Of a stretch of 64,000 nucleotides of DNA, positions 1 to 64,000 are shown one piece after another. The translations under genes were made by a program, and so were the position numbers. Under the pieces are notes generated by a model, which saw only the letters and a program-made list of their open reading frames with translations, was not told where the DNA came from and ran no database searches. The stretch lies in NCBI GenBank assembly GCA_965206595.1, contig OZ242214.1, positions 4,160,001 to 4,224,000 on the forward strand, in the 5' to 3' direction. How positions within the stretch are numbered: the first letter of the stretch is position 1; each line of letters opens with the position of its first letter. This DNA is from Candidatus Latescibacterota bacterium. Lineage in GTDB: Bacteria; Latescibacterota; UBA2968; UBA8231.

Positions 1-455
1 GGGTAGGTGTCTGCCGAATGCTGCGGATGCCACAGGAGGTCGGCGATCGTGCAGGGGGCCGGCAGGGGGACGATGATCCTGCGATCGGTATTGCGGCGCA
101 GGAACTCCGCCTCGTCGCTGACGATGGGGCCGAGGGGCTGGAGCTCGTCGACTACGAAGGCATGCAGCAGCAGGGGGCCTCGCCGGGCTTTCTCGCGCCG
201 GAAGCCGCCCACCTTGTCGGCGAACACGCGGGTGTAGTTCTCGCGGCGCCACTCTCCGTCGGAGAGGTAGTCGAGGCCGGCGCGCTCCTGCATCAGGACG
301 GCCGACCGGACCGCGGCATCGAGCAGCTCGTCCGCCTCGGGTGCGCTGAGACGCCCGGCTATCCGGTCGGCGATGACATCCTGCACCCATCGCGGGCGGG
401 GCAGGCTGCCGATAACCATGGTGGGGAAAAGGGTGCCCAGTGGAGGGGCGGTCAT
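1..455 (-). CDS. Cobalamin-independent methionine synthase II family protein (MetE C-terminal-like), truncated by the window edge
   Basis: Not in the ORF track. Manual translation from ATG at 455 gives MTAPPLGTLFPTMVIGSLPRPRWV...MQERAGLDYLSDGEWRRENY; the 'GSLPRP' and 'Q..AGLD..SDGE.RR' motifs are typical of this family. Confidence 0.85.
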   Translation of the reverse strand, partial: MTAPPLGTLFPTMVIGSLPRPRWVQDVIADRIAGRLSAPEADELLDAAVRSAVLMQERAGLDYLSDGEWRRENYTRVFADKVGGFRREKARRGPLLLHAFVVDELQPLGPIVSDEAEFLRRNTDRRIIVPLPAPCTIADLLWHPQHSADTY

Positions 456-688
456 CGGGACGGGTCTTCCAGGCGCATCTCAGTCATTCCGAGGGTCTTC
501 AGTCATCTAATGGTGTTTCGAGGGCGATTCCAGCTGTAGCTTCGAGTTGGCTGGCCGGCGCCGGAAGCAAGGGCAGTCCGGACGGGAGTCAAGGCACTAT
601 GACAGAGAGCCTCTCAGGAGGATGCTCTGCGTCCGGATTGTGTCACCCTGCATAGACCGGTGTCGATTCACCGGAATCAGGTCCCGAT

Positions 689-1510
689 ATGACAACACGA
701 TTCACAGACGCTCACTTCGAGGAATTCAGTGCCAGAGGCTACCTGATCGTGCGCGATTTCATCTCGGAAAGGCAGCGCCGGGTTATGGCGGCAGCCCTGC
801 GCAAGCTGCTGAAACCCTGGGATGAAATAAAGGATGATGCTTCCGAAAACCACAGCGACCATTGCTTCTTCCCCTATCCGGAACCCTGCCTGAATCGGGC
901 CATCCTCCATCCCGAAGCCCTCGCATTTGCCAGACGTTGGCACGAGACGGACCACATCCATTACCGGCAGGGGTTGGCCATGGTGCGCTACCCAGGCTTC
1001 GAAGGTGATTCCGGAAAACCCCACATCGACAATGGGAACAACTCCCTGCTGCCAATCACCGTGTCCGACCGGCGCCACGCACAGATCGTTTTCTGGGTAT
1101 TTCCCGAAGACGTCGACGAAGACCAGGCTCCGCTCCGCCTCATCGCGACAGCCGACGGCCGGGATCTCGGCAAGGCGGAAGTGGCCGCAGTCCCTGGAGG
1201 ATCAGTCGCCATCTTTCACACCTATACCTGGCATTCAGCCAGCAATTACCTGTGGCCGGACGGCCAGCGCTATTCGTGGAGCTTCGGGTTCGGACGGGCG
1301 GACCATTACTGGGAAGGCGTCAAGCACTACACCGACCAGGGAGGCAACCCGCATTTTCGAGCCTTCATCGGGTCCCTGTCGGCGAAGGAGCGGGAGGTTT
1401 TCTGGTTTCCGCCGCCGGACCACCTCTACTACACCGGCCAGACCCTCGCCTTGCTGGAGGAGCAGTACCCGGGTTGGAATGCCCGTGGGGAGTACCGGCC
1501 GAACAGCTGA
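689..1510 (+). CDS. Phytanoyl-CoA dioxygenase (PhyH) family Fe(II)/2OG oxygenase
   Basis: N-terminal F...GYLIVRDF, HxD motif (PHIDNG), distal His (WHSAS) and downstream Arg. Confidence 0.85.
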   Translation: MTTRFTDAHFEEFSARGYLIVRDFISERQRRVMAAALRKLLKPWDEIKDDASENHSDHCFFPYPEPCLNRAILHPEALAFARRWHETDHIHYRQGLAMVRYPGFEGDSGKPHIDNGNNSLLPITVSDRRHAQIVFWVFPEDVDEDQAPLRLIATADGRDLGKAEVAAVPGGSVAIFHTYTWHSASNYLWPDGQRYSWSFGFGRADHYWEGVKHYTDQGGNPHFRAFIGSLSAKEREVFWFPPPDHLYYTGQTLALLEEQYPGWNARGEYRPNS

Positions 1511-1667
1511 AAGTTTCTGACCGGATAATCAGGCGGCGGAGAACCGCAGGTGTCAGTGCCGGACCCGGAACGGGCGCGACCTGCTGCTCTGGGCGTCCGG
1601 CCAATCGGTAAAAAGAGATTCGGGGCACAGGGTTTCCGATCAGGGAGCCGCCCCGGACAGCGCTTGG

Positions 1668-1890
1668 CAGCCCGTCGATATAGTTGCTCTGCGGCGGTGC
1701 CGAGTCATGGCGGTCGAAGACGCGCGACCGAGTCGAATCGCAGGGAATTCGGGGAGGGGGCGCCACGCCGTATTCGGAACGCTCTCTTTAGAGCGTTTCA
1801 GGGAACGGTAAAGCCGTTCCCAACACGAACCCGCAGGGTTCGCGACCGCCAGGGCCGGTCGCAGCCCGGATGGATTTTTTCAACGGGCTG
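1668..1890. mobile_element. Putative MITE or non-autonomous IS remnant (~223 bp)
   Basis: Imperfect terminal inverted repeats CAGCCCGTCGATATA (1668-1682) and TTTTTCAACGGGCTG (1876-1890), 12/15 match. Five consecutive hairpins at 1777-1890. No credible coding sequence. Confidence 0.5.
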
Positions 1891-2907
1891 TCAGAGCCGG
1901 CCCCAGTCGAAGACCGCTCCGAGGTACTCCTCCCGTTTCGAGGTCAGCCCTTCGTAGATGCGCTGGCAGTCCGCGGGGGAGGCGAACTGGTCGAGCAGCG
2001 GCGCAACCTGCAGCCGCCCCGCGGCGATCCAGCCGGCGATCTGCCGGTAGTTGGCTGCCAGGTCCCGGGTGCGTTCGCTCTCGTGCATCGGCCAGCGCCA
2101 CTCCAGGGAGCCGATCATGCGGATCGCCTCCAGGTGGATGCGCAGCAGCATCGGCGTGGCGTCGAAGGTCGCCGGCGCCCTCGGGCTCCCGAGCAGGATC
2201 ACTTCCCCGTACCGGGCGGTCTGGGCAACCGCCAGGTCGACGACTTCGCTGACCCCGATCGCCTCGACGACGATGCGGGCTTTGCGGCCCTGCGTCCACT
2301 CGTCGACCGCCTCGCCGAGATCGTCTACCCCGGAATTGACGGTCCGCTCGATGCCGCACTCCCGCGCTCGCCGCAAGCGGTAGTCGGACAGGTCGGCGGC
2401 CAGGACGTCGGCCCCGGCCAGCCGGAACAGCTGGGCGGCGAAGTTGCCGACCAGCCCCATCCCTATGACCATCACCGTGTCGCCGGGCTGCACCGAGGAA
2501 GAGCGCAGGGCGCTGATGCCGACCCCGGCCATGCGCGCGAAAACCATCTGCTCTCCGGGAGCGTCGCGGGGGACGGGAAGGGCGAAGCGGGCGGCGTCCG
2601 CCTTGACGACGCTGGCGTGGCTGGAAAAGCTCAGCACCCGGTCGCCGGGACGGCACATCAGGTCCTCGGAGCCGACGGCGATCACCTCGCCGAGGTTGCC
2701 GTACCCCGTCGGACGCGGGTACCTGCCGCTCTCGCCGAACGGCATCTCCTTCACCAGGCCGGTGAAACCTGCCCCCTCGGTCCCGGCGCTGACGATGGAG
2801 TACCCGGTGCGCACCAGGGCTTCGTGCGGGGCCAGGACCTCCTTGATCTCTGCGACCTGAAGCTCGATGCTGCCTGGTTCGGTAACGATGAGCTGATGCG
2901 TCTGCAA
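1891..2907 (-). CDS. MDR-superfamily alcohol dehydrogenase-like oxidoreductase
   Basis: SAGTE and GYGNLG N-terminal motifs, Rossmann GMGLVG. Probable TTG start at 2907 after GGAGGA (ORF track starts at 2952). Confidence 0.85.
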   Translation of the reverse strand: MQTHQLIVTEPGSIELQVAEIKEVLAPHEALVRTGYSIVSAGTEGAGFTGLVKEMPFGESGRYPRPTGYGNLGEVIAVGSEDLMCRPGDRVLSFSSHASVVKADAARFALPVPRDAPGEQMVFARMAGVGISALRSSSVQPGDTVMVIGMGLVGNFAAQLFRLAGADVLAADLSDYRLRRARECGIERTVNSGVDDLGEAVDEWTQGRKARIVVEAIGVSEVVDLAVAQTARYGEVILLGSPRAPATFDATPMLLRIHLEAIRMIGSLEWRWPMHESERTRDLAANYRQIAGWIAAGRLQVAPLLDQFASPADCQRIYEGLTSKREEYLGAVFDWGRL

Positions 2908-3008
2908 GGGGCCATCCTCCGGAACAGTGACGTGCCCGCGGCAACTGGACATGCCCCGCGGGAGCGCATAAAGTAGGCGCTCCTTCCACCCGGAACACCA
3001 ATCGGACG

Positions 3009-3785
3009 ATGAGCTATCTCGAGCAGCTGTTTTCCCTCGAAGGGAAGCTGGCGGTCGTGACCGGCGGCAGCCGGGGCCTGGGCAGGGGCATGGCCGAGGC
3101 CCTGCTGGGAGCCGGCGCCGAGGTCATCCTGGTCGGGGCCGACGGGGATCGATTGCAGGCGGCCGTCGCCGAGCTTCGCGCCGCGGGGCTGAAAGCGGTC
3201 TCCTGCCGCTGCGACCTCCAATCCGCCGGCGAGATCGATCGCCTGTGCCGCTTTGTCGAAGAGGAACACGGCCGCCTCGACGTCCTCGTCAACGCCGCCG
3301 GCGTCACCAGCGGCTGGAACGACGTGCTCGAATACCCGGACGAGGCTTGGGAGAAGACCCTGAAGATCAACCTCGAGGCGCCGTTCAGGTTGTGCCGCGG
3401 CATGGCGCGGTTGATGGCGGAAAAGGGCGGAGCGATCGTCAACATCACCAGCTTGGCGGTTGAACGGGGCGCTCCCGACAACCCGGCGTACGGCGCCGCC
3501 AAGGGGGGGCTGCGGTCGATGACGAGATCCCTGGCGGTGAGCCTGGGCAAGTACGGAATCCGCGTAAACAACATCGGCCCCGGGTACATCCGGACCGACA
3601 TGACCAACCTCAGCTGGAACGACTCCGAGCTGCGGGAGCGGCGCCGGCAGGCGACGATCCTCAAACGCTGGGGGCAGCCGGCGGACCTCGCCGGAACCGT
3701 TCTCCTGCTGGCATCCGAGGCCGGCAGCTACATCACCGGCCAGGACATCTACGTCGACGGCGGCTGGCTGGCCAACTTCGATTGA
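3009..3785 (+). CDS. SDR family oxidoreductase (gluconate 5-dehydrogenase/KduD-like)
   Basis: [17 protein letters not shown] catalytic motif and C-terminal VDGGW. Confidence 0.9.
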
Positions 3786-3790
3786 GAGCG

Positions 3791-4828
3791 ATGGCAGACA
3801 GAACAGTAGACCTGAGAAGCGACACCACGACGAGGCCGACCGCGGAGATGCGCGCCGCCATGCAGACCGCCGCGGTAGGCGACGACGCCTTCGGCGAGGA
3901 TCCCACGGTAAACCTCCTCCAGGAGAAGGCCGCCGAAAGGCTGGGGATGGAGGCTGCCCTGCTCGTGCCCTCGGGAACGATGGGGAACGGCTTGGCCCTG
4001 CTGGTCCACACCGAGCCGGGGGACACTTTCTTGAGCCACGAGCGCGGTCACGTGATGGGGAGGGTTCCGTTCCACACCGCCGCCGGCGTCGAGCCGCGCA
4101 CCTTCGCCACCGAGTTCGGGGTGATCGCCCCGTACGAGCTGACCGATCTCGTGCAAAAGGACCGTGCCGCCGCCGGCAAACCCAGCCTGCTGTGTCTCGA
4201 GAACAGCCACAACCACAGCGGCGGCTACGCCTGGCTGCCGGAGGAGGTCGCCGCGGCAGCCGGTGCCGCCCGCGATCTGGGACTGAAGGTCCACATGGAC
4301 GGGGCGCGCATGTTCAACTCCTGCGTCGCCCTCGGCATCGAGCCGCCGCAGTACGCCGGGCACGTCGATTCGGTGATGTTCTGCGTCTCCAAGGGGCTGA
4401 GCGCCCCGGTCGGCTCGCTCCTGTGCGGCAGCGGCGAATTCATCGACAAGGCGCGCAAGGTGCGCAGCAGCATCGGGGGCACGATGCGCCAGGCCGGAAC
4501 GGTGGCGGCCGCGGGAATCATCGCCCTCGACAGGATGGTCGACCGCCTCGCCGAGGATCACCTGCATGCGCGGCTGCTGTGCGAGGGGCTGGCCAGGATC
4601 GAGGGGATAGCCCCGAGGCAGCCGCCCAACCCGACCAACTTCGTGATGGTCGACGCCACGGGACTGGGATGGTCGAGCTCCGATTTCGGGGAGCGGGTCG
4701 CCGCGGAAGGAGTGCTGGCGATACAGAGGCCGCCGAACGATCTCAGGCTGGTGCTGCACCGGCACCTGGGCCCGGAGGATGTCGAGCTCGCTATCGAGGC
4801 GTTGGCCAGGGCGGCGGCCGCGGCCTGA
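3791..4828 (+). CDS. ltaE: Low-specificity L-threonine aldolase
   Basis: DLRSDT, VGDD..GEDPT, PSGTMGN, HMDGAR and PLP lysine in [10 protein letters not shown]. Confidence 0.9.
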
Positions 4829-4910
4829 CAGGGCCGGAAAGAGCGATTTTCCTTCGGGGTCGGGGGCCCCGAACCGCAACTTCACCCGGTTTATTCAGAA
4901 CGAGGAGAGC

Positions 4911-5858
4911 ATGATACGAGTAGCTGTAATCGGCTGCGGCGGCCGCGGGCGCGGCGAGTTGGAGAACCTGTCACAGTTCGATGACGTCGAGCTGATCGCG
5001 GTCTGCGATCCGGTGGCGGAGGCGCGCGACCGGGCCGCTGAGGAGCACGGCATACAGCGCCGCCACGAGTCGATCGAGGAGATGCTGGATGCCGGCGGAA
5101 TCGACGCCGCCTGGGTGACGACGCCGGCTCATCTCAACGCTCCGTCCGCCCTCCCCTGCCTCGAGGCAGGGGTGCACACCCTGCTCGAAAAACCCCCCGG
5201 CATGCACGTCGAGGAGACGCGCCGCCTGCGCGCTGCGGCGAAGGCCTCCGGGGCCAAGGGGATGGTCGGCTGGCAGCGGCGCTTCGACCCGATGGTGGTC
5301 GAGGCGCGCCGGGCCATCCTCGAGCGCGGGCCCATCGTTCAGCTCGTCGGGGAGTTCCACAAGAGCATGGCCGGCTTCGAACGGGGCGGGCGCTTCCCGG
5401 AGATCGTGATGGAGCGGATGCTGATGGAGTCGCCAATCCACGCCATCGACCTGGTGAGGTCGCTGGCCGGATCCGACGTCGCCGAGGTGCACAGCATCGT
5501 CAAGCGGCGTTTCTCGAAGTACAACGACGTGCACGCCGCCCTGGTGCTGTTCGAGAACGGCTGCGTCGCCCACCTGAGCGCCAACTACACCACCGATGCT
5601 CGGCTCGAGCGCTACGAAATCCACGGCCGCGAAATCTCCGCCTACCTCGAGGGGATCCGCACCGGCAAGCTGGTCTGCGACGGGCAGGTGCGCGAGCTGA
5701 CCAAGGATGACGCCGAGACCCAGCGCCACAAGGACCGCCACTTCCTCGACTGCATCCGCGACGACCGTCCGGTCGGATTGCCGGGGGCGGACCTCGACGA
5801 GGCGGTCAAGACGATGGAGCTAGCCGAGGCGATCCTCGCGGGGCTGCGCCAGGACTGA
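4911..5858 (+). CDS. Gfo/Idh/MocA family oxidoreductase
   Basis: MIRVAVIGCGGRG, EKP motif and H..DL. GAGGAG ribosome-binding site before ATG 4911. Confidence 0.9.
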   Translation: MIRVAVIGCGGRGRGELENLSQFDDVELIAVCDPVAEARDRAAEEHGIQRRHESIEEMLDAGGIDAAWVTTPAHLNAPSALPCLEAGVHTLLEKPPGMHVEETRRLRAAAKASGAKGMVGWQRRFDPMVVEARRAILERGPIVQLVGEFHKSMAGFERGGRFPEIVMERMLMESPIHAIDLVRSLAGSDVAEVHSIVKRRFSKYNDVHAALVLFENGCVAHLSANYTTDARLERYEIHGREISAYLEGIRTGKLVCDGQVRELTKDDAETQRHKDRHFLDCIRDDRPVGLPGADLDEAVKTMELAEAILAGLRQD

Positions 5859-5869
5859 AGGGGGAGGTC

Positions 5870-5953
5870 ATGAAACTGAGCTTCCACACCTGCGGGCTGG
5901 GGTGGTACTCCCTGGAGGAGGCGATAGACCTCGCCGCCAGGACGGGGCTGTAG
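5870..5953 (+). pseudogene. 27-codon remnant resembling the N-terminus of a sugar-phosphate isomerase/epimerase (TIM barrel)
   Basis: Strong RBS (GGGGGAGG) followed by MKLSFHTCGLGWYSLEEAIDLAARTGL*, matching the typical 'MKLS......sLEEAI..AA..G' start of that family. Confidence 0.55.
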
Positions 5954-5955
5954 CC

Positions 5956-6942
5956 ATGGCCGCCCGCGAGGTGCCCAAAGTCCGCTTCGGCCGCACCGAT
6001 CTTCTGGTGTCGCGGCTCTGCCAGGGGACGGCGTTCCGCACGATGGCGCGCAGCGAAGCCAACGCGAAGGGAGTCGATGTCCTGCGCTATTGCCTCGATG
6101 CGGGGGTCAACTTCTTCGATTCCGCCATCGCCTACGGGTGGGGCGGCGCCGAGAAGGCCCTCGGCAGGGCGGTCGCCGGACGCCGCGATCGGGCGGTCAT
6201 CTGCACCAAGGTTACCAGCTCGCATGCCCCGCCCTCGGAGAGCGAGCCGGGAGAGCCGGCGGCGTTCACTCCCGCCTACCTCGAAAGCCAGCTGCACGGG
6301 TCGCTGGGCCGGCTCGGGACCGACTACCTCGACCTGTTCCTCCTCCACCAGCCGGACGGGGTCACCGGCGCCGCGGATATCTGCGCGGCGATGGACGCCT
6401 TCGTGCAGGCCGGCAAGGTCCGCTACTGGGGGATCTCCAACCACTCCGCCGCGGCGGTCTCCGGGCTGCACGAAACCGCCCTGGCGGCAGGAACGAGCCC
6501 ACCCGCCGGGATCGAAGATTACTACACCGTGGCCGGCGTCGCCCTGTCGGATGACAACCAGGCGCGCACCCGCATGTTCGAGCGCGAGATGTTCCCCGTG
6601 GTCCGCGAGCTGGGCCTCGGAGTGATGACCTTCAGCCCGATGGACCAGGGGTTCCTGGCCCCGGGAAGGAAAGTCGAGCACGGCCCCCCGATGGAGAGGA
6701 TGATCGCCGAGCTCGACGCGGTCGCGGGAGAGCTGGGCGTGTCGCGGGCATCGGTCTGCGTCGCCTGGGTGCTTGCCCGCCCCGAAGTGACCAGCGTCCT
6801 CGCCGGAAGCGAAAGCGAGGAGCACGTCGACCAGGTACTGGCCGGAACCACGCTCGCCGTTCCCGCGGAGCTGATGGACCGGCTCGACGCGGCGAGCCAT
6901 CGCTTCACGAGCGAGATGGAGCAGGCGGGGGCCGAGTCCTGA
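5956..6942 (+). CDS. Aldo/keto reductase
   Basis: FG.TDL.VSRLC.GT, GVNFFDSAIAYG, ICTK, SL.RLGTDYLDL..LHQPD and GKVRYWGISN. Confidence 0.9.
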   Translation: MAAREVPKVRFGRTDLLVSRLCQGTAFRTMARSEANAKGVDVLRYCLDAGVNFFDSAIAYGWGGAEKALGRAVAGRRDRAVICTKVTSSHAPPSESEPGEPAAFTPAYLESQLHGSLGRLGTDYLDLFLLHQPDGVTGAADICAAMDAFVQAGKVRYWGISNHSAAAVSGLHETALAAGTSPPAGIEDYYTVAGVALSDDNQARTRMFEREMFPVVRELGLGVMTFSPMDQGFLAPGRKVEHGPPMERMIAELDAVAGELGVSRASVCVAWVLARPEVTSVLAGSESEEHVDQVLAGTTLAVPAELMDRLDAASHRFTSEMEQAGAES

Positions 6943-6962
6943 GAGGCTGGGTATCGCCCGCA

Positions 6963-6989
6963 GCGGATGTCCCTTCCATCCACATCCGC
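6963..6989 (+). terminator. Stem-loop downstream of the oxidoreductase operon
   Basis: GCGGATGT / ACATCCGC 8-bp stem with an 11-nt loop, 20 nt after the AKR stop. No U-tract. Confidence 0.3.
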
Positions 6990-7422
6990 CTCGACGACAG
7001 ATCCGGGCCCTTCCGAACCGCACCCGGTTTCGGGGGAGTGGGAACAACTCGCTACGTCAAGAGGCTATTCGCATGCTGTCGACGCCGAGCTACTGACCCT
7101 GTTCCGCAGGTGGGATGGCAGGCCGGAGTGGAGTGGATTGAAGTGGATCGCATTCAAACGCTGGTCCTGGCAGGATCGTATCCCCGGAGATCGGGAGAGC
7201 CGGGCAATGCACAGAATCGTTAGGCTACATCTGCCACTGAGTTGTCCCGGTTCCCCAATCGGCTCCCAATATCCATTCTCACGGCGCTTGGCTTTCCGAA
7301 AGCGCGCGGATTCTCCGTAGGTCTGATGCCCACACAGGAGAGGATGGTCAGCGGTCGCCAAGCTGCGCTTCTGAACATGTCCCCGAAAAACTCCGCTGCA
7401 ACCCGATTAGGAATAACCTGAA

Positions 7423-7866
7423 ATGACGGCATCCGATCCCTATTCCCTGCGGATCGCCCACAAAACAGCAGCCTCGCCCGATGCGGTCTTCGCCGCCTTC
7501 ACGGATCCAGAGCAGTTGATGAACTGGTGGGGCCCTCCCGGATTCACCGCGCCGAGCGCCGAGGTCGACCTGCGGGTCGGCGGCATCTATCGCCTGGAGA
7601 TGCAGGCGCCGGACGGGGATCACATGTTCGCCAAGGGGACTTTCCGGGAAATCATCCCGCCCCGCAGGCTGGTAATGACCTGGGAGTGGGAGCAGACCAG
7701 CATGGACGGCGAGGTTTCAACAGTCACCATCGAGTTTCGCCGCAGCCGTGGGGGCACGGCGATCGACCTGCAACACGAAGGTTTCAGCTCCGAGGATGTG
7801 GGCGCCCGTCACCAGAGCGGCTGGGAAGGCTGCCTCGCCTCCCTGGACGAGCACCTGAACGGGTAG
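7423..7866 (+). CDS. SRPBCC / AHSA1-like domain protein
   Basis: VF.AFTDPEQL..WWGP, DLRVGG.YR and GW..CL..L motifs. Confidence 0.9.
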   Translation: MTASDPYSLRIAHKTAASPDAVFAAFTDPEQLMNWWGPPGFTAPSAEVDLRVGGIYRLEMQAPDGDHMFAKGTFREIIPPRRLVMTWEWEQTSMDGEVSTVTIEFRRSRGGTAIDLQHEGFSSEDVGARHQSGWEGCLASLDEHLNG

Positions 7867-7946
7867 CACCGCGATCCGGAGGGGGGAGCAGTGGCCGGTA
7901 GTTCTACCGGGGGATCACCCTCAACCACCCCTGAATCGACCCAAAG

Positions 7947-8468
7947 ATGAACGATCGGCATACGGAAGCAGGGGATTCCTACACGGACGCCAAGGGCCGC
8001 AAGCGCTGGCACAGAAACGACTGGCTGGCGGAGGAGCTGGTGCGACTGCACGATTTCCTAGTAATAGGCGGGTACGAGGAAACCCACGCCGCGGTCTACA
8101 AGCGGCTTTTCTACACCATATCGCGGTACCCCGAGCCAATGGACCGGCTGCACGCCGATGGCCGCCTCGGCGAGATCCCCGACGTCGGGCCGACGATCGC
8201 GGAGCTGATCGGCGAGTACCTGCGGACCGGCACCTGCGCCAAGAAAGAGGAGTGGGCGGAGCACAGGCCTGTCACCCTCCTCGAAATCGCCGAGGTGCCG
8301 GGACTGGGTGCGAAGATGGCACGCACCCTGTATTCCGAGCACGGCATCGGCAGCCTCGATGCCCTCGAGTCCGCCCTGGCCTCGGGGAAACTGGACCGGG
8401 TCAAGGGGCTCGGGGCCAAAACCCGGGAGAAGATCGCCCGCCACGTCGCCGGGCGGCGGGCGGAATGA
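7947..8468 (+). CDS. Helix-hairpin-helix protein homologous to the PolX N-terminal domains, with no polymerase palm
   Basis: Three HhH motifs (IPDVGPTIA, VPGLGAKMA, VKGLGAKT) in the order found in bacterial PolX; the ORF stops at 173 aa. Confidence 0.8.
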   Translation: MNDRHTEAGDSYTDAKGRKRWHRNDWLAEELVRLHDFLVIGGYEETHAAVYKRLFYTISRYPEPMDRLHADGRLGEIPDVGPTIAELIGEYLRTGTCAKKEEWAEHRPVTLLEIAEVPGLGAKMARTLYSEHGIGSLDALESALASGKLDRVKGLGAKTREKIARHVAGRRAE

Positions 8469-8477
8469 GAAACCCCC

Positions 8478-9482
8478 TTATCGCGGGGCTGCGAACAGAA
8501 AGGACAACAGCGAGAATCGCTCCCCCGAGGTCACCGGGAGCACCTCGTGCAGAAGCGAGCTGGAAAAGAGGATGGCCGACCCGGCCCGGGGGCGATACAG
8601 GTCCGGTCCGTACTCGGGAAAGCGCAGCTCCCCCCCCTCGAAGCCGCCGTTGAGGTTGACGGTGAGCCCGAAACGGCGGTGCGCTGTCGCCGGGCTGAGG
8701 TTGTCCCGGTGGGCGTGGAAGAAGCCGCCATCAGCAGAGTCGTAGCAGACGATCTTGAACCCCTCGAAGCGGCTGGCTCGGTAGGCGAAGGCCTTCTGCA
8801 GTTCGGGGATGACGCGGCGCCCGACATGGGCGGTCAGCCGCTGCAACAGCCCGGGATCGGTGACGATGTGGTCGCGGCGCCGCTTGCGGTCCCCGGCGAC
8901 GACATCGACGCGGCGCCCCGCGAGGCTCGCCTCCACCCCGGTGGCCGCGGACCCATCATGCCGCCACTTCGAGATCAGCTCGGCGCACCAGGCCTCGTCG
9001 AGCACCCTCGGGACGATGAGCACCGGGGCCGGGGATTCGACAAGCCGCCCTTCCCGTTCGCTGCAGGCGGCAGCGAGGATCCGGGCGACCTCTTCTGCAG
9101 CACCGGCCGGGTTACCCAGGCCGAACCACCCGAGGATGCGCAGGTTCTCGTCGAGGAGGCAGACACTCGGTTTTTTCGAGGCGACCCCGTACGGCTCGCT
9201 GACCGCGGTTCCGGGCTCGGTGAAGGTGTCGAAGGAGAACTGCGTTTCCCCGCTTCCGCTGTCGCGGCCGGAAATGACCCCCAGGATCTCCACCCTGGCC
9301 GCGCACTGGCGGGTCAGGGCCGTGGCGAACGCCTCGGCCGCGGCCCCCTGTGAGGGCTCGGCAAAGATCAGCGCGCAGGGGGTGCCGCCGCCGCGGCCGT
9401 AGAACCGCACCGGGTCCCCGGAGGGGAAGGGCAGGGCGAAGTCCGGGGCGCGCAGGCCAGCCGCCAAGGGACCGCGGCTCAT
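8478..9482 (-). CDS. Redoxin-like domain fused to a 2OG-Fe(II) oxygenase
   Basis: N-terminal G..APDF.L redoxin start lacking CxxC; C-terminal HRD...GGEL.FP...LLHEV.PV..G.RF. Confidence 0.85.
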   Translation of the reverse strand: MSRGPLAAGLRAPDFALPFPSGDPVRFYGRGGGTPCALIFAEPSQGAAAEAFATALTRQCAARVEILGVISGRDSGSGETQFSFDTFTEPGTAVSEPYGVASKKPSVCLLDENLRILGWFGLGNPAGAAEEVARILAAACSEREGRLVESPAPVLIVPRVLDEAWCAELISKWRHDGSAATGVEASLAGRRVDVVAGDRKRRRDHIVTDPGLLQRLTAHVGRRVIPELQKAFAYRASRFEGFKIVCYDSADGGFFHAHRDNLSPATAHRRFGLTVNLNGGFEGGELRFPEYGPDLYRPRAGSAILFSSSLLHEVLPVTSGERFSLLSFLFAAPR

Positions 9483-9562
9483 CGGCGCCGACCCCGGGGA
9501 AAGGAAGCCCTCCGGGCACTGCAGGGGCCCTTAGGCGTCGGCCGCATGTGGGCTCGGTTCTC

Positions 9563-9736
9563 TCACGGCGACCCATGCCTTGCAGCCGGGCCGCCCGTGG
9601 AGGCGGCCTCCGTGCCGGGCAGGAAGATTCCCGGGCGCACCGTGTCCCCTGCCGCGCGCGGCAAGATGCGATGGTTTATTATTTCGACGCCGATCTGGTT
9701 GAAGGCGCTGCTGAAGATCGGATTTTCGAGCGGCAT
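9563..9736 (-). CDS. Small hypothetical protein (57 aa)
   Basis: AAGGAAG RBS before ATG 9736; MPLENPIFSSAFNQIGVEIINHRILPR...HGSP*; directly upstream of the oxygenase on the same strand. Confidence 0.4.
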   Translation of the reverse strand: MPLENPIFSSAFNQIGVEIINHRILPRAAGDTVRPGIFLPGTEAASTGGPAARHGSP

Positions 9737-9765
9737 GGCATCTTCCTTGCGGTGAGCGACAAAAC

Positions 9766-10992
9766 ATGAAAGTGCCCTTTCCCCCTGGCAAGCAGATCGC
9801 CGGCATTCCACTGCTGCTGGCCGCTGTCCTTGCCGGCTGCTACACCCACTCCGGCCAGCCGGGGGACTCCGCTCCCGGGATCAGCTACCTCGACGAACGT
9901 TCGCTCGGGGGCGCCGTCGCGATGGAAGGCCATGTCGTCCTCCTTCACCTCGAAAGCCCGGAGGCGGAGCAGGCCCATCGCGGCGATACGGGAGAAATCG
10001 GTACTGACGTGATTCCCCTTGTCTTCGAGCGCCGGTCGCAGCGAACCCTGCGCATCGGAAGCTGGGCCCACCCTTCGAGCAGGGTCGAGCTGATCGATGC
10101 CTCGGGGACGGTTCTGCTCCGCGCCGGCGCGGCCTCGCCGTCAGCTACCGCCGATATTCCCCGGGGGCGCTACCGGCTGTGCGTATCCCAGGGCGAGGGA
10201 CGCCGGGGGGTAGGGACGCTGTTTATGCGGGCAGATCCCGACACGATGGTGGTTTCCAAGGACTGCCGCGGATGCCGCCTGTCCGGAGCGGATCTCGGGA
10301 GGGCGCGCCTGGCCGCCGCGGACCTGGGCGGCGCCGAACTGCGCGCCGCGAACCTCACCTCCGCCGACCTTACGGAGTCCCGGCTTTCCGGGGCCAACCT
10401 GCGGGGAGCGGTGGTCAACCGGGCGCGCCTTTCAGGGGCGGCCCTGCGGCAGACCGATCTCACGGGGGCAGACCTGATCGCCAGCGACCTGTCCGGGGCC
10501 GATCTCGGGAAGGCGGTAGCCCGCGACGCCAGCTTCGACAGCACCAGCATGGAAGAGGCCGACCTCTCAGGCGCCGACCTGACGGGGGCGACCCTGCGGG
10601 GTGCCGTGCTCAGCGGCGCGGACCTGCGCGGCGCCCGCTTCGTGGGCTCGGAGCTCGACGGGGCGGTCATGAGGTCCGCTGACCTGGGAAACGCCGACTT
10701 CGGAGGCGCGCGGCTCGTGGGGGTCGACCTGGGGGATGCTCTCATCGACAAGGTCGACTTCATCGCTGCCGATCTGCGCCGGGCCAACCTGAAGGGGGCC
10801 CGCCTGGGACGGGTCAAGCTCCGGGGTTGCAGTCTGATCGGTGCCACATGGACGGACGGGACCGTCTGCGGTCACGGATCGGAAGGGCGCTGTGTTCCGA
10901 TGTCTCCGGGAATGCTGCTGCCTGGGCTGGTCCAGTCAGTGGTGCCCGCGGATAGCGGGGGAGCCGAAGTTCCCCGGAGGTCAGGCAAGTGA
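9766..10992 (+). CDS. Pentapeptide-repeat lipoprotein
   Basis: Lipobox LAGC; long A(D/N)LxG pentapeptide tract flanked by CRGC and WTDG..C...C caps. Confidence 0.85.
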   Translation: MKVPFPPGKQIAGIPLLLAAVLAGCYTHSGQPGDSAPGISYLDERSLGGAVAMEGHVVLLHLESPEAEQAHRGDTGEIGTDVIPLVFERRSQRTLRIGSWAHPSSRVELIDASGTVLLRAGAASPSATADIPRGRYRLCVSQGEGRRGVGTLFMRADPDTMVVSKDCRGCRLSGADLGRARLAAADLGGAELRAANLTSADLTESRLSGANLRGAVVNRARLSGAALRQTDLTGADLIASDLSGADLGKAVARDASFDSTSMEEADLSGADLTGATLRGAVLSGADLRGARFVGSELDGAVMRSADLGNADFGGARLVGVDLGDALIDKVDFIAADLRRANLKGARLGRVKLRGCSLIGATWTDGTVCGHGSEGRCVPMSPGMLLPGLVQSVVPADSGGAEVPRRSGK

Positions 10993-11555
10993 ACGGAATT
11001 ACCGGAAGCATCGCGGCGAGCTGTCTTTCCCGCCTTCGCCGGCTGGCCCTGGCGGCCGCAGTCGGATCGTGTCTTTTTCTCACCGCCGCAGCCTCGGCGG
11101 CTCCGAAATCGCAGTTCACGCTGCCGACTCTCGACGGCGGGCAGTTCTCCCTGCAGGAGGCCCTGAAGCAGGGTCCGGTGGTTCTCGATTTCTGGGCGAC
11201 CTGGTGCAAGCCGTGCATCAAGGCGCTGCCGAAGCTGCAGAAAATCGCCGAGGAGTACCGGGAGCGCGGGGTCGGGGTTTACACCGTGAACACCGATGGG
11301 CCGCGCAACCAGCCCAAGGTGCGGCCGTTCCTGAAGCGCCACCGGCTCGAGCTGCCGGTACTCTTCGACCACACGAGGCAGGTGATGAAGCAGTTTCAGC
11401 TCTCCGTCCTTCCGGCGACGATGATCATCTCGACCGAAGGGGCAGTCGTGTACAAGCACGTGGGGTACAAACCAGGCGACGAAACCGGGCTCCGCGACAA
11501 GCTGGCGGAGCTGCTGTCAGTGCAACTCGATTCCACGGAAAGCAGGAGCGAATGA
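10989..11555 (+). CDS. TlpA-family thiol:disulfide oxidoreductase, exported
   Basis: Signal peptide and DFWATWCKPC. The GTG start overlaps the previous stop (GTGA). Confidence 0.9.
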   Translation: MNGITGSIAASCLSRLRRLALAAAVGSCLFLTAAASAAPKSQFTLPTLDGGQFSLQEALKQGPVVLDFWATWCKPCIKALPKLQKIAEEYRERGVGVYTVNTDGPRNQPKVRPFLKRHRLELPVLFDHTRQVMKQFQLSVLPATMIISTEGAVVYKHVGYKPGDETGLRDKLAELLSVQLDSTESRSE

Positions 11556-12436
11556 AAACCCCGATCAGGCGTAGATGGCGGTCGGCCGGCGCGGCGATCG
11601 CGTGCGGTGCCTTTCTGATTTGCGGGCCGAACGGCGCCGAAGCCCAGGTGACCATCGGCGATATCGCCCCCGAGTTCGAGCTCGAAACAGTGGACGGTCA
11701 GTTCGTCTCGCTGAGCGACTTCCGCGACGAAAAGGTTGTCTTTCTCAATATTTTGGGGAACACCTGACCGTACTGTATCGCGGGGGCCGCGAATTCCGAA
11801 GCAATATGGCAGGACTACGGGGGCGACGGCTTCATCGCACTCGGCATCGACATCTGGAACGCCAGTCCCGCTGGCGTCCAGGCAGTATGGATCGACGACG
11901 GGCTGGCCACCTACCCGCTGCTCGTCAACGGTTCCAGTGTCGGCAGCGACTACGGCGTCGGGCAGGACCACTACTTCGTGATCGATCACGAGGGGATCGT
12001 CCGCTACCGGTCCGGCTCCGGCCCGCTCGGCGAACGCTTCGTCGACGGGGAGATCCGCGAGGCAATCGAAGCCTCTCTCGAGGACCTCGCCGACTTCCTG
12101 GAGGATGAGCAAGCGGTGGAGGAAGTGACCACGGAGGTAGCGGCGGGGCCACAGCTTCCTGCCCGGTTCGAGGTGGGGCACGTATACCCGAATCCCTTCA
12201 ATTCCGAAACCACGCTCTCGTTCACGGTGAGGGCGGCAGGATCGCTGACCCTGATGTTGTACGATCTGCGCGGCCGGGTGGTACGCGACTGGTCGGGGCA
12301 TTTCGAGGCCGGAAGGAACTCCCTGACCTGGGACGGCCGTGACCAGGACGGAAATGCTCTTGCCAGCGGGGTGTACATCGCATCGGCGCGGCAGGGGGGC
12401 AGCGCGATAGCGCGCAAGATCACCCTGCTGAAGTAG
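11552..12436 (+). CDS. Secreted AhpC/TSA-redoxin selenoprotein (UxxC) with a T9SS type-A-like/FlgD-Ig C-terminal domain, 294 aa, Sec at codon 72
   Basis: ORF-track pieces ending at 11767 and starting at 11978 are in one frame with only TGA 11765-11767 between them. Readthrough gives VFLNILGNT-U-PYC...FIALGIDIW...YPLL...FVIDHEGIVRY (a complete redoxin fold), then YPNPFN...YDLRGR...WDGRD..G...ASGVY...KITLLK. Confidence 0.88.
11768..11809 (+). promoter_or_regulatory. Bacterial SECIS-like element
   Basis: Upper stem TCGCGG (11778-83) / CCGCGA (11787-92) with a GGG loop 16 nt after the UGA; lower stem CCGTAcTG / CAaTATGG. Confidence 0.75.
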
Positions 12437-12471
12437 CCGGAATCCTCGGCACGACGTCCAGCGAAGGCCGC

Positions 12472-13221
12472 CTACTCCACCAGGGACTCGCGGAGGCTTG
12501 CGATCTGCAGGTCGGAAAGCCCGGCAGAGCGGGCGAACCCCTCGGCCCCTCCGTACCGGGAGTCGAGGAAGCCGAGGACCTTGAGCATGCCTGCGGGCGG
12601 GCAAAACTCCCGCTGGTAGTCGCGCCAGTCGCGAAGTTCGGCTCCGTCCTCGACCTCTGGCGGCTCCGCCTGCCAGCGTTCCCACAGGTACCTCGCAGTC
12701 AGGCCGTAGTCCGCGGCGATGGTCTCCTCAGGCACTCCTGCCATCCTGAGAAGCAGGGCGCTGATCACACCGGTGCGGTCCTTGCCCCCGGCACAGTGGT
12801 ACAGGGCGGGCAGGGCTTCGGCCTCGGCCAGAGTCGCCAGCACCTGGCCGACCTGGCGAGGACGATGCTCCAGCCAGGAGGAGTACGAGCCGAAGATCTT
12901 GTCCGCGGGGGTGCCGACGGCCATGGAATAGGGGATCGGCTCGTCGCCTACGAGGTTGTGGTGGCGGTAGGTCACCTGCCCGGAGTCGGCGAAGACGTTG
13001 GGCCGGTCCGCAAGCTCCTGGGACTGGCGCAGGTCGATGACGGTGCGCAACCCGAGCCCGAGGAGGGTCTGCTGGTCGTCGGCCGTCAGCCGGTGCATGC
13101 TGTCGGCGCGGAAGAAGGTGCGCCACCGCACCCGGCGCCCGTCCGCCGTGGGATAACCTCCTGAATCCCGGATGTTCCAGGCCCCTTCCATTTCGATTCT
13201 GCGACTGGGTTCCGCGCTCAT
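12472..13221 (-). CDS. Tyrosine-protein phosphatase (Y_phosphatase3 / PtpB-like)
   Basis: N.RD.GGY, VIDLR and P-loop HCAGGKDRTG. ATG 13221 follows AAGGGGGAG. Confidence 0.9.
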   Translation of the reverse strand: MSAEPSRRIEMEGAWNIRDSGGYPTADGRRVRWRTFFRADSMHRLTADDQQTLLGLGLRTVIDLRQSQELADRPNVFADSGQVTYRHHNLVGDEPIPYSMAVGTPADKIFGSYSSWLEHRPRQVGQVLATLAEAEALPALYHCAGGKDRTGVISALLLRMAGVPEETIAADYGLTARYLWERWQAEPPEVEDGAELRDWRDYQREFCPPAGMLKVLGFLDSRYGGAEGFARSAGLSDLQIASLRESLVE

Positions 13222-13373
13222 TGCTCCCCCTTTCCGTGTGTGGGGTTGGTAGTTTCTACAGTACGAAAAATGGCCGGGGCCGAAGTAGCCCGCAGCGGTT
13301 TGTTCGAGATCGGTGAAGGCCTGGGGATTGAGAGCGCGGTGTTCGGGCATGCTCCGAGGTCTCCCTGCTGCCG

Positions 13374-14933
13374 CTACAGCACCCTGCTCGTCAGACGTAT
13401 CTCCACCCCTTCGAACCCTAGCACCTCGTAGCAGGTCCCCCCGGTACAGGCCAGCCCGGTGCGCCGTTTTCCCGCGAACAGGTTCGCCGTGTGGGCGTCG
13501 CGGAACAGCCAGCTCGTCCCCAGGGCCCACCAGTAGGTCACCCCCGACTCGGAGGCCCCGATCTCCAGCGGGTCGTTGGACCTCTGGAGCTGCAGCGACC
13601 AGGTCCAGGCCGGATAGCGGGTTACCTCGGCCGCGGCATGCAGGTTTTCGTAAGGGAACCGCCTGCTGCCGAAGCGGCGGTCGACGTCCTGGAACTGCAG
13701 GTCCGCGGCGACGGAGTAGCGCCTGCCCGCGGACCAGTCCCACCGGGTGCCGGCGGTAATCCGCCGCTCGTTCTGGAGTATGCGGCTGCGCGCGAAGTCG
13801 AGGAAACCCTGCCCGTGAAACGTCTCGCCGACCGGGGAATCGAGCTGCAGGAAGTACTCGCTCAGCGACTTCGCCTCCTCCCCGGGACGGGAGCCCCTGC
13901 GGGTGGCCAGGTTCCAGGCGGCGATAAGCCCGACCTGCCGCGGCAGGGCCCAGGTCAGCTCCGCCTGGATTCCGGTTTCGTCGTCAGGGAGCAAGGTGTG
14001 CGTCTGCCGGTTGAGGAGGAAGGCCTCGTGCTCCCGGATCAGGGTAGGCGGGTTGTTGATCGTGGGAAAGTTGAAGTCGTCGTAATCCTTGAGCTCCAGG
14101 CTCAGCCCCCAGGCGCCGCCGGTGAAGGTGCTGGCGAGGTAGAGCCCCCGCGCGTGCTCGCGGTCGAGGGAGAACCAGCTGTCGAGGGCCGGATCGATAC
14201 GGGCGTACTCGCCGTACAGATCGCCGTACCAATCCCGCAACCCGAGCGCTTTCAGCAGGGAACCGAAACGGACCCGGGCATGGGTGGTGGCGCCGCGCTC
14301 TTCGCCGTCGAAATCGAGCACCCCCATGCCGACCTCGAATTCCGCCCAGGGTCGGGCGCTGAAGGCCCCCCCGGAAACGCGCCCGCCGCGGCGCTCGGGG
14401 CCCTTCTGGCCGGGGGCGAGCTCGCTGTCCACCGGGCTGCCGGTGAGCAGCAGCAGGTCGACGTCTCCCCGGCGGTAGCGGACCTGGAAACCGCCGAGGT
14501 CCTGCGTGATCTGGTAGCGCCTCCGGGAGACGCGGTTTTCGGTGACGACTCCGGGAAGCTCGAAGGCGTGCAACAGCAGTCCGCTGCCGACGAGGGTGAG
14601 GTAGGTCCCCGCGATCGCCTCGAAACCTCCCTGCCGGTAGGAGAGGGAGCGCTGGGCGAGATGGAAGTAGTCGCGCCCGCCTTCGCTGGAGCGGAACGCC
14701 TCGCTGCGCAGGCTGGCGAGAAAACCTTCGGTTTCAAAGCCAAAATTCAGCTGCTGGTAGACCGTGCGCAGATCGCCGGGCTCCGACCCGGGCAGGTTGC
14801 CGAGTTGGTACTCGTGATGGGCGGTCAGCTGCGGCTGGGAAGTAGCAGGTCCCGCGGCGGCCAGCATGCCGGCCAGGAACGAACAGGCGAGTCGCCGGAG
14901 GGGGGATGGAGCTTTATCTGCTTTCTGCGGCAT
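13374..14933 (-). CDS. DUF6029-like outer-membrane beta-barrel protein
   Basis: Signal peptide, amphipathic strands, ELKDY...NNPPTLIREH and C-terminal GKRRTGLACTGGTCYEVLGFEGVEIRL (CxGGxC). Confidence 0.7.
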   Translation of the reverse strand: MPQKADKAPSPLRRLACSFLAGMLAAAGPATSQPQLTAHHEYQLGNLPGSEPGDLRTVYQQLNFGFETEGFLASLRSEAFRSSEGGRDYFHLAQRSLSYRQGGFEAIAGTYLTLVGSGLLLHAFELPGVVTENRVSRRRYQITQDLGGFQVRYRRGDVDLLLLTGSPVDSELAPGQKGPERRGGRVSGGAFSARPWAEFEVGMGVLDFDGEERGATTHARVRFGSLLKALGLRDWYGDLYGEYARIDPALDSWFSLDREHARGLYLASTFTGGAWGLSLELKDYDDFNFPTINNPPTLIREHEAFLLNRQTHTLLPDDETGIQAELTWALPRQVGLIAAWNLATRRGSRPGEEAKSLSEYFLQLDSPVGETFHGQGFLDFARSRILQNERRITAGTRWDWSAGRRYSVAADLQFQDVDRRFGSRRFPYENLHAAAEVTRYPAWTWSLQLQRSNDPLEIGASESGVTYWWALGTSWLFRDAHTANLFAGKRRTGLACTGGTCYEVLGFEGVEIRLTSRVL

Positions 14934-14980
14934 CGTAGTTTCTCGACATAAGAAGACAAGCGATTCGGCGGATAGGCTCA

Positions 14981-15766
14981 ATGGAGCGAAGCGTTTTCGA
15001 GGGACTGGATGGGAAGCAGGCGGGGCGGCGTTCGGCCAAACCGCGGTCGGCAGGCCTTACCATGGTCGTCGACTGGGGAATGGGATCGAACCGGCAGAGG
15101 GACCTGCAGGATGCCGGCGGTCCCTTCATCGATTTTGCGAAGGTGGCGGTCGGAGTTTCCCGGCTCCTTCCCGGCTCCCTGCTGCAGGGCAAGATCGACT
15201 CCTATCTCGCCGGGGACATAGAGCCGTTTCCGGGAGGACAGTACCTGGAGTATGCGGAAACGGAAGGGAAGCTCGAGCGCTATTTCGAGGCGGTCGCCGA
15301 GGCCGGTTATCGCTGGGTCGAGGTCTCCGACAACCTGCTGCCTGCCACCGCGTCCTGGAAGGAGACGACCATCCGCAGGGCCCGGGAGGAATTCGGCCTG
15401 AACGTCCTCGGGGAGGTCGGCAGGAAGGAGGGGCTCGAAAACTCCATACCCCTGTCCGACAACGCCAGGATATGCCTCGAAGCCGGGGCCCAGCTCATCC
15501 TGCTGGAGGCGGCCGAACTGCTGGCGGGCGACAGCGCCACATTGGCAGCGGTCGAGGATATCGTCGTCGCGGCCGGTCTCGAAAAGGTGATGTTCGAGCT
15601 TCCCGGTCCCTGGATCGGGGGGGTGACCGCGAGCGACGTCCATCGCATCCGGCGCGAGCTGATCGACCGCTATGGAACCGAGGTCAATTTCGGCAACGTC
15701 GCTGCCGACGACCTTATGTCGCTCGAGGCTTACCGCCGCGGCCTGGGCATCAACGCCGGCAGCTGA
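14981..15766 (+). CDS. comA: Phosphosulfolactate synthase (ComA family)
   Basis: KPR..GLTMVVD.G, IDFAK, VEVSD, EVG.K, FELP and G.EVN.GNV...D..SLE..R.GL. Confidence 0.85.
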   Translation: MERSVFEGLDGKQAGRRSAKPRSAGLTMVVDWGMGSNRQRDLQDAGGPFIDFAKVAVGVSRLLPGSLLQGKIDSYLAGDIEPFPGGQYLEYAETEGKLERYFEAVAEAGYRWVEVSDNLLPATASWKETTIRRAREEFGLNVLGEVGRKEGLENSIPLSDNARICLEAGAQLILLEAAELLAGDSATLAAVEDIVVAAGLEKVMFELPGPWIGGVTASDVHRIRRELIDRYGTEVNFGNVAADDLMSLEAYRRGLGINAGS

Positions 15767-15839
15767 TCGGCCGGGGGCGAACCGCAATGACACCCAGTCG
15801 ATCCGCGTCCGGGTCAGCGAACCCCGCAGGCAGCAGTTC

Positions 15840-16685
15840 ATGAGGTCGGCCACCGCCTTCGCCCCAGGCAGCATTTCCGGTCTCTTCAAGATCATCGCCG
15901 ACGCCGACCCGGAGAAGATGCACTCCCTCGGGCTCAGCTTCACCGTTGCCGAGGGGGCCGAGGTCACCGTTTCGGAAGCCTCGCGCACCGCCGTCGCCTT
16001 CAACGGAGAGGAGATCCGCTTCCCGACCGTGGCGACCCTGGCAAGGCGGCTGAGCGACCGCGATTTCCACGTCGCCGTCGAGTCGGCCCTGCCGCTGAGC
16101 TGCGGATTTGGCCTGAGCGGGGCCTCCGCCCTCGCCGCGGCGTACGCCATCGATCGCCTGCTCGGCCTCGGCATGGCCGCAGAAGAGCTGGCACTGCACG
16201 CCCACGTGGCCGAGGTGGAGAACCTGACCGGGCTCGGGGACGTCTGCGCGCAGTACCACGGCGGATGCCTGGTCAAGCTGGCCCCCGGGTCTCCGCTGGT
16301 GGCACAGCGCCTCGGAGTGGCGGAGGGGGCGCCCATCCATTTCCGGTATTTCGGGCCGATAAGCACCCGGGAGGTGCTGTCCGATCCTCACCGCCGCGCC
16401 TCGGTGAACCAGGCCGCGGACGCCGCCCTGCGGCAGCTGTCCGGGCTCACCGACCGGGACGAGGTACCCATCGCCGAATGCGTGCGCATCTCCAGGCAGT
16501 TCGCCGGGGACAGCGGCCTGATGACCGATCCCCGGGTCAGGGAGGCGGTCGCTTCGGTGGAAGCCTCGGGAGGGGCGGCCTCGATGATCATGCTCGGGCA
16601 CGCCGTCTTCAGCACCGTCCCGTTCGCAGGCTCGACCGAGACGGCGCTGGCGCTCGACCCCGCCAGGGTGCAGGACGGACCATGA
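15840..16685 (+). CDS. Archaeal-type pantoate kinase (GHMP family, PoK)
   Basis: AFAPG.ISG.F, S.G..F, LP...GFG.SGA.AL, AH.AEV...TGLGDV.AQ..GG and SM.MLG..VF; adjacent to PPS. Confidence 0.85.
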   Translation: MRSATAFAPGSISGLFKIIADADPEKMHSLGLSFTVAEGAEVTVSEASRTAVAFNGEEIRFPTVATLARRLSDRDFHVAVESALPLSCGFGLSGASALAAAYAIDRLLGLGMAAEELALHAHVAEVENLTGLGDVCAQYHGGCLVKLAPGSPLVAQRLGVAEGAPIHFRYFGPISTREVLSDPHRRASVNQAADAALRQLSGLTDRDEVPIAECVRISRQFAGDSGLMTDPRVREAVASVEASGGAASMIMLGHAVFSTVPFAGSTETALALDPARVQDGP

Positions 16686-17419
16686 CCGACGTTCCCGAAA
16701 CCCACCCGCGCTACGAATCGCTGCGGCTGCGGGACGCCGTTGTCGCCGGCGTCGACCGCGGGGTGACCTCGGTACACGGGCTGATCGCCCACGGCCGCGG
16801 CGAGGCGTTCGACTACCTCCTCGGGGAGCGCACCCACGATTTCGCCCGGGAAGCGGTCGCCGCGGCCGCGGCCATGCTGGCGACAGCGCAGAGGCCGGTG
16901 CTGTCCGTCAACGGCAACGCCGCGGCTCTGGTCGCGGAGCGGATGGCGGCGCTCGCTGCGGCCCTCTCCTGCCCCCTGGAGGTCAACCTGTTCCACAGAT
17001 CGCACGAGCGCGAGCGGGCCATCGAAAGGCTGCTGGTCGAAAACGGCGCCACCCGGGTGCTGCTGCCTGCAGGGGACACCTTTCTCGAGGGGATCGACTC
17101 CAACAGGCGCTACGTCCACCCGGATGGGATTCACCGGGCGGACGTGGTCTTCGTGCCCCTCGAGGATGGCGACCGCTGCCAAGTGCTGCGCGCCGCGGGC
17201 AAGGAGGTGGTGACCGTCGACCTCAACCCCCTGTCGCGCACGGCGAAGTTGGCCAGTATCTCCATAGTCGACAACGTCGTCAGGGCGATGCCCATGCTGA
17301 TCGGGGCGGTGGACGCTGCGGCCTCCGACCCGGAAGGGAGCCGGCGTCTGCTCGGTGCGTACGACAACGGCCGCGTCCTGGAGGCGGCGGAGCAATGCAT
17401 GAGGAACCGATGGGAGTGA
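16682..17419 (+). CDS. Archaeal-type phosphopantothenate synthetase (4-phosphopantoate--beta-alanine ligase, PPS)
   Basis: VP..HPRYESL..R, GLIAHGRGEAFDYLLGERT, SVNGN.AAL, EVNLF.R, ADVV.VPLEDGDR, DLNPLSRTA and DN..RA. Confidence 0.92.
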   Translation: MTDVPETHPRYESLRLRDAVVAGVDRGVTSVHGLIAHGRGEAFDYLLGERTHDFAREAVAAAAAMLATAQRPVLSVNGNAAALVAERMAALAAALSCPLEVNLFHRSHERERAIERLLVENGATRVLLPAGDTFLEGIDSNRRYVHPDGIHRADVVFVPLEDGDRCQVLRAAGKEVVTVDLNPLSRTAKLASISIVDNVVRAMPMLIGAVDAAASDPEGSRRLLGAYDNGRVLEAAEQCMRNRWE

Positions 17420-17588
17420 ACTGGTTCGGGTCGTTCGGAACAGCCGGGATTCCCGTGGAATTCCTGCGGGAGGTGGCGGCCGGGGGTCGGCGGGGGATCT
17501 TTGCCGTCTCCGCGGTTCCCGGGAATCACCCCTTTCTCGAAAGTCCGGGCCCCTGTCCCCTGTTCTACCGGAAACTGGAGAAAGCCGG

Positions 17589-18575
17589 ATGAAACTGTAC
17601 CCGGACCACGAGCTTCCGACCCGCGAAGATGTGGTCGCCGCTCACCGCTTCATCGCCCCCCACCTGCCCCCGACTCCGCTGATCAAGGCCCATTCCCTGT
17701 CGCAGCGGCTCGGGTTCGACTACTACGTCAAGTGCGAGAACGTGCAGCCGGTGGGAGCCTTCAAAGTCCGCGGCGGCGTCAACCTGCTGGGGAACCTCGA
17801 CGACGGCGTCAAACGCCTCGGGGTGGTCACGGCGAGCACGGGAAACCACGGGCAGTCGATCGCCTTTGCCGGCGGCTTGTTCGGCATCCCGGTGATCATC
17901 TACGCCCCGGAGAGGAACGCCAATCCGGTGAAGATCGAGGCGATGCGCGCCCTCGGCGCGGATGTGCGGCTTTTCGGGCGGGACTTCGATGAGGCGCGCG
18001 GGGAGGTCGAGGGGGTCGCCGCGGCCGAGGGCCGGCGCTACGTCCACTCGGGCAACGAGCCGCTCCTGATCGCAGGAGTCGGCACCATCGGCCTGGAGAT
18101 CGCCGACGCCCTCCCCGGCGTCGAGGTGATCATCGCCCCGGTAGGGGGAGGCAGCGGCGCCACCGGTATCGCTCTGGCCGTCAAGCAGCAGCGGCCCGGG
18201 ACGCGCGTCATCGGCGTCCAGTCCGCCTCGGCACCTGCCTGTTGGGAGGCCTGGAAGAAAGGGCGACTGGAGGTCGAGTGCGCGATGAATACCGAGCACG
18301 AGGGCTTGGCTACACGGGTGCCGTTTGCGATGACCATGCAGCTCATGTGGGAGCTGCTCGACGATTTCGTGCTCGTCACCGACGAGGAGATCAACGCGGC
18401 GATCCGCCTGCTGGCGAGGCACACCCGGCAGTTGGCGGAGGGGGCCGGGGCCGCGGCAACGGCCGCCGCTGTCAAGCTGCAGGAGGAATTGCAGGGGAAG
18501 ACGGTTGCCGGGGTGCTGAGTGGGGGCAACCTGCCGCTGGCGCGCCTGGCCGGGCTCTTTTCCGGGGAGTCCTGA
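17589..18575 (+). CDS. Threonine/serine dehydratase (PLP fold type II)
   Basis: K.EN.Q..GAFKVRG, STGNHG, PVGGGSG, EGAGAA and SGGN. Confidence 0.9.
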   Translation: MKLYPDHELPTREDVVAAHRFIAPHLPPTPLIKAHSLSQRLGFDYYVKCENVQPVGAFKVRGGVNLLGNLDDGVKRLGVVTASTGNHGQSIAFAGGLFGIPVIIYAPERNANPVKIEAMRALGADVRLFGRDFDEARGEVEGVAAAEGRRYVHSGNEPLLIAGVGTIGLEIADALPGVEVIIAPVGGGSGATGIALAVKQQRPGTRVIGVQSASAPACWEAWKKGRLEVECAMNTEHEGLATRVPFAMTMQLMWELLDDFVLVTDEEINAAIRLLARHTRQLAEGAGAAATAAAVKLQEELQGKTVAGVLSGGNLPLARLAGLFSGES

Positions 18576-18664
18576 GGAAGCCGGGAAGGCTCCAATCCTT
18601 CCGGTCGATTCGCGATTTCCGGATTGATCTCGACAGCTGACGTTTTTTATCGAAAGGCACCACC

Positions 18665-19702
18665 ATGACACCAGCGACAACACGCGAGCAGATACGGGCA
18701 AACCTGGCGGAAATCCCCCGCATCAGGTGGTCGCACATCCCGACGCCGCTGGAAGAGTGGAAAAGGCTGCGGAGCAGGATCGGCTGCCCGCGCCTGCTGG
18801 TGAAGCGGGACGATACCACCGGGCTGGCCTACGGAGGCAACAAGTCGCGGCACTTCGAGTTCGAGATGGCGCACGTGAGGGGCCAGGGCTTCGACACCCT
18901 GATCTGCATAAACAACTTCCACTCCAACCACGCCAGGGTCGCTGCCGCGGCATGCGTCAGGGCCGGGATCCGCTACATTCTCGTATCCGTGGGGGAGACG
19001 GAGCGCCCGCTGCAGGGGAACCTCCTGCTGGTCAAGCTGATGGGAGGGGAGATCCACCGCCTTTCCGCCGGGGAGGATTCCTCGGCCTGTGCCAAAGCCA
19101 TTGCCGCCAGGGTGCGGGGCCAGGGAGGGAATCCCTACATCCTCAACGAGGACTGGTTTCCCCAGATCATCGGGACCATCGGCTTCGTCGAGGCAGGCCT
19201 CGAGCTGATGTCCCAGCTCGCCGCGTACGGTGTCGAGCGGATTCACGTCTGGGGGCTGGTCGGCGCTTCCCTGCCGGGACTGGGTCTGCTGGCGAAGAAC
19301 CTCGGGCTCGACTGGAAAGTCTCGATGGTTCTCTACAGCCCCGGCAACGTCGACGAGGTCCGCGAGGGGATGGTGAACCGGTGCAGGCAGGCCGCGGAGT
19401 TCATGAAGCTGCCGCTTCCACTCGACCCCGAAGACGTCGAGATCGTCGACGGCTTCTCCGGACCGGCGTATGCCGCTCCGACCGATGCTGCCTTCGAGGC
19501 GATCCACCTCGTGGCCCGGACCGAGGCGGTGATCCTCGATCCCAACTACACCGGGAAGTCGATGTCGGCGCTGATCCACCGCATCAGGTCGGGTGGGTTC
19601 GCAGAAGATCGGACGCTCCTCTTCCTGCACTCGGGAGGCCTGCCGCAGGTGTTCGCCTTCAACGAGGAGCTGGCAGCCTGGAGTGGCCCGGGGGTGGACT
19701 AG
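18665..19702 (+). CDS. D-cysteine desulfhydrase / ACC deaminase family PLP enzyme
   Basis: PTPL, KRDD.TG...GGNK.R, SNHAR, LDP.YTGK and LFLHSGG. Confidence 0.85.
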   Translation: MTPATTREQIRANLAEIPRIRWSHIPTPLEEWKRLRSRIGCPRLLVKRDDTTGLAYGGNKSRHFEFEMAHVRGQGFDTLICINNFHSNHARVAAAACVRAGIRYILVSVGETERPLQGNLLLVKLMGGEIHRLSAGEDSSACAKAIAARVRGQGGNPYILNEDWFPQIIGTIGFVEAGLELMSQLAAYGVERIHVWGLVGASLPGLGLLAKNLGLDWKVSMVLYSPGNVDEVREGMVNRCRQAAEFMKLPLPLDPEDVEIVDGFSGPAYAAPTDAAFEAIHLVARTEAVILDPNYTGKSMSALIHRIRSGGFAEDRTLLFLHSGGLPQVFAFNEELAAWSGPGVD

Positions 19703-19936
19703 GTTCGGCTGTCGAGGAAGACGCCGGGCGTCCGGGGCAATCAATGGCTGGAGCCGTGATATCGTGGTCGCTTCGGCCGGATCGCGTGGGCCCCCTTGCC
19801 GCAAGTCATCGGCAAGTGAGGCAGGTGAAACCAACGCCGCCGCCGCCCCTACCCGGTTGAGGGCTGAGCGGCTGAGGACCCTGTCAAGGCAGTCAGAAAA
19901 TTCTGCAGTCAGAAGCGAACTCGCCTGAATGACCGA

Positions 19937-21892
<1,956 letters not shown>

Positions 21893-22051
21893 CCGCTGTC
21901 TCCTCTACGGGTCAACGCGATACCGATCGGTTGCCGTGGAACCGCAGCGTTTCTCGCGCCGGCAGTACCGAGCCGCTAGGTCTCAGGCGCGGCACGATCC
22001 TTGCGAATTGCGAACTGTCGAGCCCAGCAATACTCGCGAAAGGGTATTGTC

Positions 22052-22261
22052 ATGTCCGAAGATCTCACCACCCGGGACGTATTCCAGCAGGTCGACAGCC
22101 GCCTCACCCGCGTCGAGGAGGACCTGCGGCAGCTGCGAGCCGATACCAATGCCGGATTCGGCCGCTTCGACCTGCGCATGGATCAACTGCAGTGGCGGAT
22201 GGTCGGTCTTTTTGTCGTCACCTGGATCACCGTGGTCGGCTCCATCTGGTTGAAGCAGTAG
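22052..22261 (+). CDS. Small coiled-coil protein with a C-terminal transmembrane anchor (DUF1640-like)
   Basis: MSEDLTTRDVFQQVDSRLTRVEEDLRQLR... heptads followed by hydrophobic WRMVGLFVVTWITVVGSIWL. Confidence 0.65.
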   Translation: MSEDLTTRDVFQQVDSRLTRVEEDLRQLRADTNAGFGRFDLRMDQLQWRMVGLFVVTWITVVGSIWLKQ

Positions 22262-22262
22262 C

Positions 22263-23006
22263 TTACAGGTCCGGCGGTCTGCGGAAGTACTCCTCCACCT
22301 TCTCTCCGACCTCGTACCCGAGAATACGCCGCGCCTTGTCAACGGGATACTTCCCGTGCTCGAGGTAGCTGTTGAGGTTGAACCACTGGTAGTGGTCCTC
22401 CAGTTCTTCGACCTCGAAAGCGAGGCGGCAGGCGTTTACGAGATCTTCCCACACGATGGTGAAGGGGGGATGGGCGGCCCGTTCGCGGGGCTCCTGCGGC
22501 TTGGGCCCCAACCCGTTGAACAGGAACCAGACAGTGTCGATGCCGTACTGCCGCGCGTACGCCCGGGAGATCTCCATGCCGAGGAACTTCGTCACGCAGT
22601 AGTGTCCGGTCCCCGGAGCCGGGGGCACGTCGCCGACGCGGAAGTCGTGGTCGTACCATTGGCGCACCAGTTGCGGGCCGGTGTGCAGGACGCGCCGGAT
22701 GCCGTGCTCGACCAGGGCGCGGCTGATGTTCTCGACGCCGCGGGTGTTCACCTCCCAGCTCAGAACCGGATCGTCGCGCACGACGCACAAGTTGAAAACC
22801 GCGTCCTGTCCCTCGCAGGCGCGGCTCACCGCTTCGGGGTCGCGGATGTCGACAGTGACTACCGGGTGACCCTCCGGATGCGGGACGACGTCGGTCAGGG
22901 TCAGCTCGTACTCCTCCGACAGGCCCGGCGTGATGAAGGGGCCGATGTTGCCGCACGCGCCGAAGACGACGACTCGTTTCACCTTTCTCCTGGATGAGGC
23001 GGTCAT
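22263..23006 (-). CDS. NAD-dependent epimerase/dehydratase (uronate dehydrogenase-like)
   Basis: VFGACGNIG, VN..G..N and catalytic YCVTK. True start is likely ATG 23006. Confidence 0.85.
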   Translation of the reverse strand: MTASSRRKVKRVVVFGACGNIGPFITPGLSEEYELTLTDVVPHPEGHPVVTVDIRDPEAVSRACEGQDAVFNLCVVRDDPVLSWEVNTRGVENISRALVEHGIRRVLHTGPQLVRQWYDHDFRVGDVPPAPGTGHYCVTKFLGMEISRAYARQYGIDTVWFLFNGLGPKPQEPRERAAHPPFTIVWEDLVNACRLAFEVEELEDHYQWFNLNSYLEHGKYPVDKARRILGYEVGEKVEEYFRRPPDL

Positions 23007-23737
23007 CGTCCACCCCCTTTCCAAGCCGCGGCAAAGTCGTGCTCGAACCCTTCCCGGATCGCCGCGTCGACCAGGAAACGCGGGGTGGGGGGATCGGCGC
23101 ATACGTGCAGGACCTGCCAGCGTCTCACCCAGTTGAGTTCGCCGCTGGAGTTGCGGGCAAGGGCGGTGCGCACCGCCCTTGCCGCATCCCGCGGGTCGAG
23201 CCAACCGGGGTCGGGGGCCGCGGCATCGGCATCCTTCTCGAAAGTCAGCGTACCCAGACGCAGGGAGGTGCCGGTGATGGCGTGATCGCGGGTGAACTCG
23301 CGCACGGTGAGCTCGGCGAGGTAGCGCCACATGGTCTCCCCGGAAGCCGGCGGAAACGGCTCGTGCATTTCGGTGATGTAGACGTTCCCGGGATAGCTTT
23401 CGAACAGGTCGAGGGTGCCGCAGTACACGAAGCGCCCGGCGCCGGCGGCGACCGCGGCCGCCATCAGGTCGTAGGTTCCTCGGGTGTACCAGTCGAGTTT
23501 TCCGGAATCGTCGGGGGGCGGTGTCAGCGGCAGCTCCCCGGTATGGACGACGGCGTCGATCCCGGCCATTGCCGGTTCCAGGCTGGCGGGGGCCAAGTGA
23601 TCGGCGCCTACGCATTCGCAGCCGGCAGGCGGGAGGAAGGCCTCGCTCTCCAGCAGGCGCAGATCGCCCGCGCCGGCCAGCCCGTCGACGAGGGCACGCC
23701 CAAGCGCACTCCGCGCCGAGGTGATGAGAATTTTCAC
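23003..23737 (-). CDS. NAD-dependent epimerase-family protein with degenerate motifs
   Basis: GTG start after GGAGGAGG; KILITSARSALG, GIDAVVH, GTY.L..AA and LRLG; no YxxxK. Confidence 0.75.
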   Translation of the reverse strand: MKILITSARSALGRALVDGLAGAGDLRLLESEAFLPPAGCECVGADHLAPASLEPAMAGIDAVVHTGELPLTPPPDDSGKLDWYTRGTYDLMAAAVAAGAGRFVYCGTLDLFESYPGNVYITEMHEPFPPASGETMWRYLAELTVREFTRDHAITGTSLRLGTLTFEKDADAAAPDPGWLDPRDAARAVRTALARNSSGELNWVRRWQVLHVCADPPTPRFLVDAAIREGFEHDFAAAWKGGGR

Positions 23738-24041
23738 GATCCTCCTCCAGTGGTTTGTGAGACGGCAGTTGATCCGGCATTGCGCATTCCCTGCCCGAAC
23801 GGCTGGCTTGTCTCCTGCCCGCGCGGTGATGAAAACAGCGGCAGTGGGTCGACCGGGTGCCAGACAGTCGTGGTTCATTGGCGTAGCCCGGCCCCGGTAG
23901 CCGCCACCATCCAGGAGCGGGCGATGCGGTTTCCCTCGCCAGCGCCGGGTGCCGGTAGCTTTCGGGGATGGCCCTGGGTCGTGATGGGTCCCTAACGTTC
24001 CCGGTGTGGATCAGGACTCGTCTTCAGAACCGTTCCTCCGG

Positions 24042-25775
24042 CTAACCGCCGCCTTCGACGACGACGACGGTGCGGTTGGCCTCGACCCCGGTCAACCGGT
24101 CTTTCAGACCGCTCGGCCACTCCACCTCGACCTCATCCACCACTTCCCGCTCTCCCAGTCCGAAGCTGACGCGCAGGTCGCTGTGAGCGAGGTAGCTGTA
24201 GCTGCCCCTTACCTCCCGGGTCAGGCGCAGATCTCCTGCGGCGATCCTGACGCGGGCGCCGATTCCGTCGCGGTTGCTGTCGCGGCCGACGGCCTTCACC
24301 CGGAGCCAGTTGTTGCGGCTGCCGAGGTCGTTGCGCAGCAGGTTGGGCGGCTGCCCGACGTTGCCGACGAGGAGGTCGACGTCCCCGTCTTCGTCGAAAT
24401 CCCCGAAGGCAGTGCCGCGGCTGACCATCGGCGCCGTGACACCTTCTCCCGCCGCGGTCGAGACATCTTTGAAACGGACCTGTCCCCGGGGATCCGGGCC
24501 CAGGTTGCGGAGCAGCTGATTTGCCTGACCGTACGATCGCGAGCGGTCGAAGCGGGTGATGTTGTCGAGGACGTGGCCGTTGGCGATGAACAGGTCGAGG
24601 AAGCCATCGTTGTCGTAGTCGAGGAAGCCGAGTCCGAACGAAAGCGGCCGCAGGGTCGGAAGCCCGATCCCGGCCGGGTAGGAGAAATGCAGGAAGGTGC
24701 CGCTCCCGAGGTTGCGGTACAGGCTGGACGGTTCCTGTTCAAAGTTGGTGACCACCAGATCGACCGAGCCGTCGCTATCGAAATCTCCGGCATCGACCCC
24801 CATTCCGGCCTCGCGCTGTCCGTCGAGGCCGTACGCCACCCCGGCGAGGCCGGCGACGTCCTCGAAGGAGCCGTCGCCCCGGTTGCGGTAGAGGAAGTTG
24901 CGCGAGCCGTCGTTGGCGACGTAGAGATCGGGCCAGCCGTCGCGGTCGTAGTCGACGGCGACGACGCCGAGCCCGCGGCCTTCGATGGAGATGGTATCGA
25001 CCATGCCGGCTTGGCTGGTGACGTCAGCGAAGGCCCCTTCCGGATCGTTGCGCAGCAGGCGATCCTCGGCCCCGGGAAACTGTCCTGGGTCTGGATAGGC
25101 GCTGATCCTGGTGCCGGCGCCCCGAGGCCGCTTTTCCGTCGACTTCAGGTAAGGGTCGAGATCTTCATCGACGGAGGCGAAATCGAAGTGCACGTAGTTG
25201 GTGATGTAGAGGTCGAGGTCCCCGTCCTTGTCGTAGTCGAAGAAAGCGCAGCCGGCGCCCCAGGCGGTGTCTCCGAGGGCGGACTCGGCGGTGACGCCGG
25301 TAAATCCAGGGCCGTTGTTCCGGAACATGGCGTTGGCGCCGAAGTTCGTCACGTAGAGATCGAGGCGGCCGTCGTTGTCGTAATCGGCGGCGGCGCAGCC
25401 CATGCCGTAGCCCCCCGGATCTTCAGCCCCTGCTGCGGCTGCCATCTCGGTGAAGCGGCCCCCCTCGTTGCGGTAGAGGGCGTTGGCCGGCTCGGAGGGA
25501 TCGCTGTATCCGGGAAGCGGCGCCCCGTTGGGGAAGTAGATGTCGAGGTCGCCGTCACCGTCGAAATCGAGGAAGGCGACTCCACCTCCCATGGTTTCGG
25601 GGAAGTACCGGCGCCCGCTGGCCCCGGTCTGATGCACGAACTCGATGCCGGCCGCGGCGGTGACGTCGGCGAAGATGGGGGAGGTGACGGGAGTTCCCAC
25701 AGGCTCCTGTTCGCCGCCGGCCGGGTTCTGCAGCATGGCGACTGTGAGGAGCAGGGGAAGAGCGGGTGGTTTCAA
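24042..25775 (-). CDS. CRTAC1 / ASPIC-UnbV family FG-GAP repeat protein
   Basis: Repeated D(F/Y)D.DG.LD.Y motifs and the C-terminal SNRDGIGARV...SY......FGLG...WPSG domain. Start approximate. Confidence 0.9.
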   Translation of the reverse strand: MKPPALPLLLTVAMLQNPAGGEQEPVGTPVTSPIFADVTAAAGIEFVHQTGASGRRYFPETMGGGVAFLDFDGDGDLDIYFPNGAPLPGYSDPSEPANALYRNEGGRFTEMAAAAGAEDPGGYGMGCAAADYDNDGRLDLYVTNFGANAMFRNNGPGFTGVTAESALGDTAWGAGCAFFDYDKDGDLDLYITNYVHFDFASVDEDLDPYLKSTEKRPRGAGTRISAYPDPGQFPGAEDRLLRNDPEGAFADVTSQAGMVDTISIEGRGLGVVAVDYDRDGWPDLYVANDGSRNFLYRNRGDGSFEDVAGLAGVAYGLDGQREAGMGVDAGDFDSDGSVDLVVTNFEQEPSSLYRNLGSGTFLHFSYPAGIGLPTLRPLSFGLGFLDYDNDGFLDLFIANGHVLDNITRFDRSRSYGQANQLLRNLGPDPRGQVRFKDVSTAAGEGVTAPMVSRGTAFGDFDEDGDVDLLVGNVGQPPNLLRNDLGSRNNWLRVKAVGRDSNRDGIGARVRIAAGDLRLTREVRGSYSYLAHSDLRVSFGLGEREVVDEVEVEWPSGLKDRLTGVEANRTVVVVEGGG

Positions 25776-25809
25776 CGCCGGGGCTGGCGCGAGAAGGAGA
25801 TGGAAGGAG

Positions 25810-27519
25810 CTATACCGCCCTGTGTGCAGCCAGTTTCTCGATGTTTTCTGCGTCCACGCGGACCCTGTCCTCGTTCTCGTAGCGCAGTTCGAGCAGGAAC
25901 CCGTAGAAAGCCCGGTCCGCCTTGTCCCGCCGGACCAGGGCGCGCGCTCTCCGTTCGACCTTGGCGAAGGGTTCCGGGCCGGCACCGATGGTCGAGTCGA
26001 GGAGCTCGAAGATGGAGTAGTGGGGCCCGGCTGCCGACGCCGGATCCGTTTTCAGCAGGTTGGAGGCGGGAACGGTCAGCTCTACCGGACCCAGAAGATC
26101 CCCGACTTCAGCCCCCCTGGCCGCCTCCAGAGCCGGTCCGTACTGGCCTGTTTCGAAGGGGTGGATGTGGAACTCCCCCTTGCTGATCCGGCCCTGTCGG
26201 CGCAGGGTGTGCCGCGCCGCGAGCTCTCCCATGTCCGCCCCCTGTCTGATCTGGCCGAGAAGTGCCTCGGCCTCGGATTCGTCCGCAACCAGGATTTCGC
26301 GAATGGTAACCGACTCCAGGGGAGTGAACTTTATCGGATTCTGCTCGTAGTAGCGCCGCGCCTCGGACTCGTCGACGAGAACGTTGGCTGTCGCTTCCCG
26401 CCTCACCGCCTGCAGCAGCAGCGACTGCTCGCGGCTCTGGTACCACGACACCATCTCCTCCTCGCGGTCGATCCCGGCGACCCGCGCCGCCTCGAGAATC
26501 AGCAGGCGGGGTTCGACCACCTCCTTTGCGAACCAGTCGAGGATCCGGCGCGAATCGCCGTACCCCATCTTGATATATTCGGAAAAAACCAGGAAATCCC
26601 CGACGGTGTAGGCCCCTCCGGTGTTCTCGAACAGCACGGTTTGCCGCTCCTCATCGGTGACCCGTTGCCCGGCGAACAGCCGTTCCGCGAGGAGATCGAG
26701 GGCGGCCTCGTTGGTCCGCGCCTCGAGTTTCTGTTTCAGCTCGGCGGCCAGCTCGTTCATTCGGACAGGGATCTTCAGGCCGAACAGCTCCGGTTCGATC
26801 AACGGGCGCACGAACTCGAACTCGATATCGCGCTCCTCGGTAACCTGGTAGACCCCGTACTGATCGCCGTAGAACACCGGGCCGGAGATCTCGCCCGCTT
26901 TCAGGGGCCAGATGGCCTCCTGCAGGATGTCCGGCTTGAGCTCGTCCTTGAGAAGCATCCTGCCGCCGAACAGGTCGGTTTTTTCGAGGATGGTGCGGGC
27001 CGCCAGCTCGTCGAAATCCGCGCCCTGGCGCCAGGCGGCTGCGACCTCCTCCGCCTCTCCTTCGGTGCGCAGGACGATGCGCCGTACCCGGACTGCCCGG
27101 TCCCGCTCGGTCTCTTTCTGCAGCTCCCGGAGTTCCTCGTCGGTGTACTCGATCTTGTCGTACACCTCGATCTTCAGAAACCGTTTGATGATGCGGTCCG
27201 CCCTTTCCTTGGACAGCTTGCCGCGCAGTTGCGGATCCTGGTCGAGGCCGAGACGGCGCGCCTCCTGCAGCATCAGCTCCTTGTCGATCAAGGTCTGCAA
27301 ATAGTCGAGGTACCCGTCGGGCCCCGGCTTTTCGCTCAGGCGGTCTCCGCTCAGGCGGCTCTCGAAATCCAGCAGCTCGGCGGCCGTTATCTCCTCATCG
27401 CCGACGGTGGCGAGCACCATCTGTTCGTCGATGCCGCCGCAACCCGAAAGGGAGGCGCACAGCAGTCCCCCGAGGAGGCTCTGACGAATGAGGGTCCGTT
27501 TTTCCGCGGAGCTTTTCAA
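25810..27519 (-). CDS. Parvulin-type peptidyl-prolyl isomerase lipoprotein (SurA/PrsA-like, two rotamase domains)
   Basis: Lipobox LSGC; LATVG.E.IT, LID.EL..QEA...GLD, two 'I.V..E.EA......G.D..ELA...' modules and GEISGPV. Start approximate. Confidence 0.8.
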   Translation of the reverse strand: MKSSAEKRTLIRQSLLGGLLCASLSGCGGIDEQMVLATVGDEEITAAELLDFESRLSGDRLSEKPGPDGYLDYLQTLIDKELMLQEARRLGLDQDPQLRGKLSKERADRIIKRFLKIEVYDKIEYTDEELRELQKETERDRAVRVRRIVLRTEGEAEEVAAAWRQGADFDELAARTILEKTDLFGGRMLLKDELKPDILQEAIWPLKAGEISGPVFYGDQYGVYQVTEERDIEFEFVRPLIEPELFGLKIPVRMNELAAELKQKLEARTNEAALDLLAERLFAGQRVTDEERQTVLFENTGGAYTVGDFLVFSEYIKMGYGDSRRILDWFAKEVVEPRLLILEAARVAGIDREEEMVSWYQSREQSLLLQAVRREATANVLVDESEARRYYEQNPIKFTPLESVTIREILVADESEAEALLGQIRQGADMGELAARHTLRRQGRISKGEFHIHPFETGQYGPALEAARGAEVGDLLGPVELTVPASNLLKTDPASAAGPHYSIFELLDSTIGAGPEPFAKVERRARALVRRDKADRAFYGFLLELRYENEDRVRVDAENIEKLAAHRAV

Positions 27520-27642
27520 AGTTGTACAGGGGCCTGACTCAGAGGCGGATTGACGGAGAGCGGACCGCGGGGGCGGATGCATCGGCGCGAAGAAGCGCCA
27601 TGTGCAGGAGAGGGTGCGAGCGAGACGGAACACACCAGCGGC

Positions 27643-30525
27643 TCAGTAGCGCGACCCGAGGCCGGCCTGGATGCTGATGAAGGTCAGGGCGTTGGTGTCG
27701 ATTCCGTGGTCATCCCCGAACTGCTCGATCCTCCTCCTGTCGACGCGCAGTCCCACCTGCATCATCAGGCTGTACCCGGCATAGGGAGCGGTGTTCGACA
27801 GCTGCACGCCAAGAGAGGTCTCGTCGAAATCCCCTGTGGGGGCCCCGTCGGCGGGACCCTCGACAGGATCCTCGTCGGCGAGGAGGTCGCGGAAAATGAA
27901 CCGCTCGAAGCCGATCTCGATCCTCGAACGCTTCATGAAGGGGATCCTCGCCATCAGCGAAACCAGTCCGCTCCAGTCGCGGCGTTCGGCCCCGGGAACG
28001 CCGACAAAGCGTTCGACGAGATAGGGGGTGTCATCCATGTAGAGTTCCTGCTTCAGGCGAGGACGCAGGTCGATGCGCCCTATCTCGACGGGGCGCTCGG
28101 CCTTGGCGACGAGACCGAAGCGGCGCGTCGTCCGCTCAACCGGCCCACCGCTGCGGTCGAGGGCGTCCTTGTTCCGCTGCCGCAGCAGCAGCCACGTCAT
28201 CTTGGTCTCGGCGTTCCAACTGGTGTTCCGCAGCCGTTCGAGACCCAGCCACAGCCGGTTGACGATCGCGTTCCGCATGCCGAGGGGATCGGCGATCTGC
28301 TGCATGAGTCCCGGCGACAGCGACGCCGTTCCCAGCACCGGCCGCCGCTGCACCCACTGGATCAGATCGTCGGGGATGTCGTCCCTGGCCACCTTGAACA
28401 GGTCGTAGAGGGTGACGGTGCCGAGCATGGGAAAGCTCTGTTCGAATGCCAGCAGCCCGTAGGCGGTGCGATTGCGCTCACCCGTCGACAGCCGGCGCAC
28501 ACGCTCGATGCCGGCGGTGAATCTCGCCTCGGGGATGATCGCGGTCCCGAGGTAGGTGTTGAACCCTCGGTGGCCGCGCTTGTACGGATAGTCCGGCTCG
28601 TCGTCGTTCTCGAAGCGGTCGCCCCAGCCGTTGTTGTTGAGGTCGAGGGCGAACAGGTACTCGGGCCGGTCGACGCTGTAGCGCAGGAACGGCTCCTCGT
28701 AGTCGGGGATGAAGTTCGGCCGGATCGGCAGGTGGTTCTGGTTGAAGTCCGGAATGAAATCGTTGTTCTCGTCGAGTCCCGGGAACACCGCCTCGTCGAT
28801 AGCGCCGAGAAGGGGCTGCGCGCCAGGGGGGCGCTCCTCCCCTACGCGGCCGTCGTCGAAACGGCGTTGCTGGTCGTTCTTGCGGTCGTTGTCGTCGTTG
28901 TCGTCGACGAAGTCGTAAACATGGCGCCCCCGCGCCTCTTCGGTATCTGCGTAGTTGACCTTGCCGAAGGTGTCGACGAAACGGGGGCTGGTGTCGTACT
29001 CGGCGTCCATTCCGAACGCCTCGGCGAAGAAATCGAAGGGGTGGAAGGACCTGCTGAGGTTGGCCATCCACCCCACCGCGGCGCGCTTTCCCTTGATCCC
29101 CGAGGTGGTGGAGTGCTTCTCATGCCGGCGGTTGGGATACTGGATGAACCGGTGGTTGACGTTCGCTTCCGCGTAGGCCCTGAAACCGGCGATGTCGTCG
29201 GCTTGCAGGGTCGCTCCGAACACCTGGGTCGCAGTCGGCAACCCGTAGTCGAACACGACCGTGCGGCGGTTGGAGTTGTCCGTGACGTTCCCTTCGGCCC
29301 GGGCAACGGTGCGGAACTGAGGGGTGGCTCCGCGCGGATCGTTGTCGGTCTGGATGTCCGAGGTCATCTCGACCTTGTAGTCGTTGCTCAGGATCATGCG
29401 CAGGCGCACCGCGTGGATGCTCTCCACCAGCTCGGCGTCGGGGATCAGCTCCTCGAGATCCGGTACGTCGGGATTCTGGTCGGAGAAGACGTACTCGATC
29501 AGGATGCGGCCGTCCTCGCCGCGGCCCTCGGCAACCCGGAAGCCGTCACGCACGACGCCCCCCTCAATGGTCGGGAGAAAGCCGATTTCGCTGCCGACCA
29601 GAACGGTGTCGATATCCCCCGACTTCGCCGCGATCTCGATGTCGGTGGAAAAGAGGATGGGGCCGTTCTCGAAGTCCCCCGGAGAATCATCGGAAATCCG
29701 CAGGATGATGCGGTTTATCCGGCTCTCGAGCTGTCCGGTGGTCAGGCTGCCGGCGAACGGGTTCTGCTGAAACCGCTCCGAGGTGATGCGGCCGTTGTGG
29801 GCGTTGACGAAGGTGCCGCCTATGCGCACCCCGTCGCCGACCGTAAGCTCCGTCCGTCCTCCTATCAAGTTGGTGAAGTTGTTGACGAAGGAGGGAGTGG
29901 CGGCCTGCCCTCCGCCGATCACGGGGGTGTTGATTCTCGACATGATCACCGTGGCGGCAACCCGGTCCGAGGCGTAATCGGCCATGATCCCGTTGAAGCG
30001 GGTCTTGCGGAAGGTCATCGGGGTCAGGGTCGCCCGCAGTTCGTTTCCGATCGCTATGGAGATGTGGTGCTGCCCCTTGGCGTCGCGGCCGAGAACGAGG
30101 TTGCCGAACATCGAGCCGTACTGTCCGGTCTTGAATATTCCCGAACCGTTGGAGACGGCGGGCTGGACCTGCCGCCAGTCGTATACCAGCCAACCCCTGG
30201 TCAGGAAGCGGCCGTACAGGTCATAGAAGTAGGCCCCCTCGAGCTGGGGGCTGAGATAGCGGAGATAGCGTTCGCGGGCGTAGTTGGTGTACTCCCACTG
30301 GCGGTAGTACTGGCTCGACAGCTCCTGGGGCAGGTGCCACTTCTGCAGCGAGGGGGAGATCGCCTCCATGCGCAGGGGAGTGCCGCTGCTGAAGTAGACG
30401 GTGCGCCCCTCTTCGCGGCGCCCCAGGCGGCTGCCGTAATCCTCCTGGGCAGCCACGCCGGCGGCTGCCAGGACGGCGGCGGCGATGGCCGCCCGCCTCA
30501 TCGCGGCATTCTTCATCGGCGCCAT
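27643..30525 (-). CDS. Large exported hypothetical protein (960 aa) with Asp-rich Ca-binding-like motifs; probable outer-membrane barrel
   Basis: Signal peptide; DDNDDNDR, DENNDF..DFNQN and DLNNNGW.DRFENDD; amphipathic C-terminal strands ending FISIQAGLGSRY. Confidence 0.75.
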   Translation of the reverse strand: MAPMKNAAMRRAAIAAAVLAAAGVAAQEDYGSRLGRREEGRTVYFSSGTPLRMEAISPSLQKWHLPQELSSQYYRQWEYTNYARERYLRYLSPQLEGAYFYDLYGRFLTRGWLVYDWRQVQPAVSNGSGIFKTGQYGSMFGNLVLGRDAKGQHHISIAIGNELRATLTPMTFRKTRFNGIMADYASDRVAATVIMSRINTPVIGGGQAATPSFVNNFTNLIGGRTELTVGDGVRIGGTFVNAHNGRITSERFQQNPFAGSLTTGQLESRINRIILRISDDSPGDFENGPILFSTDIEIAAKSGDIDTVLVGSEIGFLPTIEGGVVRDGFRVAEGRGEDGRILIEYVFSDQNPDVPDLEELIPDAELVESIHAVRLRMILSNDYKVEMTSDIQTDNDPRGATPQFRTVARAEGNVTDNSNRRTVVFDYGLPTATQVFGATLQADDIAGFRAYAEANVNHRFIQYPNRRHEKHSTTSGIKGKRAAVGWMANLSRSFHPFDFFAEAFGMDAEYDTSPRFVDTFGKVNYADTEEARGRHVYDFVDDNDDNDRKNDQQRRFDDGRVGEERPPGAQPLLGAIDEAVFPGLDENNDFIPDFNQNHLPIRPNFIPDYEEPFLRYSVDRPEYLFALDLNNNGWGDRFENDDEPDYPYKRGHRGFNTYLGTAIIPEARFTAGIERVRRLSTGERNRTAYGLLAFEQSFPMLGTVTLYDLFKVARDDIPDDLIQWVQRRPVLGTASLSPGLMQQIADPLGMRNAIVNRLWLGLERLRNTSWNAETKMTWLLLRQRNKDALDRSGGPVERTTRRFGLVAKAERPVEIGRIDLRPRLKQELYMDDTPYLVERFVGVPGAERRDWSGLVSLMARIPFMKRSRIEIGFERFIFRDLLADEDPVEGPADGAPTGDFDETSLGVQLSNTAPYAGYSLMMQVGLRVDRRRIEQFGDDHGIDTNALTFISIQAGLGSRY

Positions 30526-30541
30526 TGCCCTCTCGTCCCCG

Positions 30542-33343
30542 TCATTGCAGACCTGCGTACACCGTAATGAAGCTGGTCGTGAACGCCTTGACGTCCGTGT
30601 CTCTCTCGAGCCCTTCGTCGCCGAGAACGATCTGCTCCTCCCAGGTGCGGATGTAGCTGAGCCCGAACTGCGTGGTCAGCCGGTAGCCGAGATAGGATCC
30701 GGTGGTCGACCACTGCAGGGCGAGCACCAGGTTCTGCTCGTCCTCGGTGGCCCCGGTGGGACCGTCTGCGAGCAGCTCGTCTTCACCCCGCTCCAGCTCT
30801 CGGAAGAGGACGAACTCCGCCCCGGTTTCAATCAACGAGTTGCGCAGCATGGGCTGGCGGAGGAGGACGATACCGGTTCCCGCCCATTCCTTGCGCCCCT
30901 CCTCGCGGATTGTGAACGGGGTCCGCTGCAGGAACTGGCTCTTGATCTTCGGCTGTACTGTGATGTCGCCGAGCCGCAAGGTGTAGTCCGCCTTGTTGAT
31001 TATGCCGAAGAGGCGGGTGCTCTCCTCGAGGACGGGTCCCTGCTGGCGGATCCTGTAGGCGTCCCCCTGCTGCGAGTAGAACTCGAACTTGAACTTGTTG
31101 ACGAAGTTGAGCCTGTCGGAAGGCTGGTAGTCGAGCTGCAGGTAGGAGGAGGAGATCCAGGTGTCCCTGGCCGGCAGGATGTCCTGGACGATCGTCAGCG
31201 AGGTGGTCTCCAGGTGCGGGGTCATCTCGAAGCGGTCGTCGGGTATGTTGTCCTTGACCCGTTTCACCATCTCGAAGGCCCGAACCCTGGCACCGGGATA
31301 GGTGCGGTCGAAGGTGAACAGTCCGTAGGTGGCGCGGTTGCGGCGCTCCGAGGAGATGCTCTCCACCTGCAGGCGCCCCAAGGTCAGCTTGGCTTCAGGT
31401 CCGAGGAAGGAGCCCCCGTAGAGGTTGAATCCCCGCTGGTCGGTCCGGTAGGGCAGGTCGGCGCGATCGTCGTTCTCGAAGCGGTCGATCCAGTTGTTGT
31501 TGTTGAGGTCGATCCCGAACAGGAACTCCGGCCGGTCGGCGTGGTAGCGGAAAAACGGCTCGTCGTAGTCCGGCAGGCGGTTGTTCTTATTGACGTTGTC
31601 GTTCTGGTTGAAATCGGAGACGAAATCGTTGTTCTCGTCCCAGCCGGGGAAGTTGTGGGGATCCCCCGCCCCCTGGCTGAAGCGCGCCCAGTCCGGGTTG
31701 CGGTCATAGTCGTCGTTGTCGTCGACGAACTCGTAGATGTGGTTGCGCTGGTCGTCGTACTTGATCTCGCCGAGAGCGTCGACAAGGTACCCCTGCGTCG
31801 AGTATTCCGGGTCGAGATCGAAAGCCTCTCCGAAAAGGAAGTACGGGTAGGCCTTGCGGGAGAGGTTGACCATCCACGCCTGGGCGTCGCTGGCGTCGGT
31901 CGCGAACGACCGGTCGGCGTCGGCGCGGGTGGGATTCGGGTACATCCGGTAGGAGCGGCTGAGATCGAGCTCGGCGTAGGCCTCGAAGCCCCAGACCTCG
32001 GTGACCTCGACGTCGAACCCGTACACCATGCGCGCCGTCGGCAATCCGTAGTCGAAGAGGATGCGGCGCTGGTTGGAGTTGTCCTGGACGTTGCCGTCGG
32101 CTACGGCGACGTCGAGCAGCGGCGGTTGCAGCAGATCGACGTCCCGTCCCGTCATCGGCAGGGTGGGAGCGGTTGGATTGCGGCCGGTCTGCTGGTCGGA
32201 CCAGACCTGGATCCTGTAGTCGTTGGAGACCACGAGGTCGAAGCGGATGTCGACGATCTCGGTGGGCCGCGGTCCGGCGTAGGAGAGGTCGTTGAAGTCG
32301 TAGTTGATGACGATCCTCTCGCCGCCGTCCGCCGCGAGAGCGCCCCCTCGCGGAGAACCACCCGTGACCGCCGGCCACAGGGCCGGGTCGGTGCTGACGT
32401 CCCGGGTTCTGTAGGTGGTCCGCTGCCTCGTGACCGCGTCCTCTGCGGTGATGACGATGTCGTGGGCGAACAGGGTGGCCCCGCCCTCGCCGTCCTCGGG
32501 GGAATCGTCACTGAGGATCAGGGCGATCCCCGAAACCGGGGCGCCGGTCTGGGACGCCCCCAGGGTGCCGGCGAAGGGGCTGCGCTGAAAGGCCTCGGCG
32601 AAGGTGCGCGTGTTGTGGGAGTTGACCATGGTGGCGCCGACCCTGACGAAGTCGCCGATCTGCGCGACGCCCCTGCCCGCCATCAGGTTCGTGGCGTTGG
32701 AGGTTTCGCTGGGATCGCGGTTGGGGGTGTTTCCTATGGTCGGAAGGCTGATCCGCGAGAACAGCATCGTCGCCAGGTACTTGTCCGCGGCGAAGTCCAT
32801 CTGCACGCCGTTGAACCTGGGCTTGGAAAAGGTCAGGGGAGTCAGGGTCGTGCGGATGCGGTCGCCGACGGTGATCGAGTACGAATACTGGCCCTGCGAG
32901 TCGGAGTTGACGGTGATCGTGTTGAACCAGCTGTTGAAGCGGGGGTCCTTGTAGATCGAGGATCCAAACTGGACGGGCTGGTTCTGGTTCCAGTCGTAAA
33001 TCAGCCAGCCCCGGGTGAGGTAGTTGCCGTAGAGATCGTAGAAAGGCTCTCCCTCGATGAAGACGTTGACGTAGCGCTGGTAGGGATCGCGGGCGTAGTT
33101 GGTGTATTCCCATTGGCGGTAGCGGTAATCGACGAACAGCTCCTGGGGGATGAACCATTTCTTGACGGTCGGATCGAGGGCGTCGAAGAGGATCCCCGAA
33201 CCGCGCGGCTCGTAGCTGATCTCCCCTCCCCAGTTGCGCCCCAGGCGCCGGTCCCGGGTCTGGCCCTCGAGAACCTGGGCAGACAACACAGTGAACAGGA
33301 GAAGGGCGCCCAGACATCTCCAGCCCGGTATGATAGTTTGCAT
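30542..33343 (-). CDS. Large exported hypothetical protein, paralog of 27643-30525
   Basis: Shares PQEL, QWEYTNYAR, YDLYG..LTRGWL.YDW, SDDSP.D, DNSN, FDYGLPTA and DRFENDD; ends FITVYAGLQ. Confidence 0.75.
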   Translation of the reverse strand: MQTIIPGWRCLGALLLFTVLSAQVLEGQTRDRRLGRNWGGEISYEPRGSGILFDALDPTVKKWFIPQELFVDYRYRQWEYTNYARDPYQRYVNVFIEGEPFYDLYGNYLTRGWLIYDWNQNQPVQFGSSIYKDPRFNSWFNTITVNSDSQGQYSYSITVGDRIRTTLTPLTFSKPRFNGVQMDFAADKYLATMLFSRISLPTIGNTPNRDPSETSNATNLMAGRGVAQIGDFVRVGATMVNSHNTRTFAEAFQRSPFAGTLGASQTGAPVSGIALILSDDSPEDGEGGATLFAHDIVITAEDAVTRQRTTYRTRDVSTDPALWPAVTGGSPRGGALAADGGERIVINYDFNDLSYAGPRPTEIVDIRFDLVVSNDYRIQVWSDQQTGRNPTAPTLPMTGRDVDLLQPPLLDVAVADGNVQDNSNQRRILFDYGLPTARMVYGFDVEVTEVWGFEAYAELDLSRSYRMYPNPTRADADRSFATDASDAQAWMVNLSRKAYPYFLFGEAFDLDPEYSTQGYLVDALGEIKYDDQRNHIYEFVDDNDDYDRNPDWARFSQGAGDPHNFPGWDENNDFVSDFNQNDNVNKNNRLPDYDEPFFRYHADRPEFLFGIDLNNNNWIDRFENDDRADLPYRTDQRGFNLYGGSFLGPEAKLTLGRLQVESISSERRNRATYGLFTFDRTYPGARVRAFEMVKRVKDNIPDDRFEMTPHLETTSLTIVQDILPARDTWISSSYLQLDYQPSDRLNFVNKFKFEFYSQQGDAYRIRQQGPVLEESTRLFGIINKADYTLRLGDITVQPKIKSQFLQRTPFTIREEGRKEWAGTGIVLLRQPMLRNSLIETGAEFVLFRELERGEDELLADGPTGATEDEQNLVLALQWSTTGSYLGYRLTTQFGLSYIRTWEEQIVLGDEGLERDTDVKAFTTSFITVYAGLQ

Positions 33344-33414
33344 TGATTCCCTCCCAGGTCCCGCGGGATGCGCGGGTTCAGGCGGTTTCACACCCTTCAT
33401 TTTCATTTAATAAG

Positions 33415-35583
33415 TCAGTAGGCGACTGCCACGGAGGTCACGGCTGTTTCCGCCGCGGAATCGCTGTCGAGCTCGATGCGCACCAGGTAGATCCCCGGGG
33501 CCACTTTGACTCCCGAGTCGTCCTCGCCGTCCCAGGGGACCGTGAAGCTGCCCCCCCCCTGGGGCGCGGCCAGCAGCTGCCTGACACGGCGCCCGGAAAG
33601 GTCGATCACCGCGATCGCCACCGGAGCCTCGTCGGCGAGGCGGGCGAGGTCGTACCCGATATGGGTGAGATCGTTGACGGCGTCCCCGTTGGGACTGAAC
33701 ACCGCCGGTTCTGCGGCGACGTTGATCAGCAGCTGCCCGCCGGCTCCCGTGATGGGGACATCCACTGAGAGACCTCGTTGCGTCGCCGTTCCGACGGCCA
33801 CCACGTCGTCGTCCCCGTCGCCGAATTCCCCGACGTTACCGGGAATAAGCTCCTGCCCGAGGGAACTTCCCAAGCTGGCGAAGCCGCTGAACTTGGTGCC
33901 GAAGCGCAGCACCCGGGCGCGAAAGCGGATGGTGACGCGTGAGAGGCGATCGGCGCCGAGGTCGGCTTCGGAAATCGCGGGGAAGCGCACCTGGAAGCGG
34001 TTTTCCTCCACCGCTTCGATCGCGAACGCTCCGCCGGAATCGGCCAACGGGGCAGTCGACAGGTCCGCCCCGGAAAAGTCGACCGTCTCGGTGCGGCCGT
34101 CCGGAAAGGAGACCTCGACCTGTTCGACCGCTTCGACCCGGACGGGGGTTTCGATCTCGAGCCGGTCGAAGCCGGTGTCGACACCCTCCCTGATCTCGGT
34201 CGGCATCGCCGAATAGGTGAAGGTCACCGGTTCTCCCAGCCTCGCCGAGCGCGGGTGGATTTCGGCCAGCACCTGGGAGGCCGTGGGCGGAGAAGATACC
34301 GTGAAGGCGAGGGGGCCGATCCCGGTGGCGGCATCGAGGTCGTCGCTCCAGAACTCGATGCGGAACTGCAGATAGCGCCGCGGCCCGGGCGAAACGATCC
34401 TCACTCCGACTTCAGGGTCGCCGATGTTCTCCTCGGTCACCTCATGGTCGAGGATGTAGGGTGAGCTCCAGGCGCTCCAGTTGCTCAAATCGTCGGTGAT
34501 CGACCCTTTCGCCGGCCCGAGACCGCGGTAGTCGCTCTCGTTCAGGGCGATTTCCTCCAGCTCTTCCGGGGTCAGGTTCGCGAACAGCTTTCTCGCCTCT
34601 TCAAGCGCCAGCGCATCCAGTTCCACCTCCCCGGCATCGGTGCTGGCGACGGCCCCCTCCTTCCAGGGAACGTCGACCTGCGCTCCTTCGACGATAGTCG
34701 AGCGGCTGAAGACAAGGGGAGTGTCGTCGTTGCCTGTCCGGGTGCGCACCCTCACTCCTGAAAAGCCGTCGAGCCCGGTGGTCTCCGCTACCCATCGGAT
34801 GCGCCCCCAAAGGGCGAGGTCGTCCCCGAGGTCGAAGATGTCGGAGATGAAATCCGCGGTCGGAACGAATCCGGTGCCGAAGACGCGGAATTCCGCTATC
34901 TCGAATGGCACCGGGGTGCGGGACTGCAGGCGAATGAAGCGGACGTACTGGGGGGGAATTGCGAGATCGACGATGGCGTTGTCATTCGGAGCCCACAGCG
35001 TGAAGGAGCCCCAGATCGGTTTGCCCTCGATCTGGTTGTCCTCGTCGCCATCGTTGAGAAACAGCTCGAAAGCCTTGAGGTAATCTTCGTCAAAGGGAAA
35101 ATCCGGGGCCGGAAATTCGGGGTGGGCGTTGCGCGGAAAGAACTGGATTCCGCGAACTCCGAAGCGGGCTCCCAGGTCGAAATCCATCAGCATCCCGGCG
35201 ACGACCGTTTCTCCCTTCCGGTCGAGGGCGGTGGTCCCGTTGTCGTCGAGCATCAGGGCGAGTTGCTCCTCGATTTCGGAACCGAGAACAGTGGGAGAGG
35301 TGACGCTGCCGCCGCGCTCGAGGATTCCGAGAGCAAGGTTGATCTCCTCGCTTACCCGTTGTGGAAAGATCCAGCCCTCGCGGTCCCCGGGATCGAACTC
35401 CACGACGCCGCCCGGGGTGTTTCCCCGGCCGGCGCTTTCGGCGCCGGTTTTGAAGACCGGCTCGAGACCGCCACCGCCGTCTCGCCAGGAACGCCCGTCC
35501 CCGCCTCCCATCACGATGAGGATGTCGTCGGCAAAGGCGGTGCTCGCCAGAAGCAGGATGGAAACGGCTCTCGTGAAGGACAT
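33415..35583 (-). CDS. Secreted protein with a discoidin-like domain and a FlgD-Ig / type-B T9SS-like C-terminal domain
   Basis: Signal peptide; DLG...I.FFPR, RTRTG.D, WS.WS.PY and SP.PRRY.QF; C-terminal FSPNGDAVND...DLSGR...WDG.D..G..VAPGIY...VAVAY. Confidence 0.8.
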   Translation of the reverse strand: MSFTRAVSILLLASTAFADDILIVMGGGDGRSWRDGGGGLEPVFKTGAESAGRGNTPGGVVEFDPGDREGWIFPQRVSEEINLALGILERGGSVTSPTVLGSEIEEQLALMLDDNGTTALDRKGETVVAGMLMDFDLGARFGVRGIQFFPRNAHPEFPAPDFPFDEDYLKAFELFLNDGDEDNQIEGKPIWGSFTLWAPNDNAIVDLAIPPQYVRFIRLQSRTPVPFEIAEFRVFGTGFVPTADFISDIFDLGDDLALWGRIRWVAETTGLDGFSGVRVRTRTGNDDTPLVFSRSTIVEGAQVDVPWKEGAVASTDAGEVELDALALEEARKLFANLTPEELEEIALNESDYRGLGPAKGSITDDLSNWSAWSSPYILDHEVTEENIGDPEVGVRIVSPGPRRYLQFRIEFWSDDLDAATGIGPLAFTVSSPPTASQVLAEIHPRSARLGEPVTFTYSAMPTEIREGVDTGFDRLEIETPVRVEAVEQVEVSFPDGRTETVDFSGADLSTAPLADSGGAFAIEAVEENRFQVRFPAISEADLGADRLSRVTIRFRARVLRFGTKFSGFASLGSSLGQELIPGNVGEFGDGDDDVVAVGTATQRGLSVDVPITGAGGQLLINVAAEPAVFSPNGDAVNDLTHIGYDLARLADEAPVAIAVIDLSGRRVRQLLAAPQGGGSFTVPWDGEDDSGVKVAPGIYLVRIELDSDSAAETAVTSVAVAY

Positions 35584-35601
35584 CGCGGGATTGACTCGCA
35601 A

Positions 35602-38109
35602 TCAGTAGAGGACGTGGACCAGACGCTGCGCCGTGGCATTCTCGGCATCTTCCTCGTCGGCGTCCACCTCTATCGCAGCCAGGTAGATGCCGGGAGCGAC
35701 CTTGCCGCCGCCGACACCTTCTCCGTTCCAGGAGAGGGTGTACTCGCCGCTGACCTCCGAGCGCTCCTCGACGATGCGGTGGACGAGGCGGCCCGACAGA
35801 TCGTAGAAACGCAGCGCCACCCGCTGTTTCCCTGTGAGGTTGGTGACCGAAAACCGGAAGGTCGCCTCTTCGTTCAGGCCGTCCCCGTTGGGTGTGAGCA
35901 CCGGAGAGTTCATGGCGATCTCGCTAAGGACGCGGTCGTCGCCGATGGGGCCGGTAAGGACCATCCCGGAGCCAGGAGCGACTTCGGTCGCGTCGCCGGA
36001 ATCGACGCGCTGCCAAGTGCCCGGTACGGCCGAGTTACCGACCGCGGCCTCGAGGGCGGCCCCGGGAGTGTAGAGCGTGGAGGTGAAGCGCAGCTCCAGC
36101 AGGTCGGCGGAACGGGGACGAACCGGATCGGCAAGGCGCACCCGGAGCGAATCCGGGGAGCTCGGGACGACCTGCAACTCGTCGTCGGCCAGGGGTTCGA
36201 CAACGTTCCATTCACTTTCCTGTCCGACGCGGAGCCGGGCGAACTTCAGCGCCATGCTTGGAGGAGCCACCAGGAGAATTTCGTCGAACGCCTCTTCCTG
36301 TCCCTCTATCCTGACGAACACCGAAAGGTCCTGCTCGACTCCGACCTCGTCGACCGTGGTCGGAGCCAGCTCCCCCAGCAGACGGGTTGCCAGCGGGGGC
36401 ACGAAATTCAGGCGGATCGCTTCCAGCGCGGCGGCGGTATTCGGATCGGTCGACAGCAGACGCATCCGCATCATCAGCGAGCTGCGCGGGCTGGGGGAGG
36501 TGATGCGCTCCCCCGACTCGACGTAGGGACGGCTCCAGCCGCTCCAGTCCGCGCCGGGAACGAAGATTTTCACCGAGTCGCCCTTGCTGAAGAAACCGAG
36601 GGCACGATACGCCTCCTCGGTGACCTCGACCCCGGATTTGTTGTAGTAGAGGTATTTCTCCGCGAGGCGGTTGCCGGTCCGCGTCTGGATCTCCACCCGG
36701 GTGCCGGGAGGGGTGACGGCATCCCACTCGATCGACACGAGGTTCTTGGGGTCACCTAGGTTGATCGGGTCCGCGGTGACCAGCTCGACCTCAGGCTGGT
36801 AGCCCTCGCCGTACAGCTGAAGCTCGCGGGGCACGTAGTACTGACCGTTGCCTGGGGACCAGTAGAGAATCTGGACGTAGCGGGCGATGACCGGGGGAAA
36901 GGTGGCGATTTCGTAGGCGTCGGTGAAACGCCCTTCCGGTTTTCCCGTCTCGTTGGTCTGCGTCGTCCACGCCAGACTGCCGTCCGGGGCGAGGCTTCCG
37001 TCGGAAGTCTGCACCAGGAAGTTCCCGAAGGGCGCCTGACTGTCCTGGTAGTACGCCTGGAAAGTATCGACCCAGTAGCCGGCGTTGAGGTCGAAGAAGA
37101 GGGGCCTGCGGACTCCCGAGGGGCCTGCGTTGATGTTCTTCAGGCTCTCGAATTCCCCGTCGATAAGTCCGAAGATCGATTCCCCGAGGAAGTCCAGGGC
37201 GATGCCTGCTCGGTCCTTGATACCCAAGGCGAGGTTCTGACCGGTGCTGACGACCTCGAGCTCGGCCAGGCGCGGCCGCTCGCGCCGGAAGTGGCGCACC
37301 GAGCCGCGGTGCTCGGGAGTGATCGTCTCGTAGGTGGCCTGGCTTATGCGAACCTCTCCGTCCGGCAGCGTCTTGTAGTAGTCGACCGTCCCGCGGTCGT
37401 CGGAGGAGAGCTCGGTGTACTCCTCTTCGGAGACGCGGGCGCCCCGGGCGCCGTCGGTTGCGGTGACGACCACCTGGACGATGCGCACCATTTCCCCATC
37501 GTAGTCGGGATCGTTGTTGGGCCGGGCCGGGCGCAACGGGATATCGAAGAGACGTTGTTCCTTGTGGTCTCGCTGGGTGCGGTATTGCTGCTTGAAATCC
37601 AGCACCCCCTTGACTCTCTCATCTCCGTCGGAGGTCAGCACGACGAACTGGAGAAAGGGATCTCCACCCCCAGGGGGGACGAACTTCAGCACGATCCGCC
37701 TTGCGGACACAAGCCGTCCGAGGTCGACCTGAAACCACCACTCGCCGAGCGAGCTTCCGCTCTCCGGTTCCCAGTACGTGGTTTCGTCATCGTCGAACAG
37801 GTTTGCGACAGCGGCGGCGTTGGTGCCGGCTTCGAGGGCATCGGCGATGGTCACGTCGGCGGGGGCTTTGTCACCGGGAGGGTTGCGCCTGAGATGGTCG
37901 GCAATATCGCTGGTGGCATCCGAGTTCTTCGGCACGAAGTGCGGGGAAACCACTCCCCCCTCGATTTCCACCGTGCCGTGGGGAAACTGCCACTGCTCCC
38001 AGTGCGACTGGCGGTCGACGACGAGCTGATCCCCGCGCACGGAGGCGGTCTGCCCCCATGCCCCTTCAACGCCGAGAAGGGCGATTGCAGCGATGGCGAG
38101 TTGTTTCAT
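35602..38109 (-). CDS. Secreted protein with F5/8-like domains and a FlgD-Ig / type-B T9SS-like C-terminal domain
   Basis: Signal peptide MKQLAIAAIALL; FDDDETTYW...W.QVDLG; QTRTG and WSGWS.PY; LTPNGDGLNE...YDLSGR...APGIY...VHVLY. Confidence 0.8.
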   Translation of the reverse strand: MKQLAIAAIALLGVEGAWGQTASVRGDQLVVDRQSHWEQWQFPHGTVEIEGGVVSPHFVPKNSDATSDIADHLRRNPPGDKAPADVTIADALEAGTNAAAVANLFDDDETTYWEPESGSSLGEWWFQVDLGRLVSARRIVLKFVPPGGGDPFLQFVVLTSDGDERVKGVLDFKQQYRTQRDHKEQRLFDIPLRPARPNNDPDYDGEMVRIVQVVVTATDGARGARVSEEEYTELSSDDRGTVDYYKTLPDGEVRISQATYETITPEHRGSVRHFRRERPRLAELEVVSTGQNLALGIKDRAGIALDFLGESIFGLIDGEFESLKNINAGPSGVRRPLFFDLNAGYWVDTFQAYYQDSQAPFGNFLVQTSDGSLAPDGSLAWTTQTNETGKPEGRFTDAYEIATFPPVIARYVQILYWSPGNGQYYVPRELQLYGEGYQPEVELVTADPINLGDPKNLVSIEWDAVTPPGTRVEIQTRTGNRLAEKYLYYNKSGVEVTEEAYRALGFFSKGDSVKIFVPGADWSGWSRPYVESGERITSPSPRSSLMMRMRLLSTDPNTAAALEAIRLNFVPPLATRLLGELAPTTVDEVGVEQDLSVFVRIEGQEEAFDEILLVAPPSMALKFARLRVGQESEWNVVEPLADDELQVVPSSPDSLRVRLADPVRPRSADLLELRFTSTLYTPGAALEAAVGNSAVPGTWQRVDSGDATEVAPGSGMVLTGPIGDDRVLSEIAMNSPVLTPNGDGLNEEATFRFSVTNLTGKQRVALRFYDLSGRLVHRIVEERSEVSGEYTLSWNGEGVGGGKVAPGIYLAAIEVDADEEDAENATAQRLVHVLY

Positions 38110-38275
38110 GAATCGCGGTATTCCGGAATGGTAAGCGTAAAACAATCTGGCAGCACGCACGTCCATTTCGCCTAAATTCTAATTTCATTTCCAGGTTGCA
38201 GCAAACCAGCAGCATCGCCCCGGCCGTCCTGCGAGCGGGAGTCCGCCGGCGGTGCCAAATCCGGGAAACAGGGGC

Positions 38276-40243
38276 ATGCACCAAAGCCAGAAAGAACTGC
38301 ATCAGTGTGTCGCGGCTGGAGCTTTTCTCCGGCTCCCCGGCATTCTCACCGCCGTCATATTGCCGCTACAACTCATAGCCGCGCAGCCCGTTCAAGTCGC
38401 CGATCCGCAGGAGATCCTCGATCCGCCCTGGCTCGGCGAGCGTCGCGAGGCCCAGCTGGAAAGCGCCGGGGAAATCGGTGTTTTCCACGACTTCCGGTTG
38501 AGCGACCGCGCCGAGGAAAGCGGCATCGCCTTCGAAAACCGCATAGTCGATGACGCCGGGCGCAACTGGAAGCCCAACCACTACGACCACGGCAACGGCA
38601 TGGCCATCGCCGACGTCGACGGCGATGGCCGCCTCGACATCTACTTCGTCACCCAGGTGGGGTCCAACGAGCTGTACCGCAACCTCGGCGGGGCGCGTTT
38701 CGCCGCGTTGCAGGCCAGTCCCGACCTCGCGCTTGCCGACCGCATCGGGGTGGCCCCCTCGTTTGCCGACACAGACAACGACGGCGACCCCGATCTCTTC
38801 GTAACCAGCGTGCGCGGAGGCAACGCCCTGCTGGCCAACGACGGGCAGGGACTGTTTCGCGACATCTCGAACGGCTCCGGCCTCGACTACGCGGGTCATT
38901 CCTCCGCAACGGTCTTCTTCGACTACAATCGCGACGGCATGCTCGACGCCTTTGTCACCAACGTCGGCAAATACACCCGCGGCAGCGACTCGGCGCCGGT
39001 GATCGGGTTCGCGCGCGGCGGCGGCGACGGGGAATTCGAATACTTCCTCGGATACGCCGACGCCTTCGAGGGTCACCTCAAACCGTTGCGCACCGAGAAA
39101 AGCCTGCTCTACCAGAACGAGAGGGAGAACCGCTTCGCCAACGTCACAGCGCGGACGGGGCTTCTCGACGGAAGCTGGTCCGGGGCGGCCACCCCGATCG
39201 ATGCCAATGAAGATGGCTGGCTCGACCTGTATGTGCTCAACATGCAGGGGCACGACGAGTACTACGAGAACGACAGCGGCGAGCGTTTCACCCGGAAAAG
39301 CCGGGAGCGGTTTCCCAGGACGCCCTGGGGCTCCATGGGGGTGAAGCTCTTCGACGCTGACCAGGACGGAAACCTCGATCTTTACCTCACCGACATGCAC
39401 TCCGACATGAGCGAGGATATCGGCGTCGAGCGCGAGAAACTGAAGGCCGACATGAAATGGACGGAAGGCGTCCTGCGCAGCGGCGGCATGAGCATTTTCG
39501 GCAACGCCTTCTTCCGCAACAAGGGGGGAGGGGAATTCGTGGAGATCTCCGACGAAAACGGCACCGAAAACTACTGGCCCTGGGGCCTGAGCGCCGGCGA
39601 TCTCAACGCCGACGGGTACGAGGATCTGTTCATCACCTCGAGCATGAACTACGGCTTCCGCTACGGAGTCAACTCCCTGTTGCTCAACGACCGCGGCTCG
39701 CGTTTCCACGACAGCGAGTTCATCCTCGGAGCGGAGCCGCGGCGCGGGGGACGCACCGCCAAACCCTGGTTCGAGCTCCAGTGCTCGCGGGCGGACTCCT
39801 CCCACAACCTGTGCGAAGGCCGCCAGGGCCCGCACGTCTTCTGGGGCGCCCTGGGCTCGCGCACTTCGGCGATCTTCGACCTCGACGACGACGGGGATCT
39901 CGACATCGTCACCGGAGAATTCAACGACGGGCCGATGGTGCTGCTGAGCAACCTGAGTGAGAAACGGGAGAATCTGCGCTTCCTGAAAGTCGCCCTGAGC
40001 GGCTCCCAAACCAACCGGGACGGACTCGGCTCCCGCGTGCGCCTTCACGCCGCCGGCCGGATGCTCACCAACATGTACGACGGTCAGTCGGGATACCTCT
40101 CGCAGAGCTCCTACCCGCTCTATTTCGGGCTCGGGGACGCCGCCGAGGTCGACAGCGTCGAGGTGGACTGGCTTTCCGGACAGCGCCAGGTCGTCGGCGG
40201 TCCAATCGCGGCCAACCAGCTGATCCGGATCGTCGAGCCTTGA
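38276..40243 (+). CDS. CRTAC1 / ASPIC-UnbV family FG-GAP repeat protein
   Basis: DVDGDG.LD, DTDNDGD.DL and DYNRDG.LD repeats; NRDGLG.RV...SGYLSQS...YFGLG. Confidence 0.9.
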   Translation: MHQSQKELHQCVAAGAFLRLPGILTAVILPLQLIAAQPVQVADPQEILDPPWLGERREAQLESAGEIGVFHDFRLSDRAEESGIAFENRIVDDAGRNWKPNHYDHGNGMAIADVDGDGRLDIYFVTQVGSNELYRNLGGARFAALQASPDLALADRIGVAPSFADTDNDGDPDLFVTSVRGGNALLANDGQGLFRDISNGSGLDYAGHSSATVFFDYNRDGMLDAFVTNVGKYTRGSDSAPVIGFARGGGDGEFEYFLGYADAFEGHLKPLRTEKSLLYQNERENRFANVTARTGLLDGSWSGAATPIDANEDGWLDLYVLNMQGHDEYYENDSGERFTRKSRERFPRTPWGSMGVKLFDADQDGNLDLYLTDMHSDMSEDIGVEREKLKADMKWTEGVLRSGGMSIFGNAFFRNKGGGEFVEISDENGTENYWPWGLSAGDLNADGYEDLFITSSMNYGFRYGVNSLLLNDRGSRFHDSEFILGAEPRRGGRTAKPWFELQCSRADSSHNLCEGRQGPHVFWGALGSRTSAIFDLDDDGDLDIVTGEFNDGPMVLLSNLSEKRENLRFLKVALSGSQTNRDGLGSRVRLHAAGRMLTNMYDGQSGYLSQSSYPLYFGLGDAAEVDSVEVDWLSGQRQVVGGPIAANQLIRIVEP

Positions 40244-40255
40244 GCCCCGCGGGGG

Positions 40256-41946
40256 TCAGCGGAGGCGGTCCCGCCTGACTTCGATCAGGCGGTTCACCTC
40301 GGGGTCCTGCACAACCTGCACCTCGCCGTCGGGCCAGCGGATTTCCAGTCCCTCGACGGCCCTCTCGAATCCCAGGCCGAAGTGCAGCCTCGTGTCGTCC
40401 TGCGAGAGATAGCCGGTGCCTGCCCGCACCTCGCGGATCTGCGAGACCCCGCCGGCGATCACCTCGACGCGGGCGCCGACAGCCTGGGTGTTGCGCCCTC
40501 TCTGGACGAGCTTGACCATGAGCCAGTTGCCGCGGTTTCCGCCGTCATTTCGGAGCAAGGTCGGCCGCGAATCCTGGTTAACGACGAGAATGTCGAGGTC
40601 ACCGTCGTCGTCGAAGTCGGCAAAGGCGGAGCTCCTGCTGGAAGCGGCGATGGCGAATCCGCTCCCCGAGCTCCCCGATATATCCATGAAGACGCCGTCC
40701 TCGTTCTCGAACAGCTGATTGCCCTGGGCGTAGCTCGAACCCACCCCGTGGCCGTCGACGGCAGGGTATACGTGGCCGTTGGCGACGAGCAGGTCTTCGT
40801 CCCCGTCGTTGTCGGCGTCGAAGAAGCCGGTGCCCCATCCGAGCTCGGTGAAGCTGGCGGCCCCCAGCCCCGCCGCGGAGCTGGCGTCGAGGAAAATTGC
40901 GTTTCCCATGTTCCGGTACAGGGTGTTGTAGTCGTTGGCGAAGTTGGTCACGAAGAGGTCGAAGTCGCCGTCGCGGTCGTAGTCCCCTACGGCGATCCCC
41001 ATGCTGGCCTGCTCCAGACCATTTTCGCTCAGCGCCGCACCGCTGAGCTGCGCCATCTCCTCGAACCGGCCGCGGTGGTTGCGGTAGAGCAGGTTCGGGG
41101 TCGAATCGTTGGCGACGTAGAGATCCGGGTCCCCGTCGTTGTCGAAATCCCCGGCGACGGCACCGAGGCCGTAGTAGCGGCTGCCGGCCAACCCGAATTC
41201 ATCGTTGGCAACCGAAAAGGACCAGGACCCTGCCGGACCGTTGTTGCGGTAGATGAGATCGCCTGCCCCGGCCAGCCCGGTCGGCCCGCAGAAGACGTCG
41301 AGACCCCTCCAGCGGCACAGATTCGGGTCCGGGGGCCGGTACCCCGGGTCGAAGTCGATGTAGTTGCTGAGGTAGAAGTCGAGATCCCCGTCGCCGTCGA
41401 AATCGGCGAACGCCGCGGCCGACCCCCAACCGGGGTGGGCGACTCCCGCCTGGGAGGCGACGTCGGCGAAGACCCCTTCGCTGTTCCGGTACAGGGCGTT
41501 GGGGCCGTAGTTCGCCAGGAAGAGATCGACCCAGCCGTCGGCGTTGTAGTCCGCCGCGGTGCACCCCATGCCCCAGCCGGGGTGATCGACTCCCGCGGCC
41601 GCTCCGACATCGGTGAAGCGCCAGCCACCGTCGTTGCGGAACAGGGTGGCACGCGGTTCATCCCCTTTTTCGAAGCCGCCGAGCCGGGAACCGTTGACGA
41701 TGTAGATGTCGACGTCGCCGTCGTTGTCGTAGTCGAACACCGCGGTGCCGCCCGTGGTGCTTTCGACTATGTACTCCTTGGCCGGAGTTCCTGAAACGGT
41801 GAGAAGGTCGACTCCGCTGGCCGCGGCGACGTCGACGAACGCCGGTCTCTGTCTGGCCTGGGGATGCGGGCTGGCATCCGCGCCAGGGTAGAGGCGGCAA
41901 TCAACGCCGAAAGGGCGCCAGCAACCTGCAACCCGCGCACACTCAC
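40256..41946 (-). CDS. CRTAC1 / ASPIC-UnbV family protein with an apparent frameshift near the signal peptide
   Basis: The main frame extends upstream of 41740 (AFVDVAAASGVD...KEYIVESTTGG) with no start codon. The signal peptide (VSVRGLQVAGALSALIAASTLA, GTG overlapping the TPR stop) is in another frame; the shift lies near 41845-41885. Confidence 0.8.
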
Positions 41947-43493
41947 CGGGACTCGAGCTGGTCGATCCGCGTGCGCACCTCGCCCAGGCCTTCGTCTCCC
42001 GGAGAGGCGTTTGCGACGAAGCCGCGGTAAGCCGCCAGGGCCGCCTGGAGATCGCCCTGCCGTTCGCGCGCCTTCGCCAGGGCGAGATGGCCCTGGGTCA
42101 AGGAAGGTCTGAGCTCCATCAGGCGCTCAAGTTCGACGATAGCCTGGTCCAGCCTTCCCTGGCGTTCCAGGCAGGTGGCGAGGCCGTAGCGCGCGCCCGC
42201 CAAGTCCGGCGACTGCCGCAGCGCCGCCAGGTAGGCGACCTCGGCGGCCGCGAGTTGACCCTGCATCGCCCGCACGTTTCCGAGGCCGACGTGGGCATCA
42301 GCGAACGAGCTGTCGAGGGAGACCGCCCGCGCGAACGCTGCGGCCGCTTCTTCCAGCATGCCCTCGCGCGCCCCGGTGTAGCCGACGACGTAGTAGGCGC
42401 GGCTTGTGACCGCAACCGCCGGAGAGGCAGAGATCGCCCTGCGTGCCCGGCGCATCGCCGCCTCCTGTTTTCCCTGGTGCAGCAGCAGCCGGCTCGACCC
42501 GGCCAGCGCCTGCACCTGACCGGGCTGCCGCTGAAGAAGGGCGTCGAAGGCGTCGAGAGCTTCGTCGATTTCCCCGACCTCGGAGAGCGTAGCCGCCAAT
42601 TGGAGGTAGATCTCGGCACCTGCGTTTCCCCTTGAGATGGTGCGTTGCAGGCGCTCGGCGAGGTCGGTGTGATGGCTGAGGCGCTCGAACTCCTCCAACT
42701 GGTTCTGCGCCTCCCCCGAACGGCCCTGGATGGCCAACAGGTTGGCGAGGTTGTGATGCAGCTTCTCGTGCCCAGGCATGATCTTCAAGGCGCGCCGGAA
42801 CAGCTCTTCCGCTTCCCGGTAGCGGCCGGTGCTGGTCAGGACGAGCCCGAGCTCGCGCAGGGATTCGACGTCCTGGCTATCGACTGCCAGGGCCTGGCGA
42901 AACGCCGCCTCCGCCTCTTCCCGGCGCCCGAGCATCCTCATGAAGTTTCCCTGCGCCTGGTGCGACCGCACGTCCATGGAATCGGCTCGGATCGCACGTA
43001 TGAGGGCCTCTTCCGCCTCGGCGTATTCTCCCTGCTGTTTGTGGAAAAAAGCCACGAAGCGGTGGGACTCGGCGGCCCCCGGATCGATTCGCAGGGCCCG
43101 GTGCAACTGCTCCAGGGCCTCCGGGTACCGTCCCTGCTCGCCGTAGGCCGCGGCGAGGTTGTGATAGGAAGCGAGGAAAGTCGAATCGAGGCGGATGGCG
43201 GTCCGGTAAGCGGCTATGGCATCCTCCCAGCGCCAGAGGCCGACGTAGGCGTTTCCCAGGTAGCAGTAGGCGGAGGCGTACAGGGAATCCACGGCGATGG
43301 CGGCGCCGTAAGCCTCGGCGGCATCCAGAAATCGGCCTTCCTGGAGGTGGGCGTTGCCCTGCAGGTAGTGACGGCCCCTTTCCGGATGCGCGCGAGGCGG
43401 CGATACCGCGGGCGGGCCTGGCTCGCAACCGGAGATAGAGCCGGCCAGCAGCCAACAGAGCAGGTGGGTGGCGGGGCGGCGGGCGGTGCCCAA
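41943..43493 (-). CDS. Tetratricopeptide-repeat lipoprotein
   Basis: TTG after GGAGG, lipobox-like ISGC, and many TPRs (A...LG..Y...G....A...Y..A..LD). Confidence 0.88.
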   Translation of the reverse strand: MGTARRPATHLLCWLLAGSISGCEPGPPAVSPPRAHPERGRHYLQGNAHLQEGRFLDAAEAYGAAIAVDSLYASAYCYLGNAYVGLWRWEDAIAAYRTAIRLDSTFLASYHNLAAAYGEQGRYPEALEQLHRALRIDPGAAESHRFVAFFHKQQGEYAEAEEALIRAIRADSMDVRSHQAQGNFMRMLGRREEAEAAFRQALAVDSQDVESLRELGLVLTSTGRYREAEELFRRALKIMPGHEKLHHNLANLLAIQGRSGEAQNQLEEFERLSHHTDLAERLQRTISRGNAGAEIYLQLAATLSEVGEIDEALDAFDALLQRQPGQVQALAGSSRLLLHQGKQEAAMRRARRAISASPAVAVTSRAYYVVGYTGAREGMLEEAAAAFARAVSLDSSFADAHVGLGNVRAMQGQLAAAEVAYLAALRQSPDLAGARYGLATCLERQGRLDQAIVELERLMELRPSLTQGHLALAKARERQGDLQAALAAYRGFVANASPGDEGLGEVRTRIDQLESR

Positions 43494-43494
43494 G

Positions 43495-45705
43495 TCAGAG
43501 GCCTCCCAGTCTGTACCTGGCGAGGTCGAGTTGTGTGAACCGATCCCCTCCTTCGACGATCTCGATGAAGGCATCCATCGGAACATCCGCGAACAGCTGG
43601 GTTTCACCCGTCGCCGGCCAGTACACCTCGAGGTTTTCGATCCGGTCGGCGTTCCCGAGACCGATGGTCTGGCGCAGGGGGTTGGCCCCGAAGGAGCCGC
43701 CGCTGTCGACCGTCTTGTAGATGAATCGATGCCCGTCGGGGGCCGCAACCCCGACCATGATGCGGGCCCCGAGGGCGGAGCGGTTGGACCTGGCTCCCAC
43801 CAGCCTGACCGACAGCCAGTGATTGCCGAACCCGGGGTTTTCGTAGAGGCTGTCGCTGTAGCGGTCGCCCGGGTAGGCGCCTCCCATCTCGGCGAACACG
43901 TCCTGGTCCCCGTCGTTGTCGAAATCGGCGAAGGCGATCCCGTGCCCCTTCTGCAGGTGCCCGAGGCCGGACGCCGCGGTGACGTCGAGAAAGCGCATGC
44001 CCGCGTCGTTTCGGTACAGCATGTTCGGCATCAGGTCCTCGTAATGCACGTCACCGGTCCCGAGGTAGAAGTCGAGGAAGCCGTCGTTGTCGATGTCCCC
44101 GAAGTTGGAGCCCATCGGCGTCGCCGGGCGCATCAGGTTGAAATCGGCGGCTACGTCGGCAAAGCCCCCGGTCCCGTCGTTGCGGTACAGCCGTGCCATC
44201 TCGGCATCGTGCGGCAACCCGAGGTAGGATGCCGCCAGATGCTCGACGCCGGCCTCGTAGGAGGCGACGTAGAGATCGAGATCCCCGTCGTTGTCGAAGT
44301 CCCAGAACCAGCAGGGAAAGCTCGACCTCGGCCAGGCCACCCCGAGCTGCATGGCGACGTCGGTGAAGGTGCCGTCCCGGTTGTTGCGGTACAGCCGGTT
44401 GAATCCGTCGAGATTGGAAACGTACAGATCGGGAAAACCGTCGCCGTCGTAGTCGCCCCAGATCACACCTTTCGAAAAGCGGTGGTTGGCGACCCCGGCC
44501 TGGATCGCGCTCTCCTCGAAGCGGCCGTTTCCCTGATTCCGGAACAGCTGGCAGGGAGCGGAGAGCTTCCCCGTCGTCTCGTTGCCGACGTAGAGGTCGA
44601 GGTCGCCGTCGAGGTCGCAATCCGCCCAGGAGGCGGTCTGGGTTGGGAAATGCTCCTCTCCCAGCCCGGCGGCGAAGGTGACGTCCGCGAAGCCGGTGCC
44701 GCCATCGTTGCGCAGAAGGGAGTTCGGATGGCGCCCCGCCCTTCCTGACCAGGCCCCCCGCAGCACCAGGGCGTCGAGGAAGCCATCGGCGTCGTAGTCC
44801 GCCTGGACCAGGTTCAACCCTCCGTAAATCCCCTTCAGTCCCGCTTTCTCCGTGGCGTCGGCGAAGGTTCCGTCGGCGCGGTTGCGGAAGAACCGCAGCT
44901 GACCGCGCGTGTCCCAGTTGGAGACGAGCAGATCGAGGTGGTAGTCGTTGTCGAAATCGTCGGCGACGACTCCTCCCGAGAGGCCGAAGGTGTTCACCCC
45001 GAGCCGAGGGGCGACGTTTTGCAGCTGCGGGAATTGCGCTTCGGACTGGAACGCCTGCAGCGGGATCAGCAAGTCCGGCGGCAGCGAGTGCGGGTGCTCT
45101 CCGAGGGTCATGCTGGCGATGTTGAGCAGCCATCGCGCCTGCATCCCCTGCTTCGAACCGCGGGGGGCTGCTTGGCGCAGCACCTCCCTGAAATAACCGG
45201 CGGCCCGGCGGGAACCTTCCTCCATCTTGTGAATGCCTCCCTCGCGGATCGGCAAAATGCAGCTTTCCGGGGTAAAGCGCAGGCAGCAGTTCTCGGTCTC
45301 GCCAAGGCGCAGGTAGGCGAGCCCGAGCCGGAAATCCAGTTCCGAGGCGACTGCCGGATTGCGGTCCGGCAGCGCCATGTACTGGGATTTCGCCGAATCC
45401 AGCCGCGCGATCGCTTCCCGCTCGCGCCCCAGGTAGAGGAGGGCGATTCCGAGCCGGAAATTCAGGCTGGAGCCGGTTTCTCCTGAGGCGTCAGCTGGCA
45501 ATGCCGACAGCTGCAGCTCCAGGCGTCTCGCCTCGGCGACTCCGAGGTAGGGGTGTTCATCCCCGGTGCGCTCGGCCACCTCGGCAAGGGCGCGAACCAT
45601 GCGCTCGTGACTCGAGCGCGCCTGTGCGGGCGTTATCTCCGCAGCGACCTGGCTGCAAAGGGAGAGGAATGTCAGGACGATCGCCGTACCGCCTGTCGGG
45701 ATCAC
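43495..45705 (-). CDS. CRTAC1 / ASPIC-UnbV family protein with an N-terminal TPR-like region and ENCC...CI.P motif
   Basis: LG.AYLRLGE.ENCC, FG-GAP repeats, GHLQKGHG and the C-terminal ASPIC domain (SGGSFG.NP...GLG). Start approximate. Confidence 0.88.
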   Translation of the reverse strand: MIPTGGTAIVLTFLSLCSQVAAEITPAQARSSHERMVRALAEVAERTGDEHPYLGVAEARRLELQLSALPADASGETGSSLNFRLGIALLYLGREREAIARLDSAKSQYMALPDRNPAVASELDFRLGLAYLRLGETENCCLRFTPESCILPIREGGIHKMEEGSRRAAGYFREVLRQAAPRGSKQGMQARWLLNIASMTLGEHPHSLPPDLLIPLQAFQSEAQFPQLQNVAPRLGVNTFGLSGGVVADDFDNDYHLDLLVSNWDTRGQLRFFRNRADGTFADATEKAGLKGIYGGLNLVQADYDADGFLDALVLRGAWSGRAGRHPNSLLRNDGGTGFADVTFAAGLGEEHFPTQTASWADCDLDGDLDLYVGNETTGKLSAPCQLFRNQGNGRFEESAIQAGVANHRFSKGVIWGDYDGDGFPDLYVSNLDGFNRLYRNNRDGTFTDVAMQLGVAWPRSSFPCWFWDFDNDGDLDLYVASYEAGVEHLAASYLGLPHDAEMARLYRNDGTGGFADVAADFNLMRPATPMGSNFGDIDNDGFLDFYLGTGDVHYEDLMPNMLYRNDAGMRFLDVTAASGLGHLQKGHGIAFADFDNDGDQDVFAEMGGAYPGDRYSDSLYENPGFGNHWLSVRLVGARSNRSALGARIMVGVAAPDGHRFIYKTVDSGGSFGANPLRQTIGLGNADRIENLEVYWPATGETQLFADVPMDAFIEIVEGGDRFTQLDLARYRLGGL

Positions 45706-45765
45706 CAGTTTTGCGGATGGACGGAAGGAAGGGGTATGTGGAAAGCAGGGGACCGGGATCGGCCC

Positions 45766-45804
45766 AAGAAAAAGGGGGGATGCACGATCCGTGCACCCCC
45801 CCTT
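45766..45804 (-). terminator. Rho-independent terminator
   Basis: Minus strand reads G-run + TGCACG-GAT-CGTGCA-TCCCCCC then TTTTTCTT, about 30 nt after the stop at 45836. Confidence 0.8.
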
Positions 45805-45835
45805 GACGCGGAATCGGACCTGAGGTCCGGAGGAT

Positions 45836-46759
45836 CTACTGTACGAAGGCTTCCTTGATACGGCCCCAGGAATCCTCTTCGACCGCGGTCGCGAAATCGA
45901 CGCGCGGATCGACCGGGGCAAGAAGGAAGTCGGAAGCAGAAGCCGAGGTCTTCCATGCATCGGCGGCGCCGGACATGAACCAGGTCTCTACCGGCGGCTT
46001 CTCCTCGTTGGTGCCGGAGCCGTCCTGGTCGCCGAACATCCACCCCAGACCGATGACGCTCTCCTCTTGGAGGTCGGTCTGAACCGAGGCGCCCGGATCG
46101 TTCCAGATGAACTCGTCCCACATCACGCGGTTGAACTCGATGTAGACGGTGGCCTCGCCCTGGTTCAGCTGGCCGTCGATCGTGAAGCCCCAATCCATGT
46201 ACTCGGGCTGGTCATGCCAGGTCGACTGGCTGACCCAGAACCACGCCCAGGTCTCGCCGCCTTCACCGGTGCTGCCGGGCAGGTCGGGGAAACGGGTGTG
46301 GTAGGTCTGAGCCCAGCGACCCTTGTTGAGAATGAGCTCTTCCTCGTCCGGGTAGTCATCGGCGCCGAACCAGAAGGCCTCGCCGCCGTGGTCGCCGTCG
46401 TGATGCATCTCGATGGTGTCGTCGCCGCCGGCTCCGCCGCCGACGCCGTCGCGATCGTAGAAATCATCGAAACGCTCGTCCATCACGTAGAGCTTGTTCT
46501 CGCTCTCGCTCCAGCCGACGATGACTTCGGAGTTGAGATCGCTGAAGTCGGTCGGGGGGTTGCCCTCGCCGTCGAGACAGATCGAGAAGGGAATGCGGTA
46601 ATCGTTCGGAACGATTTCCCATTCCGAAAGGTTGCCGTCCAAGGTGGGCTCGGTGCCGGCAGGCCACTGGAAGGCCTGCCAGACCTGCCCTTCGGGAGCA
46701 TGGGCGGAGGCTGCAGTCGCCAGACCCAGGCTCAGAACTAACGTCAAGAGGCGCTTCAT
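45836..46759 (-). CDS. Secreted acidic protein with a CBM9/DOMON-like fold and a short C-terminal TAVEEDSWGRIK tail
   Basis: Signal peptide MKRLLTLVLSLGLATAASA; P.LDG.LSEW, VGW.....LY, D.IE...DGDH.G and IGL.....D.D. Confidence 0.7.
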   Translation of the reverse strand: MKRLLTLVLSLGLATAASAHAPEGQVWQAFQWPAGTEPTLDGNLSEWEIVPNDYRIPFSICLDGEGNPPTDFSDLNSEVIVGWSESENKLYVMDERFDDFYDRDGVGGGAGGDDTIEMHHDGDHGGEAFWFGADDYPDEEELILNKGRWAQTYHTRFPDLPGSTGEGGETWAWFWVSQSTWHDQPEYMDWGFTIDGQLNQGEATVYIEFNRVMWDEFIWNDPGASVQTDLQEESVIGLGWMFGDQDGSGTNEEKPPVETWFMSGAADAWKTSASASDFLLAPVDPRVDFATAVEEDSWGRIKEAFVQ

Positions 46760-46862
46760 TTCGGTGATTTCCTCCGTTGAGAGATTGAGGTTGGCGCCAA
46801 ACAAACGGGAAAGATACGGCAGTTTCTGGGGAAATTCAAATCGAATCTCTGGAGCAGCGGGA

Positions 46863-48371
46863 TCAAGGGGACGCGAGCCGCGCCAGCCCCTGCCTGGCCT
46901 GCACCTTCAGGGCATCGCTCCCTGTCCAATTTCTGAGAAAGCTAGCGTACGCTTCCCGGGCCGCCGCGTGGCGCCCGAGCTGCTCCTGAGCTTCGCCAAG
47001 GGCAAGGAGGGCTTCGCTGCGGCCGGGGTCGAGGTGCAGGGCCCGCTCTAGATGGGGGATTGCCTCCTCGAACTTCTCCTCGAGCACGCGGACGGTGCCG
47101 AGGCCGTGATGCGCGGCGGCCAGTCCGGAATTGATTCCAAGGGCTGATTTGTACGCCGCGGCTGCCCGGAGAAAATCCCCCTGCAGGGTGAGGACCTTAC
47201 CCAGATTGTAATGGAGCTCGGCGCTGCCAACGTCCTGGGCGAGGCCGTCGCGCAGGGCCCGGGCTGCCTGTTCGAGCTGACCGGACTGCGCCAGCACCAG
47301 TCCCAGGACCGAATAGGCTTTGGCGATGGCCGCAGGTTCCGGGTCCATGGCGATCACCCGGCGTGCCAGCCTGGCCGCCTGCTTCAGATTCCCCTGGTTC
47401 AGATGAAGCTGCGCCATCCTTTCCAGTCCCTCGACTTTTTCAGGATCTAGCTCCACCACCGCGGTGTAGGTATCGAGCGCTTCCTGGCTGCGGCCCATTC
47501 GTTCGAGAATCTCTCCCAGGGCCATGCGCGCTTCCAGGTGATCGGGGCGCTCGGCGATTCCTGTGCGCAGCGTCGCCGCCCGTTCTTCGAGCTGGTTGAG
47601 GCGTTCGAAGCGGCCCCGGTGAGCGCCTGCCTCCTCGCTTCGGCCCATCAGCTCCAGGAGTTCTCCAAGGTCTCGATGCGCCTCTGCGTGGGTCGAATCG
47701 AGCCGTATCGCCGTCTCCAGGGCGGCGACCGCCTGGTCGACCTGCTGCGACTCGATGTAGGTGTTCCACAGCCCCTTCCAGCTCTCCCTGTCGAGGGAAT
47801 CCAGACCGACCGCCAGCAGAAGCTGATCCTCGGCAAGGCCGTAGCGTCCCAGTTCACGGTAGAGCGCACCGAGGTTGCGCAGGGTCTCGGCATCCCCGGG
47901 GTCGGTCCGCAAGGCGGCGAGCAACGCTTGTTCGGCCGCTTCGAAGCGGTGCTGCTGTCCGTAGATGAAGGCAAGCGAACGGTGCGCCGCAGCATCGGAG
48001 GGATCGAGGCGCAGTGCCTTCTGAAGCTGCTCGATGCCATCGTCGAAGCGGCCCTGTTCGAGGTAGGCGATGGCGAGGTTGTGGCGCGCCGAGACAACGG
48101 TTGAATCGAGCCGGATTCCGCGCTCGTAAGCCGCCTTCGCCTCGGAGAAATACTTGAGCTGGAGGTAGGTGAATCCGAGGCCGAAATGCGCCTGCGCCCT
48201 GAGGGAGTCGCGGGCGACCGCCTTGCGGTAGAGTTCGAGGGCATCGTCGTAGCGCTGCTGCTGCAGGTACAACCCTCCCAGCTCGAGCAGCTGGTCGAGC
48301 TGCCTGTTTTCGCTCCCGGTTTGCGATCTGTCGGCTGCGCAGGCGACGAATGCGAGGGCAATGGCAACCAT
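46863..48371 (-). CDS. Tetratricopeptide-repeat lipoprotein
   Basis: Lipobox-like FVAC and many consecutive TPRs. The start may lie slightly upstream. Confidence 0.88.
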   Translation of the reverse strand: MVAIALAFVACAADRSQTGSENRQLDQLLELGGLYLQQQRYDDALELYRKAVARDSLRAQAHFGLGFTYLQLKYFSEAKAAYERGIRLDSTVVSARHNLAIAYLEQGRFDDGIEQLQKALRLDPSDAAAHRSLAFIYGQQHRFEAAEQALLAALRTDPGDAETLRNLGALYRELGRYGLAEDQLLLAVGLDSLDRESWKGLWNTYIESQQVDQAVAALETAIRLDSTHAEAHRDLGELLELMGRSEEAGAHRGRFERLNQLEERAATLRTGIAERPDHLEARMALGEILERMGRSQEALDTYTAVVELDPEKVEGLERMAQLHLNQGNLKQAARLARRVIAMDPEPAAIAKAYSVLGLVLAQSGQLEQAARALRDGLAQDVGSAELHYNLGKVLTLQGDFLRAAAAYKSALGINSGLAAAHHGLGTVRVLEEKFEEAIPHLERALHLDPGRSEALLALGEAQEQLGRHAAAREAYASFLRNWTGSDALKVQARQGLARLASP

Positions 48372-48493
48372 CGAGCTGGTCTGCCCCAGGGGAGCGATGG
48401 AATGTGTAAAATTGTGGGTCAGCACTTTCCAGAATGTAAAGCACGAATGGAGGCTGGATGCCGAGCTGTCTTCAGGCCGCATGGGTTCGCCGC

Positions 48494-49657
48494 ATGGCCG
48501 TGGGTTTGCTTCGCGCAGTCCCGCGGATCCTGCTCGCCCTTGCCGCAGCCTGCCGAGGAGGCGATTCGATCTCCCGTGACGGCACGAGCTACCTGGTGTA
48601 CCTTGGCCGGGAAATCCAGCCGGCCCTCGAAGCCGCGGCTGCCGATCCGGTCCGCAAGATCGTCAAGGTCCACGCCGGGACCTATCGGCCCCAGCGGCCA
48701 GGGCAGGCGATGGTCTGGTTCAACGCCCGCCACGACGGGATCACCCTTGAGGCGGTCGGCGAGGTCGTGTTGACCGCCGCCAACCCGGATATCGCCGACC
48801 CCGCGGCCGAGAGCTTCCCCGCGGTCGTCAACCACGTCGTCTACTTCGGCGACGGCATTTCCGGAAACACCGTCCTGCGCGGATTCGAAATCACCGGAGC
48901 CAACCACTTCGTCACCCATCTCGAGGATCCGGTAGACATCCAGCCCAACAGCGAGGACGTGATCTGGAAGAAGGGGATGTTCTTCTACACCGACGGCGGC
49001 GGCATCAAGATTTTCGGCCGCTCCTACCCGACCGTCGACCGGGTCGAGGTGCGGGACAACTACACCAGTCCCTGCGGCGGCGGGGTGTCGATAGAGCACC
49101 GGGGCTTCAACGACCGGGAGGTTGTGTTCACCCACTGCATCTTCCGCGAAAACCGCTGCCAGGTCACCGGTTCGGCCGTCGACGTACTGACCGGCAGCGC
49201 CGCGGCTTTCGAGAACTGCCTGTTCGTCGGCAACGTCTCCAATACCGGGGTCGACTACATCGGCCGCCGCGACGGCTACGAGTACAACGTCGAGCACGGC
49301 TCCGGAGCCCTCACCGTGTTCCCCAATTCCCGGGTCGAGGTTCGCAACTGCACATTTACCGGCAACTGGAACGGCGCCGACGACAAGGGGACCGGCTCGG
49401 TCTACTCGCGGTCGATCTTTTGGAGAAACAACCTGCCGGGGGGCATTTCCCCCGGCCGCCGCTACGAGCTCGACATACTCGAAGGCGCCGGCGTAAGCGG
49501 CTGCTTCATCAACGGCGACATCGAGGATCTGCAGGGCACCCTGGACCCGGAAGCCAACGAAATGTCCGCATCGGACCCGGATTTCGACGCCCGTTTCCGA
49601 CCCCGAAATCCCGCCTACACCGGGGCAGGCTACCGGCCTGCACCCGAAATCCCATAA
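48494..49657 (+). CDS. Right-handed parallel beta-helix lipoprotein
   Basis: Lipobox LAAAC; IQ.AL, V.V.AGTY, GF.ITG, GGGI and C.F..N repeats. Confidence 0.8.
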   Translation: MAVGLLRAVPRILLALAAACRGGDSISRDGTSYLVYLGREIQPALEAAAADPVRKIVKVHAGTYRPQRPGQAMVWFNARHDGITLEAVGEVVLTAANPDIADPAAESFPAVVNHVVYFGDGISGNTVLRGFEITGANHFVTHLEDPVDIQPNSEDVIWKKGMFFYTDGGGIKIFGRSYPTVDRVEVRDNYTSPCGGGVSIEHRGFNDREVVFTHCIFRENRCQVTGSAVDVLTGSAAAFENCLFVGNVSNTGVDYIGRRDGYEYNVEHGSGALTVFPNSRVEVRNCTFTGNWNGADDKGTGSVYSRSIFWRNNLPGGISPGRRYELDILEGAGVSGCFINGDIEDLQGTLDPEANEMSASDPDFDARFRPRNPAYTGAGYRPAPEIP

Positions 49658-49703
49658 ATTGATATGGCACCCGAGACACGCACATGAGACGTGGGAGACT
49701 GAG

Positions 49704-51683
49704 ATGACTGCTCCACGACTGCTGGCAATGGCACTGGTTCTCGGAGGCGCTACCGCGGCGCAGGCCCTGACCCTGTTCCGTATCGGGGGCGACGGGCTTC
49801 CCGAGCCCGAGCTCGAGGCGCCCTTCGACTTCGTGCAGCTGCCCTGGGAAGGGGTTGACGAGAATAAGTTCGGGGGCCTGATCAGCCTCGATCTGCAGCC
49901 CGGGTCCATCGCCCCGGAGTTCACCGATTCCGAGGTGAATCTCACCCCTTCGACACTGGAAGGTAACTTCCGCTACAAGGACGTGGGTGGTGACTGGCAG
50001 ATTCCCGAGCGCGTGCCGCAGTACATCGACCGCCGCTGGTCGGTCCGCTTCGCCGACGCCGACCCCAACTCCTACTACGCTGACGACCGCAGCATCGAAT
50101 ACCTGTTCGACCTGGAGAGACAGGTGCACCTCAGCCGCATTCGTTTTTACACGCGGGTCGACGACGGCACCATCGTCACCTGCGGGTTCGGCAGGAACCA
50201 GGCCGGCAGGGGATGCCGCAGCGGCAATCTCGAACCGATTCCCGAATTCCTCATAGGCACCAGTGACGGCGACCCCGCCAGAGAGGGGACCCGCCCCTAC
50301 AAGCTGCGGTATCACCAGCGCGTCGGCCCGGGGGAGCGCTTCGATTTCGACGTCGTGCACGAAGGCCAGGGGCGCGATCTCGTCGACCTGAAATTTCCCT
50401 CGATTCCGACGCGGCGCCTGCTGTTCAAGATTTTCGGCCAGGAGGGGGTGGAGTGGGAAATCGCCGAGTTCGAGATCTACGCCAGCGGCTATGCGCCGAT
50501 CGCCCGTTACACTTCGAACGTCATCGACCTGGGGGAGGAGTTCAGCCTGGGAGACCTGACCTGGGCGGGGCTGCAGGGAAGCGACCCGGAGAGCCGCGTC
50601 GAAATCACCATGCGCAGCGGCGACGACGAACAGCCGAACGTGTACTGGCGCCGGACCTTCCGCGGCGACGAGCAGGTACCCTTTTCCAGCAGGGGCGCCC
50701 TGCTCACGCCCGCGGCCTACAACCGGCTGGAGCCGCCAGAGAAAGGGGACATCCGCCATGACAACGAGAACTGGGTGACCTGGAACGCCGCCTATGACTT
50801 CCCTTCCGGCAGCGGGACGGCCAACGCCGATCGCCCCCGCCGCTTCGTCCAGTTCGACGTCTCCTTCGTGTCGACACCCGAGTCGGGCGGACAGGTGCAG
50901 TACCTGCAGTTCCTCGCCTCGCCGCCCCTGATAACGCACGCTCCGGCAGAAGTCACGCCCGAGGCCGCGGCCGCCGGGGAGGTAACCACCTTCACCTACC
51001 AGGTCCGGCCCCGGCTCGAGCCGGGAGACGGAGGGTTCGACGGCATATCGGTCGAAACACCGGCGCAGATCGTCGCGGTTGAGCCGGTTGCGCGAATCGG
51101 CGGCAGCGAAGTCGAGGTCACGGTCACCCGAATGGATGACGAGGGTTTTGCCGTTCAGATCCCGCGCGTCGACATCGAGCGCACCGAAGAGTTGGTCGAG
51201 CTCACATTCCAGGCCCGGGTGTTCGAGTACGACACCCCTTTCATCGCCCGCCTCTTTGATAGCCAGGTCCCCTTCGAGGTGCCGCAACCCGTCACCGAAG
51301 GGGACGCCGACGAGGCGACCGACAGCAACCGTCTGCGGGTTGCCCTCACGGATATTCCCGACCGCGCCATCAATACCCTGAGCCTCTCCTCTCCGCTGCT
51401 GACCCCCAACGGCGACGGCGTCAACGATGCCGTCGAGATCGAGTACGAGCTGGTGAATCTGAGCGGAGACGTGCCTGCCGCGGTCGCTGTGTACGAGCTG
51501 TCCGGACGCCGCGTCGGCGAGGTCGATGCCACCGGCCTCGGAGTGAGCGGCCGCTTCAGCGTCTCCTGGGACGGCAGGGGGGAGGGCGGCGTACTGCCCC
51601 CGGGCCTGTACCTGCTGCAGCTCGAGATCGCGACCGACACCGGCAGGGACCGCGCTCAGCGCCTCGTCTCCATCGCCTATTGA
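49704..51683 (+). CDS. Secreted protein with a FlgD-Ig / type-B T9SS-like C-terminal domain
   Basis: Signal peptide; [25 protein letters not shown] and PRRFVQF; [10 protein letters not shown]...LPPGLY...VSIAY. Confidence 0.82.
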
Positions 51684-51831
51684 TATTGAAGGGCAGGGGT
51701 TCGAACCTTCCCGGGCAGGCCCCCTTCACCGGGGTGAGGGCGGGAGCTTCGCCCCGGTTCCCGCTCCCGACCTACCGTCACGGAGGTACCTTCCCAATAT
51801 TGCAATGCGGTCGCTACGAGGGAGTTCTTCA

Positions 51832-54114
51832 GTGACCGAGACGAGACTTTGGCAGCGGACCCCGGCCCGCGAGTTCACCGCAGGACTGCCGATCGGTACC
51901 GGACGGCTCGCCGCCATGGTCCTGGGAGACCCGGTTACCGAACGCTTGGCCCTGAACCACGAGTGGCTGTGGCGAGGTCGGAACCGGGGCCGCGATACCC
52001 GGCCTCGATCCCACCTGCTTGCTGAGGTCCGACAGCTGTTGCTGGAGGGTCGCTGGGAAGAGGGAACGGTTCGCGCCAACCAGGCCTTCGGGAACGTCAG
52101 CGGCGATCGCGACGAGCCGATCCATATCGATCCGTATCAACCCGCGGGCGATCTGTTTTTTCGCCTCGACCACGGAAGGGCCACCGGTTATCGGCGCGAG
52201 CTCGATCTGCAGACTGGAGTTGCAACCGTCGAGTACCAGGCGGACGGGGTGCGCTTCAGGAGGGAGTACCTCGCGCATTTACCCGGCGACCTGGTGCTGG
52301 TGCGCATGACGGCTGAGCGCCGATTCGGAGGGCGTGTCTGGCTCGACCGCCTTCCGGACGAGCACTGCGAGGTAGAGCGGACCCCGTTGATTCTCGACGG
52401 CTTCTTCCGCGGCGGAATCGATTTCCGCATACAGGTGCGGCCGCGGATGAGCGGCGGCTCCCGGCACTGGGAAGGCGACTTTCTGGTGTTCGCCGGGGCG
52501 GATGAGCTCCTGCTGGAAATCGACATCGCCACGTCGGCATGCGGGCGATCTCCCTGGCAGGAATGCGGCGAACGGTTCCTGAAGAGCGCTGACTGGGAGG
52601 AGCTGGTTGAATCCCACGAAGAGGTGTACCGAAGACTCTACGGCGACCTGCAGCTGGGGGTGGACCTGCCGGCATCGACCCTCCCGACCGACGAGCGGAT
52701 CGCCGCGGTGCGTCGCGGAGCCGAAGACCCTGGTCTTCCCCTCCTCTTTTTCAACTACGGTCGCTATCTGCACCTGGCCTGCACGGCGAACGCCGGTCTG
52801 CCCCCCAACCTTCAGGGCAAGTGGAACGAGGAGACCGATCCCAGCTTCCGTAGCGACTACCATCACAACGTCAATCTCGAGATGAACTACTGGCATGCCG
52901 AGGCAGGCCACCTGCAGTCTTCCGCGGAGTTGTTGTTCGCTCACGCCGAGCGTTTCCTCGAGCACGGAAGCAAGGCCGCCCGCGACCTGTACGACTGCGA
53001 GGGGGTGGTGATTCCGCTGCAAACCGATCCTTGGGGGCGCGCCACCCCGGCATGGTACGGCTGGGACGTCTGGGTCGGCGGGGCGGCCTGGCTGGCTCAG
53101 CATTTCTGGTGGCACTACGAGTTCGGTCTCGACGCCGATTTTCTGCGGCGGCGCGCCTATCCCTTTTTCAGGCAGGTGGCCGCCTTCTACGCATCCTACC
53201 TGGTCGAGGGCGAGGACGGCACCCTGCAGATCGTCCCGTCGCAATCTCCCGAAAACCGCTTTGTCGGCGGCGGCGACCTGCCGGTGACTCTCTGCGTTTC
53301 GGCGACCGCGGACGTTTTGCTCGCGCGGCAGGCCCTGGAGTACGCACGGCGCTCCGCGGAGTTGCTTGGTGTCGACGAAGCGGAGCGGCACTCCTGGGCG
53401 GCCATGGCGGCGCGCCTGCCGCCGCTCGGGATCGGGCGCTTCGGCCAGCTGATGGAGTGGAACGAGGATTTCGAGGAGTGCGAGCCGGGACACAGGCATT
53501 TCTCCCACCTGATCGGCATGTATCCCGGCGATCACCTCGATCCTGAAGAAACGCCCGAGCTGTGGCAGGCCGCCCTAGTCTCCCACGAGCGCCGGCTGAA
53601 GAACGGCGCCGGCCACACGCCCTGGAGCCGCGCCTGGGCAGCCTGCCTCTCGGCCCGGGCAGGAGACCGGGAGGGGGCCTGGGATCACCTGGTGCGGCAA
53701 ATCTCCGACTATTCCGGCGAAAGCCTGATGAGCCTGCACACCGGCCCCGAACCGCCGCGCCTGTTCCAGATCGACGGTAATCTCGGGGCGGTCGCCGCGG
53801 TCCTCGAAATGTTGCTGCAGAGCTACCGCGGGGAATTGCACTTCCTGCCTGCCCTCCCCGCCGCCTGGGGGCGGGGCCTAGTGAGGGGCCTGCGCGCCCG
53901 CGGCGGCTTCGAGGTCGACCTCTCCTGGGCGGACGGCGAGCTGACCCGCGCCGAGATCAGGGCGAGTGTCGCCGGCACCTGCACCTTGAAGCATGCCTGC
54001 GGCCGCTATCGAATTCATTCTGACCGCGGTGAACCGGTCGACGCCGAGGACAGAGGTCACCGCCTGATCTTCGAAACGGCAGCGGACAGGTGCTATGTCC
54101 TGAGCCCCCTGTAG
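51832..54114 (+). CDS. Glycoside hydrolase family 95 (alpha-L-fucosidase-like), no signal peptide
   Basis: LPIG.GRL.AMV, LN...LW.G, YQP.GDL, FNYGRYL, NLQG.WN, N.N.EMNYW, SPEN, HRH.SHL and FQIDGN.G. Confidence 0.92.
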
Positions 54115-54244
54115 CCCCGGTCCGGGGAGGAGCCGTGCGCCTGCCGTCGCAAGCAAAGCAAGTGTCCGTCCGAAGGGTTTGGCGAGAGGAGGAAAACGCA
54201 GCTTCCGGGGTGCAGGGCAGGGGGCCGGATGGACTCTTACCGGG

Positions 54245-54955
54245 TCAGGTGGTGACGATCGCCTCGGCGAGCTGTTGCGGGCCGTAGACGCGGGCGTTCA
54301 GGACGATCCCGAAACGCGGCTCGCCGTCCGCCTCGACATGGGGACCGGCGTGCCAGCTGTGGGTGAACCGCAGGGCGCATTCGGTATCGACGCCGACGAG
54401 GCTCGCAGGCGGGGCCGCGTACGGCATGCCGTCCGGCCTGACCCGCGTCGAGGGACCGGTCTCCATTTTGAACAGGGCGACATACGGCCTGAGAAAGTGC
54501 GAGTGGCCGTCCTGGAAATTGGGCGGGGTCCCCGGAAGGGTGCGGAAGACGTACAGTTCGATGAAGTTGCAGGGGCAGCCCTCGCGCTCGAGCTCGTCCA
54601 GTCTGGCGGCGGTGTAGTCGACGAGGGGGCGCCCGAGCTTGTCGCCGAAAAAGCGGGTGACCTGCTCGAAGCCGTCGCCGACCCCTTCCCAGCGCGATCC
54701 CCGGGGGCGCCTGCGGCCGCTTGCGGCAGGCAATGGATCCTTCCAGGCGAAACGCTTTCCGAAGTAACCCGCCTCGGGGTTCTCTCTCATGTAGCGGTCG
54801 ATGATTTCGTACACCCGGCACTGGTGCCCGGGATTCCAGATCGGTCCGGTGCGGATGAGGCGCATCCGCCGCCAGGGCTGAACGAGGCCGAGGATCGCCG
54901 CGCCGGCGAACAACCGCCAGGCGCGCGGGGAACTGAGACCGGTGAAGTATCGCAT
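54245..54955 (-). CDS. Hypothetical protein with His motifs (possible cupin-like fold)
   Basis: 236-aa ORF filling the gap between genes; DGHSHF and HSWHAGPH motifs. Confidence 0.55.
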   Translation of the reverse strand: MRYFTGLSSPRAWRLFAGAAILGLVQPWRRMRLIRTGPIWNPGHQCRVYEIIDRYMRENPEAGYFGKRFAWKDPLPAASGRRRPRGSRWEGVGDGFEQVTRFFGDKLGRPLVDYTAARLDELEREGCPCNFIELYVFRTLPGTPPNFQDGHSHFLRPYVALFKMETGPSTRVRPDGMPYAAPPASLVGVDTECALRFTHSWHAGPHVEADGEPRFGIVLNARVYGPQQLAEAIVTT

Positions 54956-55016
54956 GAGCGGCTCTTAATTTGTAGAATCAGACCGTCCTGTCACACCCTC
55001 TCGACGGAACTTCCCG

Positions 55017-55913
55017 ATGCTGGTCGATGCCCATTCCCATTTCCTGCAGGACTACACTCCATGCGCGCGGCTGCCGCGGACCGCGGCCGACCTCGATGGC
55101 GTCGACATGGAGGAGGTGTTGCGGATCATGGACGAGTGCGGCGTCGAGGTCGCCGTCACCCTCTCCCAGGAGATGACCCGCGTCCGCGGCGACTGGCTCG
55201 GGTCGAACGAGCTGGCCGCGGACCTGCAGCGGAACTACCGCGGCCGCTTCGTCGGTATCGCCAGCTTCGAGCCCCTGACCCCGGACGGGCGCTTCAACGG
55301 CGAGCGCTTCGAGCAGGTGCGGGCCCTGCTGCGGGCCGGCGATGTGCGCGGCGTACTGATCACTCCTCCGTACGGGCGCTTTCAGCTCAACGACCGCCGG
55401 GCTTATCCCTTCTACCAGGCCGCGGCCCAAGCGGACGCCCCGGTATATATCCATCTCGTGCAGCCTTCCGGGGAATGGGGCGAGGATTTCAACCCCCCCG
55501 ACAAGGTCGAGGACTTTCCCACCCGCCTAGGCACCCTCGAGCAGGTGATCTCCGATTTTCCGGGACTCCGTTTCAACGTCGAGCACATGGCCCGCCCCAG
55601 GATCGACGACCTGCTGGCGATCATGGCGAAATGTCCGCAAGTCTGGACCGACGTCACCAAGCTGCTCGACGATCCGCAGCTGCCCCGCTACATCCATACT
55701 GCCGCTGAAGGGGGCTTCCTCGAACGCGTCTTCTGGGGAACCGACTACGTCGGACTGGATGCGGAGGAGTGGGCGGAGTGGGTTCGTGAGGGGGTGGACT
55801 TCGTGCGCGACGGCCTCAACCGGGGCCTGAGCCGGGCAGGCTTCAGGCAGCTGTCCGTATCCCGGATCGACGGCTTGCTGGCCGGCAACATCCGAAGCTT
55901 CCTCGGGCTGTGA
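55017..55913 (+). CDS. Amidohydrolase_2 family protein
   Basis: DAHSH, PVYIH, FP.L.F..EHM and WGTDY. Confidence 0.88.
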   Translation: MLVDAHSHFLQDYTPCARLPRTAADLDGVDMEEVLRIMDECGVEVAVTLSQEMTRVRGDWLGSNELAADLQRNYRGRFVGIASFEPLTPDGRFNGERFEQVRALLRAGDVRGVLITPPYGRFQLNDRRAYPFYQAAAQADAPVYIHLVQPSGEWGEDFNPPDKVEDFPTRLGTLEQVISDFPGLRFNVEHMARPRIDDLLAIMAKCPQVWTDVTKLLDDPQLPRYIHTAAEGGFLERVFWGTDYVGLDAEEWAEWVREGVDFVRDGLNRGLSRAGFRQLSVSRIDGLLAGNIRSFLGL

Positions 55914-57814
55914 GCCGGATACAGGGCGCCGGCACCTTCCTGCTGGCGATGGCGCTGTGCGCCTTCCTCAACTTCGTCAGCGTCCGCAGCTACCTGCTCC
56001 TGAGCCGCTACACCGGTTTCGCCGACCACTTCAACACCGTCGGCGTCATCTTCGTGCTCTTTTTTCTGCTCGTAATCGGGCTCCTGCTGCGCGCCCTCCA
56101 CCCGATTTTCGGCCTGAGCCCGGCCTCGTTCGCTCTCGTCTACGCCTCCCTCATGGTCGCCACCGTCATCCCGACGATGGGGTTCGGCGGCTACTTCCTG
56201 CCCTTCATCGCGGGACTGATCTACTACGCGACCCCGGAGAACAACTGGGAGGAGGTGCTGTGGCCGCACGTGCCGGAGTGGGTGGTTCCGCGCGATCCGG
56301 AGCTGATTCGCCGGCTGTTCGAGGGCCTCTCCGCGGGGGAGTCGATTCCCTGGGAGCCCTGGGTCGTTCCCGTTCTCGTCTGGTCCTCCTTCTTCGTCGC
56401 CTTCTCCTGCGTCAGCCTGTCGTTCGTCAGCCTCGTGCACCATCAGTGGTCGCGGGAGGAGCGCCTCGTCTACCCCCTGGCGGCGACCCCCATCCTGATG
56501 GTGGACAGCCTGCGCGAGCCGTCGCGGAGCTTCCTGCGCAGCAGGCTGCTCTGGGCAGGCTTTCTCCTCGCCTGGTCGTATCCGACGGTCAACCTCGTCG
56601 ACCAGCTCATCGACCTCTCCTGGATCGAGAACTTCGGCATCCCTTCCGCCCACATACGCTTCGAAGCCCTCGGCCTCGGCTACGCCCTCAACACCGACCT
56701 GCTCGTCGTCGGCCTGAGCTTCCTGATCAGTCTGCAGGTGCTTTTCAGCGTCTGGTTCTGCCACCTCCTGCTCGCCCTGGAAAACAGCCTGCTTGGCTAT
56801 TTCGGGGTCTCCCTGTCCCTTGCGGCGCAGCCCCATTCCGCGGGCGGCGTTCTCATGGCCCACCAGCAGATCGGCTCCCTCGCCTTCCTGGTGATCTCTT
56901 CCCTGTGGCTGTCGCGGAACTTTCTCCGCAAGCAGTGGCGCATCATCGTCGGTCGCGAGCGGGAAACGGGAGACAACATCATTCACCCCCGGACGGCGGC
57001 GATCATGGGCTTGCTCGGGTTTGTCTACATGGCCGTCTTTCTCAACGCCACCGGACTGCCCCCGGGGTGGTCAATTCTCTTCCTGGTCGTCGCCCTGCTC
57101 GTCTTCTTCGGCACCACCCGCCTGCTCGCCCAGATCGGCTTCAGCCGTCTCCGCGCCGCCAATTCCATCCCGCCGCTGTTCACCAACTCGCTCGGCAGCG
57201 CCGCTTTCGGGGGCAGCGCCCTCAGCGCCATGGGCCTGAGCTTCATGTGGGCGGCCGACATCCAGCTGTTCCTGATGGGCACCCTGGCGCACGCGCTCAA
57301 GGTCTGCGAGGACGCCCGCCTGCGGATCAGCGGCCGCCGGCTCCTGTTCTACTTCGCCGCGGCGCTCTTCGTCAGCCTGGCCTCGATGATCGCCGTCTAC
57401 CTCGACATGGGCTACCGCAACGGGCTGATCCACGGGATGAGCTGGTATTACGTCGCCTCGCCGCAGCTCTGCTGGGGATGGGTCGTCAACAGCATCAACA
57501 CCCCGAACGCGGGGGAGCCGCTGGCCGCGGTTTTCCTGGCGGTCGGCGCCGGCCTGGCCGGGATTCTGTCCTTCGCCACCCACCGTCTGCCGGGGTGGCC
57601 CCTGCATCCGGCCGGACTGGCGATCGCCCTCACCAACACCGTCAGCATCGACTGGTTCAGCGTCTTCCTGGCCTGGCTGATAAAGGCGGTGGTGCTGCGC
57701 TACGGCGGCGTCGCCCTGTTCACCTCCATCCGGCCGTTCTTCCTGGGGCTGATTCTCGGCAAGTGCGTCGGAGTGGGCGGGGCGTCGCTCGTCCACTCCT
57801 TCTACTTCGCATGA
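55910..57814 (+). CDS. Polytopic membrane protein, DUF6785/DUF6784-like (putative transporter)
   Basis: Many hydrophobic helices; YYATPEN.W, IPW..W..P, QW...ERL.YPL, WPLHP.G and W..K..VLRYGG...RPFFLGLILG. Confidence 0.75.
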   Translation: MSRIQGAGTFLLAMALCAFLNFVSVRSYLLLSRYTGFADHFNTVGVIFVLFFLLVIGLLLRALHPIFGLSPASFALVYASLMVATVIPTMGFGGYFLPFIAGLIYYATPENNWEEVLWPHVPEWVVPRDPELIRRLFEGLSAGESIPWEPWVVPVLVWSSFFVAFSCVSLSFVSLVHHQWSREERLVYPLAATPILMVDSLREPSRSFLRSRLLWAGFLLAWSYPTVNLVDQLIDLSWIENFGIPSAHIRFEALGLGYALNTDLLVVGLSFLISLQVLFSVWFCHLLLALENSLLGYFGVSLSLAAQPHSAGGVLMAHQQIGSLAFLVISSLWLSRNFLRKQWRIIVGRERETGDNIIHPRTAAIMGLLGFVYMAVFLNATGLPPGWSILFLVVALLVFFGTTRLLAQIGFSRLRAANSIPPLFTNSLGSAAFGGSALSAMGLSFMWAADIQLFLMGTLAHALKVCEDARLRISGRRLLFYFAAALFVSLASMIAVYLDMGYRNGLIHGMSWYYVASPQLCWGWVVNSINTPNAGEPLAAVFLAVGAGLAGILSFATHRLPGWPLHPAGLAIALTNTVSIDWFSVFLAWLIKAVVLRYGGVALFTSIRPFFLGLILGKCVGVGGASLVHSFYFA

Positions 57815-57833
57815 CCCCCGGCGGGCGGGCGCT

Positions 57834-59834
57834 TCAGTAGGCCAGTGAAACCAGCCGTTGGGCGCGTTCCTCGCCGTTGTCGGAAGTGACCGCGAGTTCG
57901 AGCAGGTACAGGCCCGGAGGCAGCAGGGTTCCCTGCCGGCTACGCCCGTCCCAGGAGGCCTGGTAGAGGCCGCTGGCTGCCCGGCCATCCACGACCTCGC
58001 CGACCAGGCGGCCCGAGAGATCGTACACGGCGATGCTCACCGGGACATCCCCGGCGAGGTTGACCAACTCGTACTCGATCTCCACTAGGTCGTTGGCGCC
58101 GTCGCCGTTGGGGGTGAGGACCGGCGGGGAAAGGCGCAGGGCGTGGATAGGCAGGCGCGGTATCCGGACCAGGGCGACCCGCAGGCGGTCGCTGTCGCTG
58201 AGCTCGTCGGCGTCCCCGGCGATCACCGGTTGAGGAACCTCGAACGGCTTCTCACTGCTGGTCAGCCCGATCCGGAAGGGGGTGTCGTACGCGAAGATCT
58301 CCGCCTCGAAGCCGACTTCGATCAGCTCTTCGGTGCCCTCGATGCCGACGCCCGGGAACTGCACGGCGAATCCCTCCTCGTCGAGACGGACGAGGTCGAG
58401 ATCGACCTCGTTTCCTCCGAGGCGGCCGATGGGATCGACCGCGGTGACGCGCGCCTCGGTAGAGACCAGGAGGCCGTCGAACCCGGGGTCGCCCGGCTCG
58501 AGCCTGGGCCTCAGCTTGAGTGTGAACCGGCTCACCTCTCCGGCCGTGACCGCGCCGGGAACGATCTCGCCCCGGGCCTCCGCGACAAGCAGCGGGGAAG
58601 CGGGGAACTGGAGGTAGTCGACCTTCCCGCCGGATTCCGGGGTCGCGGAGAAGGCGATGTCGAACTGCACGTATCGCCTCGGTCGGTCGGCGTTTGGCCG
58701 GCCGCGGCCGGCGGCGAAGTCGTAGGGGGCGTTCCAACCGTTCCAGTTCTCGAGGTCATGGGTGATGGAGCCGGCCTCGGCGGGTTCCAGGCGCTCGTAT
58801 TGCTGCCTGGTCAGGGGGCCGCCGTTCTCGGCGAACGGCACCTCCTCCTCCCCGCGGAAGGTTCTGCGCCGGTAAACGTGCGGCTGGTCGTCCTCTCCGG
58901 TGCGCATGCGCAACTGATTTCTCGCCGGCTCCTCGACGCGCCCGGCCCATGTCAGCTCCCCGATGCTGAGCGACTCTCCGAGGTCTATGACGTTGGAACG
59001 GTAGGTCGCGGCAGGCACGAATCCCTTGCCGAAGATCTCGAACTCCGCTACCTCCCAGGAAAGACGGTCCTTCGCGAACACCTGGAAAAGCAAGCGCCGG
59101 GTGGGAATGGAGGGAAACTCCAGGTCGACCACGTCCGCGCCCGGTCCCTGGTGGACGACGTCGAAATCGAAACGGTACTCATCCCGAGTTGTTGAGGTGT
59201 ATGGAGGATTGTAAGTCCGCCTCCCTTTTTTGGCCGGGTCGCCGTCGTTGGCGGCGAGGAGAAACCGGGGTACGGGATCGATGCCGCCGGAGCGGCATCC
59301 AGCGGTCTGGAACCTGCCGAAACCGCAGGTGATCAGAGTGCCGTCATCTTTGCGGGTAAAAAAGCGAACTCGCGTCAGGTGCACGGGGTGTCCGAGATCG
59401 AACAGGTAGTTCCAGCTGCGAGTGTCCGTGTAGTAAAAATCTTCGTCGCGATCGATCATACGGACCGAGAATCTGACATCCCTCGTCCTCGACACGCTCC
59501 CCCAAGGAACCCAACCCTGGCGTCCGCCTCCTGGGAAATTGTCCAGAATGGCGAAGCGGTCCCCTTCCGGAAGGGGCGCGAGGTTGGAATCGGGGTCGGT
59601 TCTCTCGGGCAGGATCGATTCCCGCCGCAGCTCGAGGCCGGCGGCCGCTCCGAAGCGCGCCTCGTCGACCTCGGTCCAGGGAAGCTGCACGAATTCGTAC
59701 TCCACCCCGAGATCGGGGGGCGGCTCCCCGGACCCGCCGAGGCGGAACAAGGTGAGGGCCGCGGCCGTGGTCGCCCGGAAGAAAAACAGGCAGCCGGGGA
59801 TCAGGTGGAGACGGCTTTGTCTGCTTGCGGTCAT
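57834..59834 (-). CDS. Secreted protein with a FlgD-Ig / type-B T9SS-like C-terminal domain; close paralog of 49704-51683
   Basis: LTLFR.GG, TCGFGR...[27 protein letters not shown] and LTPNGDGAND...LPPGLY...VSLAY. Confidence 0.82.
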   Translation of the reverse strand: MTASRQSRLHLIPGCLFFFRATTAAALTLFRLGGSGEPPPDLGVEYEFVQLPWTEVDEARFGAAAGLELRRESILPERTDPDSNLAPLPEGDRFAILDNFPGGGRQGWVPWGSVSRTRDVRFSVRMIDRDEDFYYTDTRSWNYLFDLGHPVHLTRVRFFTRKDDGTLITCGFGRFQTAGCRSGGIDPVPRFLLAANDGDPAKKGRRTYNPPYTSTTRDEYRFDFDVVHQGPGADVVDLEFPSIPTRRLLFQVFAKDRLSWEVAEFEIFGKGFVPAATYRSNVIDLGESLSIGELTWAGRVEEPARNQLRMRTGEDDQPHVYRRRTFRGEEEVPFAENGGPLTRQQYERLEPAEAGSITHDLENWNGWNAPYDFAAGRGRPNADRPRRYVQFDIAFSATPESGGKVDYLQFPASPLLVAEARGEIVPGAVTAGEVSRFTLKLRPRLEPGDPGFDGLLVSTEARVTAVDPIGRLGGNEVDLDLVRLDEEGFAVQFPGVGIEGTEELIEVGFEAEIFAYDTPFRIGLTSSEKPFEVPQPVIAGDADELSDSDRLRVALVRIPRLPIHALRLSPPVLTPNGDGANDLVEIEYELVNLAGDVPVSIAVYDLSGRLVGEVVDGRAASGLYQASWDGRSRQGTLLPPGLYLLELAVTSDNGEERAQRLVSLAY

Positions 59835-59956
59835 ATCAGAGGTCGGCGTTGAACCCGGCGCGCGCATTGCGCTTGTTTGCGACGGAGGAACGAAGAAGGA
59901 ATATCGAACCGGACCGCTGGCCAAGCTGACTGCCCGAAAGGATCCTGAGACAGAAA

Positions 59957-60565
59957 ATGACCCGCTCTTTCTCCCGCGAGCAGGCGCTGGACCTGATGCA
60001 CGCCTACACCTCTTCCGAAGGACTGCGCCGCCATATGTACGCCGTCGAGATCGCCATGCGCGCGTGCGCCCGCAGATACGGCGCCGACGAGGAGGCCTGG
60101 GGCCTGGCAGGCCTCCTCCACGACTTCGACTACGAGCGCCATCCGAACGAGGAGCAGTCCGCTACAGAGGGGCACCCGGCCTACGGGGTCTCACTCCTTC
60201 GCGAGCGCGGCTTTCCCGAGGAGCTCTGCCGGGCCATCCTCGCGCACGCCTCCTACTCGGGAGTGCCCCGCGACACTCCGGTGGCCCGCGCCCTGTTCGC
60301 CGTGGACGAGCTCTGCGGCTTCCTCGTAGCCTGTGCCCTGGTGCGCCCTTCGCGAAGCCTGGGAGACCTCACGGTCAGGAGCGTCAGAAAAAAACTCAGG
60401 GACAAGGCCTTCGCCCGCGGCGTCGACCGCGGGGAGCTTGCTCAAGGTGCCGAAGAGCTCGGAGTCGCTCTCGAAGAGCACATCCTCTTCGCGATCGAGG
60501 CGCTGCGGCCGGAGGAAGAAAAACTCGGACTCGGCCCGTCCCGGGAATCTGCTCCCGGTCCTTGA
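59957..60565 (+). CDS. HD-domain phosphohydrolase
   Basis: L.RH..AVE..M, GLLHDFDYE, DEL.G...A...RP and V.SV.KK..DK.FA.GV.R. Confidence 0.9.
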   Translation: MTRSFSREQALDLMHAYTSSEGLRRHMYAVEIAMRACARRYGADEEAWGLAGLLHDFDYERHPNEEQSATEGHPAYGVSLLRERGFPEELCRAILAHASYSGVPRDTPVARALFAVDELCGFLVACALVRPSRSLGDLTVRSVRKKLRDKAFARGVDRGELAQGAEELGVALEEHILFAIEALRPEEEKLGLGPSRESAPGP

Positions 60566-60641
60566 CGCCGCCTGTCGGTTGCGCTCTTTCCCAAGCTTCC
60601 GACTGCATCCACCTCCAACCCACAACCCTGGAAAATCGTTC

Positions 60642-61819
60642 ATGGCCAAGTACCGCACCGCCATCATCGCCTGCGGCGTCATCGGCCGCGTCCACACCCG
60701 CGGCTGGCTCGGAGTTCCCGGCCGGCCTGTCGAGATCGGCGCCCTCGCCGACACCAACCCCGACGCCCTGCGGGAATTCGGAGACTTCTTCGGCGTAGGC
60801 GAGGAACACCGCTACTCCGACTACCGCGAGATGCTCGACGAGGAGCGGCCCGACTTCGTCGATGTCTGCTCCTGGCACCAGCAGCACGCCGAAATGGTCA
60901 TCGCCGCGGCCGCGCGGCGTCCCAAGGCGATCCTCTGCCAGAAGCCGATGGCCGGCGACCTCGGTGCGGCCGACCGCATGCTGATGGCATGCAGGCGCAA
61001 CTTCGTCAAGCTCGTCATCGCCTTTCAGCGCCCCCACCACGCCGTCTGGCTCAAGGCTCGCGACCTTCTCGCAGAGGGGGTGATCGGAGAGATCAGGCGC
61101 ATCGAGCTCGAGTGCGGGGGCAACATCCTCAACACGAACTCCCACAACATCCGCCTCGGTCTGTTTCTCATGGGCGACCCGCAGGTCGAGTGGGTCGTCG
61201 GCACAACCGAGCGCACAGCCGACACCTACGAACGCGGGCTTCCCGCCGAGGATTCCACACTGGGCATCGCCGGTTGCAGCAAGGGGCGACGCTGCTCATC
61301 CAGGGCGGCGATATCGCCAGCGCCGGTCTCGGCCAGGGTTGCCGCGTGTTGGGCTCGGAAGGGATCATGGAGCTCTCCACCGGCCGCAGGCCGGACAGCG
61401 ACATCCCTGCCGACGAGGGGATGTACTCGCCGGAAGGCCCGTCGGCGCGCTACAACGCCGAGTTCGGTACCGCCCGCTACCTCAATGCCTCGACCTCCGG
61501 GTGGCAGGAGATCGAGGCGCCGTTTCACGACTCCTGGGCGCACCAGTGCCAAGAGGCGATCGACTGGGTCGAGGGCCGCATCGACAACCCGATCAGCCGC
61601 GGCGACCACGGCCGCGCCGTCCAGGAGGTGATGATGGCCCTGTTCGAATCGGCGCGGAAGCGGCAGCGCATCCGCATGCCGCTGCGGACCAAGCTCAACC
61701 CGCTGGCGCACATGATCGAAAACGGCGACCTCCCGGTCGAATGGCCTGGGTATTCCGAGGTGCGCTCCGGCATCGTGCGCGGGGAGGCGATGTCCTGGCA
61801 CGATTCGCAGGCGTCCTGA
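60642..61819 (+). CDS. Gfo/Idh/MocA oxidoreductase with an apparent frameshift
   Basis: MAKYRTAIIACG.IG and C(Q)KP. The frame switches at the G4 run 61283-61286; one extra G restores ...GCSKGATLLIQG... through to the stop at 61819. Confidence 0.8.
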
Positions 61820-61903
61820 AGATGGGCTGCCGGGTACCGGAGGAGGCCGGGTTGACCGCCGGAGGTCCAGAGGTCCCGTGAAGCTCCGGAGCCGGTGGAG
61901 CCC

Positions 61904-62800
61904 TCAGCCGCTGATGATCATGCCCTTGGAGTCGTGGCGCTGCTTCAGGTGCTTCGGGTCCTCGTCTCCCTTGCCGCTTTTGATCCGCTTCATGTAGCTG
62001 GCGTAGCGCCGGGGCATCTCCGATTTGCGCCAGCGCAGAAAGGCGCGTTCGTGGCGATCGCGATTGGCCGGGGAGGCCGCGGCAGGAACCTCGATGGTCC
62101 CGAAGGTCACAGCGGTTTCCCGGCGGGACAGGCTGACGATTTCCCCCTTGCTGACGATGAGGGTCACTCCGACGTTCGCCTCGACGATCGGCACGCCGTT
62201 CTCGCGGGCCCTCGCCAGCACCGCCTTGTCCTGTTCTTTCGAGCGCGAGCCGAAGGAGGGGATCAGCAGGTACTGCGCCCCGTCGAGGACGGGAATGCGG
62301 GCGATGTCGGAATTCCAGCGATCGTTGCAGATCAGGAACCCGCAGCGCCCGAAGGGGGTGTTGCAGGCGCGGCTCTTCTTCCCCAGCCGGTTGAACCACC
62401 AGGACCGGTGGGAGCCCTCGGCGAGTTGCATCTTGTGGTACTTGCCGCGGATGCGGCCGGTCTGATCGATGAAGAGGGCGCAGTTGAAAACATTCCTGCC
62501 GATGCGCTCGGCGAGCCCGAAGGCCAGGCAGATCTTCAGCTCCCGCGCCAGCTCGCGAAAACGGCCGATCACCAGGCTGCGCATGGTCAGCGCCACTTCC
62601 TTCATGCGCTCCGCCGGCTGTTCGCCGGAAATGATCGGGCTTACTACGTACCCCTCGAGAACTCCTTCCGGGGCTACGGCGAGCCGGGCGCCCCCGGCGG
62701 CGGCCTTGCGGAACATCTCCTCCAGTCGGTCGGCGTTCCCCTGCAGGCCGAACTTCTCGGGGACGAACGAAATGGCGGCCGCGGTCACTTCCTGAAACAT
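61904..62800 (-). CDS. Carbon-nitrogen hydrolase (nitrilase superfamily)
   Basis: Glu-Lys-Cys triad: APEG.LEGY, YHK.QL and LICND. Confidence 0.9.
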   Translation of the reverse strand: MFQEVTAAAISFVPEKFGLQGNADRLEEMFRKAAAGGARLAVAPEGVLEGYVVSPIISGEQPAERMKEVALTMRSLVIGRFRELARELKICLAFGLAERIGRNVFNCALFIDQTGRIRGKYHKMQLAEGSHRSWWFNRLGKKSRACNTPFGRCGFLICNDRWNSDIARIPVLDGAQYLLIPSFGSRSKEQDKAVLARARENGVPIVEANVGVTLIVSKGEIVSLSRRETAVTFGTIEVPAAASPANRDRHERAFLRWRKSEMPRRYASYMKRIKSGKGDEDPKHLKQRHDSKGMIISG

Positions 62801-62900
62801 GAAACCCTCCTCTCAGGTTTGGCCGGCAGCAGGTAAATAGCCGTCTTGCAGGCCGGCACCGGGGAAAGATGGCATAACCGAACGCGATCCGGGCCGGCGG

Positions 62901-63980
62901 TCAGGGGGCGGCGTAGCGCCTGACGGCGTCCATGTCGAGGGTCACCCCGAGCCCGGGGGCTTCGGGAACCTGCACGGCGCCGTCGACCACGGGGAATCCC
63001 TCCACCACGCAGTCGTCCTGCTTTGCCCAGAACCCGACGAAATCGTGGGGCCGGGACAGACTCGGACCCGCGGCGCAGACGTGCAGCCCCAGGGCGTTGT
63101 TCACTCCCAGACCGACGTACTGCGTCCAGCAGGGAAGGCCGAGTTTTTCCGCCATGGCCGACAGCCGCACGGTCTCGACGGCGCCCGGCGCCCCGATGAT
63201 GGCGTAGTCCAGGGCTTGGGCCGACCACATGGTCAGCAGCTGCTCGGCCCCCGTGTGCTCGGCGACCGGGAAGCCGATGCGCTGCCGGAGGCGCCGCCAT
63301 TCGTTGAAGCTGCCGCCGTGTGCGCCGGTGATGATCGGTGACTCCAGACAGTCGAGGCGGTGCCCTTCGAGCCGGCGCGCCACCTCTTCGGCTGCCCACA
63401 CTTCCTCGAGCCGGCGCCGGATGTCGGGACGCACATCCATCTCCGGCAGGTCGCGGTGGATGGCCTCGACGCGGTCGACGACGTAGTCGATCCGCTCGCT
63501 CAGATGCGGCGTCCCGGTAATGCATTTCATCTTGTAGGTGCGGAAGCCGCGCTCCCAGCCCCAGACCGCGTCCGCGGCGGTGTTCTCGACGGTCTTGTAC
63601 CCTGTGCACAAAGTGACCGGGATCCGGTCCCTGACGGCGCCGCCGAGCAGCTCGGACACCGGGCACCCCAGCACCTTGCCGCGGATGTCGAGGGTGGCGC
63701 ACTCGTATGCCTCCGCGGCGAGGGCTCCCTGTGGCAGCCGGGACTGCCTGAGTGGATCGAGCCCGATCCAGTCCTCGACCGCAGCAGCTACGGTCGCCCG
63801 GTCGATCCCGTGCATGCCCAGTTCCCCGAGACCCTCGACTCCTTCGTCGCAGCGGACCACGACCAGCAGGTTGCCGGTGAGGCGGTGAGTCGGCATGCCG
63901 TTCTCCTCGTCCGACCAGGCCCAGGGCCGGTCCGGGACGTGGACTTCGTACAGGTCAACAGCGGCGATTTTCACGCTCAC
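62901..63980 (-). CDS. Mandelate racemase / muconate-lactonizing enzyme (enolase superfamily)
   Basis: G.EGLGE, A..DI.GK..G.PV..LLGG, KxK (YKMK), D/E/E metal ligands and P..PGLG..LD. Confidence 0.9.
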   Translation of the reverse strand: MSVKIAAVDLYEVHVPDRPWAWSDEENGMPTHRLTGNLLVVVRCDEGVEGLGELGMHGIDRATVAAAVEDWIGLDPLRQSRLPQGALAAEAYECATLDIRGKVLGCPVSELLGGAVRDRIPVTLCTGYKTVENTAADAVWGWERGFRTYKMKCITGTPHLSERIDYVVDRVEAIHRDLPEMDVRPDIRRRLEEVWAAEEVARRLEGHRLDCLESPIITGAHGGSFNEWRRLRQRIGFPVAEHTGAEQLLTMWSAQALDYAIIGAPGAVETVRLSAMAEKLGLPCWTQYVGLGVNNALGLHVCAAGPSLSRPHDFVGFWAKQDDCVVEGFPVVDGAVQVPEAPGLGVTLDMDAVRRYAAP

Positions 63981-64000
63981 TCTCCTTGAGGCGGGGTCGG

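Follow-up and report, generated by a model that had tools for sequence, protein, structure and literature searches.

The stretch 11552-12436 on the + strand of the analysed window (the whole stretch of 64,000 nucleotides from contig OZ242214.1) is confirmed as one real gene with an in-frame TGA for selenocysteine, not two gene fragments. We consider it likely that it encodes a single secreted selenoprotein of 294 residues, which has a UxxC redox centre and would be served by a TlpA-like reductant and T9SS-like sorting. The features of the gene and of its two upstream neighbours, in positions of the window, are as follows.

9766..10992, + strand: pentapeptide-repeat protein whose N-terminus resembles that of a lipoprotein; the gene ends in a stop overlapping the start of tlpA (GTGA).
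10989..11555, + strand: tlpA-like redoxin of the CxxC type (WATWCKPC), its N-terminus a signal or anchor; PF00578 88.1 bits, PF08534 81.5 bits.
11552..12436, + strand: whole selenoprotein gene, 294 codons with one Sec-UGA, then a TAG stop; the alignment with homologues spans residues 1-294 and includes one TGA.
11552..11644, + strand: predicted Sec-type signal peptide, residues 1-31, with a basic n-region (K2, R6-8, R10), the hydrophobic stretch AGAAIACGAFLIC and A-E-A ahead of Q32.
11654..12010, + strand: thioredoxin-fold redoxin domain (AhpC-TSA/Redoxin), residues 35-153; PF00578 53.7 bits, PF08534 43.9 bits.
11765..11767, + strand: Sec-UGA, codon 72, first position of U-P-Y-C, in a loop just ahead of the helix starting at residue 73 in the structure model.
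11774..11776, + strand: Cys75 (TGT), presumed resolving partner of U72; the column is invariant in alignments A3 and A4.
11778..11792, + strand: bSECIS-like hairpin UCGCGG-GGG-CCGCGA, with 6 bp and a 3-nt loop, beginning 10 nt past the UGA.
12044..12181, + strand: helical and then acidic linker, residues about 165-210; helix at 165-189, pLDDT below 50 for residues 190-218.
12182..12433, + strand: C-terminal Ig-like sorting domain (T9SS type A CTD / FlgD_ig), residues 211-294, from profile matches and the structure model.

The gene starts with the ATG at 11552-11554 and stops with the TAG at 12434-12436. When the TGA is read as U, the translation gives 294 residues with zero further stops in frame. 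The ORF track splits this gene, with the first ORF ending at 11767 and the second one, of 152 aa, covering 11978-12436; the original prediction that both belong to one gene was borne out in coordinates and in frame. The TGA was also placed correctly at the first redox position of the GNT-U-PYC motif (it lies in ...NILGNT-U-PYC..., in a TGA/Cys column of the homologues), the YPNPFN, WDG and SGVY motifs of the proposed tail were all found in the readthrough protein, and the WATWCKPC motif of the neighbouring TlpA was found in the upstream ORF 10989-11555. The split persists in public annotation. The protein database entry for the window's own gene (P0115) is the 152-aa C-terminal piece alone, some 37 relatives in the database are C-terminal pieces 162-219 aa long, and the sole named close relative is annotated as 'T9SS type A sorting domain-containing protein'. 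The stretch 11768-11977 is conserved, yet it has no start codon of its own to account for this conservation. An antisense ORF of 429 aa (11396-12685, - strand) had no match in Pfam, and we set it aside as an artefact of high GC. Scanning 9400-12800 for promoters and terminators revealed none.

The in-frame TGA is a feature of the whole family. Among homologous domains from 168 genomes of the phylum, 78 of 80 contain exactly one in-frame TGA and the remaining two contain none. In the 22 copies read out from 20 loci the TGA falls into the same alignment column 21 times, the 22nd copy (L034b) having Cys instead, and the Cys forms P0038-P0042 also carry Cys at the codon-72 column. The original prediction had expected Cys or TGA at this codon in homologues, and the alignments agree. 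The protein is conserved on both sides of the TGA, down to about 35% identity. The alignments differ in composition: A3 and A4 do not include L023, which has an extra in-frame TAG, and L027, cut by the contig end, is absent from A4. L030b, a duplicate of L028, was omitted from A2 and A4 as well as from the codon test, and the Cys paralogue L034b from A2.

Sequences from three other studies show TGA at 11765, and not TGC, TGT or TGG. Over the length of the gene, contigs X4 and X5 have 2 differences, both outside the TGA, and a piece from X8 has 0 differences. In a 268-nt RNA-library contig (X20) that extends across the TGA there are 19 differences, and the TGA is retained.

We also searched for the selenocysteine machinery, which the original prediction had named as a check, and all its parts are encoded in the genome. 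The selA (539.1 bits), selB (338.4 bits) and selD (367.8 bits) genes score over their curated cut-offs and selD itself contains one TGA; a tRNA-SeC (tca) was identified by aragorn. In the genomes with the TGA form, selA was over the cut-off without exception (56/56), and the single genome with the Cys form only had no selA over the cut-off.

A short hairpin follows the UGA. As its stem of 6 bp starts 10 nt past the UGA, the apical loop lies 16 nt from it, and the folding energy is -8.8 kcal/mol. The published bSECIS constraints are an apical loop of 3-9 nt, a stem of 4-16 bp, a UGA-to-loop distance of 16-37 nt, G in the first two loop positions and MFE <= -7.5 kcal/mol (PMC13188914, Fig. 2 legend), and the hairpin, with its GGG loop, lies within all of them. 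The selD of the same genome shows the same geometry (spacer of 11 nt, stem of 6 bp, loop GGUC). Among 20000 random genomic TGAs, just 146 are followed at nt 13-30 by a hairpin of equal stability. In relatives, 90.4% of the cells are paired vs 31.6-52.6% for slid controls, and among 25 conserved four-fold columns, those of the three Ala codons in the stem rank lowest in third-position entropy. Compensatory changes occur at two of the six stem pairs; this covariation represents few independent changes, and the number of pairs changed on both sides was matched by 73 of 500 shuffles. When the region 11760-11830 was folded whole, z was 0.38, and therefore the signal resides in the apical hairpin alone and not in a longer structure. 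Rfam at gathering thresholds gave 0 families in the whole window, which leaves the hairpin without a curated RNA family. L034b, the only Cys paralogue located beside a U form, has the same weak hairpin as its neighbour.

Regarding the N-terminus, the predicted signal peptide falls into a part of the structure model with pLDDT below 50 (residues 1-29), and N-termini of the relatives show an equivalent hydrophobic stretch ending in AxA (e.g. AFA-Q, AAA-Q). We rejected a lipoprotein reading via C18 or C24, as these Cys residues are restricted to the closest relatives and the distant ones have plain AxA signal peptides.

At the C-terminus, the domain scores over the curated cut-offs of TIGR04183 (33.6 bits vs 23) and PF18962 (Por_Secre_tail, 29.3 vs 27), which match residues 211-290, and of PF13860 (FlgD_ig, 38.3 vs 27), in agreement with the sorting tail originally predicted and with the profile check proposed for it. 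The domain is strictly C-terminal and was modelled as a seven-strand sandwich. Foldseek with the tail alone recovered FlgD Ig domains together with chains of PorU and PorZ; the query-normalised TM-scores were 0.62-0.70. As both types match the tail equally well, the fold cannot separate a T9SS CTD from an FlgD Ig domain. In the genome we identified PorU (617.6 bits, cut-off 420), SprA (615.5 bits, cut-off 200) and, 270 nt downstream of porU, a PorV-like gene (141 bits, below the cut-off of 250), together with at least 49 further tail-only matches. GldM (TIGR03517, PF12081) and GldL had no match in the genome and GldK had a weak one (100 bits, cut-off 350), with Bacteroidota-built models that gave no over-cut-off match in the control genomes either. 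The motor of a canonical T9SS thus went undetected.

These data leave some room for a real selenoprotein that is not a T9SS cargo, in which the Ig-like tail would have a structural or binding role while the enzyme stays in the periplasm beside its TlpA-like partner. We regard this as fairly unlikely, though several findings speak for it: FlgD_ig scores above Por_Secre_tail, FlgD Ig domains come first in the Foldseek ranking by E-value, GldL and GldM were not found (with the Bacteroidota-built models), the relatives L031-L033 lack the tail altogether, and a conserved tlpA neighbour fits best with a common compartment. However, the two T9SS profiles are over their curated cut-offs in a strictly C-terminal domain, and PorU, the adjacent PorV-like gene and SprA occur in a genome with dozens of proteins bearing the same tail. 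Moreover, a Cys homologue of the same architecture is found in Bacteroidales, members of a phylum with an established T9SS, and HBP35 is described as a thioredoxin-like T9SS cargo (PMC2907840, PMC3120885). The original prediction of a selenium-dependent oxidoreductase exported to the cell surface largely holds: the selenoprotein gene is supported, and the surface export we infer from sequence features, with GldL and GldM not found.

The redoxin domain itself has its best PDB sequence matches among TlpA-like, DsbE/CcmG and ResA proteins (3kcm, 3hdc, 2b1k, 3k8n, 4nmu; E 6e-7 to 1e-4). Foldseek matches included AhpE, Bcp, ResA and CcmG; among the matches listed, target-normalised TM-scores ranged over 0.73-0.85. 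In the model, U72-x-x-C75 follows the strand 62-68 and precedes the helix starting at residue 73, which is the placement of CxxC in the thioredoxin fold, and in the alignment with the PDB relatives U72 stands opposite the first Cys of WCxxC (CxxC of 3kcm, 3hdc and 2b1k). D139 was considered as an invariant residue but dropped, as it was invariant in the first alignment and not in the wider one.

The same gene and export could also serve a different chemistry, that of a deiodinase-like reductive dehalogenase or of a Sec-based peroxidase instead of a protein disulfide reductase. The best NCBIfam match is NF038285, 'deiodinase family protein' (residues 34-91, E 2e-8, 34.1 bits), the peroxiredoxins AhpE and Bcp lead the Foldseek results, and the local motif G-x-T-U-P presumably resembles a deiodinase active site. 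However, the NF038285 score is far under the cut-off of 250 and barely above the 32.4 bits of ResA, PF00837 (T4_deiodinase) is absent from the Pfam matches at E <= 0.1, the peroxiredoxin motif PxxxTxxC is not present, and TlpA-like, DsbE/CcmG and ResA proteins head the PDB sequence matches. The TlpA of Caulobacter is described as feeding a peroxiredoxin (PMC3322552), which would suit a peroxidase. On balance we find a dehalogenase or peroxidase unlikely.

Returning to the secreted selenoprotein with a UxxC redox centre, the identity of the inserted residue deserves a comment. The open frame alone is silent on it and the hairpin statistics are modest by themselves, so the TGA might in principle be decoded as Trp, Cys or Gly, whether through near-cognate read-through or under a changed genetic code. 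We consider this very improbable: TGA is the normal stop of both upstream genes and also ends several relatives of the selenoprotein gene, the complete Sec machinery co-occurs with the TGA form, the hairpin agrees in geometry with the SECIS of selD in this genome, and the position is that of the redox-active Cys of CxxC, at which known selenoproteins as a rule exchange Sec and Cys (PMC13188914). That the TGA is a true stop, created by nonsense mutation or assembly error in a broken gene or between two genes, so that the 152-aa ORF or nothing would be made, is scarcely credible, for although the products of the gene callers match it, a single TGA recurs in 78 of 80 relatives, at one column in the 21 TGA copies read out, and in the contigs of the other studies, and the sequence behind it is conserved without a start codon.

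The TGA stop of the tlpA-like gene overlaps the ATG of the selenoprotein gene, as ATGA, and in 12 of 20 loci the immediate upstream neighbour is a tlpA-like gene. The TlpA-like protein is likely to be the reductant of the selenoprotein. The pentapeptide-repeat gene is probably the first gene of the operon, as its stop overlaps the tlpA start; it is kept upstream only in three loci of the window's genus (the own genome and two others).

We propose the following mechanism. SelB with Sec-tRNA(Sec) would recognise the hairpin at 11778-11792 and insert selenocysteine at UGA 72. The pre-protein would cross the inner membrane by the Sec pathway, with signal peptidase I cleaving after A31, and the thioredoxin-fold domain would fold in the periplasm with U72-x-x-C75 at the N-terminus of its first helix, as the CxxC in TlpA, ResA and CcmG. 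The redox centre may then alternate between the selenol/thiol and the selenenylsulfide and reduce an oxidised extracytoplasmic disulfide or peroxide, and the co-transcribed TlpA-like CxxC protein would re-reduce it, as TlpA does with PprX in the ScsB-TlpA-PprX pathway. The C-terminal Ig-like domain would act as a type A sorting signal read by a T9SS-like apparatus (SprA translocon, PorV and PorU sortase), which may carry the enzyme to the cell surface or into the medium. There is a tension in this scheme, as a surface or secreted enzyme would be out of reach of a periplasmic TlpA, against the conserved pairing with tlpA.

The architecture had been predicted to be unusual. This holds for the combination only, as the parts are each individually known: the novelty is the combination of a Sec redoxin, an export signal and a T9SS tail, UxxC redoxins and thioredoxin-like T9SS cargo having been described already. 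A literature search, judged partly by title and abstract, found among the papers listed no account linking selenocysteine or selenoproteins to type IX secretion, and a search on selenoproteins in Gemmatimonadetes or in Gemmatimonadota sponge symbionts found, by title and abstract, nothing on such a protein. One RNA-library contig with a close relative is labelled 'sponge metagenome'. The redoxin module also occurs recombined with other secreted enzymes, e.g. a beta-lactamase-fold hydrolase, which may hint at a portable 'selenium warhead' for extracellular chemistry. The boldest extension, which we put forward as rather improbable, is that this would be the first selenoenzyme sent by a T9SS-like route to the surface or surroundings, charged in the periplasm by a dedicated TlpA-like protein ahead of its export and countering host or environmental oxidants, disulfides or halogenated aromatics.

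In practical terms, gene callers and public annotation shorten the whole family, and a curated model would mend dozens of genes in the phylum. If the tail works as in Bacteroidota, selenocysteine would be added to the chemistries that the T9SS places outside the cell, and the question would arise what keeps an extracellular selenol reduced. The strong selection for Sec over Cys (78/80), together with the tlpA partner, makes the family a natural system for studying the advantage of Sec in an oxidising compartment. For the T9SS outside Bacteroidota, the genome speaks for PorU, PorV and SprA in Gemmatimonadota and against GldL/GldM in recognisable form.

Finally, we compared the protein with known systems. 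UxxC Prx-like thiol:disulfide oxidoreductases, the 'Redoxin family protein' and thiol-disulfide isomerase-like proteins are predicted bacterial selenoprotein families (PMC13188914, Table 1; PF00578, PF08534, cd02966). The window protein shares with these catalogued UxxC redoxins the PF00578 and PF08534 matches, Sec as the first residue of UxxC and an in-gene bSECIS right behind the UGA. It differs from them in the T9SS tail, which is undescribed in the main text of PMC13188914, where 'secret', 'signal peptide', 'periplasm' and 'Gemmatimon' are all absent; the clade may already be counted there under a generic name.

TlpA, ResA and CcmG (DsbE) resemble the window protein as its best PDB sequence matches, with U72 at the first Cys of WCxxC, a closely similar fold (target-normalised TM-scores 0.76-0.87) and, as predicted for the window protein, export. 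In contrast to them, it has Sec for Cys, no Trp ahead of the motif and an extra C-terminal sorting domain. The cis-Pro of TlpA-like proteins is unmatched, with GVPETF of 3kcm standing opposite GQDHYF, and the family scores are far under the cut-offs (ResA 32.4 vs 170, DsbE 29 vs 359). On the peroxiredoxin side, PxxxTxxC and a conserved Arg are described as absolutely conserved (PMC3322552). The corresponding sequence here is F-L-N-I-L-G-N-T-U-P-Y-C, without Pro at -7 or Thr at -3 relative to U72 or C75, and the fold of AhpE is close nonetheless (target-normalised TM-score 0.82). As PxxxTxxC is absent and the TlpA-like cis-Pro does not align, the chemistry cannot be read from either family.

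A pathway with a comparable pair of proteins is ScsB-TlpA-PprX of the Caulobacter crescentus envelope, in which, according to PMC3322552, TlpA reduces the exported peroxiredoxin PprX. There, an exported TlpA-like protein hands electrons to an exported enzyme of Prx fold, and here a tlpA-like gene adjoins the selenoprotein gene in 12 of 20 loci. PprX, however, is described as a true periplasmic peroxiredoxin with PxxxTxxC and Arg, whereas the window protein, with UxxC, does not show that motif and ends in a sorting tail.

For the tail, a described counterpart is HBP35 of Porphyromonas gingivalis, which is reported to join a thioredoxin-like motif to a conserved C-terminal domain and to be secreted in a Por/T9SS-dependent manner (PMC2907840, PMC3120885). 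It is a hemin-binding Cys protein from Bacteroidota, and its likeness to the window protein is one of description. A counterpart of the same architecture is the Cys form P0039 (locus L042, a Bacteroidales MAG). Its identity to the window's redoxin domain (query P0113) is 39%, across 94% of the domain. P0039 has Cys for Sec, no hairpin at the equivalent place (0.0 kcal/mol) and DNA of 35% G+C, and it shares with the window protein the full order of a predicted signal peptide, a redoxin domain (here with G-Y-G-C-P-H-C) and a Por_Secre_tail.

Translated with TGA read as selenocysteine (U), positions 11552-12436 of the forward strand encode 294 residues without a further stop. The gene and its two upstream neighbours are laid out as follows:

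9766-10992, forward strand: pentapeptide-repeat protein with a lipoprotein-like N-terminus; stop-start overlap GTGA with the tlpA-like gene
10989-11555, forward strand: tlpA-like redoxin; overlap ATGA with the selenoprotein gene
11552, forward strand: ATG start of the selenoprotein gene, in an ATGA overlap with the TGA stop of the upstream ORF
11765-11767, forward strand: in-frame TGA, codon 72
12434-12436, forward strand: TAG stop

The three genes look like one operon. As the original prediction had it, the ORF track splits the third gene: one part stops at 11767, the other is a 152-aa ORF (11978-12436), and it is the latter that stands in the protein collection as the window's own product (P0115). 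Every motif quoted in that prediction was found in the 294-residue readthrough protein, and WATWCKPC in the adjoining ORF 10989-11555. The gene at 11552-12436 is real and systematically mis-called. A 429-aa antisense ORF (11396-12685, reverse strand) spans the whole of it; this ORF matched no Pfam family and is probably an artefact of high GC.

A genetic code with TGA reassigned was rejected, as both upstream genes end in TGA. An assembly or sequencing error was rejected as well, because contigs from the runs of three other studies agree on TGA, rather than TGC, TGT or TGG, at 11765. Those of X4 and X5 cover the stretch end to end and differ at 2 positions, located elsewhere than the TGA, and a piece from X8 (11744-11905) shows no difference at all. 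In RNA library X20, a 268-nt contig of about 93 % identity, possibly derived from DNA carry-over, crosses and keeps both the TGA and the hairpin described below. We consider it very probable that codon 72 encodes selenocysteine (Sec).

The Sec machinery was recovered in the window's own genome (G000), a 7.05-Mb single contig: selD (367.8 bits), selA (539.1 bits), selB (338.4 bits) and tRNA-SeC (tca). The selD of this genome (G000:C1:6566458-6567381, reverse strand, locus L001) is itself a selenoprotein gene whose single in-frame TGA lies in a CGU..K motif. Close relatives of the window's protein appear in the protein collection as fragments (about 160-220 aa) starting after the TGA, and one carries the name 'T9SS type A sorting domain-containing protein [Gemmatimonadetes bacterium]'. 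Full length is reached there only by Cys forms, which have G-x-x-C-x-x-C together with the same tail and one of which derives from a Bacteroidales MAG. Homologues were expected to carry Cys or TGA at codon 72; when the DNA of 20 relatives' loci was read through the stop, 21 of the 22 copies had U in the same column, within G-x-x-U-x-x-C, and the remaining one is a tandem paralogue with Cys in that column. In the relative's genome G038, tandem paralogues on the forward strand (L034:103-1428 and L034:1462-2166) place a Cys form (GYSCKYC, with Ig-like domains) beside a Sec form (GYTUTYC), a pair that looks like a recent Cys/Sec switch. Another paralogue, L023 (G010:C1:4136423-4137229), has a TAG three codons ahead of its Sec-TGA (G-*-D-U-H-F-C), a sign of a possible pseudogene or sequencing error.

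Searching the 155-residue redoxin domain against 168 genomes of the phylum Gemmatimonadota (E <= 1e-15) gave 80 matches in 57 genomes; 78 contain exactly one in-frame TGA, one of these also having a TAG, and 2 contain none. The selA gene scored over the cut-off in 131/168 genomes of the phylum and in 56/56 genomes holding the TGA form. It is absent from G100 (80 % complete), the single genome with the Cys form only, and the five genomes of the window's family without selA are all without a redoxin match. As the relatives are not independent, this co-occurrence is to be read as consistency and not as a statistical test.

A hairpin, UCGCGG-GGG-CCGCGA (11778-11792), begins 10 nt past the UGA, with its loop 16 nt from the UGA. 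It folds with an energy of -8.8 kcal/mol and conforms to the bacterial SECIS model of PMC13188914 (section 5 and Fig. 2 legend) in each of the four published constraints; an equally stable hairpin was present at the same place for 146 of 20000 random genomic TGAs. Across 20 aligned relatives, 90.4 % of the hairpin cells are paired, compared to 31.6-52.6 % with the partners slid. Compensatory changes occur in two of the six pairs, C-G to G-C (L027) and G-C to U-A (L024-L026), although the count of double-change pairs is weak as a sole measure, since 73/500 shuffles reached it. The Ala codons of the stem are GCG in 16/16, GCC in 17/19 and GCG in 14/15 cases, and no other column among the 25 conserved four-fold-degenerate ones has a third-position entropy as low as theirs (0, 0.59 and 0.35 bits), the closest being at 0.87 bits. 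After its UGA, selD of G000 shows the same design (11-nt spacer, 6-bp stem, GGUC loop). No hairpin forms at the equivalent place in the Bacteroidales Cys form (0.0 kcal/mol), the Cys paralogue L034b has the same weak hairpin as its U neighbour, and the hairpin of L023 is shifted in register.

The redoxin domain matches Pfam AhpC-TSA (residues 35-152, 53.7 bits) and Redoxin (43.9 bits). NCBIfam redoxin-type models scored far under their cut-offs (deiodinase_rel 34.1 vs 250, ResA 32.4 vs 170, DsbE 29 vs 359), and no curated model among those searched covers this family. The nearest solved structures by sequence are TlpA-like thioredoxins, CcmG/DsbE and ResA, in which the first Cys of WCxxC aligns with U72. 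The AlphaFold2 model (16-row alignment, mean pLDDT 78.4) predicts a strand (62-68), the loop G-N-T-U and a helix from residue 73, the classic CxxC position, followed by a long helix (165-189), a disordered acidic linker and a seven-strand sandwich (220-292). In Foldseek, the peroxiredoxins AhpE and Bcp were as near to the redoxin domain as ResA and CcmG (E 2e-10 to 2e-8, target-normalised TM-scores mostly 0.73-0.87). The signature PxxxTxxC, called absolutely conserved in Prx in PMC3322552, is absent, and Asp stands where TlpA-like proteins have their cis-Pro. With a fold near both families, the domain is thus a 'Prx-like/TlpA-like' CxxC-type redoxin canonical in neither.

The proposed signal peptide can be read from the sequence as five basic residues, a 13-residue hydrophobic stretch and A-E-A before Q32, and equivalent ones can be read in the relatives. 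At the C-terminus, TIGR04183 (T9SS type A sorting domain) scored 33.6 bits vs a cut-off of 23, Por_Secre_tail 29.3 bits (residues 211-290, cut-off 27) and FlgD_ig 38.3 bits (residues 221-279). Folded alone, the tail is a predicted seven-strand Ig-like sandwich (pLDDT 86.7), a fold which does not decide the matter as it resembles about equally FlgD Ig domains (E 2e-4) and PorU and PorZ chains (query-normalised TM-scores 0.70 and 0.62). G000 encodes SprA (615.5 bits, cut-off 200) and PorU (617.6 bits, cut-off 420), and the tail part of the PorU model has at least 49 more matches elsewhere in the genome. A PorV-like gene (141 bits, below 250) lies 270 nt downstream of porU on the same strand:

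G000:C1:138567-142999, forward strand: porU, then directly the porV-like gene (L035 and L037); sprA is elsewhere in the genome

GldK reached only 100 bits (cut-off 350), and GldL and GldM (two models) had no match in G000; these models are Bacteroidota-built and gave no over-cut-off match in the controls. The T9SS may be reduced or divergent in this phylum. For the predicted export to the surface, the tail, PorU, the PorV-like gene and SprA speak in favour, and the missing GldL and GldM speak against a canonical system; T9SS-type sorting is likely. In some relatives the U-redoxin is placed in a different exported setting. L029:1453-3369 (forward strand, G017) encodes a 639-aa multi-domain selenoprotein that joins a U-redoxin to a beta-lactamase-fold domain (PF00144, 216.6 bits) and to the same tail, L031-L033 are U-redoxins without any tail, and in both L034 paralogues an EF-hand/dockerin-like C-terminus replaces the T9SS tail.

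The tlpA-like gene is directly upstream in 12/20 loci across several genera, the pentapeptide gene within the window's genus only, and a convergent tyrosine-phosphatase-family gene lies downstream. Also in the window are a 334-aa protein (8478-9482, reverse strand) with a C-terminal 2OG-Fe(II) oxygenase domain (PF13640, 50.8 bits) and no Pfam match in its N-terminal ~240 residues, a DUF6029-family protein (13374-14981, reverse strand; 44 bits at the C-terminal end) and a ComA-type phosphosulfolactate synthase (14981-15766, forward strand; 161.2 bits).

SelB, acting on the hairpin, would insert Sec at UGA 72. For all later steps we infer that the protein would be exported via the Sec pathway and fold with a U72/C75 selenol-thiol centre, that the exposed Sec would attack an oxidised substrate (disulfide or peroxide) and that C75 would resolve the resulting intermediate into a selenenylsulfide. 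Reduction of the centre would then fall to the TlpA-like partner, much as TlpA keeps the envelope peroxiredoxin PprX reduced according to PMC3322552, and the tail would route the enzyme via a SprA/PorV/PorU-type path. Both the proposed catalysis and the pairing with TlpA are reasoned but tentative hypotheses, and there is a tension, as a truly extracellular enzyme would lose touch with a periplasmic reductant.

UxxC redoxin selenoproteins are known, as the original prediction held: a 2026 prokaryotic catalogue lists 'Prx-like thiol:disulfide oxidoreductase' (PF00578), 'Redoxin family protein' (PF08534) and cd02966-type families (PMC13188914, Table 1). Its main text mentions neither secretion, signal peptides nor Gemmatimonadota; set against Table 1 and the main text alone, the clade may already sit in the catalogue under a generic name. 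Literature searches for selenocysteine joined to T9SS found nothing, and HBP35 (PMC2907840, PMC3120885) is an example of a thioredoxin-like protein carried as T9SS cargo. The protein belongs to a known class of UxxC redoxin selenoproteins, and what is new is the exported, tail-bearing architecture, strongly conserved within one family of Gemmatimonadota.

Follow-up and report, generated by a model that had tools for sequence, protein, structure and literature searches.

The window, i.e. the whole stretch of 64,000 nucleotides that was analysed, carries at 15840-17419 two intact, full-length open reading frames which overlap by ATGA. The first codes for a pantoate kinase-like protein (PoK), the second for a candidate phosphopantothenate synthetase (PPS). 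A ComA-like gene and two genes for PLP enzymes flank them:

14981..15766, + strand: ComA-like gene (phosphosulfolactate synthase family; PF02679, E 3.8e-47), 73 nt upstream of PoK
15840..16685, + strand: PoK, pantoate kinase-like GHMP kinase, 281 aa (matches to PF00288, NF040725 and 6jbc)
16682..16685, + strand: ATGA start/stop overlap of PoK and PPS, read directly in the sequence
16682..17419, + strand: PPS, putative 4-phosphopantoate--beta-alanine ligase (phosphopantothenate synthetase), 245 aa (matches to PF02006, PRK13761 and 3wdk)
17589..18575, + strand: threonine/serine-dehydratase-like PLP enzyme (PF00291, E 2.5e-78), 169 nt downstream of PPS
18665..19702, + strand: PLP enzyme of the ACC-deaminase/D-cysteine-desulfhydrase family (best models CuyA and XcbE, both below cut-off)

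The raw ORF calls were longer, 15672-16685 (+) for the kinase and 16265-17419 (+) for PPS; the true starts were set at 15840 and 16682 by homology and an alignment of 27 relatives. Because positions 16682-16685 read ATGA, the start codon of PPS and the stop codon of the kinase share bases, an arrangement which would imply translational coupling of PoK and PPS. A purine-rich GGACGGA is located immediately 5' of the PPS ATG. The GC content of the pair is 0.66-0.72 compared with 0.62-0.70 for the window, in which the bacterial neighbours are a T9SS sorting-domain protein, DUF6029, Y_phosphatase3 and an ABC-F ATPase.

A single PPS copy is present in the genome. It matched PF02006 over profile positions 2-174 of 176 (E 1.3e-62, 210.9 bits, cut-off 26.4) and exceeded the cut-off of PRK13761 (319.5 bits, cut-off 227). 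With NF041123, a model made for archaeal members, it reached 291 bits, narrowly below the archaeal equivalog cut-off of 300. The four motifs quoted in the original prediction, HPRYESL, GLIAHGRGEAFDYLLGE, VPLEDGDR and DLNPLSRT, were all found in the translation. The PPS from T. kodakarensis (3wdk) aligned over residues 1-236 (E 9.6e-63) and shared the blocks GLIAHGRGEAFDYL, SVNGN, VPLEDGDR, VTVDLNPLSR and IVDN; the motifs differed only by HPRYeSL/HPRYwSL, DYLlGE/DYLiGE and LSRt/LSRs. The same blocks were invariant across 14 bacterial PPS sequences. Thus, the description of an overlapping pair with PPS signatures was correct, and so was its placement among bacterial genes of similar GC content. 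The protein would ligate 4-phosphopantoate to beta-alanine with ATP.

PoK contains the GHMP N-terminal ATP-binding domain PF00288 (E 5e-13, 49.5 bits, cut-off 22.3). Its best NCBIfam model was the pantoate kinase NF040725 with 152.8 bits, which is below the cut-off of 380; a second pantoate kinase model, NF041122, gave 71.8 bits against a cut-off of 500. The next other GHMP family, homoserine kinase, followed at 32.3 bits, i.e. 120 bits behind NF040725. A GFGLSGA block was invariant or nearly so across 28 sequences. The best sequence match in the PDB was pantoate kinase 6jbc (E 2.1e-16), followed by a mevalonate kinase (2.4e-4). An AlphaFold2 model (pLDDT 95) was compared by Foldseek, and 6jbc was again at the top (E 7e-23, TM 0.84, rmsd 2.9) with 24% identity in the structural alignment; other GHMP folds had E-values of 2e-14 or worse and TM scores of ≤0.75. 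The kinase had been predicted to be of the PoK type, and neither by score nor by fold did it group with other GHMP families. Judged by its homology with the enzyme characterised from T. kodakarensis, the same kind of reasoning that underlies the activity proposed for PPS, PoK would phosphorylate D-pantoate.

Two routes lead from pantoate, beta-alanine and ATP to 4'-phosphopantothenate. The classical one uses PanC (PF02569) and either CoaX (PF03309, PanK type III) or the type I CoaA. It accomplishes the same net conversion as PoK and PPS, but in the opposite reaction order and with unrelated protein folds. The order of these two middle steps of CoA biosynthesis was once proposed as a marker that distinguishes Bacteria from Archaea. 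The implied order at this locus is that of the characterised T. kodakarensis enzymes PoK (6jbc) and PPS (3wdk), first phosphorylation, then condensation; unlike there, the host is a bacterium and has bacterial downstream enzymes, CoaE among them. The family matches, together with a bacterial RpoB encoded in the same genome (1823 bits), bear out the earlier assignment of a PoK/PPS route to a bacterium.

The genome is a closed single contig of 7,053,161 bases with a marker-gene completeness of 92.9%. Whole-genome searches for PanC, CoaX and CoaA found none of the three; in the control genomes the same searches gave matches for PanC in 9 of 14, for CoaX in 7 of 14 and for CoaA in 10 of 14. A search for type II PanK (PF03630) had no match in the genome and none in the controls either. 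PanB, the CoaB domain (CoaBC), CoaD and CoaE are present. Therefore, with PanC, CoaX and CoaA absent and the enzymes on either side retained, the pair fills exactly the two steps that are missing.

The same alternative was seen among 41 related genomes. PPS was detected in 18 and PanC in 22, and CoaX was found in the same 22; PPS and PanC plus CoaX occurred together in none. One genome (G007, 90% complete) had neither route. The original prediction had left it open whether the pair replaces or supplements panC/coaX. Since the genome lacks PanC, CoaX and CoaA and none of the 41 relatives carries both routes, the pair is a replacement; the option of a supplement did not hold. Could a bacterial route missed by the searches coexist with the pair? 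The marker-gene completeness would leave some room for missed genes, and the type II PanK search was silent in the controls as well. Yet PanC, CoaX and CoaA were negative in a one-contig genome under conditions where controls were positive, and no relative combines both routes, so that we see only a very slight chance of coexistence. Each route behaves as a module that can take the place of the other and strictly excludes it.

With PoK and PPS in place the pathway would proceed as follows. PanB would form ketopantoate, which some reductase, with IlvC or a 2-hydroxyacid dehydrogenase as candidates, would convert to pantoate. PoK would phosphorylate pantoate to 4-phosphopantoate, PPS would join this with beta-alanine to 4'-phosphopantothenate, and ordinary bacterial CoaBC, CoaD and CoaE would complete CoA. 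A search of the genome for an ApbA-type ketopantoate reductase was negative. This reductase is absent in the organism's own genus and in the PPS-type genera g2, g6, g8 and g18, and present in nine other PPS-type genera; this patchy occurrence gives no clean link to the dehydrogenase of the operons described below. As a supply of beta-alanine neither PanD nor a group II PLP decarboxylase was found in the genome. PanD was seen in only 4 of the 41 relatives; it is missing from 37, including 19 of the 22 PanC-type genomes, and from all 16 genomes of families f2-f4. Because most PanC-type relatives are without PanD, too, the gap is no peculiarity of PPS-type genomes, and a tie between the two was rejected.

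Next, coaBC is split over two frames in the assembly, with the frameshift near base 1,595,200 of the genome. Should this frameshift be genuine, as opposed to an error of assembly, CoA synthesis would be interrupted downstream of the pair. It is the one observation that would fit a pair left over from an earlier transfer and now decaying or silent, in an organism that imports CoA precursors such as pantetheine. However, both reading frames of the pair are intact, and dN/dS against congeners was 0.21-0.22 for PoK and 0.28-0.29 for PPS. The resulting range of 0.21-0.29 is near the 0.13-0.20 of neighbouring genes. Moreover, the pair is retained in 18 of 41 genomes from 14 genera, and PanB, CoaD and CoaE are retained along with it. 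A relic is thus very improbable.

An assembly or binning artefact, in which archaeal DNA was joined to a bacterial contig, has next to no probability. The pair resides on a single 7.05 Mb contig and its GC content is like that of the surroundings. Over 20 kb around the pair the gene order is collinear in the assemblies of two congeneric genomes. In runs of three studies, three separate contig pieces covered ComA plus the 5' end of PoK, the PoK/PPS junction, and the 3' end of PPS plus the PLP genes; the latter contigs extend to the start of the ABC-F gene in X1 and into it in X4/X5. Each gene of the pair is thereby linked to a bacterial neighbour. In addition, the closest relatives of PoK and PPS are in bacterial genomes. 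Read continuity across the flanks had been proposed earlier as a check; at the level of contigs, no chimeric join was seen. The selection on both genes, the synteny with the two congeneric genomes and the contigs of the three studies together argue strongly against either an artefact or a relic.

The flanking genes raise the question of another function. The ComA-like protein scored 161.2 bits with PF02679 (cut-off 25.2) and 144.8 bits with TIGR03849, compared with an archaeal equivalog cut-off of 280. The threonine/serine-dehydratase-like enzyme stayed under every NCBIfam equivalog cut-off; a 60-66% identical copy is located beside or near PPS in several relatives. The ACC-deaminase-family enzyme reached 226 bits with NF052482 (CuyA) and 202.7 bits with NF052537 (XcbE), the cut-off being 450 for each, and among the loci compared it was beside the pair only in two congeners. 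A scan of the stretch returned no promoter-like site and a single terminator-like one, a number within chance expectation; the latter is inside the 3' end of the first PLP gene (17589..18575). As ComA, the pair and the two PLP genes are co-oriented and no terminator is predicted between them, co-expression of the pair with another pathway is possible.

Conceivably, the kinase and the ligase have no part in CoA synthesis but use a different substrate and belong to a sulfonate pathway to which ComA and the PLP enzymes also contribute. In relatives such a pathway would add a HAD phosphatase, a D-2-hydroxyacid dehydrogenase and an HpcH-type aldolase. The gaps between the co-oriented genes are small, 73 to 169 nt (89 nt between the PLP genes), the absence of a predicted terminator would suit a common transcript, and PoK remained under the pantoate-kinase cut-offs. 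Tight operons of the order ComA-HAD-PoK-PPS-2HADH-aldolase-PLP, or parts thereof, were found in L056, L105/G019, L083, L050 and L115/G009. In contrast, PoK-PPS is present without ComA or PLP genes in the 20 kb context of G004, G010, G012, G020 and G023, and loci of other phyla also carry PoK-PPS without a ComA or PLP gene. Conversely, in the PanC-type relative G015 the order is ComA-methyltransferase-PLP-HDOD, and PoK-PPS is missing. Because G015 has ComA and PLP alone, with a PLP-HDOD end that matches that of L056, their linkage is independent of PoK-PPS. A sulfonate role would also leave unexplained the perfect complementarity with PanC plus CoaX in 41 genomes and the source of phosphopantothenate, and the invariant residues of bacterial PPS are common to the T. 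kodakarensis enzyme. We consider this role very unlikely, and a version with ComA and a CuyA-like enzyme was rejected in view of ComA/PLP alone in G015 and of bare PoK-PPS in most other lineages. Since a PanC-type relative retains both without PoK-PPS, the ComA and PLP genes on either side of the pair seem to form a sulfonate locus of their own, outside the CoA route.

Another variant regards PoK-PPS as part of a larger ComA/HAD/2-hydroxyacid dehydrogenase/HpcH-HpaI-aldolase/PLP operon, with the window holding a shortened version of a cofactor pathway not yet described. The operon partners could then supply ketopantoate reduction, given that an ApbA-type reductase is lacking, or beta-alanine in place of PanD, or else their product could be a sulfonated analogue of pantothenate. 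We regard this as improbable. A replacement of PanB by the HpcH-type aldolase of the relatives' operons was rejected, as all 41 genomes have PanB.

Thus, we return to PoK/PPS as the CoA route and to its history. In the family 14 of the 18 sampled genera hold PPS. PPS was detected in 31 of 75 other genomes of the family compared with 1 of 92 in the remainder of the phylum. The classical PanC/CoaX route is found in sister families and in one clade nested within the family itself. On an RpoB tree, i.e. a tree of one gene obtained by a quick search, this distribution needed 2 changes, a gain at the base of the family and a reversal in a clade of 6 genomes (SH-aLRT 97). In a free PPS tree the sequences of the family were scattered; the AU test did not reject monophyly of the family's PPS (p 0.42). 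By parsimony on the single-gene tree we infer that the family's common ancestor already had the pair, that the pair was then inherited vertically, and that the nested clade went back to PanC/CoaX. The presence in 14 of 18 genera, the position at the family base on the RpoB tree and the host-like composition indicate that the pair is old. Taken together, the pair very probably represents a working PoK/PPS in CoA synthesis which displaced PanC and PanK, was ancestral to the family, was passed on vertically and was lost again in one reverting clade. An archaeal-order module can apparently remain established throughout the history of a bacterial family and can also be swapped back.

Where did the pair come from? 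An old inter-domain transfer had been proposed. Its age is supported by the above data; a direct inter-domain origin is not, as the PPS clade concerned is mostly bacterial. The nearest relatives of both proteins sit in bacterial genomes, and close relatives are labelled Latescibacterota or Gemmatimonadetes by the depositors. Among the best 80 loci, counted with one genome per species, 76 are labelled bacterial and come from six phyla. PoK is immediately 5' of PPS in 39 of these 80, including all 4 archaeal-labelled loci, whose PoKs are 42-44% identical to the one described here. The clade that holds this PPS is dominated by bacteria with six phylum labels and contains a few archaea with small genomes; in one of these (L091) the genome has 1.1 Mb and the gene is rare, with PPS in 1 of 61 genomes of its phylum. 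The PPS tree is unrooted and its archaeal side is mostly unlabelled, with 2 of 10 cluster representatives assigned (Methanomethylovorans and Bathyarchaeia). Because PPS is nested in a mostly bacterial clade, the immediate donor need not be archaeal; the pair may last have come from a different bacterium. The clade of PPS that bacteria use has thus become a mostly bacterial one. Outside the family, PPS without PanC was encountered in three genomes labelled Gammaproteobacteria (the locus records are titled 'chromosome: 1'), in one Verrucomicrobiales MAG and, likewise, in one Poribacteria genome.

The original prediction had noted that the novelty would vanish if the pair were widespread and vertically inherited in bacteria. 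With 76 bacterial loci among the best 80 this is largely the case. Judged by its sequence, the pair is a real, old and in all likelihood functional replacement of a kind already known. It extends known biology and does not constitute a new kind of system. For genomes of this type, calls of an incomplete pantothenate/CoA biosynthesis by annotation pipelines or metabolic models are wrong. We infer further that organisms with PoK/PPS should be unable to phosphorylate or use external pantothenate.

The claim of novelty also fails on precedent. PoK/PPS without PanC/PanK was reported in 2020 for Entoporibacteria, sponge symbionts of Candidatus Poribacteria, and was tied there to the symbiotic lifestyle (Thomes and Lescure, 2020; PMC7883664). 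For bacteria labelled Latescibacterota or Gemmatimonadota the literature searched contained no report of PoK/PPS, although the supplements of PMC7883664 may show relatives outside Poribacteria; in the available part of PMC12993501 the terms pantothen-, pantoate and coenzyme A have 0 occurrences. Hence the archaeal-order route in bacteria is already known, and new here is another bacterial lineage, a second and well-resolved one next to the Poribacteria. According to PMC7883664, the Entoporibacteria resemble our genome in having PoK and PPS, no PanC/PanK, bacterial-type CoaBC, PPAT and DPCK, and no classical ketopantoate reductase. The lineage is a different one, and in the present case the distribution was mapped on a family tree with one gain and one reversal. 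Poribacterial PPS proteins are 56-62% identical to that of our genome and belong to one PPS clade with it; PoK is 52-57% identical where it is within the locus. In Poribacteria, PoK is directly 5' of PPS in only 18 of 55 loci among the matches listed, whereas here the two genes are always adjacent and overlapping.

The kinase and the ligase were both found where the original prediction had placed them, and all four motifs which it quoted are present in the ligase translation. Five genes, from ComA to the second PLP enzyme, follow each other on the plus strand and precede an ABC-F ATPase; an ATGA is common to the stop of the kinase and the start of the ligase.

Genes at the locus and upstream of the pair (window positions)
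11978-12436, small protein whose C-terminus carries a FlgD-Ig/T9SS sorting domain, upstream of the pair
12472-13743, minus strand, Y_phosphatase3 tyrosine phosphatase, upstream of the pair
13374-14981, minus strand, 535 aa protein with a DUF6029 match at the C-terminus, upstream of the pair
14981-15766, plus strand, ComA-family gene
15840-16685, plus strand, GHMP kinase (pantoate kinase, PoK)
16682-17419, plus strand, PF02006 ligase (phosphopantothenate synthetase, PPS)
17589-18575, plus strand, threonine-dehydratase-like PLP enzyme
18665-19702, plus strand, ACC-deaminase-family PLP enzyme, CuyA/XcbE-like

The PPS matched PF02006 over almost the full profile (E 1.3e-62). It scored above the cut-off of NCBIfam model PRK13761 (319.5 vs 227 bits) and slightly below that of the archaeal equivalog NF041123 (291 vs 300 bits). 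Residues 1-236 aligned with the Thermococcus kodakarensis PPS structure 3wdk (E 9.6e-63), the motif blocks being kept. The kinase diverges more from its reference family than the ligase does. Its best NCBIfam model was pantoate kinase NF040725; the score of 152.8 bits is well below the cut-off of 380 and exceeds every other GHMP family by 120 bits. By sequence the closest solved structure was the T. kodakarensis pantoate kinase 6jbc (E 2.1e-16), with mevalonate kinase second (2.4e-4). An AlphaFold2 model (28-sequence alignment, pLDDT 95) superposed best on 6jbc (E 7e-23, TM 0.84); other GHMP folds reached E 2e-14 or worse and TM 0.75 or less. Because the best NCBIfam model, the sequence match and the fold match are all pantoate kinase, a grouping with other GHMP families was refuted and the predicted PoK-type assignment holds. 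Some PPS family members are longer and apparently fused, i.e. P0129 (521 aa), P0138 (529 aa), P0160 (408 aa) and P0125 (333 aa). The P0129 cluster holds a Bathyarchaeia protein named 3-methyl-2-oxobutanoate hydroxymethyltransferase, and this name suggests a PPS-PanB fusion.

An assembly artefact is unlikely: GC across the pair (0.66-0.72) is the same as in the surroundings, two congeneric genomes share the arrangement of genes over 20 kb, with proteins 70-97% identical, and contigs from the public runs of three studies cover the locus piece by piece and join the pair to its neighbor genes. The pieces overlap by 25-30 nt. The first covers ComA and the 5' part of PoK, the second the PoK/PPS junction, the third the 3' part of PPS and both PLP genes, with contig X1 extending to the ABC-F start and X4 and X5 into ABC-F. 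A relic is also unlikely: measured against the two congeners, PoK has a dN/dS of 0.21-0.22 and PPS one of 0.28-0.29, values near those of the neighboring genes (0.13-0.20).

At position 17299, in PPS near residue 206, X4 and X5, which are from two other studies, miss 9 bases. This corresponds to three codons in frame in the variable C-terminal part; relatives have 243 aa vs 245 aa here. Between 19976 and 20500, over the ABC-F ATPase motifs, there is a 10- to 60-fold rise in contig depth, and joints and loose ends are numerous; this fits a conserved ABC sequence drawing contigs of other organisms and no feature of the source genome. In the closest congener, ComA (G001:C11:980941-981656; loci L017, L099) matches its profile in two pieces (2-137 and 149-239), which points to a frameshift or pseudogene; PoK and PPS are intact there.

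Does the pair replace the usual bacterial route? The source genome is one contig of 7,053,161 bases. Profile searches with positive controls found no PanC, CoaX or CoaA in it, which supports replacement over supplementation; in a search for type II pantothenate kinase the control genomes gave no match either. PanB, the CoaB domain of CoaBC, CoaE, CoaD and one PPS copy are present, and the sole gap in the pathway is at the steps filled by PoK and PPS. Among 41 sampled relatives, PPS was found in 18, PanC in 22 and CoaX in the identical 22, both routes together in none, and PanB in all 41. One genome had neither route (G007, 90% complete, with a ComA gene at a contig end). PanC was also absent from four PPS holders of other phyla, namely three genomes with a Gammaproteobacteria label, whose locus records carry the title 'chromosome: 1', and a MAG of Verrucomicrobiales; it was absent from a Poribacteria genome too. 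A Methylomirabilia-labelled MAG (G237, which also holds locus L067) has PoK-PPS plus a PanC-like stretch in three frames (G237:C84:3898-4564; profile positions 2-83, 105-146 and 209-267). This could be panC decaying during replacement, or sequencing errors.

In PanC-type relatives panB adjoins panC (e.g. G028:C207:15152-16823, G027:C2:1193045-1194702, G017:C12:48612-50213); the source genome has panB at C1:1688107-1688847 while PanC is found nowhere in the genome. As for the remaining steps, neither an ApbA-type ketopantoate reductase nor PanD or a group II decarboxylase was found in the source genome; PanD is missing in 37/41 relatives, regardless of route. Its coaBC, outside the window (C1:1595076-1595623; L003, L004), lies in two frames, with the shift at about 1,595,195-1,595,207, near base 1,595,200 within the CoaB domain. 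The assembly is one long contig with a marker completeness of 92.9%, and the shift may be an indel error in it; otherwise the step that follows PPS in the pathway carries a real lesion.

Within the phylum sample 33 of 168 genomes have PPS: the source genome, 31 of the 75 others of its family (f1) and 1 of the remaining 92. The f1 genera g14 (0/31), g16 (0/8), g7 and g10 are without it. On an RpoB tree (32 genomes, rooted on three sister families; single gene, quick search) f1 is monophyletic (support 100), PPS-type genera stand at its base and in both main branches, and the six PanC-type f1 genomes form one nested clade (support 97). Parsimony requires two changes, a gain of PoK/PPS at the base of f1 and a reversal in the nested PanC-type clade. 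PoK/PPS is an anciently fixed, selected and real replacement of PanC and pantothenate kinase in a bacterial family.

The PPS tree (91 rows after dropping 40 near-identical ones; quick IQ-TREE search, mixture model) places every bacterial-labelled sequence in one clade (SH-aLRT 96), which also includes three unnamed representatives and four archaeal-labelled loci (Woesearchaeota, Nanoarchaeota and Methanosarcinales). Next to it within this polytomy, a clade with support 99 includes the representative of a Methanomethylovorans cluster. Sequences of f1 are dispersed within the bacterial clade, the window's genus adjoining five Gammaproteobacteria (unstarred support 85); f1 as one clade, a group set by family code after tree inspection, was not rejected in an AU test (p 0.42). 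The Methanosarcinales-labelled locus is in G041 (L091, L109), a genome of 1.1 Mb with phylum-mates of 0.5-2.1 Mb. Only 1 of 61 sampled genomes of this small-genome phylum has PPS; therefore the archaeal-labelled members are sporadic holders and may be recipients as easily as donors. An ultimately archaeal origin of the PPS family is supported by established knowledge and by our 14 control genomes, of which PF02006 matched only the 4 archaea. Of the inter-domain transfer originally proposed, the age of the pair stands by its gain at the f1 base; a direct inter-domain origin is unproven, the PPS lying inside a mostly bacterial clade.

The supposed rarity in bacteria did not hold up. A protein search gave 7,998 relatives. 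Identity was 60-93% in the best 120, among which those with a name are bacterial MAGs labelled Gemmatimonadetes, Planctomycetota, Gammaproteobacteria or Poribacteria. Some bacterial MAG relatives are already annotated as 4-phosphopantoate--beta-alanine ligase. When each species was represented by a single genome, a relative was encoded at 519 of the first 600 pattern matches. The best 80 loci are labelled Poribacteria (55), Pseudomonadota (8), Latescibacterota (6, including the closest two at 93% and 86% identity), Gemmatimonadota (2), Methylomirabilota (1), Verrucomicrobiota (1), unlabelled bacteria (3) and archaea (4); in 39 of them PoK is directly upstream of PPS. A study of sponge-symbiont Entoporibacteria describes PoK and PPS in these bacteria, with PanC, PanK and classical ketopantoate reductase absent and bacterial CoaBC, PPAT and DPCK kept (Thomes and Lescure, 2020; PMC7883664). 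The source genome shows the same pattern, and its route is another case of this published bacterial use. Our literature search found no report of it for Latescibacterota- or Gemmatimonadota-labelled bacteria; neither pantothenate nor CoA is named in the main text of a sponge Latescibacterota paper (PMC12993501).

The presence of ComA and of two PLP enzymes prompted the idea that the pair is part of a sulfonate pathway. Several relatives have a tight operon, or parts of it, of ComA (not always), HAD phosphatase, PoK, PPS, D-2-hydroxyacid dehydrogenase, HpcH/HpaI aldolase and PLP enzyme (L056 576-6484; L105 7011-12877; L115 14253-19359). Three points argue that the flanking genes form a pathway of their own. 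The PanC-type relative G015 (L110 3429-6155) has ComA-methyltransferase-PLP-HDOD and no PoK-PPS, and its PLP-HDOD end recurs in L056; the pair is bare in five other f1 genomes (G004, G010, G012, G020, G023; 20 kb context) and in loci of other phyla; and the aldolase does not stand in for PanB, which occurs in all 41 sampled genomes. ComA, HAD, dehydrogenase and PLP genes are probably a separate locus that hosts the inserted pair and serves the metabolism of sulfolactate or cysteate, and a functional link between them and the pair has a low probability. The PoK-PPS locus of the source genome is without HAD, dehydrogenase and aldolase genes; the closest homologue of the operonic dehydrogenase elsewhere in this genome, at 52% identity, is at C1:2106374-2107174.
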